A stretch of 43,982 nt of DNA, taken from a virus. Lineage: Duplodnaviria; Caudoviricetes. The notes under the pieces are model-generated. The model was not told where the DNA came from. It saw only the letters and a program-made list of their open reading frames with translations, and searched no databases. Both the position numbers and the translations under genes were made by a program. The stretch covers positions 1-43,982 of the IMG/VR virus record IMGVR_UViG_3300032233_000914; one strand, written 5' to 3'. Shown one piece after another: positions 1 to 43,982 of this stretch; within the stretch, counting starts at the first letter, position 1, and the number at the start of each line of letters is the position of its first letter.

Positions 1-123
1 AACGTAGATCTACAAGCAAGACTGATGGCATTAGACATTCTTGCCCAAGAAAAAGCTATTTGGCCTGACATGTACGCCATTGGGCGTTCAGGTGGAATGC
101 CCCGTATTATTGGTGGACAATGG
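1..123. repeat. Terminal direct repeat, copy 1 (identical to 43860-43982); circular assembly overlap
   Basis: The first 123 nt are repeated exactly at the end of the window, and the repeat lies inside the portal reading frame. Confidence 0.95.
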
Positions 124-1026
124 AAAGATGGTCGTGAAGGTGAAATCAACTTGCTACAGGACGTTGAGTCCATCGGTCAGATTCGATCCACGCCAGACAT
201 TAGGACCACGCAAACCATTGACCGTCTTGAACGCAACTTCCGCACCTCAACGGGTTTGGTTCCACAATTTGGTGGTGAGACTTACGGTGCTTTGCGTACT
301 GGTCGTGGTATGGACGCTATGGCCGGTATGGCTGTTGATCCGCGCATTCAAGAACTGCACGAAATCAGTGAAGCGTGGCTACCACATCTTAACTCAGCAA
401 TTCTTGCTACCTATAAAGCGTATTGGCCTGATAAGAAGTATTCAATGTACTCTGGATGGGCTGGAGACAAAGGCATTGTCACATTTACGCCGCAGGAACA
501 CATAGAACTGTTAGATAACACAGTTTCTTATAACCTTCCTGGTGCTGATGTTATGCAACAGACACAGATCCTTGGGTCGTTGCGTGGTGCTAAAGCCATT
601 TCGGGTCGCACTTTTAGAGCTATGCATCCGTACATTGATGATCATGAGGCTGAAGAGCGTCTTGTTCAGGATGAGGACTTTGATGATGCTTTGCGTCAGA
701 GTGTTTTGCAGAAGCTTTTGACTGGTGAGTTGCCGTTGATTGCTTCTACGATGATCAAGAAGTATTTGTCTGCTGGTAAAGATATTTTTGATGCTGTTGC
801 TATGGCTGATGACGAGATGCGTAAGCGTCAAGCATCAGAAGCACCGCCAGCTCCTGAAGGAATGGTTGCACCACCTGAGGCTATGCCTGGTATGGCTGGA
901 CCGCCTGAGCAGATGATGGCTATGCAACAGGCTCAGGCTCAGGCTCAAGCCCCGCAAGCACCTGAAAATCCACGAGCAAATATGCAACAGTTACTACAGG
1001 CAATGCAAGGAGGACAAGGTGCCTAG
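1..1026 (+). CDS. Portal protein, C-terminal part (continues from 43044 across the join; about 613 aa in total)
   Basis: Frame 1 is open from base 1 and in frame with the ORF starting at 43044. Directly follows terminase; typical podovirus portal size with a Pro/Gln/Met-rich tail. Confidence 0.8.
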   Translation, partial: NVDLQARLMALDILAQEKAIWPDMYAIGRSGGMPRIIGGQWKDGREGEINLLQDVESIGQIRSTPDIRTTQTIDRLERNFRTSTGLVPQFGGETYGALRTGRGMDAMAGMAVDPRIQELHEISEAWLPHLNSAILATYKAYWPDKKYSMYSGWAGDKGIVTFTPQEHIELLDNTVSYNLPGADVMQQTQILGSLRGAKAISGRTFRAMHPYIDDHEAEERLVQDEDFDDALRQSVLQKLLTGELPLIASTMIKKYLSAGKDIFDAVAMADDEMRKRQASEAPPAPEGMVAPPEAMPGMAGPPEQMMAMQQAQAQAQAPQAPENPRANMQQLLQAMQGGQGA

Positions 1027-1471
1027 AGCAAAGAAAACTTTGGCTGGTGGTCAAGGTCAAGCATCACAAGTTATTAAAGGTCAAACATATGGTGAAGGTG
1101 TCCAACAACAGGCTCTACAAGCCACTATGCCGGCGCCACAAGCAAATATGGGTGTAAGAGTACCTACTGCTCAACCATCAGCCCCTAGCACATCACAGAG
1201 TGAACCTACACAAGATCAAAATGGCACTCAAGCACAGAAACCTGATCTTGCTGCTTTGATTCAACAACTTAAAGGTGTTGGTGGGCAACTTAATGCTCCT
1301 GATGATCAGCCTGATAGACCGTTTAATACTGGTTTGCCTGGTGGTGTAGGAAATGAAATTGGTAATCCGATGCGACCATACGTGAATCGAACAGCACAAA
1401 TTATGCGAGATCTTTCTGCTCGTACAGGAGATCCTATTTTTGCAAACCTTGCTGCTAGGGCAAGGTTGTAA
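1019..1471 (+). CDS. Hypothetical Pro/Gln-rich virion-module protein
   Basis: GTG start overlapping the end of the portal gene, GGAGG upstream, 150 aa. Confidence 0.7.
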   Translation: MPRAKKTLAGGQGQASQVIKGQTYGEGVQQQALQATMPAPQANMGVRVPTAQPSAPSTSQSEPTQDQNGTQAQKPDLAALIQQLKGVGGQLNAPDDQPDRPFNTGLPGGVGNEIGNPMRPYVNRTAQIMRDLSARTGDPIFANLAARARL

Positions 1472-1473
1472 AA

Positions 1474-4400
1474 ATGTCAGATGTTTCTAGTGTTGATCAG
1501 CTTGAACAAGACCGTAATGCTGTAAGTAAAATTACTGCACAGTTTGGTATGGATAATCGTTTGGCGTGGCGTACGCGAATGATTGTTAATCAAAACCCGT
1601 ATATGGCTAATCGCCCTGAAGCAGTTTTAAATCTTGCTCAAATGGCATTATCTGATAACGATTTATTAGCAAATGTTGGCCAAATGTACGGTATGGAAAA
1701 TGCCTCAAACATGGCTGACGATCTTAAAAATTATTCACCTTCAATACAAAGATCTATTTATAGTTCATTAACTCCAGCACAACAAGGAACTCTTGTTCAA
1801 ATGGGTTATGAAATTCCTAAATCTGATTTAAATAATTCGTCTTGGTTTGACGAAGTTTTAGGCGGTGTAGCTAAACCAGTTGGTGCTGTTATTGGTGGTG
1901 TTGGTAAACCACTAATGAAAGTTGTTAGTCCAGCATTACAATTAATAGATACAGTTTCAGATACGGTCATGTTTAGACCATATCGGACCATTCGACAGTT
2001 AGATGATCCAATACAAATTCTTGGTTTGGGTGCCGCTGTTGCTGGTGGTGTTGCTGCTGTAGCGTTAGCACCAGCAACATTTGGCGCAAGTTTAGGTACG
2101 TTGGGAACTTTGGCTATTGCAGGAGCAGGAGCCGCAGTAGGTGCTTCTGCTACTACTTTGGCAGCTCAAACTCTTATTGGTAACCCGCTTGATTGGACTA
2201 ATGCTTGGTCTCGTGCAGGTAATGGTGAACGTTTATTTAAAGATAGCGGTTTACAAAAAGCTGAAGATATTCTTGGTGATTCACGTCTTGTAAACTTGGC
2301 TGAACAATTTGCTTCAGAAATGGATGACTATTCTTTATTAGATATTGCGCGTGACGTTGCTGGAACGGACCAAGGTTTAAATCCTACTGCACAAGTTAAA
2401 GAAGTTATTCAAGTTGCATCAAAGTTTGCTGATGAGGGAACTGCTGAACATAAAAAACTTGTTAGTGGTTTAACAGAACTATTAGCAAGCCCGTTGTTTC
2501 AAGATGCTGTAAAAACACTTGTTCAAAGTAAAATTAGTATCGGTCGAGATGTTGCAGGTGTTATAGGTTTAGATCCTGATTCCGATGCTTACCGCTGGGT
2601 TTCTGGTGGTATTGATGCAGCAACTGTTATTGCTCTTGACCCATTCATTATTGCAGGTAAATTTGCTCATGGCTGGCAGTTTGCTCGTCGTGGTTTACAA
2701 TGGGCTGACGGTGCTGTTGCTGTTGAACGAGTACGTAAAGTTGCACAATTACCTGAAATGCAAAGAGTATTTAAAGAAGTAGCACGTGCTGTTAATGATG
2801 GCAATATTCGTCGTTTAGATCTTTATGCCCCTTGGATGAAACCAGCATTTGATGATTTACGACAGCAAAAATATCTTTTAGATGACTTGGCCGAAAGCGG
2901 AACTATTGCACGGCAACCCGATAAAGTATTTGATGAAAACGATGTTGTTGATTGGCTTGTTGGTCAAAACAACCTTAAATCAATTATGTCCGGAACTGGT
3001 ATTATTAAAGGTGCTGGCGAAGGAACATTGCGTGGGTTAAACAAAACTCAATATGCAATGCGTACTGCCAAAGGTACTGTTAAAGAATTTTTCCGTGGCG
3101 TTGATGAAGTTGCAGCAAAAAAACTTGGTCAAGGTAAAACGCTTGCCCAAAAAATATCTGTTCCCTCAATTGGTAATACAACACCATTGCAATTACAAAA
3201 AATTGCTGTAGACAACCCTTCTTTTTATGATGACCTCGTTCAAGATTTACCTGTTGAGTGGCAAACTAATCCACATTTAATTGATGCTCTTAACCCTAAA
3301 GCTTTTGAAACAGGAACATATTTTGCCAACATACCTGGTGTTAAATCATTAGGTGCTTTTGTAAACGCAATAACAAAAATGGTTCCAGGAAGATACGTTA
3401 AACTTGTTGGCGCTGAGTCAATGCAAGAGATAGAAAACTTTGTTGACCTTTTCCGTGTAGCAGCAGTACCTGATTCAGTTCGACACATTTGGAAAAAAAT
3501 TATTCTTGATGCCCCAGATGTTGGAACACGTTTAAACGCAATTAGTTCAATGTACCGAAGTTTTTTTGATGCAGCAGGATTAAAATTAAGTGACGATGTT
3601 GCCGAATGGGCAGACGATCTTCTTAAAGCAACTAAGCAGTCCTACTCTATTGGCCCTAATGGTCGTGCAGTTATTAACGGCACAGAAACAATGCGGGCAG
3701 TATTACCTTTTGCTGATAACGCTGTTGCTATAAGCATCCCAGATTTACAGTCAATACGTAAAGCCGCACGTCAAGGTTCAATTATGCGTGTTATGGCAGG
3801 CATTCCAGAATCAACACCAATTAAAGCTTTCCAAGATAAATATTGGAAACCAGCAGTTTTGCTTCGTTATGGTTTTGCTGTACGAAACGGCATGGAAGAT
3901 CTTGCTGGTTGGATTAGTCGTGCTGGTATCGGCTATATGGCTCAAGAGTTTGCTTCACGCAACTTAGCCAAACACGAACTTTTTGATGAAGCAGTAACAC
4001 TTGCACGACAAGGAATTAAAGTATCACCACAAGAAGAACAAGCATTGCTAAGAAATTTTGGCATTCCAGCACACATGCGTCCGGTTCAACGTATTGTTGA
4101 AAAGATTGGTGTGGCTGGAGACCCAGCTTTGCTTGGGCTTCAACATTACAACGATTGGTTATACGAAAAATTAGCTAACGGTTTTGGTTCTAAAACTTTG
4201 AATGGTTGGTTAAAGAAAATAGATGAACTTCCAACAGGAGGTTCTGGTTGGGCTGTTGGCGACAAATGGCTTGCTCCCGACACATTAAAAGCAAACTTTA
4301 ATAGCAATATAAAAGCATTGTTTTTAGGTAACCCATATTCAAGTCGTCGAATGATGATGGGTGGAGTTAACGTAGAACTTTTAGAATCAGCAAAAAGTTT

Positions 4401-7400
4401 CCAAAACATTTTTGGTAAATCGTTGATGGAAAAAATTGGTACTACTAATCTTCTTCCAGGACAAAGACCCATTACTGGAGAAGAGTTTTTCCAAGCACAA
4501 GTAGGACAAAAATCTAAACGAGGTACTGGCCGAATAGATTTTCTTCATGCTAATGGTGAACGAACTGTCGTTGCAGTAGGTGGTCCTAAATCTCGTTTGT
4601 TACAAGATGGTCATCATGCTGTTTTGGAAAGTGTTGCACGATTAACTGACGATGAGGCTGGGGCATTAGCTCTTGGTTATGTCCAAAAAGTTATTACAAA
4701 AGACATTTTAAAAGATATGTCAGAACAAGAAATACTTGATTTAGTTCTTGATTGGAAAATTCTTCTATCAACAATTGGATCTGATGAAATTGGCCAAGAC
4801 CTTTTTCAAATATATAGAGTGCTAAACGAATCTTTAGAAGAACCAGCCGTTGCTGCTAAAAGATTTCAAGCTTTAGTAAAACAATTTGAACTTAAAAATT
4901 CGCATTTTGTCCAACCTTTGATGGATCTTCAAAAGCAATTTGGTGGTTTGCGTGCTCCTACATGGGGTGATTTCCAAAATGTTTTTGGACCATGGCGCAA
5001 AGATACAAGACGAGTAGGAAAAGTACTTGATAAATTTCACGCACTACATATTAGAAATATGTCTGAAACTTCGCTTAAATGGACATTTGCAAATATTCAT
5101 TTAGATTACGTATCAAATGGTAGGCATTTAAGTCCAACAGAAATTGAACGATGGAAACAAGAAATAAATCGTGGCCTTCCAGCAACTAACGAATTTAATC
5201 AAATTGGTCCATTTTATGCTGACCGAGATACGGCTTTAGCTAGTGCTAAAAATGATTTGCTAGAAAAATTTAATCGTGGTGAAGGTAAGTATGGAGAACT
5301 AAACCAAAACCGTGAATTTATTCCAACAGTACCTGGTACTGAAGTCAGAGTAATGTTGTTCCCACGGCTAGGTACAGGCCCAATTGACCCAAAGTTTTTA
5401 CAAGGAACTTTAACTGATTCTTTAGGTAATATTGATTTAGATAATTTAGCTTTTAGTGTTTTTGGTTTAGATGTTGCAACTTTAAATTCGTCACAACTTA
5501 AAGCTTTGCAAGGTATTGGCGATCAAATTCTTAATTCAATTTTGACTCGCAATGAACTAGTTCTTGCTGGCATGAATGATGCTCAAATATTTAGATTACG
5601 AACATTAATTGATACTGCTTTTAAAAATGCTGGTTACCCAGGTATCCCAGATATTGCACGAGCACGTTTAATGGTTGGTGGCAATAGCGCATTGACTCAG
5701 GCATATCCTGATATTGCTGAACGTATTCACACATTAAAAACAGGACCAAGTGGAGCTGATCAAGTATCAGTTATTGGTTGGGATCAAAATGTTTATCCGT
5801 TGACACGAGATTACCTCGACACTGCTACAGCAAATATTGGAAACGAAACACTAGTAGAAACACTAATTACTGCCGTAAGAGATCGTGTTACTGCTGGCCG
5901 ACGAACAGTATTTCATGTTGCTGAAGATCAAACTTTGTATCGAAACCTTAACGGCAAAGCACTTCAAGTACCACCTGGAACAATTATTGATACAACTGAT
6001 ACATATTTCTTAGATACCAAATTAAGTAAACCAGTAGAGTTAGGAAATCAAAGATACATTAAATCTTCTGCTGTCAGCTTTGAAGGTAACGATGAAATTT
6101 TATGGTCAATTGTTTCACCTATTTCTTATGATCATGCTGAACTTGTTTCAGGTAAAATGCTTGAAGCTCCTAAAAATAGTACACCAGTATTTGTTGATGG
6201 AAAATATGTTGATGTGTCAACAGAATTTGATCGTCTAAGAACTTCGTCAGTACGAGATGTTTCTAAAACATCTGCTGGAATGCTTCCAGATTTTGAAATA
6301 GCAAAAGTATACGAACCAAAGTATACGAACGCTTGGGATCGTTTTGTTCAGTACGGATTCAATAATGTTATTGGATCTTCAATTGATGCTATTGCTCGTC
6401 GCCCAATGGCTTTCCACGCTTTTCACCAAGCACGATCACGTAACATTAAATCTGTTGAATGGTTATTCCGAGGTACGCAAGCCGAAGCAACATTAAACAG
6501 TCGTATTTCAATTCTTAACGGAAAAAAAGTATTTGCTACTGCCGGTCCTGCACAAATGCAAAAGTTTGGTGACGTTGGTCGTCTTGCAGGTGAAGCGCAT
6601 GCTGTTGAAGGTTTTAGACATTGGTCGGACCGTGAAGCATTTGCATATCTTAAGGGATTCTGGAATCATTCCGATCCACAGCAATTAGATAATTTAATGA
6701 ACCAAATAAAAGCTGGTGTTGCTAGAGGTTCTGAACAATTTAATGATGCACAAGCAAAAGCTTTAGTACGATGGTTTGAACGAAATAATGGTAACTTGGC
6801 TGTAACTTTGCCTCATGATGTTGACGCTTTTGATTTTGTAGATCATATTGACGCTTACTTTGGTGAAGGTTCAGCACTTTTAGGAAAACCTATTACACCA
6901 AATAAACTTTTGAATGGTGGTCCAAACGGACCAGCTATGGGACTTTATCGTGATTTAGAAATAGAAGATTGGGACGCAATTAAAAAAGCGGCAGAAGCAA
7001 AAAAACTTGCTTACACAAACGCCGAAGAATATGCTGCCGAATACGCAATCCGTGACATTATGCCATTTATTGACAGTCACGAATTCCGTTCACAATTTGC
7101 TGATTGGGCTAGAGGTTACCTGCCTTTCTGGTATGCACAAGAAAACTTTTTAAAACGTTGGGCAAAAACATTTACCCTTGACGGTGCTGCTGGAACATTT
7201 GCTCAAGCAAGAAAAATGCAATTAGCATTTACTGGTCTTAAAACTATGGGTGTTATTCGTGAGGATGCTCAGGGTAAAAGCCATTTTGTTTATCCAGGAT
7301 CTGATCTACTTATTGAAGCTGTATCAAAAATTCCTGGCCTTAACTTGTTGCCAGTTCAAGCAATGTTACAAAGTCCTGCTGATCGAATGATTCCTGGTTT

Positions 7401-8697
7401 TGAAAGCAATGTCGCTGCTGCTGGTGTCACTCCTTTGCTTGGTATGCCGTTAGAGTTTGTTCAAAGTTTGATGCCCGAAAGCCAAGGTATGCGTGACTTG
7501 CAACGTGCTTTAGTAGGCGACATGGCTACGACTCGTTCTATGTGGGACTATGTTGTGCCTGCTTCAGTTAAAAATAGTTTTAATGCTATTACTGCTTACG
7601 CTGGTATTAACGACAGTAAACCTAATGAAAAGATTGCTTCAGCAATGATGGCAGCAATGGCACAACTTGAAGCCGTTGATCAAGGTTTGCCTGATGATGC
7701 TACGCCTGGCCAAATTGATGATTATCTTCGTACCGTGCGTAATCATGCTCGTACTATTATGATAGCTCAAGCTTTGGCTGGATGGTTTACTCCTGGACCG
7801 GCTGTTGCTTTGCAAGTTAATGAGAATCAAACATCTATTTCTTGGTTGACTGATGGGGCTATTACTAACCCAGCAGAATTGTTGTCGTCTACTTACTATG
7901 AGTTGATTCAGGAACTTGGTATTGAAGAGGGAACAATTCGTTATTTAGAGTTGTATCCCAATAACCGTATTAACGATGTTGTTAATCCGCTTGCTTATAC
8001 TGTTGCAAAAAGTACTACTCGTTCTGGTGCGCCTTTGCCTTCAACTGAAGAAAGTATTAGTTTTTATTTTGATAACAAGAATTTGTTGGATCAATACCCT
8101 GAAGCTGGTGCATGGTTGTTGCCTGCTTCGGACAGTAAAGAAGATCGTACTAAGTATGCTTACGACAACGAAGTTATTGAAGGTTTAAGATTCTCGAAAA
8201 CTCCTGACGAATTTTTGACTGAACTAAAATTTAAAGAAGGCGCTAACCAATACTTTACGGCTCGCCAATCATATTTGGATCAATATGAAGCGTTGAGAGA
8301 TGCTGGTCAAAAAAGTAAAGCGGCAGCATTAAAAAATGCGTGGGATTCTGCGTCGGCTATGTTCCGAGCAGCTCATCCTGTTTTTAATGAGCGTCTTGTT
8401 AGTTCTGATGCTCGTACACGTAGGGCGCGGACTATAGATCAAATGAGATTGCTTATTAATGATCCTGAGGTTCCGCAGTCGCCACAGTTTAAAGGTTTGC
8501 GTATTCTTATGAATTCGTATGATTCTTATATGGTGAATAAAGGAAGTTTGGGTTTAAATAAATCTGCTCGTGGTAGGGCTACTTCTGAGGTTCTTAAACA
8601 ACAGTTTGAACAATGGACTTCTAATTTCTTGTTAGAATATCCTGAAATAAATACATTTTGGATGACGGTTCTCCGTCCAGAGACAGGACTTGACTAA
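1474..8697 (+). CDS. Very large internal virion / DNA-ejection protein (2407 aa)
   Basis: Size, position in a podovirus-like structural operon, a hydrophobic Gly/Ala-rich segment at about aa 180-235, and a C-terminal 'LPFWYAQENFLKRW' segment of the kind seen in ejection proteins. Function is inferred. Confidence 0.6.
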   Translation: MSDVSSVDQLEQDRNAVSKITAQFGMDNRLAWRTRMIVNQNPYMANRPEAVLNLAQMALSDNDLLANVGQMYGMENASNMADDLKNYSPSIQRSIYSSLTPAQQGTLVQMGYEIPKSDLNNSSWFDEVLGGVAKPVGAVIGGVGKPLMKVVSPALQLIDTVSDTVMFRPYRTIRQLDDPIQILGLGAAVAGGVAAVALAPATFGASLGTLGTLAIAGAGAAVGASATTLAAQTLIGNPLDWTNAWSRAGNGERLFKDSGLQKAEDILGDSRLVNLAEQFASEMDDYSLLDIARDVAGTDQGLNPTAQVKEVIQVASKFADEGTAEHKKLVSGLTELLASPLFQDAVKTLVQSKISIGRDVAGVIGLDPDSDAYRWVSGGIDAATVIALDPFIIAGKFAHGWQFARRGLQWADGAVAVERVRKVAQLPEMQRVFKEVARAVNDGNIRRLDLYAPWMKPAFDDLRQQKYLLDDLAESGTIARQPDKVFDENDVVDWLVGQNNLKSIMSGTGIIKGAGEGTLRGLNKTQYAMRTAKGTVKEFFRGVDEVAAKKLGQGKTLAQKISVPSIGNTTPLQLQKIAVDNPSFYDDLVQDLPVEWQTNPHLIDALNPKAFETGTYFANIPGVKSLGAFVNAITKMVPGRYVKLVGAESMQEIENFVDLFRVAAVPDSVRHIWKKIILDAPDVGTRLNAISSMYRSFFDAAGLKLSDDVAEWADDLLKATKQSYSIGPNGRAVINGTETMRAVLPFADNAVAISIPDLQSIRKAARQGSIMRVMAGIPESTPIKAFQDKYWKPAVLLRYGFAVRNGMEDLAGWISRAGIGYMAQEFASRNLAKHELFDEAVTLARQGIKVSPQEEQALLRNFGIPAHMRPVQRIVEKIGVAGDPALLGLQHYNDWLYEKLANGFGSKTLNGWLKKIDELPTGGSGWAVGDKWLAPDTLKANFNSNIKALFLGNPYSSRRMMMGGVNVELLESAKSFQNIFGKSLMEKIGTTNLLPGQRPITGEEFFQAQVGQKSKRGTGRIDFLHANGERTVVAVGGPKSRLLQDGHHAVLESVARLTDDEAGALALGYVQKVITKDILKDMSEQEILDLVLDWKILLSTIGSDEIGQDLFQIYRVLNESLEEPAVAAKRFQALVKQFELKNSHFVQPLMDLQKQFGGLRAPTWGDFQNVFGPWRKDTRRVGKVLDKFHALHIRNMSETSLKWTFANIHLDYVSNGRHLSPTEIERWKQEINRGLPATNEFNQIGPFYADRDTALASAKNDLLEKFNRGEGKYGELNQNREFIPTVPGTEVRVMLFPRLGTGPIDPKFLQGTLTDSLGNIDLDNLAFSVFGLDVATLNSSQLKALQGIGDQILNSILTRNELVLAGMNDAQIFRLRTLIDTAFKNAGYPGIPDIARARLMVGGNSALTQAYPDIAERIHTLKTGPSGADQVSVIGWDQNVYPLTRDYLDTATANIGNETLVETLITAVRDRVTAGRRTVFHVAEDQTLYRNLNGKALQVPPGTIIDTTDTYFLDTKLSKPVELGNQRYIKSSAVSFEGNDEILWSIVSPISYDHAELVSGKMLEAPKNSTPVFVDGKYVDVSTEFDRLRTSSVRDVSKTSAGMLPDFEIAKVYEPKYTNAWDRFVQYGFNNVIGSSIDAIARRPMAFHAFHQARSRNIKSVEWLFRGTQAEATLNSRISILNGKKVFATAGPAQMQKFGDVGRLAGEAHAVEGFRHWSDREAFAYLKGFWNHSDPQQLDNLMNQIKAGVARGSEQFNDAQAKALVRWFERNNGNLAVTLPHDVDAFDFVDHIDAYFGEGSALLGKPITPNKLLNGGPNGPAMGLYRDLEIEDWDAIKKAAEAKKLAYTNAEEYAAEYAIRDIMPFIDSHEFRSQFADWARGYLPFWYAQENFLKRWAKTFTLDGAAGTFAQARKMQLAFTGLKTMGVIREDAQGKSHFVYPGSDLLIEAVSKIPGLNLLPVQAMLQSPADRMIPGFESNVAAAGVTPLLGMPLEFVQSLMPESQGMRDLQRALVGDMATTRSMWDYVVPASVKNSFNAITAYAGINDSKPNEKIASAMMAAMAQLEAVDQGLPDDATPGQIDDYLRTVRNHARTIMIAQALAGWFTPGPAVALQVNENQTSISWLTDGAITNPAELLSSTYYELIQELGIEEGTIRYLELYPNNRINDVVNPLAYTVAKSTTRSGAPLPSTEESISFYFDNKNLLDQYPEAGAWLLPASDSKEDRTKYAYDNEVIEGLRFSKTPDEFLTELKFKEGANQYFTARQSYLDQYEALRDAGQKSKAAALKNAWDSASAMFRAAHPVFNERLVSSDARTRRARTIDQMRLLINDPEVPQSPQFKGLRILMNSYDSYMVNKGSLGLNKSARGRATSEVLKQQFEQWTSNFLLEYPEINTFWMTVLRPETGLD

Positions 8698-10055
8698 TGC
8701 CAGATAACAATAAAAACGAATTTATTCTTCCAGATATTTATTCTAGTGATACTTTTGTTGCTTTTGCTAATGCTAATTTTCCTACTTCAGAAATTTTGTC
8801 TGATAAAGAAATTGCTAAAGATTATATAACTAATTTTCTTGGTAAAAGTGTTACTTCTGGTAAGGGAGAATTTAATCTTCTAGTATTAGAAGAAGCTATA
8901 CAATTTTTGCCTGAAGTATTTAAACGAAAAGGTATGCTTGCTAACGTTGATATTCGTCCACTAATAGGTGCATTTACTGATTATGTTGAAAAAGGTAATT
9001 ATTTACGTGATCCTAAAGACATGAAATTTATTACTGGCGATATTAACTCGCGTTATGAAACAATTGCAAAAGAAAAAATTGCAATAATTGCTGCTCAACA
9101 AGGAGTTGCTCTTAATGACGAACTTTTAAATATTGAAGTTAATAAAGCGTTAAATAATTCTAATGGTTTTTCTCCTATTAAATATGGTGAAAATGTTGAT
9201 TTTAAATTAAAAGGTGAACCAACTTCAACTACTCCTTCAGACACAACTGTTACCCCTACGGAAACAAATAATCAACCAACCATTGATGAAGAAGGCAATT
9301 TTGTTTTTGACGTTAATGCTGTTTCTGGCGAATTAGGAGGTTTATCTTATAAACAATATTTACAACGTTACGCAACAGCAACAATTGAAGATCTTTTACG
9401 ATTAGAAGATACCGGAGAAGTTACTACTAGCGAAATTAATGCAGGAGAATTTGTTGCTAATTTGACAGGAAAAGTTTCTGGCACTAACGGCACAACTCCA
9501 GTTATGTGGAGTTTGGCTCAAGCCAAAGAATACTTATGGTCTCTTGATCCTAATAAAGTTGCTGATCTTCAAGACAGTTTAAGAGATGCGGGATACTTTG
9601 ATAAATTAGGGGCTTACCCATATAAGGGTGACAAAGATGAACCAACCGTTTTGGCTTGGGATTTGTTTTTGGCAGATGCATTGCGTAACGGCCAAACACC
9701 ATCTGCACGCCTACAAGGTGCTTCTGATGCTTTTGCTCAACGTATGGCTTCCGGTCAAGGAAATTTGTTTATGGATGAAGAAGATGTTAAAGGTGCTGCT
9801 TTGGCTTTGGGTTCAAAAGTGCTTAATCGTGGCTTGGACCAAACGGAACTTGAGACTTTAACTGCTGCTGTTCGTAATTGGGAAAGAGAAGCTTATAAAA
9901 CAAAAAGCACTGGGCAGAGTGAAACGGGTGATATATTTTCTGAGGTAGATATTACTGCAAGGATTAACAGTTATATGCAAGAAACCTATAATGAAGAAAC
10001 TGTAATAAATAGTTTACCAGAAAATATTAAATTCTTAAAATCGGTTTTTGGGTGA
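8697..10055 (+). CDS. Putative internal virion protein with a peptidoglycan-binding-like segment
   Basis: TAATG coupling; 'VADLQDSLRDAGYF...GDKDEPTVLAW' resembles the PG_binding_1 pattern. Confidence 0.5.
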   Translation: MPDNNKNEFILPDIYSSDTFVAFANANFPTSEILSDKEIAKDYITNFLGKSVTSGKGEFNLLVLEEAIQFLPEVFKRKGMLANVDIRPLIGAFTDYVEKGNYLRDPKDMKFITGDINSRYETIAKEKIAIIAAQQGVALNDELLNIEVNKALNNSNGFSPIKYGENVDFKLKGEPTSTTPSDTTVTPTETNNQPTIDEEGNFVFDVNAVSGELGGLSYKQYLQRYATATIEDLLRLEDTGEVTTSEINAGEFVANLTGKVSGTNGTTPVMWSLAQAKEYLWSLDPNKVADLQDSLRDAGYFDKLGAYPYKGDKDEPTVLAWDLFLADALRNGQTPSARLQGASDAFAQRMASGQGNLFMDEEDVKGAALALGSKVLNRGLDQTELETLTAAVRNWEREAYKTKSTGQSETGDIFSEVDITARINSYMQETYNEETVINSLPENIKFLKSVFG

Positions 10056-10062
10056 GTGAGTA

Positions 10063-10998
10063 ATGGCTGAAACAAACGACAACAAATTAATTACTGCTAA
10101 AGATGCTTTTGGTGAAACTGTAACCAAAACTGCTGCATGGTTTGGCGCTCAACTACAAATTTTTAACGAAGTTCCAGGTTTGCGTAAATATCAAGCCGCT
10201 TTAAATATGGCTACAGATCTTATTTATGATCGTCAAGGCGACAAAAATCTTAACTGGAATGATGTTTGGACTATTGGCCGAACTCACAATATTCCAGTTA
10301 ATGCTATTAGATCTTCTGGTGGTGGTGGCGGTGGCGGGAAATCTGCTGAGGAACGTAAGTTTGATATTCAATCTTTGGCTGTAACTGTTACTAATGAAGC
10401 TAAAAGACTTGGTTTGCAATTAAGTAATGATGCTGTTGTTTATGTGGCTACTGTTGCAGAAAAACAAGGGTTTTCGCAAGAACAATTAACAAGCACTTTG
10501 ACAGGAATGACTGATTGGTCTGCTTTGCAAGAAGGAGATTTAACAACAAACGTGTCAAAATTTAAAGAGTTGGGACGCAACTATCTTGTAAAGATTGATG
10601 ATAAAACTGCTCAAGATTGGGCTGTTCGTATTGCCAACAAATCTCTTTCAGAAAACACTGTTCAATCCATTATTGCTCAACAAGCAAAAACTTTGAATCC
10701 GTGGCTTACAGCAACTATTGATTCGGGTATTTCTCCTATGGATGTTTTGTCTGCTTCTCGAAATAAAATTTCTGATAGTTTAGGAATTGATGGTTCAGCA
10801 ATTGATTTTACTGACAACCAATATTTAAAAATGGTTACAGTTGAAGATCCAAAAACTGGTACACGGTTGGCTACAAATAGTGAATTGCAAAAGAATATTC
10901 GTACTGATTCTCGTTGGGGCAATAGTAAGGAAGCTAAAGATTTAGGTACTTCTATGGCTTCTACTTTAGGTAAAATATTTGGAAGGAGTGCATTCTAA
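10063..10998 (+). CDS. Putative internal virion protein
   Basis: 311 aa ORF with a poly-Gly linker, within the ejection-protein cluster. Confidence 0.55.
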   Translation: MAETNDNKLITAKDAFGETVTKTAAWFGAQLQIFNEVPGLRKYQAALNMATDLIYDRQGDKNLNWNDVWTIGRTHNIPVNAIRSSGGGGGGGKSAEERKFDIQSLAVTVTNEAKRLGLQLSNDAVVYVATVAEKQGFSQEQLTSTLTGMTDWSALQEGDLTTNVSKFKELGRNYLVKIDDKTAQDWAVRIANKSLSENTVQSIIAQQAKTLNPWLTATIDSGISPMDVLSASRNKISDSLGIDGSAIDFTDNQYLKMVTVEDPKTGTRLATNSELQKNIRTDSRWGNSKEAKDLGTSMASTLGKIFGRSAF

Positions 10999-11861
10999 TG
11001 GCAAGTTTTTCTGAATTAGCAACAATACTTTCAGACTACGGTTTGGGTTCACTTTTTACTGTCAACAGCGACGGTAGCCCTGGTGGATGGTTGTATGAAC
11101 AAATGATTAACGGCAACGATGAACCTGTTAGCCTTGCTTTAGCTCTTGAACAAACACCTATTTTTAAACAGCGTTACAAAGTTATTTTTGATATGCGCGA
11201 ACGTGCTAACAATGGTGAAAACGTTGTTGTCCCAACAGTTCAAGACGTGTTAAGTTATGAGCAACAATACATGCAAGTTATGTCTGCTGCCGGTGTGCCT
11301 TCATGGTTTTATGATTCTTATACTGATGCTCAGGATGCTATCCGACGTAATCTTACTGTTGAACAAATTTCTAATCGTATTGGTGCTTCTTATGGTGTTG
11401 TTCAATCTTTGCCTTCTGAAGTCCGAGATATGTTTAGAGAGTTTTATGGCGACGCTACCGATGGTGCTCTTGTTGCTGCTGTTTTAGATCCTGAAAAAAC
11501 TTTGGCTCAACTTGATAAGGCCACTCGTTCTGCTGCTATTGCTGGTTTTGGTGCTAAACAGAATGTGGTTGTTAGTAAACAGCAAGCTGAAAGTTATGCT
11601 GGTTTAGGTAAATCTATTGCTGAATCCCAGCGTGATATTACTCAGGTTGCTTCGTTTAAGGATTTGACTACTAGCACTATGGGTGAATCAGGCACAGAGC
11701 TGGCTGGCGATGTGGCTTTCCAGGCTGGCGCTATGGGTGATGCTTCTGCTACTAAGCAGTTAGAGGACCGTTTGTTGGGTCGTCAGAGCCGTCAGCGTGA
11801 TGCTGCTGGTGGAGCATATGTTGCATCTGGTGGTACTTCTGGTTTAGGATCGCAACGATAA
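10998..11861 (+). CDS. Putative internal virion protein
   Basis: 287 aa, TAATG coupling, GGAG RBS, Gly/Ala-rich C-terminus. Confidence 0.55.
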   Translation: MASFSELATILSDYGLGSLFTVNSDGSPGGWLYEQMINGNDEPVSLALALEQTPIFKQRYKVIFDMRERANNGENVVVPTVQDVLSYEQQYMQVMSAAGVPSWFYDSYTDAQDAIRRNLTVEQISNRIGASYGVVQSLPSEVRDMFREFYGDATDGALVAAVLDPEKTLAQLDKATRSAAIAGFGAKQNVVVSKQQAESYAGLGKSIAESQRDITQVASFKDLTTSTMGESGTELAGDVAFQAGAMGDASATKQLEDRLLGRQSRQRDAAGGAYVASGGTSGLGSQR

Positions 11862-12124
11862 TGGCTCCTAAGCCTGTTGCTAATCCTCGTAAGACTGCAC
11901 GGTTTTATCAGGCTAATCCTGATGCTCGTAAGGTTAAAGCTAAAACTGATACTCAGTTTAATAAGTCTGATGCTCAAATGGCTAAACGTCGGGAACTTGC
12001 AAAAGCTCGTCGTGATAAGGGTATGATGGGCAAAGGAGGTGCCGACTTGTCGCACACTAAAAATGGTAAGTTAATCAAAGAAAGTGTTTCGAGCAATCGT
12101 GCACGTAACCGTGGAAAGAAGTAA
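11861..12124 (+). CDS. Small basic protein with a degenerate HNH-like motif
   Basis: Lys/Arg-rich; 'DLSHTKNGK...SSNRARN' resembles a reduced H-N-N/H nuclease motif. Confidence 0.55.
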   Translation: MAPKPVANPRKTARFYQANPDARKVKAKTDTQFNKSDAQMAKRRELAKARRDKGMMGKGGADLSHTKNGKLIKESVSSNRARNRGKK

Positions 12125-12126
12125 TT

Positions 12127-12414
12127 ATGGCTGCTAAGAAAATGACTCCTGCTCAAGCTCAAGCTTTGAAAGAAGCTGGCAAATTTTTTGGTGATTCTAA
12201 GTTAGGTAAGAAGCGTATTGCTGAGTTTAAGAAAACGCTTGCAGATGGTTATGCTGGTTTGACTGTTAATCCTCAAATTAAGCCTAAAAATTCTCAACCT
12301 TTAACTTCTGGTCAACGTGAAGCAAAACCTAAAACTACTCGTGTTAATCCTTTAACTTCTGGTCAACGTGAAGCAAAACCTAAAACTACTCGTCCGGGTC
12401 GTGGTGCACGATAA
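12127..12414 (+). CDS. Small basic protein with an internal 15-aa duplication
   Basis: PLTSGQREAKPKTTR occurs twice; Lys-rich. Confidence 0.7.
   Translation: MAAKKMTPAQAQALKEAGKFFGDSKLGKKRIAEFKKTLADGYAGLTVNPQIKPKNSQPLTSGQREAKPKTTRVNPLTSGQREAKPKTTRPGRGAR
12298..12393 (+). repeat. 45-bp perfect direct repeat x2 (period 51)
   Basis: cctttaacttctggtcaacgtgaagcaaaacctaaaactactcgt at 12298-12342 and 12349-12393. Confidence 0.95.
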
Positions 12415-12593
12415 TGCCTAACGTTGGTGGTAAGAAGTTTCCTTATACTAAAGAAGGTATGGCTGCTGCCAAGAAAGCTGCGGCTAAAAAAGGTGCTAAG
12501 GAGAAATATGCTTCTCCTAAGGCCAAGGCTAAACATGAAAAGAAAGAAACCCCTGGCATGAAAGCCAAAGAACGAAAGATGGGTAAAAGCTGA
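12414..12593 (+). CDS. Small Lys/Ala-rich protein, 59 aa (absent from the ORF track)
   Basis: MPNVGGKKFPYTKEGMAAAKKAAAKKGAKEKYASPKAKAKHEKKETPGMKAKERKMGKS; TAATG and TGATG coupling on the two sides. Confidence 0.8.
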   Translation: MPNVGGKKFPYTKEGMAAAKKAAAKKGAKEKYASPKAKAKHEKKETPGMKAKERKMGKS

Positions 12594-13033
12594 TGGCAAG
12601 TTCTAAAAAACCAGTTCCTCCCAAGCCAGTAAAAGATGGTATTCGGAAAAAGTCATCTACAACTAGCCGTACTGGTAGTGCCGATTCTATGTCACGCGCA
12701 CAAGCGGCGAGTTTAAGGGGTGCAGCAAATTATTATTCTGGACGAACTCCTTTAAAACCAGAGACTTCTGCTGATACTAAAGCAGGGCGAGGTAAGGCTC
12801 GTGTTTCTCGGACTATAAGTAACTTTGGTTCTGAAGGACCTAAGAGGTCTGGTGGAATGCGTAAACGTGGTTCGGAAGGCCCAACTATTCCGGCAGTGCG
12901 TTCTAGTACTGGTTGGCAGGCTTTTGAAGAAAAACTTGGTAAAAATGGTCTTGCAAATACTGGTAAAAGCGGATATCGTAAAACGGTTACGGAACTTCCT
13001 GTTCCTGGTACTAAACGTGGTAAAAAGAAGTAA
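12593..13033 (+). CDS. Basic, probably disordered protein (146 aa)
   Basis: K/R/S/G-rich, translationally coupled start. Confidence 0.7.
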   Translation: MASSKKPVPPKPVKDGIRKKSSTTSRTGSADSMSRAQAASLRGAANYYSGRTPLKPETSADTKAGRGKARVSRTISNFGSEGPKRSGGMRKRGSEGPTIPAVRSSTGWQAFEEKLGKNGLANTGKSGYRKTVTELPVPGTKRGKKK

Positions 13034-13052
13034 CATATTTAGGTAAGAGTTG

Positions 13053-13061
13053 TGGTACATT
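13053..13061 (+). promoter_or_regulatory. Putative extended -10 promoter (TG-G-TACATT)
   Basis: Matches TGn-TAnnnT in an AT-rich intergenic gap before 13108. Confidence 0.4.
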
Positions 13062-13107
13062 AAGTTTAATTAACGGTTTTTAAACCTCAGAACAAAGGAT
13101 AAATATC

Positions 13108-13407
13108 ATGAAGGAACGTGCAGGTAAAGGCGGAGTAGCAGCCAACAGTGTTTATTACACTGGTACTCAGAGAAGCAGCAACAACGCAGATAGGTATTGG
13201 TCGGCTCAAGGAAATACTGGCGCCAATAACATGAAGTTTAAGATTACTCAGTTGCAAGACAATGGTAAGACTTTGACTGGCAAAGGTAAAACTTTGGCAG
13301 AAGCACGAAAAGCATTGGACTCGCAAATTAAGAAGCCCACTGTAAAGCCAACAACGTTCTTGCAGTCAGCTAAGCCAGCTAAGAAGGCTGCGACTAAAAA
13401 GAAGTAA
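13108..13407 (+). CDS. Small basic protein (99 aa)
   Basis: AAGGA RBS; ends in the histone-H1-like AKPAKKAATKKK. Confidence 0.7.
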   Translation: MKERAGKGGVAANSVYYTGTQRSSNNADRYWSAQGNTGANNMKFKITQLQDNGKTLTGKGKTLAEARKALDSQIKKPTVKPTTFLQSAKPAKKAATKKK

Positions 13408-13694
13408 TGGCTTCTAAAAAAGATCCTAGACTGTCTCGTGCAGGTGTTTCAGGCTTTAACAAGCCTAAACGTACCCCGAATCACCCTAAAAAGTCTCATG
13501 TTGTTGTAGCAAAACAAGGCGAACAAGTTAAAACTATTCGGTTTGGTCAACAGGGTGTAAGTGGTTCACCTAAAAAAGTTGGTGAATCTGCTTCATATGC
13601 TGCTCGTCGCAAATCATTTAAAGCACGACATGCCTCTAACATTTCTAAAGGAAAAATGTCAGCCGCATATTGGGCTGACAAAGTTAAATGGTAG
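13407..13694 (+). CDS. Conserved small basic phage protein (DUF5754-like)
   Basis: 'KTIRFGQQG...RRKSFKARH...SAAYWADKVKW' is a pattern widespread in aquatic viruses. Confidence 0.7.
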   Translation: MASKKDPRLSRAGVSGFNKPKRTPNHPKKSHVVVAKQGEQVKTIRFGQQGVSGSPKKVGESASYAARRKSFKARHASNISKGKMSAAYWADKVKW

Positions 13695-13728
13695 GGTACT
13701 TGACAGTACCGACTATATGATATACTTT
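13695..13728 (+). promoter_or_regulatory. SigA-type promoter for scaffold/capsid, with an overlapping palindrome
   Basis: TTGACA (13700-13705)-N17-TACTTT (13723-13728), and also TG-A-TATACT. The inverted repeat GGTACT-tgac-AGTACC (13695-13710) covers the -35. Confidence 0.65.
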
Positions 13729-13869
13729 TATCTGTATAGGTGAGCTACGCAAGTGGCCCTATAGATGTGTGCTACTTACGTGGCCGTCAAATTAATCCTC
13801 ACAAAGTCGCCGCAATGTGGGTGTAAGTCGAGTCGGCTGTTGACAAAAAACCATTGAAGGGAAACACTA

Positions 13870-14403
13870 ATGTCAGAAGATATTGAAATCATTGAAGAAC
13901 AACACGATATTAAGTCGTTGCGTAAGGCAGCCGAAGCAGGAAAGCAAGCTCAAAACGAGTTGGCTGAAATGAAGCGGGAACTGTTATTTGCAAAGGCTGG
14001 TATTGATACTGGTAGCAAAATTGGAAAGTTGTTGTTTAAGACTTGGGATGGTGAAGATCTTGATTCGCTCAAGACTGAAGCCTCTGATCTTGGAATTGGT
14101 GGCGTAGAAGCGCCACGTAAGAACGAGATTGAAGTTGAAGAACGAGGACAACAGGATTTTCGTCAAACTTTTGCTAAGGGTAATGTTGGTGCTCCTTCGG
14201 AAGTTCCAGAGCGTGACCCATACGACGAAGCTTATGATCTTTTTCATGAGGCTCGGAAGCGTGGCACGACAATGGACGATGCCGGACTTGCAGCAATTGA
14301 CCGTGTTCTAGTGGCAGCAGCATCTGGTGACAAGCGTGCAATCTTTGACCCGAATGATTGGGCTAACCAAGCTCGTTCAGTCGGACACCGATTTGATCGG
14401 TAG
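13870..14403 (+). CDS. Probable capsid scaffolding protein
   Basis: Acidic coiled-coil N-terminus (IKSLRKAAEAGKQAQNELAEMKRELLFAKAGID), located upstream of the capsid gene. Confidence 0.65.
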   Translation: MSEDIEIIEEQHDIKSLRKAAEAGKQAQNELAEMKRELLFAKAGIDTGSKIGKLLFKTWDGEDLDSLKTEASDLGIGGVEAPRKNEIEVEERGQQDFRQTFAKGNVGAPSEVPERDPYDEAYDLFHEARKRGTTMDDAGLAAIDRVLVAAASGDKRAIFDPNDWANQARSVGHRFDR

Positions 14404-14405
14404 TT

Positions 14406-14696
14406 ATGGCTCTTTGTGAGATTCCAAACTGCGAGGAACACTATGGGTGTCGCCTCAAAAGTAAGGGTTTACAAGTGTCGCCATCGGCTACTCCAAGTCG
14501 GCATAATGGGCGTCGCAAGCAAGTAGAACCGCCTTCATGGAATAAAGGAATCGCTTATGACACGCGAGCAGATGGGTCCAAAATGCCCATCATGAACGCC
14601 GACATGACTCCTGTACGCATGAAGCAGGCTAGTGAGCAACGCCACAAAATCAACGACCACTTGCGAGCTTCTCGCATCAAAACCACAAAGGATTAA
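14406..14696 (+). CDS. Hypothetical protein with an N-terminal Cys/His cluster
   Basis: CEIPNCEEHYGC; lies between scaffold and capsid. Confidence 0.6.
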   Translation: MALCEIPNCEEHYGCRLKSKGLQVSPSATPSRHNGRRKQVEPPSWNKGIAYDTRADGSKMPIMNADMTPVRMKQASEQRHKINDHLRASRIKTTKD

Positions 14697-14701
14697 TTAT
14701 C

Positions 14702-15874
14702 ATGGCACAAGAACTTGTTGGCCCAAACTTTTATTCATATGACCTCCAGGTCGAAACTAAGATCAATATTGATGAATTGATCTACATCCTTACTCCCGAC
14801 GATCTTCCGTTGCTTTCAGGTATCGGTTCAGACGGTCTCGGTGTAATTGGTAAGGCTCCAGTTGACAACACTATTTTCTATTGGCTTGAAGAAGATGTGC
14901 CGTTGCCACGCTCAACCGTTGCTACCGCTATTGCTTCTTCTGGAACCACCTCATTGGTTCTTCCCGCCGAAGGTGCAGTCAAGTTTGCTGTTGGTGACGC
15001 TATTCGTGTAAACAACGAAATTATGTTGGTTACCGCAAACAACACCTCAACGGAAACTTTGACCGTCACCCGTGGCGCTTTGGGAACAACTGCTGCATCT
15101 TCACATGCTGTCGGTGCCGAAATCATTGGTCTCGGAACCGTTCTTGCAGAAGGAGACATTGGAACGGCTAACTTCCAAGGCCGTGACAAGTACTCCAACT
15201 ACACGCAGATCTTCTCAAAGAAGCTCACCGTGTCACGTACTGAGCAGAGCATCCCCAAGTATGGTGTGCCGAACGAATTGAACAAGCAGATGCGTAACGC
15301 TATGCTTCACTGCAACGTTGGTATTGAGCAGGCTGCTTTGTACGGTATTGGCTACGAAGATGCCGCTTCGCGTGTTCGTTCAACCGCTGGTTTGAACTCG
15401 TTTATCACAAGCAATGTTGACTCGTCGTCATCGTGGATTACTGTTGGTGCTATTGAAGCTCTCCAGCAGACCGCATACGACAACGGTGGTATGTTTGACT
15501 TCATTACCGCTCGTCCGGCTGCTTTCCGTGCATTGAACAACACGCAAGGTAACGAGCGAGTCCAGACCGTAACGGTTGAAGATGCTCGCCGTGGTCGTCG
15601 CCGTGCACAGACCGTCATGACCGAATTTGGTGAAGTTACCTTGGTCCGTAACCGTTACGTCCGTAAGACGGACGCATTCTGTTACAGCCGTGACAACTTC
15701 ATTCAGCGTGTATTCCAGCCTCTCGTGGCTCAGAAGTTGGCTAAGACCAACGACACGGATTCATACATGATGGTTGGAGAATGTGGATTCCAGGTTAAGG
15801 GACAAGATCATATGGCAAAGTTCAGTGCTCTGAACTTGTCAGCAGCTTTCCCCACTGCTGGAACCTTAGTCTGA
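14702..15874 (+). CDS. Major capsid protein (SU10/DUF5309-like) with an inserted beta-domain
   Basis: 'WLEE', 'NYTQIFSKKLTVSRT', 'TEFGEV' and 'VGECGFQVK' patterns; biased codon use typical of a highly expressed gene; strong downstream hairpin. Confidence 0.85.
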   Translation: MAQELVGPNFYSYDLQVETKINIDELIYILTPDDLPLLSGIGSDGLGVIGKAPVDNTIFYWLEEDVPLPRSTVATAIASSGTTSLVLPAEGAVKFAVGDAIRVNNEIMLVTANNTSTETLTVTRGALGTTAASSHAVGAEIIGLGTVLAEGDIGTANFQGRDKYSNYTQIFSKKLTVSRTEQSIPKYGVPNELNKQMRNAMLHCNVGIEQAALYGIGYEDAASRVRSTAGLNSFITSNVDSSSSWITVGAIEALQQTAYDNGGMFDFITARPAAFRALNNTQGNERVQTVTVEDARRGRRRAQTVMTEFGEVTLVRNRYVRKTDAFCYSRDNFIQRVFQPLVAQKLAKTNDTDSYMMVGECGFQVKGQDHMAKFSALNLSAAFPTAGTLV

Positions 15875-15886
15875 CCATAACGATGT

Positions 15887-15928
15887 AATGAGCGGGGGCT
15901 GTATCCCCTCCAGCAGTCCCCGCTCATT
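15887..15928 (+). terminator. Stem-loop terminator or stabiliser after the capsid gene
   Basis: aatgagcgggggctg / cagtccccgctcatt forms a 15-bp stem with one G-T pair; the U-tract is weak. Confidence 0.7.
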
Positions 15929-15948
15929 GCTTAAAGAAAGGAACGCTG

Positions 15949-16851
15949 TTGTCGCGCACACTTGTTAGCGCAGCGGTCCAGCGAGTCAAGCGTCAGCTTG
16001 CTTCGTCGTTCCGTTATGAGGTAAACACGCTTGCCTCCGATGTTGACTTGACGGATACGTCAGTAACATTGACCTATGAACTTCCTGCATCACTAGTCTC
16101 TGGTGCAATTTTATCTATTGCTAATGAAGAAATGCGTGTCATGTCAGTTGACCGTGTAGCTAAATCAGCAACAGTTCTTCGAGGCTGGAACGGCTCAGAA
16201 GCTTTAACACATACCGCTAACGATGAGGTTTACATTAACCCTCGTTTTAGTGGTTTACACATTTACGAAACTCTAATTGATGAACTCACATCTTGGGGTC
16301 CTGATCTATATCGCACTATGGCTCGCATTGAGGCTGTTAGTGACGGTTCACAAACAGTCCATTTGCCTGTTGCGTGGCGTAACATTTTTGGTTTAGTTGA
16401 TGTTCGTCGTAATTGGACTGATGACGACACAACTTCCTGGGCACGAGTAGAAGGCCGTTTGCAACGTGGTGTTCCTGGCACTTGGACTAACGGTCCTGCT
16501 AGTGGTGTACTATTCCGTATGTTCCCACCGGTTTATATGGGTTCATTGTATTTTGTTGCTGCCGCTCCTCTTGATGTGGAAGCAATCTCATGGTCGTCTG
16601 ATCTTGTTGACGATGTTGGTTTGAAGCCTTCTATGCTTGATGTGCTTGATCTTGGTATTAAGTGGCGTTTGTTGGGTGACTCTGAAGCTGGTAGGTCGGC
16701 TCGTGTCGCTCAGGACGCTCCTCGTCGTGCTGAGGAAGTTCCTCCTCGTACTGCATCTGATGAAGCTAACCGTTTATATCCGCTGTATGTGCGTCGAAAG
16801 GCTGAGGAAATAGACCGGTTGCGCTGGCAGTATCCGTTGAGGTTTACATGA
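15949..16851 (+). CDS. Probable head-tail adaptor (tail tubular protein A-like)
   Basis: TTG start with AAGGA RBS; position directly after the capsid gene. Confidence 0.55.
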   Translation: MSRTLVSAAVQRVKRQLASSFRYEVNTLASDVDLTDTSVTLTYELPASLVSGAILSIANEEMRVMSVDRVAKSATVLRGWNGSEALTHTANDEVYINPRFSGLHIYETLIDELTSWGPDLYRTMARIEAVSDGSQTVHLPVAWRNIFGLVDVRRNWTDDDTTSWARVEGRLQRGVPGTWTNGPASGVLFRMFPPVYMGSLYFVAAAPLDVEAISWSSDLVDDVGLKPSMLDVLDLGIKWRLLGDSEAGRSARVAQDAPRRAEEVPPRTASDEANRLYPLYVRRKAEEIDRLRWQYPLRFT

Positions 16852-18647
16852 GTTTTGCGCCGCTTCTTGGTAGAGGTTCTTATCCTTTTTATATTGGTAC
16901 ATCTACTTCTGATATTGCTACTCCATTTACTATTAAGATTGATGGACGCACATATCCGATTGATGTAAAGAACTACAAGCGGTCGTCTCTTACTTCGTTG
17001 CGTGATGCTGTTGTGTCTACAGGTCAGGTTGATGACTCGTTGTTTAACACTGATGGTGCCTGGTGGCGTTACCGTTATAACTGGTGGAGTGGTGCTGGCC
17101 AATCTAATATGGATCTTGGCGAAGATAGGAACGTGAGTCGGTTTGACTCAAGTGTTGGCATTAATGTGTGGGATGAGGGCGAGTTGTCGCTTCTTCGATC
17201 TACTTCTTTTTCTGATGGTGCTTTGACTGGTTCCGTAAGTTTGTTGTGTCCTACTGACAGTTTTCTTTATGCTTCCGACGGGGTATCACTTAAACGTACT
17301 TCTACTTTTAGTTCTTGGACTACTATTACAGGTATTAGCGGTACTATTCGTGATATTGCTACGGATGGTGTAACTGTTTATGTGGCTACTTCTGTTGCTT
17401 TATATACTGTTGGTTCAGGTACTTCGGCTACAAGTGTTGTTGCATCTGCTCATAGTCGTGTGTGGTTTGCTGCTGGACGACTGTTTGTTTCGGTAAATAA
17501 TGTTCTCAAAGAATATAGCAATACATGGACAACACCATTTTCTGAAACACATTTTCAATCATCATTTGTTTACACAACCGTATTCGCTGTAGGTAGTAAG
17601 ATTTATGCAGGCGGATATGCAGGCTCACGATCAGAAATCTTTGGTTTTAGTATTGGCTCTACGGGAGCATTTGTTAAAGGTGCAGAAGTCGTATCTTTAT
17701 CTATTAATGAACTAATACAACACGTCACTAGCCATGCCGGCGTGGTCATATTTTGCACAAATAAAGGTATCCGAATGGCTACCGTAGCGGCGGATGGAAG
17801 CCTTACCTACGGTCCACTTATTGACACACCAGGTTCTGTTACATCAGCTCAAGCCGAAGGACAGTACGTCTGGTTTAACTGGCGTTCAATCGATGCAAAT
17901 AAATCAGGAGCTGGGCGACTTGATCTTTCTAACACTCCTCGTCCTATGCAGCCTGCCTTTGCGACAGATGTGTATGCCGATACCGCAGGCACGTGTACTA
18001 CTGTTGCTCGTTTTAATAGCCGCACAGTATTGGGTATCCCTACTATTGGCGTATATGTTGAATCAACTACAGGGTATGTAACTAGTGGCTATATTAATTC
18101 TGGGCATATTTATTACGGCACGGTAGAACGCAAATCAGTAACAGATCTCAGTGCCGTATTCCAACCATTAGCCGCCAATCAATCTGTAACAGTAAAAATA
18201 TATGATGACCAAGAACTACTTTTGAATAGTGCTGGTAGTGGGGTAGTAAACAACACTCGTATTATCGTCCAATTAGATGGTGAACAAGGCGACTACTTTA
18301 AAGTTCGTGTTGAACTTGCTGGCCCTGGTACATCTACACCAACATTTGAACGATGGAGATTGCGAGCATTCCCTATTGCTCCTCCAGTAGAACAATATGT
18401 AATCCCTATACTTTTGTATAGTAAAACTATTGTTAACGACTCACAAGGACAAATGTTCTCGTTAGATACAGACGCAGAACTATTATTCTTAAAACAAATA
18501 TGGGAAACAAAACGGCCTGTCAGTTATGTAGAAGGAACAACTTCACGCCGTGTACGTTTAGAAGCATACGAATACTCACCAGACGACTGGTCGGACAACC
18601 AAACAGGCTTTGAAGGCACAATGGTTGTAAGATTAGTGACACTATAG
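16848..18647 (+). CDS. Probable tail nozzle (tail tubular protein B-like, beta-propeller)
   Basis: 599 aa, beta-rich, 'WWSGAGQ...RFDSSVGINVWDEGELSLL'; follows the adaptor. Confidence 0.6.
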   Translation: MSFAPLLGRGSYPFYIGTSTSDIATPFTIKIDGRTYPIDVKNYKRSSLTSLRDAVVSTGQVDDSLFNTDGAWWRYRYNWWSGAGQSNMDLGEDRNVSRFDSSVGINVWDEGELSLLRSTSFSDGALTGSVSLLCPTDSFLYASDGVSLKRTSTFSSWTTITGISGTIRDIATDGVTVYVATSVALYTVGSGTSATSVVASAHSRVWFAAGRLFVSVNNVLKEYSNTWTTPFSETHFQSSFVYTTVFAVGSKIYAGGYAGSRSEIFGFSIGSTGAFVKGAEVVSLSINELIQHVTSHAGVVIFCTNKGIRMATVAADGSLTYGPLIDTPGSVTSAQAEGQYVWFNWRSIDANKSGAGRLDLSNTPRPMQPAFATDVYADTAGTCTTVARFNSRTVLGIPTIGVYVESTTGYVTSGYINSGHIYYGTVERKSVTDLSAVFQPLAANQSVTVKIYDDQELLLNSAGSGVVNNTRIIVQLDGEQGDYFKVRVELAGPGTSTPTFERWRLRAFPIAPPVEQYVIPILLYSKTIVNDSQGQMFSLDTDAELLFLKQIWETKRPVSYVEGTTSRRVRLEAYEYSPDDWSDNQTGFEGTMVVRLVTL

Positions 18648-18656
18648 GAGACTAAA

Positions 18657-19799
18657 ATGGCAGACGAATACATTCTTAAAAGCTTTGATGGTGGTGCACA
18701 AACCACCACACTTACAGCAGGATTTACTTCCGGTGGAGCAACACTTGCTGTTGCTAACGGCACCTCATTCCCTGATGGTTCATCTGGCCCATTTGTTGTT
18801 GTAGTTGATCGTGGTTTGGCAACTGAAGAAAAGTTTTTGATTGACACAACATCAGGAACAAGTAACGTTACTTTTACTATTCAGCAAGCAGGATATGACG
18901 GTACTAGTGCAGTAAACCACAACGCTGGCGCAACCGTAGACCACTGCCTAGATGCATACACAGTTGAACAAGCGAACCGCTACGTCAATCTTCAATCAAC
19001 CAAAGGCTCATTAGTCACCCATACGGGCAGTACAAGTGTTGCTATGGCCGCTTCAGGTACAAACAACCTGACACTATTAACCGACAGCACAACGGCTAAC
19101 GGTATTAAATGGGGGCAAATAGTTGAAGCCACCATTACAACAGGCGCAGTCTCACTAGCAAAACTTGCCACCGCAGTACAAAACCTTCTTGTTCCCGCCG
19201 GAACTATCTCAGCAACTGTTAGTGCAACAGAAGCTGATGGCTGGAAGTTTATGGGTCAAACATTGACTAATGCTGAAACTTTGTATCCATCACTATTTAC
19301 TGTGGCACCAGCAGGCTGGCGTACGGGAACAGCACCGAACCGTAACCTTGTATTACCAAGTATCACAGACAAAACATTATTCCAAGCTGGAACAACAACA
19401 CTAGGTTCATCTGGTGGTTCTAATACCGTAACAATTGCTAGCGGAAACCTTCCGACACACGTTCACAGCATTGATCCTCCATCTACCACTGTTTCTGTAA
19501 CAGTAAACGATAACACCGTTGACCGAGTAACAAGACTTACTTCAGAAGTAGCAAACGGTTACGCTACTGGTATCAGCCCTGGTTCAACAGGAACTGGTCT
19601 TTTGGCTGGATCGGCAGGATATGGAGTTTCAAATACTACTTTTGGTATGTCTGTATCACATGAAACAGAACACACTCACACGGCTTCGGGTAGTGTTGAT
19701 ATTGCTGCATTCAACTCTGCTAACGGTGGATTTGCAAACACAGCTCTAACCATTACAAACGCTCACCTAGCAGTCAACTATCAGATTAAGGCACACTAA
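18657..19799 (+). CDS. Tail fibre protein with a collar-like domain
   Basis: 'PAGTIS...GW...YPSLF...LP' collar motif, 'NLPTHVH', 'HTHT' metal-binding repeats and a C-terminal 'VNYQIK'. Confidence 0.8.
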   Translation: MADEYILKSFDGGAQTTTLTAGFTSGGATLAVANGTSFPDGSSGPFVVVVDRGLATEEKFLIDTTSGTSNVTFTIQQAGYDGTSAVNHNAGATVDHCLDAYTVEQANRYVNLQSTKGSLVTHTGSTSVAMAASGTNNLTLLTDSTTANGIKWGQIVEATITTGAVSLAKLATAVQNLLVPAGTISATVSATEADGWKFMGQTLTNAETLYPSLFTVAPAGWRTGTAPNRNLVLPSITDKTLFQAGTTTLGSSGGSNTVTIASGNLPTHVHSIDPPSTTVSVTVNDNTVDRVTRLTSEVANGYATGISPGSTGTGLLAGSAGYGVSNTTFGMSVSHETEHTHTASGSVDIAAFNSANGGFANTALTITNAHLAVNYQIKAH

Positions 19800-20374
19800 T
19801 GACCCAATACACCGTACTACCTATCATCATGCCCTCCGATCTTGCAGGACAAAAGAACGGCGAACTCAACCCAACATTATTACGGGATATTAAAGCTCCA
19901 GGAGGCAAACTGCATCGTCTTGCAGCAACCGCATGGAACGCTATGCAACTACAAGCATACTTTGATGGTATTGAACTCAAGCATGTAGGCGCATATCGTC
20001 CACTAGCTGAACAGATTAATCTATTCAATACTCGTTATTCGGCAACAAAGACTCCTCGAAAGCCTGAAGTTACACGCACTTATCAGGGCAAAACATGGTA
20101 TTTGAAGCCAGGTATGGCGCCGGCTGGCACCCCAGGGACCAGTAATCATGGGATTGGACTGGCTATTGATATTGCCAATTGTTCAGGTAAGCGTCTTGAA
20201 TGGCTACTTGGTGACGGATTTATGACCTCCAACGCCCTCAAGTACGGGTTCTCTTGGGAGGTCAAGGACGGAGCAAATGCCGAAGCATGGCATATCCGCT
20301 ATATTGCTGGCGACACACTGCCACAGGCCGTTCTAGATGCCATTGCGGCCTTTCCAACACTAGACGTACGATAG
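19799..20374 (+). CDS. Endolysin, M15/VanY-type D-Ala-D-Ala peptidase
   Basis: 'AYRPLAEQ', 'PGTSNHGIGLAID' (SxHxxGxAxD) and 'EAWH'. Confidence 0.9.
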   Translation: MTQYTVLPIIMPSDLAGQKNGELNPTLLRDIKAPGGKLHRLAATAWNAMQLQAYFDGIELKHVGAYRPLAEQINLFNTRYSATKTPRKPEVTRTYQGKTWYLKPGMAPAGTPGTSNHGIGLAIDIANCSGKRLEWLLGDGFMTSNALKYGFSWEVKDGANAEAWHIRYIAGDTLPQAVLDAIAAFPTLDVR

Positions 20375-20378
20375 TAAC

Positions 20379-20570
20379 ATGGCACCAACGAACAGCATAT
20401 TTGATGACGATCCAAGCAGAGATGCCTACGACAACTACAAACGTGCCTTCCCAGACACACTACCAGACGAAGATGAATACAAACATTACGACAAACTATT
20501 TGGTTCTTATTATGACGGGGAATACGATCTAACAAAAAAATATCCCACTAAACCCCAGTACGATAACTAA
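20379..20570 (+). CDS. Small acidic hypothetical protein
   Basis: 63 aa, D/Y-rich, fills the gap in the lysis cassette. Confidence 0.5.
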   Translation: MAPTNSIFDDDPSRDAYDNYKRAFPDTLPDEDEYKHYDKLFGSYYDGEYDLTKKYPTKPQYDN

Positions 20571-20585
20571 TTAAGGACAACAAAT

Positions 20586-20813
20586 ATGAAAATATTTATA
20601 CGAATTGGCGCCGTTTTTGCATACTCATCCATGTCCATAATCGGAGGCGCATCAATCCTCGGCGGAATCCCAGTATGGAAAGCAGCTTTCCTAGCAGGTA
20701 TTGCAGCCTGTGCGCAGGTAGTAGAGAGATTGGCACGTGCATATGCTGACGACGGCAAAATCACCAAAGAAGAACTCAACTCCGCCTTCAACCTCTCCGC
20801 ACCCGAAGAGTGA
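20586..20813 (+). CDS. Putative holin
   Basis: Two hydrophobic segments and a charged C-terminus (DDGKITKEE), next to the endolysin. Confidence 0.6.
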   Translation: MKIFIRIGAVFAYSSMSIIGGASILGGIPVWKAAFLAGIAACAQVVERLARAYADDGKITKEELNSAFNLSAPEE

Positions 20814-20816
20814 ATC

Positions 20817-21008
20817 GTGGAAGTCATTTGGGTTCCCGTACTAGTCGCCCTCATAGGCGGGCCACTCATGTGGCTACTATCAAGATTTGACAAACGAAAC
20901 ACACAACAACACGGTGCAAATATGCAAGTATTAGAGCGCATCGAACAAAAAATAGATACAGTAGACAACAGGCTATACGAACACGTAAAAGACCATCCGA
21001 CTAAATAG
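20817..21008 (+). CDS. Small membrane protein (holin/lysis-associated)
   Basis: N-terminal transmembrane segment followed by a coiled coil. Confidence 0.6.
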   Translation: MEVIWVPVLVALIGGPLMWLLSRFDKRNTQQHGANMQVLERIEQKIDTVDNRLYEHVKDHPTK

Positions 21009-21016
21009 AGGGAAAC

Positions 21017-22072
21017 ATGAACACCAATGAGGGGTCAGACGAGACACGTCTACAAGCAGAACTAATTAAACTACGACGCCAGCGTGACTCATCCAATAAT
21101 CAAAACGCACATCTACTAGAAACAGTAGACGAACTCCAACGAACTATAGACCTCTTGGAATTAGTTCGTGATAGTGAATGTGAAGCACCACAATGGCTAC
21201 TACCAAAGCCATCGGGTAAAAAGAAACACGCAACCTTAGCTTTACTTCTTTCAGACACACACTTTGATGAAGTAGTAAACCCTGAAGAGGTTGGTTACCT
21301 AAACAAATATAATCGCCGTATCGCAGAGATGCGCCTTCGTGCATGGACAGAAAACTCAGTCAAACTTGCCCGCCATTATTTATCGGGCGTCACTTACGAT
21401 GGCGTTGTTTTAATGCTGGGCGGTGACACATTTAGCGGTGACATACATGAAGAACTAGCCCAAACAAATGCGGATACCATTCTTGGATCAGTACTTCATT
21501 GGACCGAGCAGTTGGCTGCAAGTATTAATGTGCTGGCTGGTGAATTTGGTAAAGTTCATGTTGCTGCCGTGCCAGGTAATCATGGCAGATTGTCACGTAA
21601 ACCTCGAATGAAGTTGCGTTCTAAAACAAACATGGACTGGTTGCTTGCCAAGATGCTTGAGCGCACGTTTGTTACGGATAAGCGTGTGACTTTTCAAGTG
21701 GGCGAGAATGCTGACGCTTTAGTAAACATATACGGCAAAGGTCATCTGCTTACTCACGGTGATCAAGTCAATGGTGGTGGCGGCATCGGTGGTATCTGGC
21801 CACCCATCATGCGCATGCGAGCACGTAAAGCTCAACGGGCTATGGAAATCAATGAACCATTTCAGACTTTATGGATGGGTCACTGGCACCAGTTGATTCA
21901 GACCCCTGGCATTATTGTAAACGGCAGTCTCAAAGGGACTGACGAGTACGCATGGATTAATAATTTTGGTCACGAGGTTCCCCAGCAAGCTTTGGCTGTG
22001 GTCACTCCCGAACATGGTGTGACTATTCAAGCGCCAGTCTTTTGTATGGACCGCAAAAAGGAGAAATGGTGA
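21017..22072 (+). CDS. Calcineurin-like metallophosphoesterase with an N-terminal coiled coil
   Basis: DxH (SDTH), GD (GGDTFSG), GNH (PGNHG), HGD and GHxH (GHWH) motifs. Confidence 0.88.
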   Translation: MNTNEGSDETRLQAELIKLRRQRDSSNNQNAHLLETVDELQRTIDLLELVRDSECEAPQWLLPKPSGKKKHATLALLLSDTHFDEVVNPEEVGYLNKYNRRIAEMRLRAWTENSVKLARHYLSGVTYDGVVLMLGGDTFSGDIHEELAQTNADTILGSVLHWTEQLAASINVLAGEFGKVHVAAVPGNHGRLSRKPRMKLRSKTNMDWLLAKMLERTFVTDKRVTFQVGENADALVNIYGKGHLLTHGDQVNGGGGIGGIWPPIMRMRARKAQRAMEINEPFQTLWMGHWHQLIQTPGIIVNGSLKGTDEYAWINNFGHEVPQQALAVVTPEHGVTIQAPVFCMDRKKEKW

Positions 22073-22401
22073 ACCCTGTTCTTGTTATTTGGCATGATGC
22101 CCACGCTGGCTCTGGTACATGGGAGCATTTACGCGACCTTGAAGATGACGGCAATTATGTGGTCCGGTCTATTGGCTATCTAATTGACGTTAAAAAGCAT
22201 GGGAAAAAGAAACATATTTCAATTGCACAGTCGCTGAGTGAAGCTGATTGTGTAGACTCGGTTCTCCATATTCCTGTTGCCATGGTGCAGCAGGTTATCA
22301 AACTTGTTGAAGAGACCGTTAAAGAGGAACAATGCATCTCAATCCCAGTCAGGCAGACACAGCCATCTACTTCTTGGAGCGGGTCTCGCCCCGAAGTATG
22401 A
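22042..22401 (+). CDS. Conserved phage hypothetical protein (WxDA family); start may be 22066
   Basis: 'VIWHDAH...SIGYL...IPVAMV' pattern. Confidence 0.65.
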   Translation: MYGPQKGEMVNPVLVIWHDAHAGSGTWEHLRDLEDDGNYVVRSIGYLIDVKKHGKKKHISIAQSLSEADCVDSVLHIPVAMVQQVIKLVEETVKEEQCISIPVRQTQPSTSWSGSRPEV

Positions 22402-22520
22402 AAGATCAAGAGTTACTTGCAGCAATTATTGATGTGTTAAAGAAAGGATTTCGTCATGACGTTTTTGGCGATGTATCTACGGGACACCAAAATTTGGCGT
22501 ATCCTAGTCCGCGCATTTAA
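22332..22520 (+). CDS. Hypothetical protein
   Basis: GAGG RBS before the ATG; last gene of the rightward arm. Confidence 0.5.
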   Translation: MHLNPSQADTAIYFLERVSPRSMKDQELLAAIIDVLKKGFRHDVFGDVSTGHQNLAYPSPRI

Positions 22521-23013
22521 ATGACCAAGGTTTCCAGCCACACAAACCTTTTTCTTCACGTGCTGACCATAGACGGTATGCGAAGTAAAGATTGTTGGCA
22601 GGAATAAATAAATCAGTAGGGAATGTCATTCCCATTTGTAACGCCCAATCAGTATGGACCTGATTAATTTGGGCCAATCCCGCATCATGTCCATTCCACG
22701 CAGAAGGAGTACATCGTGACTCACGATAAAGAACATATCCAAGACGAGGCCATTCGGAAGCGGGCCAACCAACTTCTAGAGCGAGGTCGTGCCATTCTCC
22801 GCATTGTCCCCAAATTGCCCGAGCCAGTTCAACTGTTTGCTCGTAAGTTAATTGCACGGGTGCAAGCGTTGTCGGCGGCGCAACCGTTGTTGTCGTGGTT
22901 GAAGTGGTTGATACTGCCGATAATTTTATGGGCGGTAATGATTCTTTCGCTGGTCCGCTGATAGCAGGACTGCAAGCAGATAACACAAATAGAGCTACAA
23001 TAATTCTTTTCAT
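22504..23013 (-). CDS. Lipoprotein with a lytic transglycosylase (SLT/lysozyme-like) domain
   Basis: Signal peptide with lipobox LSAC, Thr/Pro linker, and 'RESRC...DAGLAQIN...N...W.PW'. Confidence 0.8.
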   Translation of the reverse strand: MKRIIVALFVLSACSPAISGPAKESLPPIKLSAVSTTSTTTTTVAPPTTLAPVQLTYEQTVELARAIWGQCGEWHDLALEVGWPASEWPRLGYVLYRESRCTPSAWNGHDAGLAQINQVHTDWALQMGMTFPTDLFIPANNLYFAYRLWSAREEKGLCGWKPWSFKCAD

Positions 23014-23024
23014 CGTATTGCCTT

Positions 23025-23186
23025 TCAGTTAGGTATGGTACGGACAAGATTCATTTCTCGTCCTCCACGCACATGCTTTATGCAACGCGGGGGTTCATTA
23101 AGAACCACATTGGTAATTATACCATTGTCACAAGCAGGACACTTCCATACTTGTGATCCTTTGGGATATTCCCTTTGTTTACTCAT
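23025..23186 (-). CDS. Small zinc-ribbon protein, 53 aa (absent from the ORF track)
   Basis: MSKQREYPKGSQVWKCPACDNGIITNVVLNEPPRCIKH...; CxxC and CxxH, GAGG RBS, ATGA overlap with the upstream gene. Confidence 0.7.
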   Translation of the reverse strand: MSKQREYPKGSQVWKCPACDNGIITNVVLNEPPRCIKHVRGGREMNLVRTIPN

Positions 23187-23602
23187 TGTTCCTCTATAAT
23201 AATGTAAACTAAGTCACATTTTCCGAACACTGGCTCTCTTGTTTCCACATACTGGGGTGTGTCATCCGGCCAGAGGTTTGCATCTGTGAGCCCGTCGATG
23301 ATTGGTTTAATGGTCGGATAGTAATTGTGTGGGTCTCGTCGTCGGTTAGATGTAACTGGAAAGATGAAACGGATGACTGCTTTGTGGTCAAGTCTCCGCG
23401 CATCAAAGTCCATACGCCATGCACAAGCCGCATAAAACGCCGCATCACGCCAAGCTCTCTTCGTCTTGGCATTCCAAGTCCAATGTTTCCGTTGATTCAT
23501 CGTCATGTATGGCCCTGGTTGTTCTAGCGGAATTACGATCCCATTCTCTTTGAGACCTAATTGTCCTGCGTTCACGAGCAGATTTTCCACCGTAGAATCC
23601 AT
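23183..23602 (-). CDS. rusA: RusA-like Holliday junction resolvase (start uncertain)
   Basis: 'RRRDPHNYYPTIKPIIDGLTDANLWPDD' matches the RusA DxxN...K...D....DD motif. Confidence 0.8.
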   Translation of the reverse strand: MDSTVENLLVNAGQLGLKENGIVIPLEQPGPYMTMNQRKHWTWNAKTKRAWRDAAFYAACAWRMDFDARRLDHKAVIRFIFPVTSNRRRDPHNYYPTIKPIIDGLTDANLWPDDTPQYVETREPVFGKCDLVYIIIEEQ

Positions 23603-23801
23603 ATAAGTCCATTTCTGTGTTGAGTGCTGACTCTAGACACTCTACATTGACTGGACAAGATCCGCATATTTCTTTGATGGCATGTATATGTTTAACATCT
23701 ACGCCTACTTCAGGGAAAAATATATTAACATCCATCCCTCGGCACATAGCATCTAAACGCCATTCTTCATTTTTGCGATCAAATATTCTCAAGTTGTTCA
23801 C
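23445..23801 (-). CDS. whiB: WhiB-family transcriptional regulator
   Basis: W..A.C...FFP...C..CPV...C..A...GFYGG.S..ER. Confidence 0.92.
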   Translation of the reverse strand: MNNLRIFDRKNEEWRLDAMCRGMDVNIFFPEVGVDVKHIHAIKEICGSCPVNVECLESALNTEMDLYGFYGGKSARERRTIRSQREWDRNSARTTRAIHDDESTETLDLECQDEESLA

Positions 23802-23934
23802 TTATCTTTTCTAAAATCAATTGAATAGATTCTAGTGTTTCAACAATCTGATGCAAATTCCTATTTGAATTAGCTTGGGCTGCACGATCACGTATTTCTC
23901 TATTAAGGTCATCAATTCTTTTGTCGTAACTCAT
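23779..23934 (-). CDS. Small coiled-coil protein, 51 aa (absent from the ORF track)
   Basis: MSYDKRIDDLNREIRDRAAQANSNRNLHQIVETLESIQLILEKISEQLENI; ATGA overlap with the upstream gene. Confidence 0.6.
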   Translation of the reverse strand: MSYDKRIDDLNREIRDRAAQANSNRNLHQIVETLESIQLILEKISEQLENI

Positions 23935-24944
23935 ACTGTTTTCCAAATCGGGATACCATCAGGACTAATACCTACAGGGATAATAGTGCCAGCAACCATA
24001 CGATCATGCGCTGACTGCAACCGAGCATAGTTATCGTCAGTCAAAGCAAACTCTTTACCTTTGATCTGACGAACAATAGCCGACCACAACTGCAACCCAT
24101 TTAACTCAAAGAACTCTGCGTCTTTGATAATCAAAGCACGTATCGCAACCTCACGAGGATCTTCGTCAACCAGCTCCGCTTCAATCACATCGTTATCTGA
24201 CGCAACTACCGATGTGGTACGAGGCAACGCAACCTGTGTGGTCGTCATACCTATACCAGCAATTTGTGCATGGCCAGCAAGAATTTGATTAGGTGAATCC
24301 AACATAGTCAAAGTAGGACAAACAAAGTTACGCTTACCAGACGGACGCATCTGCGAACGCTTTTCAATACCAAGAGCAACACGGACCATACTGCCTGACT
24401 CATTCAACTGACTAATCAGATCAGCCATACCAGGCAACTCTTTCAAAGCATTCCAACCTTTAGTTTCTAAACGCCACACGCCTCGAAACGGCACATTAGG
24501 TAACAACACTTTGAGTCGTGTATGCGGTGAACATTCCATATTGTTTTTACCCACACAAATACAGGGCGTATCAACAGGCTCCCATTGACCAGGACCGGTC
24601 TGCTGAGGAACCTGACATTTCTCACCATCGCAACGACGCAACAAACCACTACCCGCATACATCTCATACCAAGTAGACACAGGGTTTGGCGGCAAAAACA
24701 CTTCAATGCTATTACTCTGTGTTACTACTTCCCACTGATTATTAGGTGAAGCTTTAGGATCATTCCAAGGTTGCACTGTGCCACCATACTGTTGGGCTAA
24801 AGCTTCAATGCAATCTTTAAAGGGTGAAGTAAACCTGAAAGTATCAAGCGACTTCATAGCCTTACCTGTACGTATACCTAGGCGGATACGACCAGCCTCA
24901 GGTGCACGGGTCTCAATATCAGCTAACGGTTGTATTGGTCTCAT
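23931..24944 (-). CDS. Gp3-like / recombination-directionality-factor-like protein (putative annealing protein)
   Basis: 'GRIRLG...FRFTS', 'RRCDG..C...C.C...C', 'GVWRLETKGWNA..EL'. Confidence 0.7.
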   Translation of the reverse strand: MRPIQPLADIETRAPEAGRIRLGIRTGKAMKSLDTFRFTSPFKDCIEALAQQYGGTVQPWNDPKASPNNQWEVVTQSNSIEVFLPPNPVSTWYEMYAGSGLLRRCDGEKCQVPQQTGPGQWEPVDTPCICVGKNNMECSPHTRLKVLLPNVPFRGVWRLETKGWNALKELPGMADLISQLNESGSMVRVALGIEKRSQMRPSGKRNFVCPTLTMLDSPNQILAGHAQIAGIGMTTTQVALPRTTSVVASDNDVIEAELVDEDPREVAIRALIIKDAEFFELNGLQLWSAIVRQIKGKEFALTDDNYARLQSAHDRMVAGTIIPVGISPDGIPIWKTV

Positions 24945-25467
24945 AAGTTTGTTCTGCCTCCAAGGTCAGACGATCCATCTCTTTGAGATAAGCATCGTTC
25001 ATTTCGTCATACCACGCATCTTCGTCATCTTCATTATACTCTGGCAGATCAGGCTCACTACTATCGGCGTACAAAAGTTCACCGCCAGATACAACAGTTA
25101 CTCCAAGAAATCCCATGCCACGTTCTTCATATTGCATTAAGAATGTAAGTGTAGGAAATGGAACAGAGATCTTTTTTAGGAAGTCATCAGAGTACGGACC
25201 CCATGCAGTTTGATAATGAAAGATAGCTTCATCAGGTACGTCTTTAAATAACTGTGTGTCATAGTCGCCCCATTTAGTACCCCAATTACTTACGCACCAT
25301 TCATACCAATGATCGGCTTCTTTATGTGCAACGGGGATAGGCATATGTTGCGAGATCACATAAGGTTCTTTTTCATCGCACTTAGTAATGTGAATGAAAC
25401 GCCGAATGTCTATATCTGGCCCAGTAATTACTAGCGTATTATCACAATGATTAGGCATCAGCCCCAT
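24919..25467 (-). CDS. DUF1281/YubB-like ferredoxin-fold protein
   Basis: 'MPNHCDNTL', 'WYEWCVSNWGTKW', 'TAWGP', 'YEERGMGF'. Confidence 0.75.
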   Translation of the reverse strand: MGLMPNHCDNTLVITGPDIDIRRFIHITKCDEKEPYVISQHMPIPVAHKEADHWYEWCVSNWGTKWGDYDTQLFKDVPDEAIFHYQTAWGPYSDDFLKKISVPFPTLTFLMQYEERGMGFLGVTVVSGGELLYADSSEPDLPEYNEDDEDAWYDEMNDAYLKEMDRLTLEAEQTYETNTTVS

Positions 25468-25730
25468 CCTCTCGTACGGTATTCTCTATCTTCTGGCGGA
25501 TCAGGCGGTGTATTAAGCATCTCTAAATAACCTTCTACGCCACCCTTGTAGTCATTACTATCTCGAAAGTCATCTTCATCTTTGCCAGGATTAGCAAACA
25601 TGTATTCATTTAAATGTTCCCAATAAGAATCAGACTCGTCATACTGCTCAGATGCTGACTCATACTCATCTTCAGCTTCATGCTCATCTTCATAAGGCTG
25701 CTCAAGCCATCTGTCATAATCAGTTGTCAT
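25458..25730 (-). CDS. Small, highly acidic protein
   Basis: D/E-rich 90 aa with AAGGA RBS. Confidence 0.65.
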   Translation of the reverse strand: MTTDYDRWLEQPYEDEHEAEDEYESASEQYDESDSYWEHLNEYMFANPGKDEDDFRDSNDYKGGVEGYLEMLNTPPDPPEDREYRTRGWG

Positions 25731-25751
25731 ATCAATTTCCTTTAGTAATCA

Positions 25752-26075
25752 CTAATCTTTTTGGATAGGTATATAACGAACACGATCGTTGCTAGGAACA
25801 CGCTGAACATAACCATTTTCTTCTAACACTCCTCGTACTTTTGCAAGTACATTACGTTGTTGACGGACACCACTAATACGTTCGGCACGCTCTAACAAAT
25901 CATCATCAGACACAGGCTGATTGCCATTAACAATGTACGCATCTTCAATAGCTTGCAATGCTAATTTAGCTAATCCTTTGTCAGTACGTATCCGCCGAAC
26001 AGCCTGATGGCTGGACGGCGGATCAAACGTACGAGCATCAGGACCAGCTGGTTCTAATGACAATTCAAGTTGCAT
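25752..26075 (-). CDS. Putative winged-helix DNA-binding protein
   Basis: 'ARTFDPPSS' N-terminus and 'R..LEENGYVQR' helix-wing pattern. Confidence 0.55.
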   Translation of the reverse strand: MQLELSLEPAGPDARTFDPPSSHQAVRRIRTDKGLAKLALQAIEDAYIVNGNQPVSDDDLLERAERISGVRQQRNVLAKVRGVLEENGYVQRVPSNDRVRYIPIQKD

Positions 26076-26335
26076 CAGAACCCTTGGGTCTCTGCTTCAA
26101 CACCAATGTAACGCACATAGATATCAAACAAAGAAGTACCCTTCTCGTTCTTACCTTTAGATACGGTACGAGCTTCAAGACCTTCATAAGTCTTGGCAAG
26201 TGTATACACACTAGATGCATACGTATCTGTACGCCACAACGCCCAAGCACCAGGGTTGGTTTTAAGTGCATCAACAAATTCGCCATGACGCGAACTCTTT
26301 TTTGCTGGTGGATTACTCCAATTGATTTCCATCAT
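26075..26335 (-). CDS. Hypothetical protein
   Basis: 'LKTNPGAWA...IYVRY' pattern familiar from actinophages; GGAG RBS. Confidence 0.65.
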   Translation of the reverse strand: MMEINWSNPPAKKSSRHGEFVDALKTNPGAWALWRTDTYASSVYTLAKTYEGLEARTVSKGKNEKGTSLFDIYVRYIGVEAETQGF

Positions 26336-26341
26336 TTCTCC

Positions 26342-27622
26342 TTATTCATTCTCATCTTCGAGATCTTCATCATCCTCATCCTCTTCAGGAGGTTCAGGCA
26401 TATCTAACATTGCAGGCATTTCAAGACCTTCCAATGCAAGCACAGGTTCAATGTCACCATCTAACTCACCGTTGTCATACATACAACACAACAATGCTTG
26501 AATAACATTCTCAGAACTAGCATTAAGCCATCCATCCCAAACATCTTCACAATCATCAAAGTCAAGACCAAGCAATGACTCAACAGAACTTTGTGCGTCA
26601 TACATCTCATTAACAAGTGTACGAATAGAACTACGCAACATAACCTGACGAGCAGCATGACTCTTATCAGTAATCAAACTCTTGACAATCATCTTAGAAG
26701 CTAACTTATAGTTAACCATCGCATCATGATTGATCTTACGAACACGATCACGCTCATCATGGTAAGCATCCCAAGGATCAACCTCATCATTCTCAGCAAT
26801 ACGCTCAGCAACAATGATTCCGTTATAACTCTGATACAACACGTCAGAATCCGAAGGCATATACGATTCAAGTTGATCAGTAGCCATCACAGCAATTATT
26901 TCAACATTGAAATCTGGCCGACTATCAAGCACCGTATACCGAGACTTAAACTCATCAACAATCTTCTTGTCAAGAGCACGAGCATCAGCACGACGAGCAC
27001 CATCAATATCCCAAGAACTAAACGAAACAGGATCAGTAGACTCGTTCTTCAAAGCCTTCTTAACCAAAGGCTTCAACGACTCCTCGCTAATACCAATCAT
27101 CTGAACAGCATCAGACAACTTAAGCTTCTTATCAGCAAGCAATGAACGCACATCATCAGGCAACGTCAACAAATTCAAACGCTGAGAAACAAAACTTTGA
27201 GACCGACCAATCTTGTCAGCAATCTCAGTCTGATTAAACCCAGAATCCAACAAAGACTTAAACGCCTTAGCCTCATCAAGCGGAGACAAATCCTCACGCT
27301 GCAAATTCTCAATCAACATCACCTGGGTAACAGCACGATCATCAAAATCGTTACGCACCAACACAGGCACAAGCCAATCATCAGAATGCAAACGAGTCAA
27401 AGCCTCAAGCCGGCGATGGCCAGCAACAACGACAAAGCCATCCTCAACATCACCAAGTTCTTGAACAATCAACGGTGTCAACAAACCCACTTGAGCAATT
27501 GAATTCATCAAGTCAATGATGTTGTTTTCATCCATAAATCCACGCACATTATTATTAGAAGGATACAAATCCTTCAACGCAACATGAATGATTTCATTCT
27601 TCGTTATTTGTTGTTGTTCCAT
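26342..27622 (-). CDS. parB: ParB/Spo0J-family protein
   Basis: 'LMNSI...GLLTP', 'AGHRR', 'ENLQREDLSPLDEA', and an HTH 'QTEIADKIGRSQSFVSQRL'. Confidence 0.9.
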   Translation of the reverse strand: MEQQQITKNEIIHVALKDLYPSNNNVRGFMDENNIIDLMNSIAQVGLLTPLIVQELGDVEDGFVVVAGHRRLEALTRLHSDDWLVPVLVRNDFDDRAVTQVMLIENLQREDLSPLDEAKAFKSLLDSGFNQTEIADKIGRSQSFVSQRLNLLTLPDDVRSLLADKKLKLSDAVQMIGISEESLKPLVKKALKNESTDPVSFSSWDIDGARRADARALDKKIVDEFKSRYTVLDSRPDFNVEIIAVMATDQLESYMPSDSDVLYQSYNGIIVAERIAENDEVDPWDAYHDERDRVRKINHDAMVNYKLASKMIVKSLITDKSHAARQVMLRSSIRTLVNEMYDAQSSVESLLGLDFDDCEDVWDGWLNASSENVIQALLCCMYDNGELDGDIEPVLALEGLEMPAMLDMPEPPEEDEDDEDLEDENE

Positions 27623-27857
27623 TTGTTTCCCTCACATATTCATCTAATGCATCATGATCAAGATCACGATCTAAAAACCCAACACCATCAGGTGTCGCTT
27701 GTGTTAATTCGAGCAAGTATTCGTAAACAAAATCTAAATATGTTTCGCTATCTGAATTTCTTACTAACGAATGTAAACCTTCATCGTTGTCCAACCATAA
27801 GACAACATTCCATGTCTCATAGTTTTTCCAACCGTTATACGTCGTATTTGTTTCCAT
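27594..27857 (-). CDS. Conserved phage hypothetical protein
   Basis: 'YNGWKNYETW...WLDND'; start moved to the ATG after GGAGG. Confidence 0.7.
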   Translation of the reverse strand: METNTTYNGWKNYETWNVVLWLDNDEGLHSLVRNSDSETYLDFVYEYLLELTQATPDGVGFLDRDLDHDALDEYVRETNGTTTNNEE

Positions 27858-28032
27858 ATATTTCCTCCAAACAATTTGCACAATATTCTGCGCTATCGCC
27901 ACCTTCATGGCAGCCATTCCAACCTTCATATTTCATATCGTGAACACGACAATATTCTTGATGACACCAATCACCACAAAATGGGATTACATCAACAAGA
28001 TCACCGCCCAACACAACCTCTAAGTAATGCAT
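27835..28032 (-). CDS. Small Cys-rich protein
   Basis: Translationally coupled start; several Cys including CxxC. Confidence 0.55.
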   Translation of the reverse strand: MHYLEVVLGGDLVDVIPFCGDWCHQEYCRVHDMKYEGWNGCHEGGDSAEYCANCLEEIYGNKYDV

Positions 28033-28976
28033 CAGAACGGATCTCTAACAGTCACTGGAACTGCATTATCTTGAACACACTGTTCTTTCCAATCACAATA
28101 ATCACAGAACCAAACCTTGCCAGTATCCTCAATGATCGTAGGTTCAAGAGCATTCAAACGAATCCACTGGCCACGACTCGGATCACTAATGAACGCACCA
28201 TACGGAATTGAATCATCATGGATAGCAGTAGGCACAGTAAAGTCCTCAATACTCATCAACTTACTGACATGCGCAATACGATCAATCTCACGATAAGCAA
28301 GCGCCTCATACTCATCACGTGTGTAATGCCACTCAGCAGCAAACCTACCAAGATCACCAGGCACATACGACTTCATACTTGGTGACAGATTCTCCATTGC
28401 AAGATAAGCAACAACAACACGATCAGCATCAAGAGATAAAGCAGACAAAGCAGCCTGCAACACATGACCTGAACGTGGACCTTGCGCCGGACCCTTAAAG
28501 TCTGTAGCCATAGACTTGAAACCAAAACCATTAACAGTCTTGAACTCAACTACTGCATCAACAGAACCATCGGGATGATAAGTCACAATGTCAGCATGAG
28601 CAGAACCTTCAACACCAATGTTACGAAGATCAACCTGAACCTCAAACTTGGCGCTAGGAAACGCATTGGCCATAGCATCCTCTAACCCAGCATGTACTAA
28701 TGTGCCTAACGACATTCGATAAGCATCAGCAATGTTAGGAATAGGACGAGGTGTATTAGCCATACCATAAGCCAACTGACGATCACAACGGAACGCAGCA
28801 AACGAAGCACGATACGGTAACCCTGCAACAGCAGTAGCACGCATATGCTCACCCTTATCTTGATACTGCTGATACCACGATTCGGCAACAGCTTTCACAA
28901 AGATTGGGTAACCTGTAGGCGGTACTCCACCTGAACGGTGTGACTCTGCCAACCCTGATAGATCTTTCTTAACCAT
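28032..28976 (-). CDS. PD-(D/E)xK (Cas4/RecB-like) exonuclease
   Basis: 'CDRQ', 'GTLVH', 'HADIV', 'EFKT', 'Q', and a terminal 'CDYCDWKEQC' Fe-S motif. Confidence 0.85.
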   Translation of the reverse strand: MVKKDLSGLAESHRSGGVPPTGYPIFVKAVAESWYQQYQDKGEHMRATAVAGLPYRASFAAFRCDRQLAYGMANTPRPIPNIADAYRMSLGTLVHAGLEDAMANAFPSAKFEVQVDLRNIGVEGSAHADIVTYHPDGSVDAVVEFKTVNGFGFKSMATDFKGPAQGPRSGHVLQAALSALSLDADRVVVAYLAMENLSPSMKSYVPGDLGRFAAEWHYTRDEYEALAYREIDRIAHVSKLMSIEDFTVPTAIHDDSIPYGAFISDPSRGQWIRLNALEPTIIEDTGKVWFCDYCDWKEQCVQDNAVPVTVRDPF

Positions 28977-29042
28977 TTTATTCTCTTTTCTGACTCACGG
29001 CGTGTCCATTCGCCTTGCCAATATGTCCTGCCAATATAGCAG

Positions 29043-29417
29043 TTACGCGGTCTTACTTCCTACATTGTCAGAGAAAATGTAATCATCTTCTTTCCAACCT
29101 TTAACTATTTGATCAGCATCAACTTCATACATCGCATCAAAGATACGACAGTCAATACACTGACATAACGCATGATGCTCGGCAATATCAACATCCTCTG
29201 ATACTGCATACACATCTATTAACCCTTGAACATTCATAAGTAACCCTCCGTTACGAATAAAAATATTGAAATCAACTAAACATTCACGGCATAAAGACCA
29301 ATAACCTTGGCCGAATACCGTAAATGCTTCAATAGTTGCGTGCTCTGATTTATGTGCCCTACATCTAGCGCACCTAATCATGTGCCTAGAATCCGGGATC
29401 TGATGTATCTTCCACAT
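29043..29417 (-). CDS. Cys-rich putative zinc-finger protein
   Basis: CARC, CREC and CQCIDC. Confidence 0.55.
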   Translation of the reverse strand: MWKIHQIPDSRHMIRCARCRAHKSEHATIEAFTVFGQGYWSLCRECLVDFNIFIRNGGLLMNVQGLIDVYAVSEDVDIAEHHALCQCIDCRIFDAMYEVDADQIVKGWKEDDYIFSDNVGSKTA

Positions 29418-29649
29418 TTAAAATGCTGGACAAAAGATCACGCAACAAAGTGGCCTGTTCAATATCATAAATAAATAACTCCTTATATTCAATCTCTGTC
29501 TCTAGATGACAAATTAATTCCAAGACCCCAACCTCAGCTGAAGTCTTGGAATTAATATCATTCATAAGAAACACACCAACATCTTTAACAATTAAAGTAC
29601 TTGGCGAATCCAATACATACTTTTGGATATCTGCTTCTGTAATTAACAA
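29386..29649 (-). CDS. Hypothetical protein
   Basis: TTG start after GGAG; fills the gap after ssb. Confidence 0.55.
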   Translation of the reverse strand: MLITEADIQKYVLDSPSTLIVKDVGVFLMNDINSKTSAEVGVLELICHLETEIEYKELFIYDIEQATLLRDLLSSILNVEDTSDPGF

Positions 29650-29661
29650 ACTAACTCCTAA

Positions 29662-30096
29662 TCAGAACGGATCTTCTTCGACCACAGTCGCATTGAAAGC
29701 AGCAGAAGCCGCAACAATACTAGGTGAACTAGAACCTGAACCGTTTTTATCGGTCTTAGTTACAACAGCAGTAGCCCAACGCAACGATGGCCCGATCTCA
29801 TCAAGAACAAGATCGTAAGACGTACGCTTGTTACCTTCTTTGTCAACCCAATCCTTCTGCTCCATACGACCAGTAGCAACAACACGCATACCCTTAGTCA
29901 TAGTGGCTGCAAGATTCTCAGCAAGTTCACGCCAAGCAGTAAAGTTAAAGTAACTTGTCTGCTCTTGCCACTCACCATTTACCTGGTACCGGCGATTAGA
30001 AGCAATACTTCCACTCACCATTGCAGTACCACTCTGCGTATAACGCAACTCAGGATCACCTGTAAGGTTACCTACAACATTAATGCTATTACTCAT
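29662..30096 (-). CDS. ssb: Single-stranded DNA-binding protein, actinobacterial type
   Basis: 'GNLTGDPELRYT', 'WRELAEN', 'EIGPSLRWATA', and an acidic EEDPF tail. Confidence 0.95.
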   Translation of the reverse strand: MSNSINVVGNLTGDPELRYTQSGTAMVSGSIASNRRYQVNGEWQEQTSYFNFTAWRELAENLAATMTKGMRVVATGRMEQKDWVDKEGNKRTSYDLVLDEIGPSLRWATAVVTKTDKNGSGSSSPSIVAASAAFNATVVEEDPF

Positions 30097-30295
30097 GTGC
30101 TATCTCCATATCTTCTAGCGGGATACCATATCCCACTTGTGCTTGTGTATAAAACGCATCAGCGTTAAACTTTTTGTACTCACTAAACGTATCGGCCAAC
30201 ATATATGCAAGCCGATCAATCATTCGTAACTGCGTGACACTAGAGGCATAACCCCTAGCGTCACGCAATGTACGAGCAACATCTGAATAAATCAA
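30089..30295 (-). CDS. Hypothetical protein
   Basis: Coupled ORF with a 'KFNADAF' motif. Confidence 0.6.
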   Translation of the reverse strand: MIYSDVARTLRDARGYASSVTQLRMIDRLAYMLADTFSEYKKFNADAFYTQAQVGYGIPLEDMEIAHE

Positions 30296-30759
30296 ACTGT
30301 CTCTTTATCTGGCAAGAAACAATGTGCCTTACGCATAACCTCATCGTAAAGAAACTCGTCATACGTTGAGGCATCCCATTCAGCAACCTGCTTAAGGTCT
30401 AAGTAACCAAGATGAACATTCACAATTGGTGCATCATTAAACATGCCAAAGTAAACCTCGGCAACAATTGTTTCACCGAATCCATGACGAACAACAAGTT
30501 CGCCACCAGTGTAATCAGCAATCTTGAAATCAAGAATCTCATTCCAATAAGTAAGCAAATCATTTCGTTCATCTAGAGCATACGCCCATGATGAAGGTGT
30601 CTGCACTTGTAAAGTGACACCAGATGCACCGTTATAACTATCAGCAAAAGATATACTTGCTTTCTGCCATAGCGCAACAGCATCATCGATCTGTTCCGCT
30701 ACCGCATCAGCAACAATCCGACGGCTCATATTGTTTGGTTTAGTATATTTCTTTGTCAT
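30292..30759 (-). CDS. Hypothetical early protein
   Basis: GGAGG RBS, 155 aa. Confidence 0.7.
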   Translation of the reverse strand: MTKKYTKPNNMSRRIVADAVAEQIDDAVALWQKASISFADSYNGASGVTLQVQTPSSWAYALDERNDLLTYWNEILDFKIADYTGGELVVRHGFGETIVAEVYFGMFNDAPIVNVHLGYLDLKQVAEWDASTYDEFLYDEVMRKAHCFLPDKETV

Positions 30760-30768
30760 TATGCCCTC

Positions 30769-31242
30769 CTAGGCTTCTTCAATATCATGGTCTTGATATT
30801 CAATATCGTCGTAATCACCACGAATTGAACATTCGAAATCACTGAGATCCATCTCTGCAGCTTTATCATTCGCTTCATCAATGTTACTAGCACTAATTTG
30901 TTGACTAACTTTCAAAATGAAAGTAGCACTAACTACATACTTCTGTTCGCGTTCTGGTAACTGTTGAACTAAACGCCCATTCAACTGGTTAACAAATTTA
31001 TCGTAGTCATTACACCAATCACGTTTATTTGCTTCTTCTATTAAAGCTTCACCAATAAAACGAACATCTTGTTTGTGACGTTCAAGATTACTGATTGTAA
31101 TCGTATGATAATACTTACGCTCACCATCAACACGAAGCAACTCGTCCTTCAACTCCTGAACAAACTCACTGTACCAGCGAGTCTGATCAGACCAAGTATC
31201 TAATGCATCGGGCAATGTACGGCTTAATAACTCTTCATTCAT
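30769..31242 (-). CDS. Hypothetical acidic early protein
   Basis: Coupled ORF with GGAGG RBS. Confidence 0.7.
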   Translation of the reverse strand: MNEELLSRTLPDALDTWSDQTRWYSEFVQELKDELLRVDGERKYYHTITISNLERHKQDVRFIGEALIEEANKRDWCNDYDKFVNQLNGRLVQQLPEREQKYVVSATFILKVSQQISASNIDEANDKAAEMDLSDFECSIRGDYDDIEYQDHDIEEA

Positions 31243-31712
31243 TCTGGATTTCCTCCTACTAGTTTGCCTTCTAAAAGACTTTGTGTATAAACAAACGCAA
31301 CTTGAGCAATAGCATCAGCTAAGGCGCCGGCACCAGGATCATTCATAATCTCAAATTCATCAGTGTCTTGCCAAGCAACAGCACAATGACACACACCTTT
31401 ATTCATCTGAATATATAAACGCATACGACGCGCATTAGGGTGCAAACTAGGCCGTTCACCAGTGTCGTCATTAGGTGCAGCCCAACCATGCATAGTTAGC
31501 ATAGACACACCATCCATACCGTGATAAACAAACGGTTCAATAAGGTCATACGGTGAAGGATCTTCAGCCGCAACTACCCATGTGCCATTAATACGTGTGA
31601 ACACAATTGCATCATGATTCCAACCGTGCTCATGATCATACACAGGATAAAACTCTGCGAAAATATCTTTTACTGATTCTATAGTTTTCATAACCCCTCC
31701 AGGCTTACTCAT
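31239..31712 (-). CDS. Hypothetical early protein
   Basis: 'GWAAP...RPSLHPNARRMRL...GALADA' pattern. Confidence 0.7.
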   Translation of the reverse strand: MSKPGGVMKTIESVKDIFAEFYPVYDHEHGWNHDAIVFTRINGTWVVAAEDPSPYDLIEPFVYHGMDGVSMLTMHGWAAPNDDTGERPSLHPNARRMRLYIQMNKGVCHCAVAWQDTDEFEIMNDPGAGALADAIAQVAFVYTQSLLEGKLVGGNPE

Positions 31713-32098
31713 TTGATATAACCAACAACACTCTTATAACTACTAGCATTAACTTGCTCAGCATCACTCATCTGAAGAAGAGTAATAGCATTCTCAATTT
31801 CTTTTAATTCATGTGGATGAACCCACACAGTATCAATCATTTTTGGATACTTAATCATGTTACGAGGAACTTTAAAAGTAGCTTCTATAACTGGTTCTGA
31901 ACACCAAACACGTGTTTGAATACTATGAAGCACAAGCTTTTGTGTATAAACAAACTCCAACAATTTCTTTTCGTACGCTTCAACAGCTGACTCATTCAAT
32001 TGTTTAATGTTGTCATTAGCAATTTGCAAATCTTTACGCTCTTGTAACGCATCTTTCAACGCTTCAATTAACTTTAAACGATTAACTTTAATATTCAT
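31709..32098 (-). CDS. Hypothetical early protein
   Basis: Start moved to MNIKVNR (GGAG RBS); C-terminal 'EIENAITLLQMSD'. Confidence 0.7.
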   Translation of the reverse strand: MNIKVNRLKLIEALKDALQERKDLQIANDNIKQLNESAVEAYEKKLLEFVYTQKLVLHSIQTRVWCSEPVIEATFKVPRNMIKYPKMIDTVWVHPHELKEIENAITLLQMSDAEQVNASSYKSVVGYIK

Positions 32099-32378
32099 CT
32101 CTGATTCTCCAATCATCATCCTCATCGGACTCTTCATCGTCATGCTGTTTGGCATTAAACGTTTCTTCCCAGCAATCTTCGTGATAGCCAAGCTTTATCA
32201 TCTCTCGTTGAGCCGGAGTCAAGTTAGGCCAAACATTCTGAATCAAATGACCAGAATCCCAGATCCTATACAACTCAGCACAAACAAGAACAAAACTTTT
32301 TTCCTTACAGATATAACACACACGTGTCAACTGATAAGTTTCTTTAGCACCCTGAGATAGATCAACTAGATCGGTCAT
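32088..32378 (-). CDS. Small metal-binding protein with an acidic tail
   Basis: CxxC and HxxC. Confidence 0.65.
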   Translation of the reverse strand: MTDLVDLSQGAKETYQLTRVCYICKEKSFVLVCAELYRIWDSGHLIQNVWPNLTPAQREMIKLGYHEDCWEETFNAKQHDDEESDEDDDWRIRDEY

Positions 32379-32593
32379 ACCAACTCCATTTCTGGATGAA
32401 CTTCACAGCCGCATCCATCGCAAATAATCATGTGTCTAACAGGGACATGCATCTCATCCCAACCATAAATACCCAACAATTGAGCACTATCGTTATATTC
32501 ATTCCAACAATTTGGACAATATTCAAAAAACTCTTTATCCAAACTGTCCTCATCCGTATATGAAACAAACGAAACAACATATTTAGAATTCAT
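32375..32593 (-). CDS. Small zinc-finger-like protein
   Basis: CPNC and CDGC; GAGGAG RBS. Confidence 0.6.
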   Translation of the reverse strand: MNSKYVVSFVSYTDEDSLDKEFFEYCPNCWNEYNDSAQLLGIYGWDEMHVPVRHMIICDGCGCEVHPEMELV

Positions 32594-32601
32594 AACACTC
32601 C

Positions 32602-32862
32602 TCACCAAAACGGTTGATCCTGCATAGCTACTTTGACAACCTCAACAGGATTTGGGAATGACTCATCACCGTGATACTGGTAATTAATAACACCAATCTC
32701 ACGATTTAAATCATCAATTTTACGCCACAAAGCACGAGTCCATCGAGCTTTACGACTAAACGGATTCCAACTGATCTCATCATTCTCTTCAATCTGACGT
32801 TCAAAGAAACTGATTTCAGTATTAATAAGCATCAACAAATTTAGATATTCTTTCTGATTCAT
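32602..32862 (-). CDS. Hypothetical protein, first gene of the second early operon
   Basis: ATG at 32862 preceded by GGAGG. Confidence 0.65.
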   Translation of the reverse strand: MNQKEYLNLLMLINTEISFFERQIEENDEISWNPFSRKARWTRALWRKIDDLNREIGVINYQYHGDESFPNPVEVVKVAMQDQPFW

Positions 32863-32904
32863 AACAACCTCCAAGTAGTAGTAAAAAATATGACAACGCA
32901 ACTA

Positions 32905-33035
32905 TTTATGTGCCTGACGCGAGCCATTAGTCCCTAGGTAGAAACGTGATAGTGATGCGGCCGGGGCCGATTCGTTCGAGAGCTGGCTTGCCAGCGGTAG
33001 CGTCGTGCGGGGGCGCAACCCCGCTCTGGCATTTT
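32905..33035 (+). promoter_or_regulatory. Small GC-rich multi-hairpin element upstream of the second early operon
   Basis: TGCC/GGCA, GACGC/GCGTC, CGGCC/GGCCG, GCTGG-CTTG-CCAGC and GCGGGG/CCCCGC stems. Confidence 0.55.
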
Positions 33036-33041
33036 TGGCTG

Positions 33042-33088
33042 AAAAAAAAAGAGAGGTAGGCTGGTGGTGGCTTTCGCCACCACCAGCC
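33042..33088 (-). terminator. Intrinsic terminator of the first early operon
   Basis: 13-bp perfect stem GGCTGGTGGTGGC-GAAA-GCCACCACCAGCC, followed on the - strand by a pyrimidine run and T9, directly after the stop at 33098. Confidence 0.85.
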
Positions 33089-33097
33089 TTTACTGAC

Positions 33098-34141
33098 TCA
33101 GAAGTCAGGTAGAGCAGGAACACCTGCTTTAGCCAACTCCTTTTCCTGCTCCTCATAGAGACGAGCCTCACGCTCATCAGCCGATTCTTCTAATCGCTGT
33201 GACTCCATTGAGTGACGGTAAAGAACCGACAACGCCTTGGCGATATCAGCCATCGTCTGTTGCGCTTCCTCTAAGTAGACGAAACCTTTGTACCACGAGT
33301 CAACATGACCCGCTGAAATTCGGTCAAAGTCAATGAAACTCATACCTTCGTACTTCGTTCCTTCACCACCAGCTCGAGTCGGCAAAGTGACTTTTTCACC
33401 ATTGAACTTGACGAACTCCGACTTGACCCGCATGATGGCGTAATTCCAACCATACTTGGCGTTCGTGTAACTGCCACCTGGTACTTCTACACACACTAGG
33501 TAGTCACAATCCGTAGACATAACACCATCGCTAGTCAATGGCAACCAGAACTTTGAGTACGCAACCGACTCAAACTCAACCAAAGACTTGCGTACTGGCC
33601 GACGCTTCTCAGAACCATCGTCGTTGATGATCGTTGACCAATGTGAAATTTGAGCCAACTGGATCATCGCCGACTTGGCTTTGAACATTTGATTTTTGAG
33701 TTGTGCAGGCGTGTAAGTACCACGTGATGAGAGAATTCGTTCACACAGTGACTCAACTGTAATGACTTGAGTTGTCTGCGCTTTGACAACGATCTCCAAC
33801 GCTTCCTCCACAGCCTCTAAACCACGATTTCGGCTGACAGGCTTTTCCTTGATGGTATTACCACTTTCTTTAGCTTCATCGCTAGTTTGCTCGATGACAA
33901 CTTCGGTAACTTCCTGAACTTTCTGACTCGCCTTCATGAATTCCTCCATAGGGATGTAAGTGATTTCACCAGTTGTGAAATCAACATTGACGTAACTGAG
34001 CAACGACTTCTCATCAAGAATCAACTGACCCGATGCAATCCCACGCTTCATCAGCGATTCCGAACGCTTCGCATTAGTGACTCTCGTTTCAACCATTTCA
34101 ACTAACTCGTCAATGGTCAATTTGATTTCTTTACGCTTCAT
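33098..34141 (-). CDS. Hypothetical early protein (347 aa)
   Basis: Long ORF with GGAGG RBS; no recognised motif; ends in LPDF. Confidence 0.8.
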   Translation of the reverse strand: MKRKEIKLTIDELVEMVETRVTNAKRSESLMKRGIASGQLILDEKSLLSYVNVDFTTGEITYIPMEEFMKASQKVQEVTEVVIEQTSDEAKESGNTIKEKPVSRNRGLEAVEEALEIVVKAQTTQVITVESLCERILSSRGTYTPAQLKNQMFKAKSAMIQLAQISHWSTIINDDGSEKRRPVRKSLVEFESVAYSKFWLPLTSDGVMSTDCDYLVCVEVPGGSYTNAKYGWNYAIMRVKSEFVKFNGEKVTLPTRAGGEGTKYEGMSFIDFDRISAGHVDSWYKGFVYLEEAQQTMADIAKALSVLYRHSMESQRLEESADEREARLYEEQEKELAKAGVPALPDF

Positions 34142-34401
34142 AGCAATTTTCCTCCGTGATTGACTTGAATGGTGATTGTGAGGGGGATTCCTCGGGTTGT
34201 CATACGATTCTCAACGGTCACGACTTGGAGACCGTTAGGAAAAACTTTGATGATGGTTACAGGCACAACCTTCGCTGTGCCAGTAACACCTACATCAACA
34301 ACATCTAACTTATCCATTACAACCTGTTCAGCACTAGGTTCTACTAAACCCAACTGACTCATTTTGTAACCGATGTAGTCAATATTCGGTAATTCGTTCA
34401 T
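34138..34401 (-). CDS. Hypothetical early protein
   Basis: GGAGG RBS, TGATG coupling. Confidence 0.7.
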   Translation of the reverse strand: MNELPNIDYIGYKMSQLGLVEPSAEQVVMDKLDVVDVGVTGTAKVVPVTIIKVFPNGLQVVTVENRMTTRGIPLTITIQVNHGGKLL

Positions 34402-34580
34402 CAGATCTCCTCCAATTCTATATAGTTAGTGTTGTCATCGTCTGTATGCTCGGCATAATGGGCGATCATATCTTTTAGAACATCCCAAATGTCTGTATAC
34501 AATTCAACTGTAGTTAGTCGGTGATTTGTGAAATCACCGACTAAATCAACAATCCGTCTGTGTGCCATAACCTTGTTCAT
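34401..34580 (-). CDS. Hypothetical early protein, 59 aa (absent from the ORF track)
   Basis: MNKVMAHRRIVDLVGDFTNHRLTTVELYTDIWDVLKDMIAHYAEHTDDDNTNYIELEEI; TGATG coupling at both ends. Confidence 0.7.
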   Translation of the reverse strand: MNKVMAHRRIVDLVGDFTNHRLTTVELYTDIWDVLKDMIAHYAEHTDDDNTNYIELEEI

Positions 34581-34861
34581 CAGAACGCTCCATCTTCGTC
34601 AATAGGGAAACAACGGATTGAACCACACTGTTCGTCACCACGGTGAAAACAATGAATCATAACTACTTCCTTAAAATACGGTTGAATCATCGCTAGTGCT
34701 GAATAACCACACATTGTCGCAGTGAAACTGTCGTAAGGACTGTCAAAACTGAACATCCAAGTAAACGCTTCACAGAACGGTTGCTCGTCAACCGTTCCGT
34801 ATACAGATTTGAATTCCTCAGGGGTGTAATCCCTGAGGTGGTCAACTGATTTGAACTTCAT
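34580..34861 (-). CDS. Hypothetical protein, first gene of the leftward arm
   Basis: GAGGAG RBS immediately beside the structured island. Confidence 0.7.
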   Translation of the reverse strand: MKFKSVDHLRDYTPEEFKSVYGTVDEQPFCEAFTWMFSFDSPYDSFTATMCGYSALAMIQPYFKEVVMIHCFHRGDEQCGSIRCFPIDEDGAF

Positions 34862-36026
34862 TTCTTTCTCCTCTCAAGCGGGAAGTCGGAACGACTTCCT
34901 CGCTCCGCAGGAAGGAGCAAACCCCTCCTCGGAAAAACTGAGGGCGACAACGGACGTAGAAATTTTTGGGTGATAGTGAATGAGGTCGTATCTGTCGTTT
35001 GTTATGTACGACCCTAAATAGCACCCAAAAATTTTGTGAGGCGGTCGAAAAAGGTTTTTTGGCATGGCCAAAGATCTAGAGCAAACGCCGCCCTTGCGTT
35101 TGCCTTGAGCGACGCCGTGGTCAAAAGCCTTTTTTGATCAACGACTGATCTCGTGGGCGGGGAAGTTATTTTCTTTTTACTGGAACTTCCTCGCCCACGT
35201 AGCCGTAACGCACAGTTTTTCAGGGGTTTGTGGGAGTGCGGTACGGGTTGCGCCGTAGCGCAACCCACCGATAGATTTTTTGACCGAGGATTTTTTTCGC
35301 AATCTTTTCCGCGAAAAAATAAATATTATCGGTCCTGCCTATGCGAGGAAACTTTAAAAAATCTTTACTTTCCCCTGCGGTGGTTTTCCGCTGGGGAAAG
35401 GGCGGTGGGCAGACGCCCGTGGCACCGCTACCCATCTTTTTCGAAAGTGCGGTTCTTTCGGAAAAGGGGCGATTTTGGGTGCGCATGAAAATCTTCTCTT
35501 ATGTCCTCAGGGATTTTCCGCGCACCCGAAAATCGTGGGGTGCTGAAGTTAGAGTCTGAAGGGCGGTCGGGCTAGCCCGACCCTTTCCCGACAGGGGAGG
35601 GAAAGGCGCAAATGATTCGCTTGCGAATCTGGAGAATAGGCGCTTGCGCCTTCCAAATTGCGCGCCCTGATTCTGCCGTTACTTTCGGATTGAGACGTTC
35701 TAGAGGCAATGCCCGTAGGCATTTGGAGGCTTCCGGGGGCGAGTGTTTTCTATGTTATGTTCGTCCTCGGGAGCCTCCAAACCATCAGTTGCCCTTGAGC
35801 GTCCCGAAAGTTTGGGGGTCACCACCCACGATTGAGAGAGGGTCTCAAAGGGTCAGGCCCGCGCAGCACCACCGACTGCCCTCTCCGTGGGAGGGGGGAC
35901 CCGAATCCCATCGCCCTGCATCCCTAAATATGTCGTGGCGCCCTAGCGCCCTGCGTTTTAGAACTCGCTTGCGAGAAGCCCTAGCGTGAAACGCTGTCGG
36001 CTCGAAGAGCTGACAAGCCCTTGTCC

Positions 36027-36407
36027 CTTGACCTTGCGCGCCCTTGATCTTTGCTCTTGACCTTTTGCCCGAGGAGGGAGAGCGCCCTTCTCTCCCGAGT
36101 CGGGACCTCGGGTTGTTAAGGGGGAGAGGACTCCCCCTTAAGGTCTGCCGAGGGAGCCGTTAGGCGAGCGAGGATAGGAGGTGGAGCGAAGCGACACTGA
36201 CAAGCGCCCTTGACCTTGGCGATGACCTGAGTAGGCGAAGCATGACGGCGACGAAGGAGCCGAATGCTGAAGGCTACGATGGCGAGCCGTGCCCTTGACC
36301 TTGACCTTCCGCGCCGAGCGAAGCGAGGCTGTACTTGACCTTGACCCCCGCAAGGGGGTCTAGCCGAGTCCCGAGCGAAGCGAGTGGTCGGCGTTTCTCT
36401 TGACCTT
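36027..36407 (+). repeat. Dispersed CTTGA(C/T)CTT-type short repeats (9 units)
   Basis: CTTGAY starts at 36027, 36043, 36056, 36209, 36294, 36300, 36334, 36340 and 36399. Confidence 0.85.
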
Positions 36408-36592
36408 AAGCCATTCGGAAGGCAAGTGCCCTTCTTGCCTGATGAATGGGCGGGGCGTTTCAGAGGGGGTCGCCACCCCCTCTGAGGTCTGGTGGTTGCT
36501 AGTGAGCCGTTAGGCGAGCGAAGGAAAACCCTGCGAGCGCAGCGAGCAAAAGCAGAGCGCAAGCGAGCGACAAACCAGCGAACGCAGTGAGC
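36154..36592 (+). repeat. Array of eight GA-stem-G(N)1-2A-stem-GA mini-hairpins
   Basis: GAGCGAAGCGA x3, GAGCCGTTAGGCGA x2, GAGCGCAGCGA, GAGCGCAAGCGA and GAACGCAGTGA. Confidence 0.85.
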
Positions 36593-37238
36593 CACTAAGC
36601 GACCAAAGGGAGCGCAATCCTTAGGGTACACACACCACACACACAAGCGTACAGAACAATAATGAAGCAAAGATAACAACCCTGCTCACACACCACCAAC
36701 CCACAGTCATGTGCTGTGTGATGCTGGTACGGTGGCAAGAGAGCATCGTTTGACCTGTGTTTTTGCGACCAGAGTCGCCAGTCTCGTGAAAGAAAGTCAA
36801 ACCGCTGGTGATCGCGCCTCTACCAAGCGCCCTTCTTGGTGGGCGCAGATCACCGATTCTGTATAATCAGATGTGCCAGCACCCCCATCGTATATATATC
36901 GTCCTGTCTATTTTATTATTTCTGTGACAGTGACATTGTTTCACTATTTAAAGACGGGTGACTCTAGTGTCAGGATATCCCCCCACCGTTTCAACATATC
37001 TGTTGTGGTGGCCGGAGATTGCAGGACGGAGAACCAGATTCATTTGTGACGTTTGGACGCTGCTCCCTCGCATCAAGTGCGAAGGTCTACCCACCTTTCG
37101 GTGTGTCATCCTCTGTCCCCGTGCAAGGGGGCGGGTCTGTTAGAAGCCTCTTCTGCTTCTTGTCGGTGATCAGTTGTGAGCGTTAGCTGTGGGGTCTGTC
37201 TGAAAAAAATTTTCTTTAGAGACGCTTCCTATGGGAGA

Positions 37239-37247
37239 TGGTATCAT
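37239..37247 (+). promoter_or_regulatory. Putative extended -10 promoter giving a leaderless mRNA
   Basis: TG-G-TATCAT, with 6 nt between it and the ATG at 37254. Confidence 0.5.
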
Positions 37248-37253
37248 AGGGGT

Positions 37254-37457
37254 ATGTCATCTTCCTCTTCTTCTGCCATCATTTTTGAAGATATTTGTTT
37301 GGTTGCGTATCTTGAAGGGAGATGGGCTTCGCCCTTTACATTTAAAAGAAGTAAACGGGAACATGACGCTGACTCCGCTGAGGTTCATGCTAAGTTGATG
37401 GATTGTGTTCTTGGTGTGATATATTGTCCGTGGTGTGGGGATCGATTTGAAAGTTAG
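37254..37457 (+). CDS. Small protein with a C-terminal CPWCG motif
   Basis: In frame with track ORF 37176..37457; ATG placed at the putative transcription start. Confidence 0.5.
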   Translation: MSSSSSSAIIFEDICLVAYLEGRWASPFTFKRSKREHDADSAEVHAKLMDCVLGVIYCPWCGDRFES

Positions 37458-37463
37458 GTAGCT

Positions 37464-39993
<2,530 letters not shown>

Positions 39994-39994
<1 letters not shown>

Positions 39995-40803
39995 TGGCTG
40001 GTGCAGTTTCTGGTTTAATTGGGAGCAGTAGAAGTAGTTTGTATACTACTGGTGGTACTTCATATAACCCTGGTGGCAACTATGATGGAGTGTACTTTAC
40101 TTCAAGTGGAACATTTACCATTATTAATGGTGCTAGAGACATTGAAGTTCTTGTAGTTGCTGGCGGAGGAGGAGGCGGAGGAGGTGCCCATAATCTTACT
40201 TATGCGTACCACTCTGCTGGCGGTGGTGGAGCCGCAGCACTGGCAAACAATACAACCATTGTAAATGCCCCACTTGGTAACTATACCATAACTGTTGGTG
40301 GTGGTGGAGCAGGTGGTAATAGGGCAGTTAGTGGTGGTTTTGGTTCATATATATTAGGTAATACTGGTGGTACTGGTAATACATCTTCCATACTGACACC
40401 AGCCTCAGTTACTATTTCAAGAACTGGACCTACTGGTGGTGCTGGTGGCCTTGTTTACTTTAATTATCAATTCTTTGGTGGTTCTGGAAGTGGTAACTCT
40501 ACATATTCAGGAACTGCTGGAAACAATGGATCACAATATAACGGAGGTGGAGGTGGCGCAGGTTCTGCCTCTAACGCATCAGCAATAGTAAATTACTATG
40601 CAGGCGCACTTGGCGGAAATACAACAACACTCATAGGTATAGAGTTTGGAAAAGGTGGAGATGGCGGTAACTGGAACAGCAGGAACGGTACTTCAGGTTT
40701 TTACGGTTCAGGTGGCGCAGGCGGTTCAGGGGCAAACGACGCAAGTTTTGGCCCTGGCTATGTAGGTACAGGCGGAATAGTTGCCTTGAGGTGGTTGAAA
40801 TGA
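39994..40803 (+). CDS. Glycine-rich fibre-tip / adhesin-like protein
   Basis: 'FTSSGTF', 'VLVVAGGGGG', 'YTITVGGGG', 'GGIVALRW'. Confidence 0.75.
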
Positions 40804-41132
40804 GTCACTTTGCACAAATAGACGAAAACAATATTGTTATCAATGTGCTTGTCGGTAATAACGAAATGCCCAATGAAAGCTACGACTGGTTTGTTGAAAA
40901 TCTTGGTGGAAGATGGATTCAAACATCCGTCAACACTCACGGGGGTATTCATAAGAATGGTAAAGAACCAGTACGATACAACTATGCTGGTATTGGCTAC
41001 ACTTATGACGAAGTTCGTGATGCTTTCATTCCACCCAAACCTGAAGATCACGAATATATTTTGAACGAAACAACATGCCAGTGGGACATTGTTGAACCAT
41101 CTGATACAGTACAATTACCTGACACACCCTAG
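40800..41132 (+). CDS. Conserved fibre-associated small protein (possible chaperone)
   Basis: 'MSHFAQIDENNIV...WIQTS...RYNYAGIGYTYD...DAFIPPKP...W'; ATGA overlap. Confidence 0.75.
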   Translation: MSHFAQIDENNIVINVLVGNNEMPNESYDWFVENLGGRWIQTSVNTHGGIHKNGKEPVRYNYAGIGYTYDEVRDAFIPPKPEDHEYILNETTCQWDIVEPSDTVQLPDTP

Positions 41133-41141
41133 GAGGGGAAA

Positions 41142-41306
41142 ATGAACAACCAAATCGACTTTAACAAAGTCATTGAAAACCTATCAACACAAATCGCAAT
41201 GCAAGCACAGCAGATCGCAATCTTGCAGACCGTTCTACAGCAGTTGGTACCAGCGGAGGAAGCCGCTAATACTGACGTAGTGGAAAATATTGAAACACCT
41301 GAATGA
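41142..41306 (+). CDS. Small coiled-coil protein, 54 aa (absent from the ORF track)
   Basis: MNNQIDFNKVIENLSTQIAMQAQQIAILQTVLQQL...; GGAGG RBS. Confidence 0.7.
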   Translation: MNNQIDFNKVIENLSTQIAMQAQQIAILQTVLQQLVPAEEAANTDVVENIETPE

Positions 41307-43047
41307 ACCAACTATCAAAAAAGCTTTAGCCGCTAACGCACACCACTCGCGTGCAGTACAGCGACAGCAACAATTCTTGCAACTAACGCAAGCACAAGTT
41401 CCGCTACAAGAAGCTTTAAAAATAGTTGGTGTCGGATACGAAGCATACCGCCAGTGGCGCAAACGAGATAAGAAGTTTGCTGCCGAAGTAGACCGTATTC
41501 GTGCAAACGAGGCACAAGAAGAAGGTGAGTACAACGGTACTCACGCTTCTTTTGCTAAAGAATACTTTGATATGGAATATGCGTGGTTCCAACTTATATT
41601 CCTACAAGAACTAGAAAATCTACCGCCAGGTAACATTCTGATGGCACTCTGGCCACCGGAACATGGTAAAACGACCACATATGAGAACTATGTGTCCGAA
41701 ATGGTTGCTTTACATCCCAACCGTAGGCAAACAGTAGCTTCAGAAAACCAGCAGATAGCCCGAAAGATCATCGGTCGTATCAAGAATCGTATGGAACCAG
41801 GCGGTCCGTTCCCTAAATATGTGGAACGATGGGGTCCTTTCCGTCCACCAGTAGGTTTAGGGCAAGGCAAAGTGGCTCAACCGTGGGGTGCAGACCACTT
41901 CAACGTCTACAAGAAGTCACATCATGACGAGCGTGACTATACGATGATGGCATTGGGTGTTGGATCATCGATTGTTTCAACCCGTACCGACCATCTTCAT
42001 GTTGACGACATTCAATCCGTTAAAACCTATACCCAAACCAACAAAATTGAGGACTGGTTCCGACAGGATGCTCTCACACGCCCAGGCGAACACGGTATTA
42101 CAACCATCGCTGGTACTCGTGTGGGTGAAGATGACATTTACAGTCGTCTAGCCGACGACACAGACCTACAAGGCATTCTCAAGGTCATCAAGTTTAAGGC
42201 AATCATCACCGATTTTGAGACTGGTGAACAGAAACCGTTATGGCCTGAACGTTACACACTAGACATGTTAGATCGTCAGCGACGCAAAGTAGGTCAAGAA
42301 GCTTGGGATCGCAACTATATGCAATCTCCAGGGTCATCAAACAGCAACCGAACCTTCACAGATGAGATGGTTGACGAATGTTTAAATCCTCTGATCTCGT
42401 TAAAGCATGAAATACCTACCGACAATATTGTTTATGTAGGTTTAGACCCCGCACTTGGGTCACAAAACTGTGTAATCGCCTGCGAAGTATCCCCTGAAGG
42501 CAAACTTATTGTTCGTCGCATCCGTGAAGATGTAGGATTCCGACGCAACGAACAGATTATGCAAGCTTTAGATAGCGTCATCCAGTCCTGCAACCTAACA
42601 GGACGAGTAACAGACGTAGTAATCGAAACTAAAAACTTCCAAGCTGGCCTAGCAAGAGATGAAAGATTGCTAGAAATGCAACAACACTACGGGTTCGCAA
42701 TGCGCGAACATATTACTGGCTGGAACAAATATGATGAGTCAGTAGGTGTAGCATCTATGTGCGAGTCATTCATGCGACAAGAAATTGTGTTACCATGGGC
42801 GGGAGATGACTATACTAGAACCGAAATTGGGGAACTATGTAGGCAACTAAAGGCATGGAGGCCAGGTGCTAGAGGTAGTAAACTTAGGCAAGACAGAGTA
42901 ATGGCACTATGGTTTGTATGGATTCTTTGGCGACAAAGATGGAAACAACCCATAGAAACTAATACGAATGAAACGTGGAGAGTCAAAGGAATACCCTGGT
43001 CAGGTACCAAAACAGGGTTAGTAATTCCACTAGGAGCAAAAGTTTGA
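41290..43047 (+). CDS. terL: Terminase large subunit with an N-terminal HTH
   Basis: Walker A PPEHGKTT, Walker B LHVDD, 'GTR' coupling motif, 'LWPER', nuclease VGLDP and 'QDRVMALWF'. Confidence 0.92.
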   Translation: MKHLNEPTIKKALAANAHHSRAVQRQQQFLQLTQAQVPLQEALKIVGVGYEAYRQWRKRDKKFAAEVDRIRANEAQEEGEYNGTHASFAKEYFDMEYAWFQLIFLQELENLPPGNILMALWPPEHGKTTTYENYVSEMVALHPNRRQTVASENQQIARKIIGRIKNRMEPGGPFPKYVERWGPFRPPVGLGQGKVAQPWGADHFNVYKKSHHDERDYTMMALGVGSSIVSTRTDHLHVDDIQSVKTYTQTNKIEDWFRQDALTRPGEHGITTIAGTRVGEDDIYSRLADDTDLQGILKVIKFKAIITDFETGEQKPLWPERYTLDMLDRQRRKVGQEAWDRNYMQSPGSSNSNRTFTDEMVDECLNPLISLKHEIPTDNIVYVGLDPALGSQNCVIACEVSPEGKLIVRRIREDVGFRRNEQIMQALDSVIQSCNLTGRVTDVVIETKNFQAGLARDERLLEMQQHYGFAMREHITGWNKYDESVGVASMCESFMRQEIVLPWAGDDYTRTEIGELCRQLKAWRPGARGSKLRQDRVMALWFVWILWRQRWKQPIETNTNETWRVKGIPWSGTKTGLVIPLGAKV

Positions 43048-43982
43048 GAACATTCGATGAAATAACACGCATAGTAAAGGACTTGCAAACAATGCAAGGT
43101 CCTGTACTTAACCGTATGAAGGATATTCTTGATCGTTATGACGGCGACTGGATTCTTCCTATGCCTGACATTGACAAAGAACCGAATCTTCCACCTCTGA
43201 CACCAGCACTTATTGCTGAAGCCGTAGACAATATGGCTATGCGAGCCGCTTCGGTACGCCCAAATAACATCTTTCCTGCTATTGACCCTATGAAAGATAA
43301 CGGTCGTAGGTCCCGTGAATATGCTGACAAACGACGAAAGATCGTAGCAGCAACCTACTCAAACTCTAAATGGAACCTTGGTCGTCGTCGCTACTACCGC
43401 CAACTAGCCGCCTATCACACTTGCAGTCTCGTCGTTATTCCAGACTTTAATGCTGGTATTCCTCGTATTGAAATCCGTGACCCACTCGGTACCTATATTG
43501 AGCCGACAGCCAACGAAGAACTACGCCAACCCGAATATGTAGCTTTTGTAACCCGCCATTCAGCCGAATTCCTACGTCGTGTCTACCCACAATCACGCCA
43601 AGAACTAGGTGGACCAATCCACAAAGACGACTACCGTGACCTTTGGGAATGCGTTGAATGGTACGACCTAGACCAAACCGTATTTGGTATCGTCGGACCA
43701 GTATTTGATGACCGTCGCATGTCAAGCGAACGCCCATGGATTACCCCATGGCAACAGTTATCACCAAGTTATCCAAACCGCATCGGCATGATGCCAGCCG
43801 TAGTGCCCCACAACGTGAGCCTCGGACGCATCGCAAGCCGTATCGGTTCAATGCTTGGCAACGTAGATCTACAAGCAAGACTGATGGCATTAGACATTCT
43901 TGCCCAAGAAAAAGCTATTTGGCCTGACATGTACGCCATTGGGCGTTCAGGTGGAATGCCCCGTATTATTGGTGGACAATGG
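43044..43982 (+). CDS. Portal protein, N-terminal part (continues at 1-1026)
   Basis: TTG start overlapping the terL stop, GGAG RBS; MRTFDEITRIVKDLQ... is open to the end of the window and in frame with 1..1026. Confidence 0.8.
   Translation, partial: MRTFDEITRIVKDLQTMQGPVLNRMKDILDRYDGDWILPMPDIDKEPNLPPLTPALIAEAVDNMAMRAASVRPNNIFPAIDPMKDNGRRSREYADKRRKIVAATYSNSKWNLGRRRYYRQLAAYHTCSLVVIPDFNAGIPRIEIRDPLGTYIEPTANEELRQPEYVAFVTRHSAEFLRRVYPQSRQELGGPIHKDDYRDLWECVEWYDLDQTVFGIVGPVFDDRRMSSERPWITPWQQLSPSYPNRIGMMPAVVPHNVSLGRIASRIGSMLGNVDLQARLMALDILAQEKAIWPDMYAIGRSGGMPRIIGGQW
43860..43982. repeat. Terminal direct repeat, copy 2
   Basis: Identical to 1-123. Confidence 0.95.

Follow-up and report, generated by a model that had tools for sequence, protein, structure and literature searches.

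The window, meaning the whole stretch of 43,982 nucleotides that was analysed, is a complete phage record and represents a 44-kb tailed dsDNA phage with an SU10-type capsid. The annotated minus-strand genes include a WhiB transcription factor, which provides context for an actinobacterial host according to the available text of PMC6802176, a protein that binds single-stranded DNA (SSB) and a 347-aa early protein, as shown in Table 1. Cas4-like and other exonucleases and RusA are also encoded, and no polymerase, primase, helicase or Rep was detected among the ORFs scanned at the sensitivity of the profiles used. The 2407-aa virion protein gave no hits and lacks T7-type and DxDGD motifs. The subtype of the 347-aa protein tracks the allele of the adjoining island; its model has a pLDDT of 65, with no family or fold match (viral, PDB and VIA searches were non-significant, best Z 4.4) and no match in the Atlas. 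A host assignment from genomes was set aside, as the single partial terminase contig lay in a mismatched MAG.

Next to the early genes is a gene-free stretch of about 2 kb that splits into three parts, LEFT, MID and RIGHT, whose folding was scored with DNA and RNA parameters against 12–20 shuffles. LEFT lies far beyond its shuffles, with z-scores of −11.9 (plus strand) and −13.2 (minus strand) as DNA and −9.6 and −8.5 as RNA, while MID reached −4.3 and −2.1 (plus and minus) as DNA and −6.2 and −1.8 as RNA, and RIGHT ranged from 0 to −2.4. A preliminary description of this DNA had presented one folded island of 2.4 kb built of nested inverted repeats; because of these scores, the nested repeats hold for LEFT and MID, about 1.75 kb, and not for the last 380 nt, where RIGHT is a separate module, nearly unfolded and highly conserved. 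All the stems quoted there were found in place (34927–34940/35213–35226, 34960–75/35019–34, 35152–67/35184–99 and 35722–42/35761–81), and so were loops of the form G-CTTG-C, at 35620, 35643 and 35968. For a further domain claimed at 36722–36881, the closing 9-bp helix (one T-G) is present but missing from the predicted minimum-energy fold of 36620–36885 (z −2.4). No tRNA or tmRNA was found, and the island had no BLAST match among GenBank phages. The adjoining coding stretch 33700–34829 is folded too (z about −5), as are the tiles at 30001 and 33001.

Table 1. Features of the island and of selected phage genes (positions in the window).
Feature	Position	Strand	Remarks
WhiB transcription factor	23445..23747	−	E 7e-15; context for an actinobacterial host
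Single-stranded DNA binding protein	29662..30096	−	
347-aa early protein	33098..34141	−	distant homologues adjoin the island in relatives
LEFT, conserved multibranch folded domain, allele A	34862..35990	+	z −8.5 to −13.2; homology; G-T:A-C 10:1
First hairpin	34881..34899	+	adjoins RBS of leftward gene (start 34861); G(GAA)C in loop
310-nt multibranch domain	34918..35230	+	closed at 34918/35230; contains stem 34927–34940/35213–35226
16-bp hairpin	35152..35199	+	whole hairpin deleted (50-nt gap) in L002
Helix	35273..35364	+	4 compensatory changes and 1 change to T-G in L002
Long-range helix AATCGTG/CACGATT	35531..35833	+	short stem of the same kind in allele B
21-bp stem	35722..35781	+	3 G-T, no A-C; TTATGT in loop
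GCGNAGC mini-hairpin within LEFT	35861..35867	+	L002 and L008 differ at N only
MID, variable array of DNA-type mini-hairpins	35991..36620	+	pyrimidine-rich linkers
CTTGAC linker repeats (8)	36027..36404	+	0.8 expected
A/C-rich conserved tract	36625..36735	+	still discernible in L041 (terminase identity 51%)
Hypervariable stretch	36736..36869	+	flanked by two conserved blocks
GATGTGCC-N13-16-ATATA..CGTC(C) motif, single copy	36870..36906	+	common to the family
RIGHT, near-invariant	36870..37253	+	weakly folded

Close relatives carry a shorter homologous allele B in place of allele A of LEFT. The relative L002 is identical to LEFT at 891 of 1051 aligned bases, L008 matches it at 92% over 35765–35974, and blastn against L004, L011 and L024 gave no match. 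The metagenome scan yielded only three loci, which do not suffice to build a covariance model or to test covariation formally. Among 289 strand-neutral pairs compared between LEFT and L002, 15 compensatory changes, 12 changes to G-T, 6 to A-C and 19 broken pairs were counted; with two poorly aligned stretches removed (a hand count), these became 9, 7, 0 and 10, respectively. Paired and unpaired positions scored 76/533 and 84/518 in one direction of comparison, where pairing was not clearly more conserved, and 47/463 and 113/588 in the other. The closing pair of the multibranch domain changes from C-G in the window to A-T in L002, and the loop of the first hairpin becomes c(GAAC)g there. A GNA triloop had been reported at 34889, and the loop exists; its closing pair is G-C, not C-G, and it therefore falls outside the extra-stable class. 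Strict C(GNA)G hairpins of four pairs do not occur in LEFT. The TTATGT of the 21-bp stem recurs in loops at 35002 and 35499.

Folding energy alone does not single out a strand in LEFT. Read on the plus strand, the mismatches are 10 G-T against 1 A-C, or 8 against 0 in local stems only, with corrected p-values of just 0.045 and 0.024 because shuffles of LEFT already give G-T:A-C of 59:35. Pooled over eight hand-chosen island segments, of which L004 and L011 are related, 46 of 69 mismatches were G-T on the plus strand (32 expected, p = 3e-4). Together with the DNA-type hairpins of MID, found on the plus strand only, the 10:1 ratio agrees with the earlier view that the plus strand is the folded one, and the whole of 34862–36620 is predicted to fold on that strand only. 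The preference for DNA over RNA was also borne out, strongly in MID by its one-strand C(GNA)G hairpins and moderately in LEFT.

It appears unlikely that LEFT functions as structured RNA, about 1.1 kb long (a plus-sense ncRNA or pre-primer, or partly a minus-sense early leader) followed by a DNA-type array in MID. The multibranch architecture, the covariation and the deletion of a whole hairpin would suit such an RNA, G-T pairs are compatible with RNA and DNA alike, the minus-strand reading of two conserved LEFT loops is cUACGg, which is stable in RNA, a G-tract at 35889–35899 is retained in L002 and L008, and ssDNA and RNA motifs are described as hard to distinguish computationally in the available text of PMC5737381. 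However, the 31 predicted plus-strand RNA loops contain one GNRA and no UNCG, and no known structured ncRNA was matched, with 0 matches to the Rfam 15 covariance models at gathering score and no credible match by E-value for 32800–37500 and five related loci. A minus-sense RNA would carry 10 A-C mismatches against 1 G-U, the fork started by a ColE1-like plus-sense primer would run rightwards, against the leftward direction that the nucleotide skew described below indirectly suggests, and the GCGNAGC mini-hairpin that differs at N only sits within LEFT itself.

Judged from its sequence, MID is the strongest evidence for folded DNA, and the preliminary description scarcely covered it beyond a C(GAA)G loop at 36004, which was confirmed. 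Its mini-hairpins start at 35995, 36177, 36246, 36313, 36372, 36502, 36532 and 36578; their loops are either C(GNA)G or c(GTTA)g, and many of them contain tandem G-A pairs. Seven C(GNA)G hairpins occur on the plus strand (0.17 expected) and none on the minus strand, and ten tandem-GA hairpins on the plus strand (1.23 expected) and none on the minus; the part of the window before the island, 1–34861, has no C(GNA)G on the plus strand and one on the minus. In the relative L049 (1–2300), 16 were found on the plus strand against 0 on the minus. The plus-strand number is not conserved, with two in L004, one in L002 and none in L011, and the islands of distant relatives contain 0–2. Six of the seven plus-strand copies of GCGNAGC lie within 35861–36543, with N varying and the frame kept. 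CCTTGACCT is retained in five of the eight close sequences examined, and the size and content of MID differ greatly among phages with 99% identical terminase. BLAST of MID against plasmids (PLSDB) and of the L049 array against phages gave no match. According to the available text of PMC13037366, GNA/GTTA-type mini-hairpins have a melting temperature of 76.5 °C in DNA, compared with 39 °C for r(GCGAAAGC), are poorly bound by SSB and are found at the G4, St-1, alpha3 and RSF1010 ssiA priming sites and at N4 promoters. By sequence the MID hairpins belong to this class, their SSB resistance being taken from the same source. GCCCT is enriched in the family of the window (15:3); as a general companion of mini-hairpin arrays it was rejected, with 82 against 95 in unrelated loci and 2:5 in L049.

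Conservation changes sharply at 36870, where RIGHT begins. Its motif is present in relatives with 51–65% terminase identity and is promoter-like and faces the late genes; it is likely to be a late promoter and/or packaging site, and RIGHT, a separate element, is likely the leader of the late operon. A 1-nt indel near 37016 is tolerated, which together with the weak folding rules out a gene or a folded ncRNA. An RNA-library contig was located on 36972–37189; an abundant stand-alone RNA was rejected, as the same run also has contigs on late genes, and their depth is similar or greater. That run gave no contig on LEFT or MID, which proves nothing because it is of low depth, available as contigs only and possibly from another allele. 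Contigs L027, L028 and L012 start ahead of the RIGHT motif, by 19, 97 and 126 nt, respectively. These starts, the boundary at 36870 and the variability of MID would suit hairpins that protect or mark a genome end within the island (a nuclease-resistant 3′ plus tail, packaging or recombination signals) or a MID that is partly a neutral accretion of mini-hairpins, as would the encoded exonucleases and RusA and the nuclease resistance of mini-hairpins given in the available text of PMC13037366. We consider this quite improbable: the starts do not coincide at a single base, the repeats are restricted to the island and to one strand, and neutral accretion leaves the covariation of LEFT unexplained.

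The direction of replication was read from synonymous sites. Four-fold sites contain G379:C543 in plus genes and G263:C149 in minus genes (Fisher 1.5e-14), with seven of eight codon boxes shifting the same way, and the minus strand is thus G-rich in both gene blocks. The direction is shared by only four of six relatives, two of the four being near-identical to the window. The skew fits one leftward fork primed on the plus template; it gives a direction and not a place, and codon selection or gene history may be its cause. A G-rich minus strand at synonymous sites argues against the plus strand as a genome-long displaced strand, so the proposed exposure by genome-wide strand displacement is not supported. 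Indirectly, it also speaks against the plus strand as the displaced, folded strand of a rolling-circle sso, and no HUH Rep family was detected among the ORFs scanned at profile sensitivity. The island of the window contains no initiator, iterons or DnaA box, and arrays have no surplus of DnaA boxes in their vicinity (11 in 94.5 kb, compared with 13 in 170.6 kb).

We tentatively favour, at somewhat less than even confidence, the reading of 34862–36620 as a single-strand initiation site that is opened locally and primed by the host, and that perhaps is also an early promoter. The island would be opened locally by supercoiling, by some early protein or by resection of a genome end within it; the plus strand would then fold into SSB-resisting hairpins, the minus strand remaining open. 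Host primase, a PriA-type primosome or RNA polymerase would begin an RNA on the plus template, with the GCCCT or CTTGAC linkers as possible start points, and host DNA polymerase would extend it leftwards, in the same direction as the early genes; early transcription could be supplied from this start as well. Such a putative start signal would likely mark the phage replication origin, with one leftward fork. Against this reading stand the unconserved number of mini-hairpins, the lack of strict C(GNA)G hairpins and the two minus-strand cUACGg loops in LEFT, the direction of comparison in which pairing was not clearly more conserved, the missing GCCCT enrichment near unrelated arrays, the lack of an initiator, iterons or DnaA box in the island, and the other possible causes of the skew. 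A broader picture, in which an actinophage family without replication enzymes or an initiator of its own turns an opened or resected genome end into a kilobase plus-strand ssDNA structure that recruits host RNA polymerase or primase for early genes and one-way replication, with interchangeable structure alleles paired with those of the neighbouring early protein, is speculative and on balance improbable.

Promoter function fits no better than priming does, and the two are not separable here. We think it rather doubtful that the island is mainly an Frpo- or N4-like promoter, at which host RNA polymerase would read the folded plus strand for the leftward early genes at entry, with priming secondary. 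The Frpo geometry proposed earlier stands insofar as the plus strand is the template of the adjacent early genes, including the SSB gene, as in Frpo/ssi (PMC11541004, available text), and the first RBS is contiguous with the first hairpin. Membership is unsupported because no sigma-70 −35/−10 pair and no relaxase or conjugative context were found: a linear scan, with stems inspected by eye, gave no pair facing the early genes in LEFT or MID, and no relaxase was found in the phage ORFs, which include capsid and terminase. Unlike Frpo/ssi, the island also lacks oriT and is much larger, and MID has no PLSDB match. The lack of a linear sigma-70 promoter on the minus strand would itself suit a folded promoter, as would allele B, with TTGACA inside stems and TATAAT or TCTAAT close by, but no −35/−10 pair at promoter spacing was seen in the predicted stems. 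N4, a podophage-type dsDNA phage, uses template-strand triloop hairpins with sheared G:A at its first-entering end (PMC4496689, available text), a likeness to the island; however, no virion RNA polymerase was detected here, and the hairpins are embedded in long stems, those of MID 1.1–1.7 kb away from the first gene. In L049 and L041, arrays also lie past the first early gene, on its far side, which speaks against a promoter. At the M13 origin, RNA polymerase starts on a DNA hairpin without −10/−35 (PMC3632114 and PMC7430646, available text; V00604), and the M13/f1 minus-strand origin resembles the island in its one-strand G-T stems and its CGCCCT enriched on the folded strand; in contrast, the phage has no ssDNA genome, and the arrays of unrelated phages lack GCCCT enrichment in their neighbourhood. 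Exact M13 matches (one of 14 nt, P 0.006, and two shorter; P 0.094 for three 10-mers) are post hoc, the 14-mer is absent from L002, and they were treated as a curiosity.

For the favoured initiation site, the G4, St-1 and alpha3 origins, RSF1010 ssiA and the phiX174 pas (PMC13037366 and PMC5778457, available text) share GNA/GTTA-capped mini-hairpins on one strand in non-coding DNA and a dependence on host or trans-acting priming. Unlike them, the island belongs to a 44-kb tailed dsDNA phage that encodes no primase, its priming is putative, and it comprises about 8–10 variable copies with tandem G-A pairs beside a 1.1-kb multibranch domain. ARRPOF, GEBRO and PAGEV are long covarying motifs near replication functions, RNA or ssDNA, according to the available text of PMC5737381; they measure 223–349 nt and are plasmid-borne, whereas the island measures about 1.1 kb in a phage context and has no Rfam match.

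Most uncultured dsDNA phages without replication enzymes of their own have unmapped origins, and DNA-type loops on one strand offer a sequence-level means to separate folded ssDNA from structured RNA. If the origin reading is true, tailed phages use kilobase-scale folded DNA, and the arrays would help to locate origins. Twin GAGCGAAGCGAG was found in 109 distinct viral loci, where additional C(GNA)G hairpins numbered 144 on the same strand against 22. Of the 69 callable loci, 48 had their 5′-side genes on the opposite strand (p = 0.002), a bias that fits a promoter as well as priming, and the 3′-side genes were unbiased (31:31). This 5′-side geometry matches the window, and the signal recurs with the same gene orientation in about 100 unrelated viral contigs.

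Folding energies, compared with dinucleotide shuffles, differed among the modules of the non-coding island, with z from -8.5 to -13.2 on either strand for LEFT, -4.3 (DNA) and -6.2 (RNA) on the + strand and about -2 on the - strand for MID, and 0 to -2.4 for RIGHT. Among the 500-nt tiles sampled, the island tile at 35001 was the most folded (z -8.4/-11.6), while those at 30001, 33001 and 34501 gave about -5 and most of the remaining tiles +2 to -3. The single folded 2.4-kb element of the preliminary description thus resolves into two folded modules, the remainder being an ordinary-looking late control region. The stems and loops quoted there were found in the sequence with two qualifications: the 34889 triloop exists but its closing pair is G-C, and the 36722/36881 helix is present in the sequence but absent from the predicted fold. 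Its central proposal, that the + strand folds as ssDNA, holds and applies best to MID, where DNA-type hairpins occur on the + strand only. Searches of the island against Rfam, tRNA models and phage records, and of MID against plasmids, gave no match.

Table. Positions of the island modules, flanking genes and minor features.
Feature	Location	Remarks
LEFT	window 34862-35990	island module
MID	window 35991-36620	island module
RIGHT	window 36870-37253	island module
Early genes	window, up to 34861	leftward; divergent junction
Late genes	window, from 37254	rightward; divergent junction
Inverted repeats inside first early genes	window 34514-34544 and 34809-34845	perfect 14-bp and imperfect 15-bp
Coding stretch	window 33700-34829	folding z about -5
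Tile around SSB gene start	window 30001-30500	folding z about -5
TTATACACA	window 30152, 31290, 31949	- strand
Second folded gap	window 32863-33097	small, non-coding, just past 347-aa gene
Island-adjoining protein family	window 33098-34141; L004 4753-5556; L020 2977-3555; L037 5894-6568; L041 6674-7456; L049 441-998	
Probable internal virion protein	window 1474-8697	2407 aa
Direct repeats, shorter LEFT allele	L004 6321-6352; L011 6067-6090; L048 50-73	ATCGGTT(A/T) and GGTTTTAA-type
Perfect DnaA box	L020 4120-4128; L041 6598-6606	one each
Mini-hairpin arrays	L049 1-440; L041 6480-6580	+ strand

The terminase search yielded 39 loci, seven of them with 10 kb upstream, while L002 came from an early-gene search and L048-L050 from a metagenome scan. 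LEFT is common to the window and L002 (891/1051 aligned bases identical) and partly present in L008, while L004, L011 and L024, with terminases 99% identical, harbor a shorter allele in which no more than individual motifs, among them the AATCGTG/CACGATT helix, are retained. Short direct repeats in this allele could be iteron-like binding sites. MID is different in each isolate. RIGHT is near-invariant with a sharp boundary at 36870, and its opening motif is still present in relatives with 51-65% terminase identity; a search with the motif gave 14 matches, 11 from family members and three apparently unrelated. In several alleles it includes TATAAT or TATAAC, oriented towards the late genes. 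The sole RNA run found placed one contig on 36972-37189 and others on the late genes, these contigs being unstranded and possibly DNA. We infer that RIGHT is the late promoter and leader, and possibly a packaging site too. Two distant relatives each have a perfect DnaA box within their island or close to it, and none occurs in the window's island.

LEFT appears to be under selection to fold, and to fold on the + strand. Folding without G-T pairs predicted 289 pairs shared by both strands, and these were compared with L002, in which one entire LEFT hairpin is deleted: 204 were unchanged, 33 gapped, 15 compensated, 12 changed to G-T on +, 6 to A-C and 19 broken, a covariation resting on two sequences, too few for a formal test. 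The reverse comparison (232 pairs) gave 9 compensated, 7 G-T, 5 A-C and 14 broken, and a hand count of LEFT without the first hairpin, whose register is shifted, and without the divergent stretch 35560-35670 gave 9, 7, 0 and 10, respectively. Mismatches in strand-neutral LEFT stems were 10 G-T versus 1 A-C, against 20 versus 25 in coding controls (composition-corrected p 0.045). Pooled over eight island segments of the family, picked from 17 segments to limit redundancy, 46 of 69 mismatches were G-T, with 32 expected (p 3e-4). Since L002 and L008 have a GCGNAGC copy within LEFT that varies at N alone, and the 31 predicted + strand loops include one GNRA and no UNCG, the evidence tilts towards LEFT, and not MID alone, being folded as DNA. 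Two conserved LEFT hairpins speak against this, carrying cUACGg on the - strand, but they are not decisive between DNA and RNA, as a bulged C(GTA)G triloop is possible for them on the + strand.

MID is, judging from its hairpins, DNA-type. Stable DNA loops include wider tetraloop classes besides GNA-type mini-hairpins; tandem sheared G-A pairs are also stable in DNA, though tandem G-A is known in RNA too. The + strand of MID carries seven C(GNA)G-loop hairpins (0.17 expected) and 10 tandem G-A hairpins (1.23 expected), with none of either on the - strand in the same count, and L049 has 16 and 27 on + and 0 and 3 on -. The loops of the MID copies are GAA, GCA, GTA, GGA, GTTA, CTTG and CCTG, and stem pairs differ while the fold is kept. 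Because strict C(GNA)G copies range from 0 (L011) to 16 (L049), no single copy is essential. According to PMC13037366, GCGNAGC and GCGNNAGC hairpins are far stabler as DNA than RNA, bind SSB weakly, resist nucleases and occur at the G4, St-1, alpha3, RSF1010 ssiA and N4 start sites. In L049 and L041, arrays also flank the conserved first early gene on its other side, so that they bracket it.

Four-fold sites of the coding strand gave G379:C543 in + genes and G263:C149 in - genes (Fisher 1.5e-14), a skew seen in 18/26 and 17/24 genes, respectively, and in 7/8 codon boxes. As it is opposite in the two gene sets, the - strand is G-rich throughout. The G-rich strand is usually the leading strand, and by this rule the skew would mark - as the leading strand of one leftward fork; such a fork needs its first primer on the + template. 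This speaks against + being displaced over the whole genome, and also against a ColE1-like primer of + sense; local opening with leftward priming is a better fit than genome-wide strand displacement. Codon selection could also produce such a skew, and only 4/6 relatives have the same skew direction.

A scan of viral contigs for twin GAGCGAAGCGAG motifs gave 120 loci (109 distinct) from 40/64 parts of the collection; 26 loci overlap a mechanically called ORF. Up to 500 nt away, additional C(GNA)G hairpins lay on the same strand in 144 cases versus 22, and beyond that distance in 50 versus 52. In 48/69 callable loci, genes flanking the folded strand on its 5' side were on the opposite strand, gene orientation on the 3' side was unbiased, and divergent junctions outnumbered convergent ones (18 versus 3). 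This 5'-side bias and the skew point to a mover, in the window and elsewhere, that runs along the folded strand from 3' to 5' in the same sense as the adjacent genes, either a replication fork or RNA polymerase. About 190 viral contigs (L056-L175) carry twin GAGCGAAGCGAG, mostly intergenic and oriented to the adjoining genes, and the motif may serve more generally to mark origins or promoters.

In the island, the + strand carries 15 copies of GCCCT and the - strand three (4 expected), often within loops, with ratios of 7:0 in L011 and L008 and 4:0 in L004, while CTTGAC is found 8:0 (0.8 expected). The M13 intergenic region has four CGCCCT on the viral strand, one of which presumably provides, at its T, the M13 primer start, consistent with the M13 sequence. 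According to PMC3632114 and PMC7430646, RNAP makes an 18-nt primer on M13 that begins with pppApG and needs no -10/-35. The linker motif stays a lead, as GCCCT is not enriched beside arrays of unrelated phages (82:95). Exact 14- and 11-nt matches link the viral strand of the M13 region (L051) to window 35938-35951 and 35908-35918, a post hoc finding that is absent in L002. Overall, the island would resemble single-strand initiation sites in mode of working, a likeness that stops short of placing it with the Frpo or N4 promoters or with sso. Among the open-access papers searched, none described an island of this kind in a tailed actinophage.

The record is complete (43,982 bases) and encodes, from PHROGs, Pfam and NCBIfam profile scans, a SU10-type major capsid protein, terminase, tail fibres, SSB, ParB, RusA, two exonucleases and a Gp3-like protein. 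It also encodes WhiB, a marker of actinobacterial hosts according to PMC6802176. No polymerase, primase, helicase, Rep or relaxase was matched among the 53 window ORFs against PHROGs and Pfam, with subsets searched again at looser thresholds and against NCBIfam. Across the phage family, the island adjoins the gene of a rapidly diverging protein family with no assigned fold, whose subtypes share 17-29% identity, a candidate island-binding or initiator protein. The probable internal virion protein is without a Pfam, PHROG, NCBIfam or PDB match. In the second folded gap, which is kept in L002, L004 and L011, the - strand shows a terminator-like hairpin of 14 bp and the + strand a g(CTTG)c hairpin.

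Follow-up and report, generated by a model that had tools for sequence, protein, structure and literature searches.

The window, that is, the whole 43,982-nt stretch of DNA analysed here, is a complete 44-kb WhiB-bearing podovirus, a lake-water phage whose record has a 123-nt terminal overlap. Among its proteins are WhiB, a ParB-like protein, SSB, a Cas4-like exonuclease, RusA, an SU10-type capsid protein and the terminase. The first early protein (347 aa) has neither a family match nor an Atlas match, and a 2,407-aa protein considered as an N4-type virion RNA polymerase has no support in that role, with no PDB match and no conserved acidic triad across 24 sequences. Leftward early genes and rightward late genes diverge from a hypervariable non-coding island (34870..36630), which lies upstream of the early genes and has the same architecture as in the Streptomyces cluster BF phages. 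Further to the right lie element E, a covarying structured segment of about 160 nt on the minus strand (36965..37126), and overlapping divergent extended -10-like boxes (37238..37247), the candidate promoters of E on the minus strand and of the late genes on the plus strand. These boxes were read from the sequence against what we take to be the extended -10 consensus and are absent from the output of the promoter scan; a sigma-70 scan gave five sites against 3.6 expected. The detrended GC skew has its minimum at 34930, which the coding strand explains equally well.

The island is the genome's predicted unique right end, and a direct terminal repeat of about 245 bp is predicted next to it (36631..36875, plus strand). 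Both predictions are made by analogy with the BF phages, whose terminal repeats of 253-276 bp are AC-rich and start after GTACA; contigs themselves cannot show ends. In the window, GTACA (36626) precedes an AC-rich tract that forms the 5' half of the putative repeat, and the family-wide GATGTGCC motif, at which the repeat would end, lies 244 bp away. This distance is 214-309 bp in eight islands, and the motif is kept in relatives with 51-99% terminase identity; a scan with GATGTGCC found no new relative. Phages with 99% identical terminases have islands that are nevertheless largely different and assembled from shared modules. Parts of the window island are covered by contigs X2-X4 from three lake or freshwater studies, and in X3 and X4 the segment 35405-35546 is replaced by a different sequence. 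From a metagenome scan came a single locus. Neither Rfam nor tRNA scans, run on the window and on 19 loci, found a relevant match, and when the island and E were compared by BLAST with cultured phages and plasmids, only chance-level matches appeared.

According to the original prediction, the island displays one 7-nt loop, YGCCCTT, on four unrelated stems, together with a hairpin bearing a related CCTA loop. All five hairpins are present on the plus strand where the prediction placed them. Hairpin 1 (35081..35103, loop CGCCCTT) is the apex of a longer helix at 35062-35121; hairpin 2 (36076..36096, CGCCCTT) is extended by a GA-rich internal loop to 36068-36104; hairpin 3 (36420..36440, TGCCCTT) is extended by tandem GA pairs to 36411-36449; and hairpin 4 (36822..36840, CGCCCTT) is the apex of a helix at 36808-36853 and lies within the predicted terminal repeat. 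The GGCGC-CCTA-GCGCC hairpin (35937..35950) is located about 40 nt behind a plus-strand G-tract starting at 35893. Six perfect hairpins in 34870-36900 combine a 7-nt loop with a stem of at least 6 bp; four of them have the loop YGCCCTT, which DNA folding leaves open in all four. The stems differ as claimed, except that the hairpins at 36421 and 36822 have CAAG/CTTG in common and that 36073-36098 and 36417-36442 are 73% alike, so that the stems are partly related.

A test of the motif's enrichment over the genome background had also been proposed. GCCCT, said to occur about 15 times, is found 15 times on the plus strand and three times on the minus strand in 34870-37180, and YGCCCTT has eight plus-strand and two minus-strand copies within the island against one plus-strand copy elsewhere in the genome. 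Among 3,000 dinucleotide shuffles, none had more than one loop with any given 6-mer (observed, four), and YGCCCTT copies averaged 0.6 with a maximum of five (observed, eight). The display of the motif on stems applies to four of the eight plus-strand copies, which are loops; the other four are GCCCTTGA copies in unpaired linkers, where they sit beside TTGACC repeats. TTGACC (ten on the plus strand, one on the minus strand, 0.7 expected) is over-represented at least as much as YGCCCTT. The linkers, with YGCCCTTGAC and TTGACCTT repeats, run between the hairpins on the plus strand (36023..36407).

GNRA loops mark RNA, while c(GNA)g triloops and tandem GA pairs are motifs stable in DNA. Hairpins with GNA triloops and tandem GA, of the GAGCGAAGCGAG type and thus of single-stranded DNA character, occupy 36151..36606 on the plus strand. 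In 34870-37250 we counted ten c(GNA)g triloops on the plus strand versus two on the minus strand (14 and 21, respectively, in the other 41.6 kb), 16 tandem-GA closures versus two, and on the plus strand only two GNRA tetraloops versus the ten GNA triloops. The island of the relative L010 is opposite in this respect, with no GNA triloop on the plus strand and three on the minus strand. There is little difference in folding energy between the strands, and likewise between RNA and DNA.

Conservation of the loop in homologous islands, likewise expected by the original prediction, is borne out only in part, among close relatives and not among distant ones. The looped motif is kept in four of six close islands; the two that are missing it, L007 and L183, are both partial. 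The hairpin 1 homologue in L001 has a compensated stem and the loop CGCCCTC, L003 (identical to L023 here) and L010 have GGTCGG-TGCCCTY-CCGACC, and L005 has GCAAG-TGCCCTT-CTTGC in the slot of hairpin 4, where L010 has the variants TGCTCTT and TGACCTT. For hairpins 2 and 3, the compared loci, none of which covers them, offer no homologous stretch. The CCTA hairpin is kept in L007 and has an altered loop in L001. Looped YGCCCTY occurs in none of seven distant islands (L019, L027, L030, L035, L036, L037, L040), and in many phages other loops take its place, such as TGTGTTT and TGGGTTT in L019.

The same loop is found in a second, unrelated phage group. The search for CAAGYGCCCTTCTTG in IMG/VR gave 119 loci, 29 of them from one group of WhiB actinophages of about 15 kb with an HNH-fused HK97-type terminase; the raw counts (about 130 stretches for CAAGYGCCCTTCTTG and about 930 for the pattern of E) are near chance by a rough estimate, and loci were counted solely if confirmed by a profile or by shared flanks. 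It should be noted that 92 of the 119 loop matches fall within ORFs of at least 100 aa. In the 15-kb group the loop is carried on a 9-bp stem, lies 48-49 nt behind a G-tract in 29/29 and is followed by TTGACCT repeats, the same repeats as in the linkers of the window. Behind the plus-strand G-tract at 35893 of the window, the same order of a hairpin and then TTGACC is seen. In addition, the inner GCAAG-TGCCCTT-CTTGC of hairpin 3 is identical in L005 and in the 15-kb group. An alignment of ten distinct 35-nt modules (ten of the 12 modules found, two 33-nt modules being excluded) has 8/12 pairs changing on both sides and 120/120 cells paired; its covariation score was reached by 0/500 shuffles, and in slid controls the paired fraction dropped to 31-53%. 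Throughout these covarying modules the loop stays YGCMYTT, with G16, C17, T20 and T21 invariant across all ten. The idea of a conserved loop on variable stems, read in single-stranded form, is therefore supported by the stem compensation in L001 and by the covariation in the 15-kb group. The YGCCCTT hairpins are a real, conserved and strand-specific structural signal.

Element E links the two groups as well. A profile built from the 15-kb group only finds E by nhmmer in the window (37106-37028, minus strand, E-value = 1.4e-6), and also in 7/7 close relatives covering that region and in L011; the span 36965-37126 comes from a covariance model that includes the window sequence. In two sets of predicted pairs, 17/50 and 9/24 change on both sides. 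E contains a GNRA hairpin and ends in a G-tract (36984 leftwards) that is invariant in 26 aligned sequences. Within 74 distinct E loci there are 92 GNRA tetraloops in sense versus none in antisense orientation, and four GNA triloops; by hand count, a GNRA loop caps the first hairpin in 80 out of 82. In the 150 nt behind the G-tract of these 74 loci the loops are of the other type, with 20 GNA triloops in sense versus two in antisense orientation and three GNRA loops. Since the loci are kin, all such counts overstate the number of independent events.

The IMG/VR scan used the core of E as the query, with the loop excluded from the pattern. By profile, 59 of 120 sampled loci are true E, out of an estimated 930 pattern stretches, and E is considered common for this reason. 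At least 200 nt downstream are available in 55 E loci. A looped YGCCCTY is present in 15 of these and a YG-NNN-TY loop in 20, against 0/59 for either in the non-E loci; TTGACY is found 54 times in sense versus once in antisense orientation at E loci, and seven versus 11 times at non-E loci. The other 35 of the 55 E loci are without a YG-NNN-TY loop and use other caps, and the loci that do have the loop are the ones nearest to the training set. What is most constant in the slot behind E is an AA/GC internal loop (60/74), which is missing from the window island. More distant E-like sequences are linked weakly (E-value = 1.4e-5 for L017 and 7.9e-5 for L032, not significant for L035 and L036), and a profile built from them has no match in the window. 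E has the orientation of the late operon in one group and the opposite one in the other, and is therefore not a late-mRNA leader. It has no match in Rfam or in six supplements of PMC10690425, although it may be among the ten thousand unnamed candidates of that work. No description of the loop or of E was found in the literature covered, most subscription journals lying outside it, and a term search of 10.64898/2026.09.15.751765 gave nothing relevant. Taken together, E is a widespread uncatalogued RNA-like element that is apparently undescribed.

Then, how do these phages replicate? DnaB, Prim-Pol and Pol A were each found in 0/5 complete genomes and Toprim in 0/6, with the controls detected, and no primase, helicase or polymerase was recognised among the window proteins or in G001, a genome of the 15-kb group; a family is lacking for many small phage proteins, and an unrecognised initiator is possible among them. 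No DnaA box within one mismatch of what we take to be the consensus lies in 34870-36900. The ParA family was not found, the ParB-like gene is 9 kb away and the island has no parS-like site. Because the loops are of RNA type up to the G-tract and of DNA type after it, and because replication genes are missing, E is read as a predicted primer RNA and the hairpins as putative single-stranded priming sites. Of the three mechanisms that had been put forward for the loop (a primase start signal, a nicking site and a protein sponge), the primase start signal fits best, given the missing replication genes and the fixed distance from the G-tract in the 15-kb group. We tentatively propose, at somewhat less than an even chance, that the YGCCCTT hairpins are single-stranded DNA sites for priming or primosome loading at a predicted ColE1-like, host-dependent, RNA-primed origin. 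In such an origin, host RNA polymerase would synthesize the E RNA, its G-tract would maintain an R-loop and host Pol I would extend it; unpaired DNA near the genome end could then form the YGCCCTT hairpins, at which PriA, primase or RNA polymerase would start the other strand. RNA-initiated origins occur in actinophages, according to PMC7157519, and PriA, which acts at hairpins, is present in all phyla as described in PMC5778457.

The main weakness of this proposal is the orientation of the hairpins. The 15-kb group has its hairpin on the strand that would be displaced by a fork primed from E. The window has its loops on the plus strand and E on the minus strand, hence its loops are off the displaced strand, and one has to postulate a second rightward primer, a rolling circle or a 3' tail. 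Also against the proposal are the other caps at most E loci, the lack of the AA/GC internal loop in the window island, the absence of looped YGCCCTY from the distant islands and the opposite GNA bias of L010. A single rule covers the two groups, namely that the loops occupy whichever strand has its 3' end at the closest genome terminus. This would agree with a 3' tail primed as a lagging strand, with a rolling circle or with a second rightward primer, and it would agree with end processing also.

In the latter explanation, outward transcription and structured single strands would steer terminase loading or the duplication of the terminal repeat. T7-type packaging is transcription-coupled, E points outward to a nearby physical end in both groups, and besides the position of the loops relative to the closest terminus, hairpin 4 is inside the predicted repeat, the hairpin of G001-G003 is about 350 nt from the contig end within the region of the HNH-terminase frame, and contigs L015, L026, L032 and L034 stop within about 30 nt of GATGTGCC, although contigs may simply break off in assembly where a variable island begins. 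We consider this explanation unlikely, if worth keeping in view: the BF phages share this end architecture while having neither E nor the loop, and the terminases are unrelated between the two groups while E and the loop are common to both, which points to a host reader. Under the sponge idea, the island would give rise to stable non-coding RNAs whose repeated loop titrates a host RNA-binding protein in the manner of CsrB, the hairpin of the 15-kb group being part of the leader of the HNH-terminase mRNA. The G.T pairs in the stems suit RNA, and the island of L003 carries a canonical rightward TTGACA-18-TACACT promoter. Furthermore, PMC5712189 reports that cluster A mycobacteriophages make very abundant, stable and toxic RNAs from a non-coding right end, and PMC10986025 that Rhodococcus phage WC1 does likewise. 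However, the L5 RNAs originate on the strand of the early genes, here the minus strand, where the loop reads AAGGGCR; the right end of L5 has YGCCCTY once on each strand; and the window island is without a strong plus-strand promoter. Repeated GGA in the loops of one transcript, by which CsrB/RsmZ would be recognised, is not seen, the loop being YGCCCTT (AAGGGCR on the minus strand) with no Rfam match. The plus strand has the DNA-type GNA triloops and tandem GA rather than RNA tetraloops, unlike E, which makes the sponge less likely, and we hold it to be improbable. As a separate matter, the loop was tried as a minus-strand -10 box and rejected, since no conserved -35 lies at the right distance.

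The loop could also lack any sequence-specific reader. YG-NNN-TY would then be a favourable cap, with a Y.Y mismatch and a G.T wobble closing a triloop, copied along with the TTGACC and GCCCTT repeats in places where any stable hairpin suffices. TGCGGTT, TGGTATT, TGTGTTT, TGCTCTT, TGACCTT, CGCACTT and CGCATTT indeed occur in equivalent places, the slot behind E takes GNA and other caps, and GAGCGAAGCG with TTGAYC linkers is found in many unrelated genomes with a looped YGCCCTY in 0/146 loci. Against this stand the identical 7-mer in two unrelated phage groups and the invariance of G16, C17, T20 and T21 in ten distinct modules despite freely changing stems, and we give a mere cap a rather low probability. 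A nick site for an HUH endonuclease or a relaxase, which had been suggested as well, is very improbable. HUH substrates typically carry a conserved loop on a variable stem, and there is a presumed likeness of the loop to the nic cores of MOB-Q and to the CCCTT site used by topoisomerase IB, but no HUH, relaxase or Rep family was found among the window proteins (PHROGs, Pfam, NCBIfam), eight copies in one region are ill-suited to a unique nick, and plasmids gave no significant match. Nicking is thus left unsupported.

The lytic replication of actinophages that lack replication genes is poorly understood, and mycobacteriophage replication systems are described as not well characterised in PMC7157519. 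The candidate origin cassette is short and testable (a 300-nt fragment), occurs in two unrelated phage groups and, if functional, would provide a new replicon for Actinobacteria. More broadly, and more doubtfully, there may be an undescribed, widespread class of RNA-primed lytic origins in unrelated podoviruses and siphoviruses of freshwater Actinobacteria, in which a GNRA-capped primer RNA of about 160 nt would lead to a G-tract and be followed by single-stranded DNA hairpins (YGCMYTT loop, AA/GC internal loop, TTGACC repeats) that load the host primosome. Such a class would account for the replication of phages that encode no replication genes, and its hairpins would be the first natural primosome assembly sequence in Actinobacteria.

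Several known systems resemble parts of this arrangement. The Beephvirinae (Streptomyces cluster BF) are the best cultured terminase matches with known hosts (24-29% identity), and have convergent arms, a non-coding right end of 1.4-1.55 kb and an AC-rich terminal repeat after GTACA. However, primase and DnaB are annotated in three BF genomes, E is absent, the right ends carry no plus-strand YGCCCTY, and TTGACA early promoters are on the minus strand. The Pleft RNAs of L5, D29 and StarStuff, as described in PMC5712189, also come from a variable, structured non-coding right end upstream of leftward early genes, but are located on the early-gene strand, and the right end of L5 has no GCGNAGC, no YGAGCG and no enrichment of the loop. 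REP-like or ssi-like single-stranded DNA hairpins (GAGCGAAGCG with TTGAYC linkers) use the same vocabulary of GNA triloops and tandem GA, which occurs in Pseudomonas, in other genomes and in phage intergenic regions; they differ in the absence of the looped YGCCCTY from the 146 loci mentioned above, and no transposase family was found in the window.

ColE1-type origins have an RNA II primer with a G-tract, extension by Pol I and a primosome assembly site (pas). The likeness is that no initiator protein was found, that a structured RNA-like element ends in a hairpin and a G-tract, and that in the 15-kb group a hairpin follows on the same strand. In contrast to ColE1, E is in lytic phages and adjoins the genome end, about 50 nt separate the hairpin from the G-tract, the window loops are antisense to E, and no antisense control RNA was identified. 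RNA II priming of the ColE1 type and the loading of PriA at hairpins are described in PMC7157519 and PMC5778457, respectively. The RNA-based origins of cluster A parABS prophages (RedRock, Alma, Gladiator and LadyBird; PMC7157519) are also from actinophages, without RepA, in a non-coding structured region, and by eye they have a late hairpin and behind it a G-run, a C/A-rich tail and a GTCAC motif. They carry no looped YGCCCTY, are situated beside parA in the middle of the genome and are not needed for lytic growth. E, in contrast, is terminal, and ParA was not found here. Neither nhmmer nor covariance models gave a match between E and these four proven origins in either direction. For want of detectable homology, E is therefore not filed as a member of the cluster A RNA origins, though it may work alike.

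The 18-nt tandem-GA hairpin of the window is also present in an unrelated phage (L184 2440-2525), where it lies at a divergent junction, immediately after a TTGACA/TATAAT promoter. Comparable modules, composed of GAGCGAAGCG and TTGAYC, are found in the intergenic DNA of three further loci (L201, L216 and L195). In other islands, the TTGACC repeats are replaced by tandem ATCGGTTA repeats, and by TTTTAAGG or TTTTGATC repeats (L003 6310-6360, L010 6065-6090 and L183 48-75). CCTTGA occurs in 26 and 64 copies in loci L045 and L047, respectively, both of which carry a distant BppU-like gene, and these copies are probably collagen-like tail repeats.

The large early gene adjoining the island (window 33098-34141, - strand), which is closed by a strong terminator at 33058-33089, has no family match. 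It evolves quickly, since it and its counterparts in relatives (L003 4753-5556, L010 4064-4894 and L019 2977-3609) share 16-31% identity between phages whose terminases are 86-99% identical. Its product is a candidate host-takeover or anti-defence protein. Other genes were also identified, namely a SLOG-family gene at the left edge of the L001 island (L185 2908-3276), a similar frame in L010 (5255-5683) and, in the L015 phage, an ArdC-like anti-restriction gene that belongs to the early arm (L190 3480-4382).

A protein of 2,407 aa (window 1474-8697) matches no family and no PDB entry. Its identity is only 30-36% in phages with 99% identical terminase, and 65% in the L014 phage; it is likely to be an ejected virion protein exchanged among close relatives. 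A 16-nt sequence is present twice within 12309-12375, at 12309 and 12360, close to where a small late gene ends.

For the unrelated ~15-kb WhiB actinophages (G001-G003; L342-L344), a single open frame spans HNH and the terminase large subunit. Because the contigs terminate inside this frame, the genome end probably falls within the fused gene. The right ends of the Streptomyces cluster BF phages (L192-L194) contain two or three TTGACA promoters on the early-gene strand, with an unusual -10 box, TG-n-GAGRGT.

At the edge of the predicted terminal repeat, a GATGTGCC...CATATA..CGTC motif is followed by GTGAC repeats (window 36870-36945). The same arrangement is kept in L019, L026, L027, L030, L035 and L040 despite a GC range of 44-67%, and may represent a repeat boundary or a late promoter. 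A GTCAC palindrome likewise terminates cluster A RNA origins.
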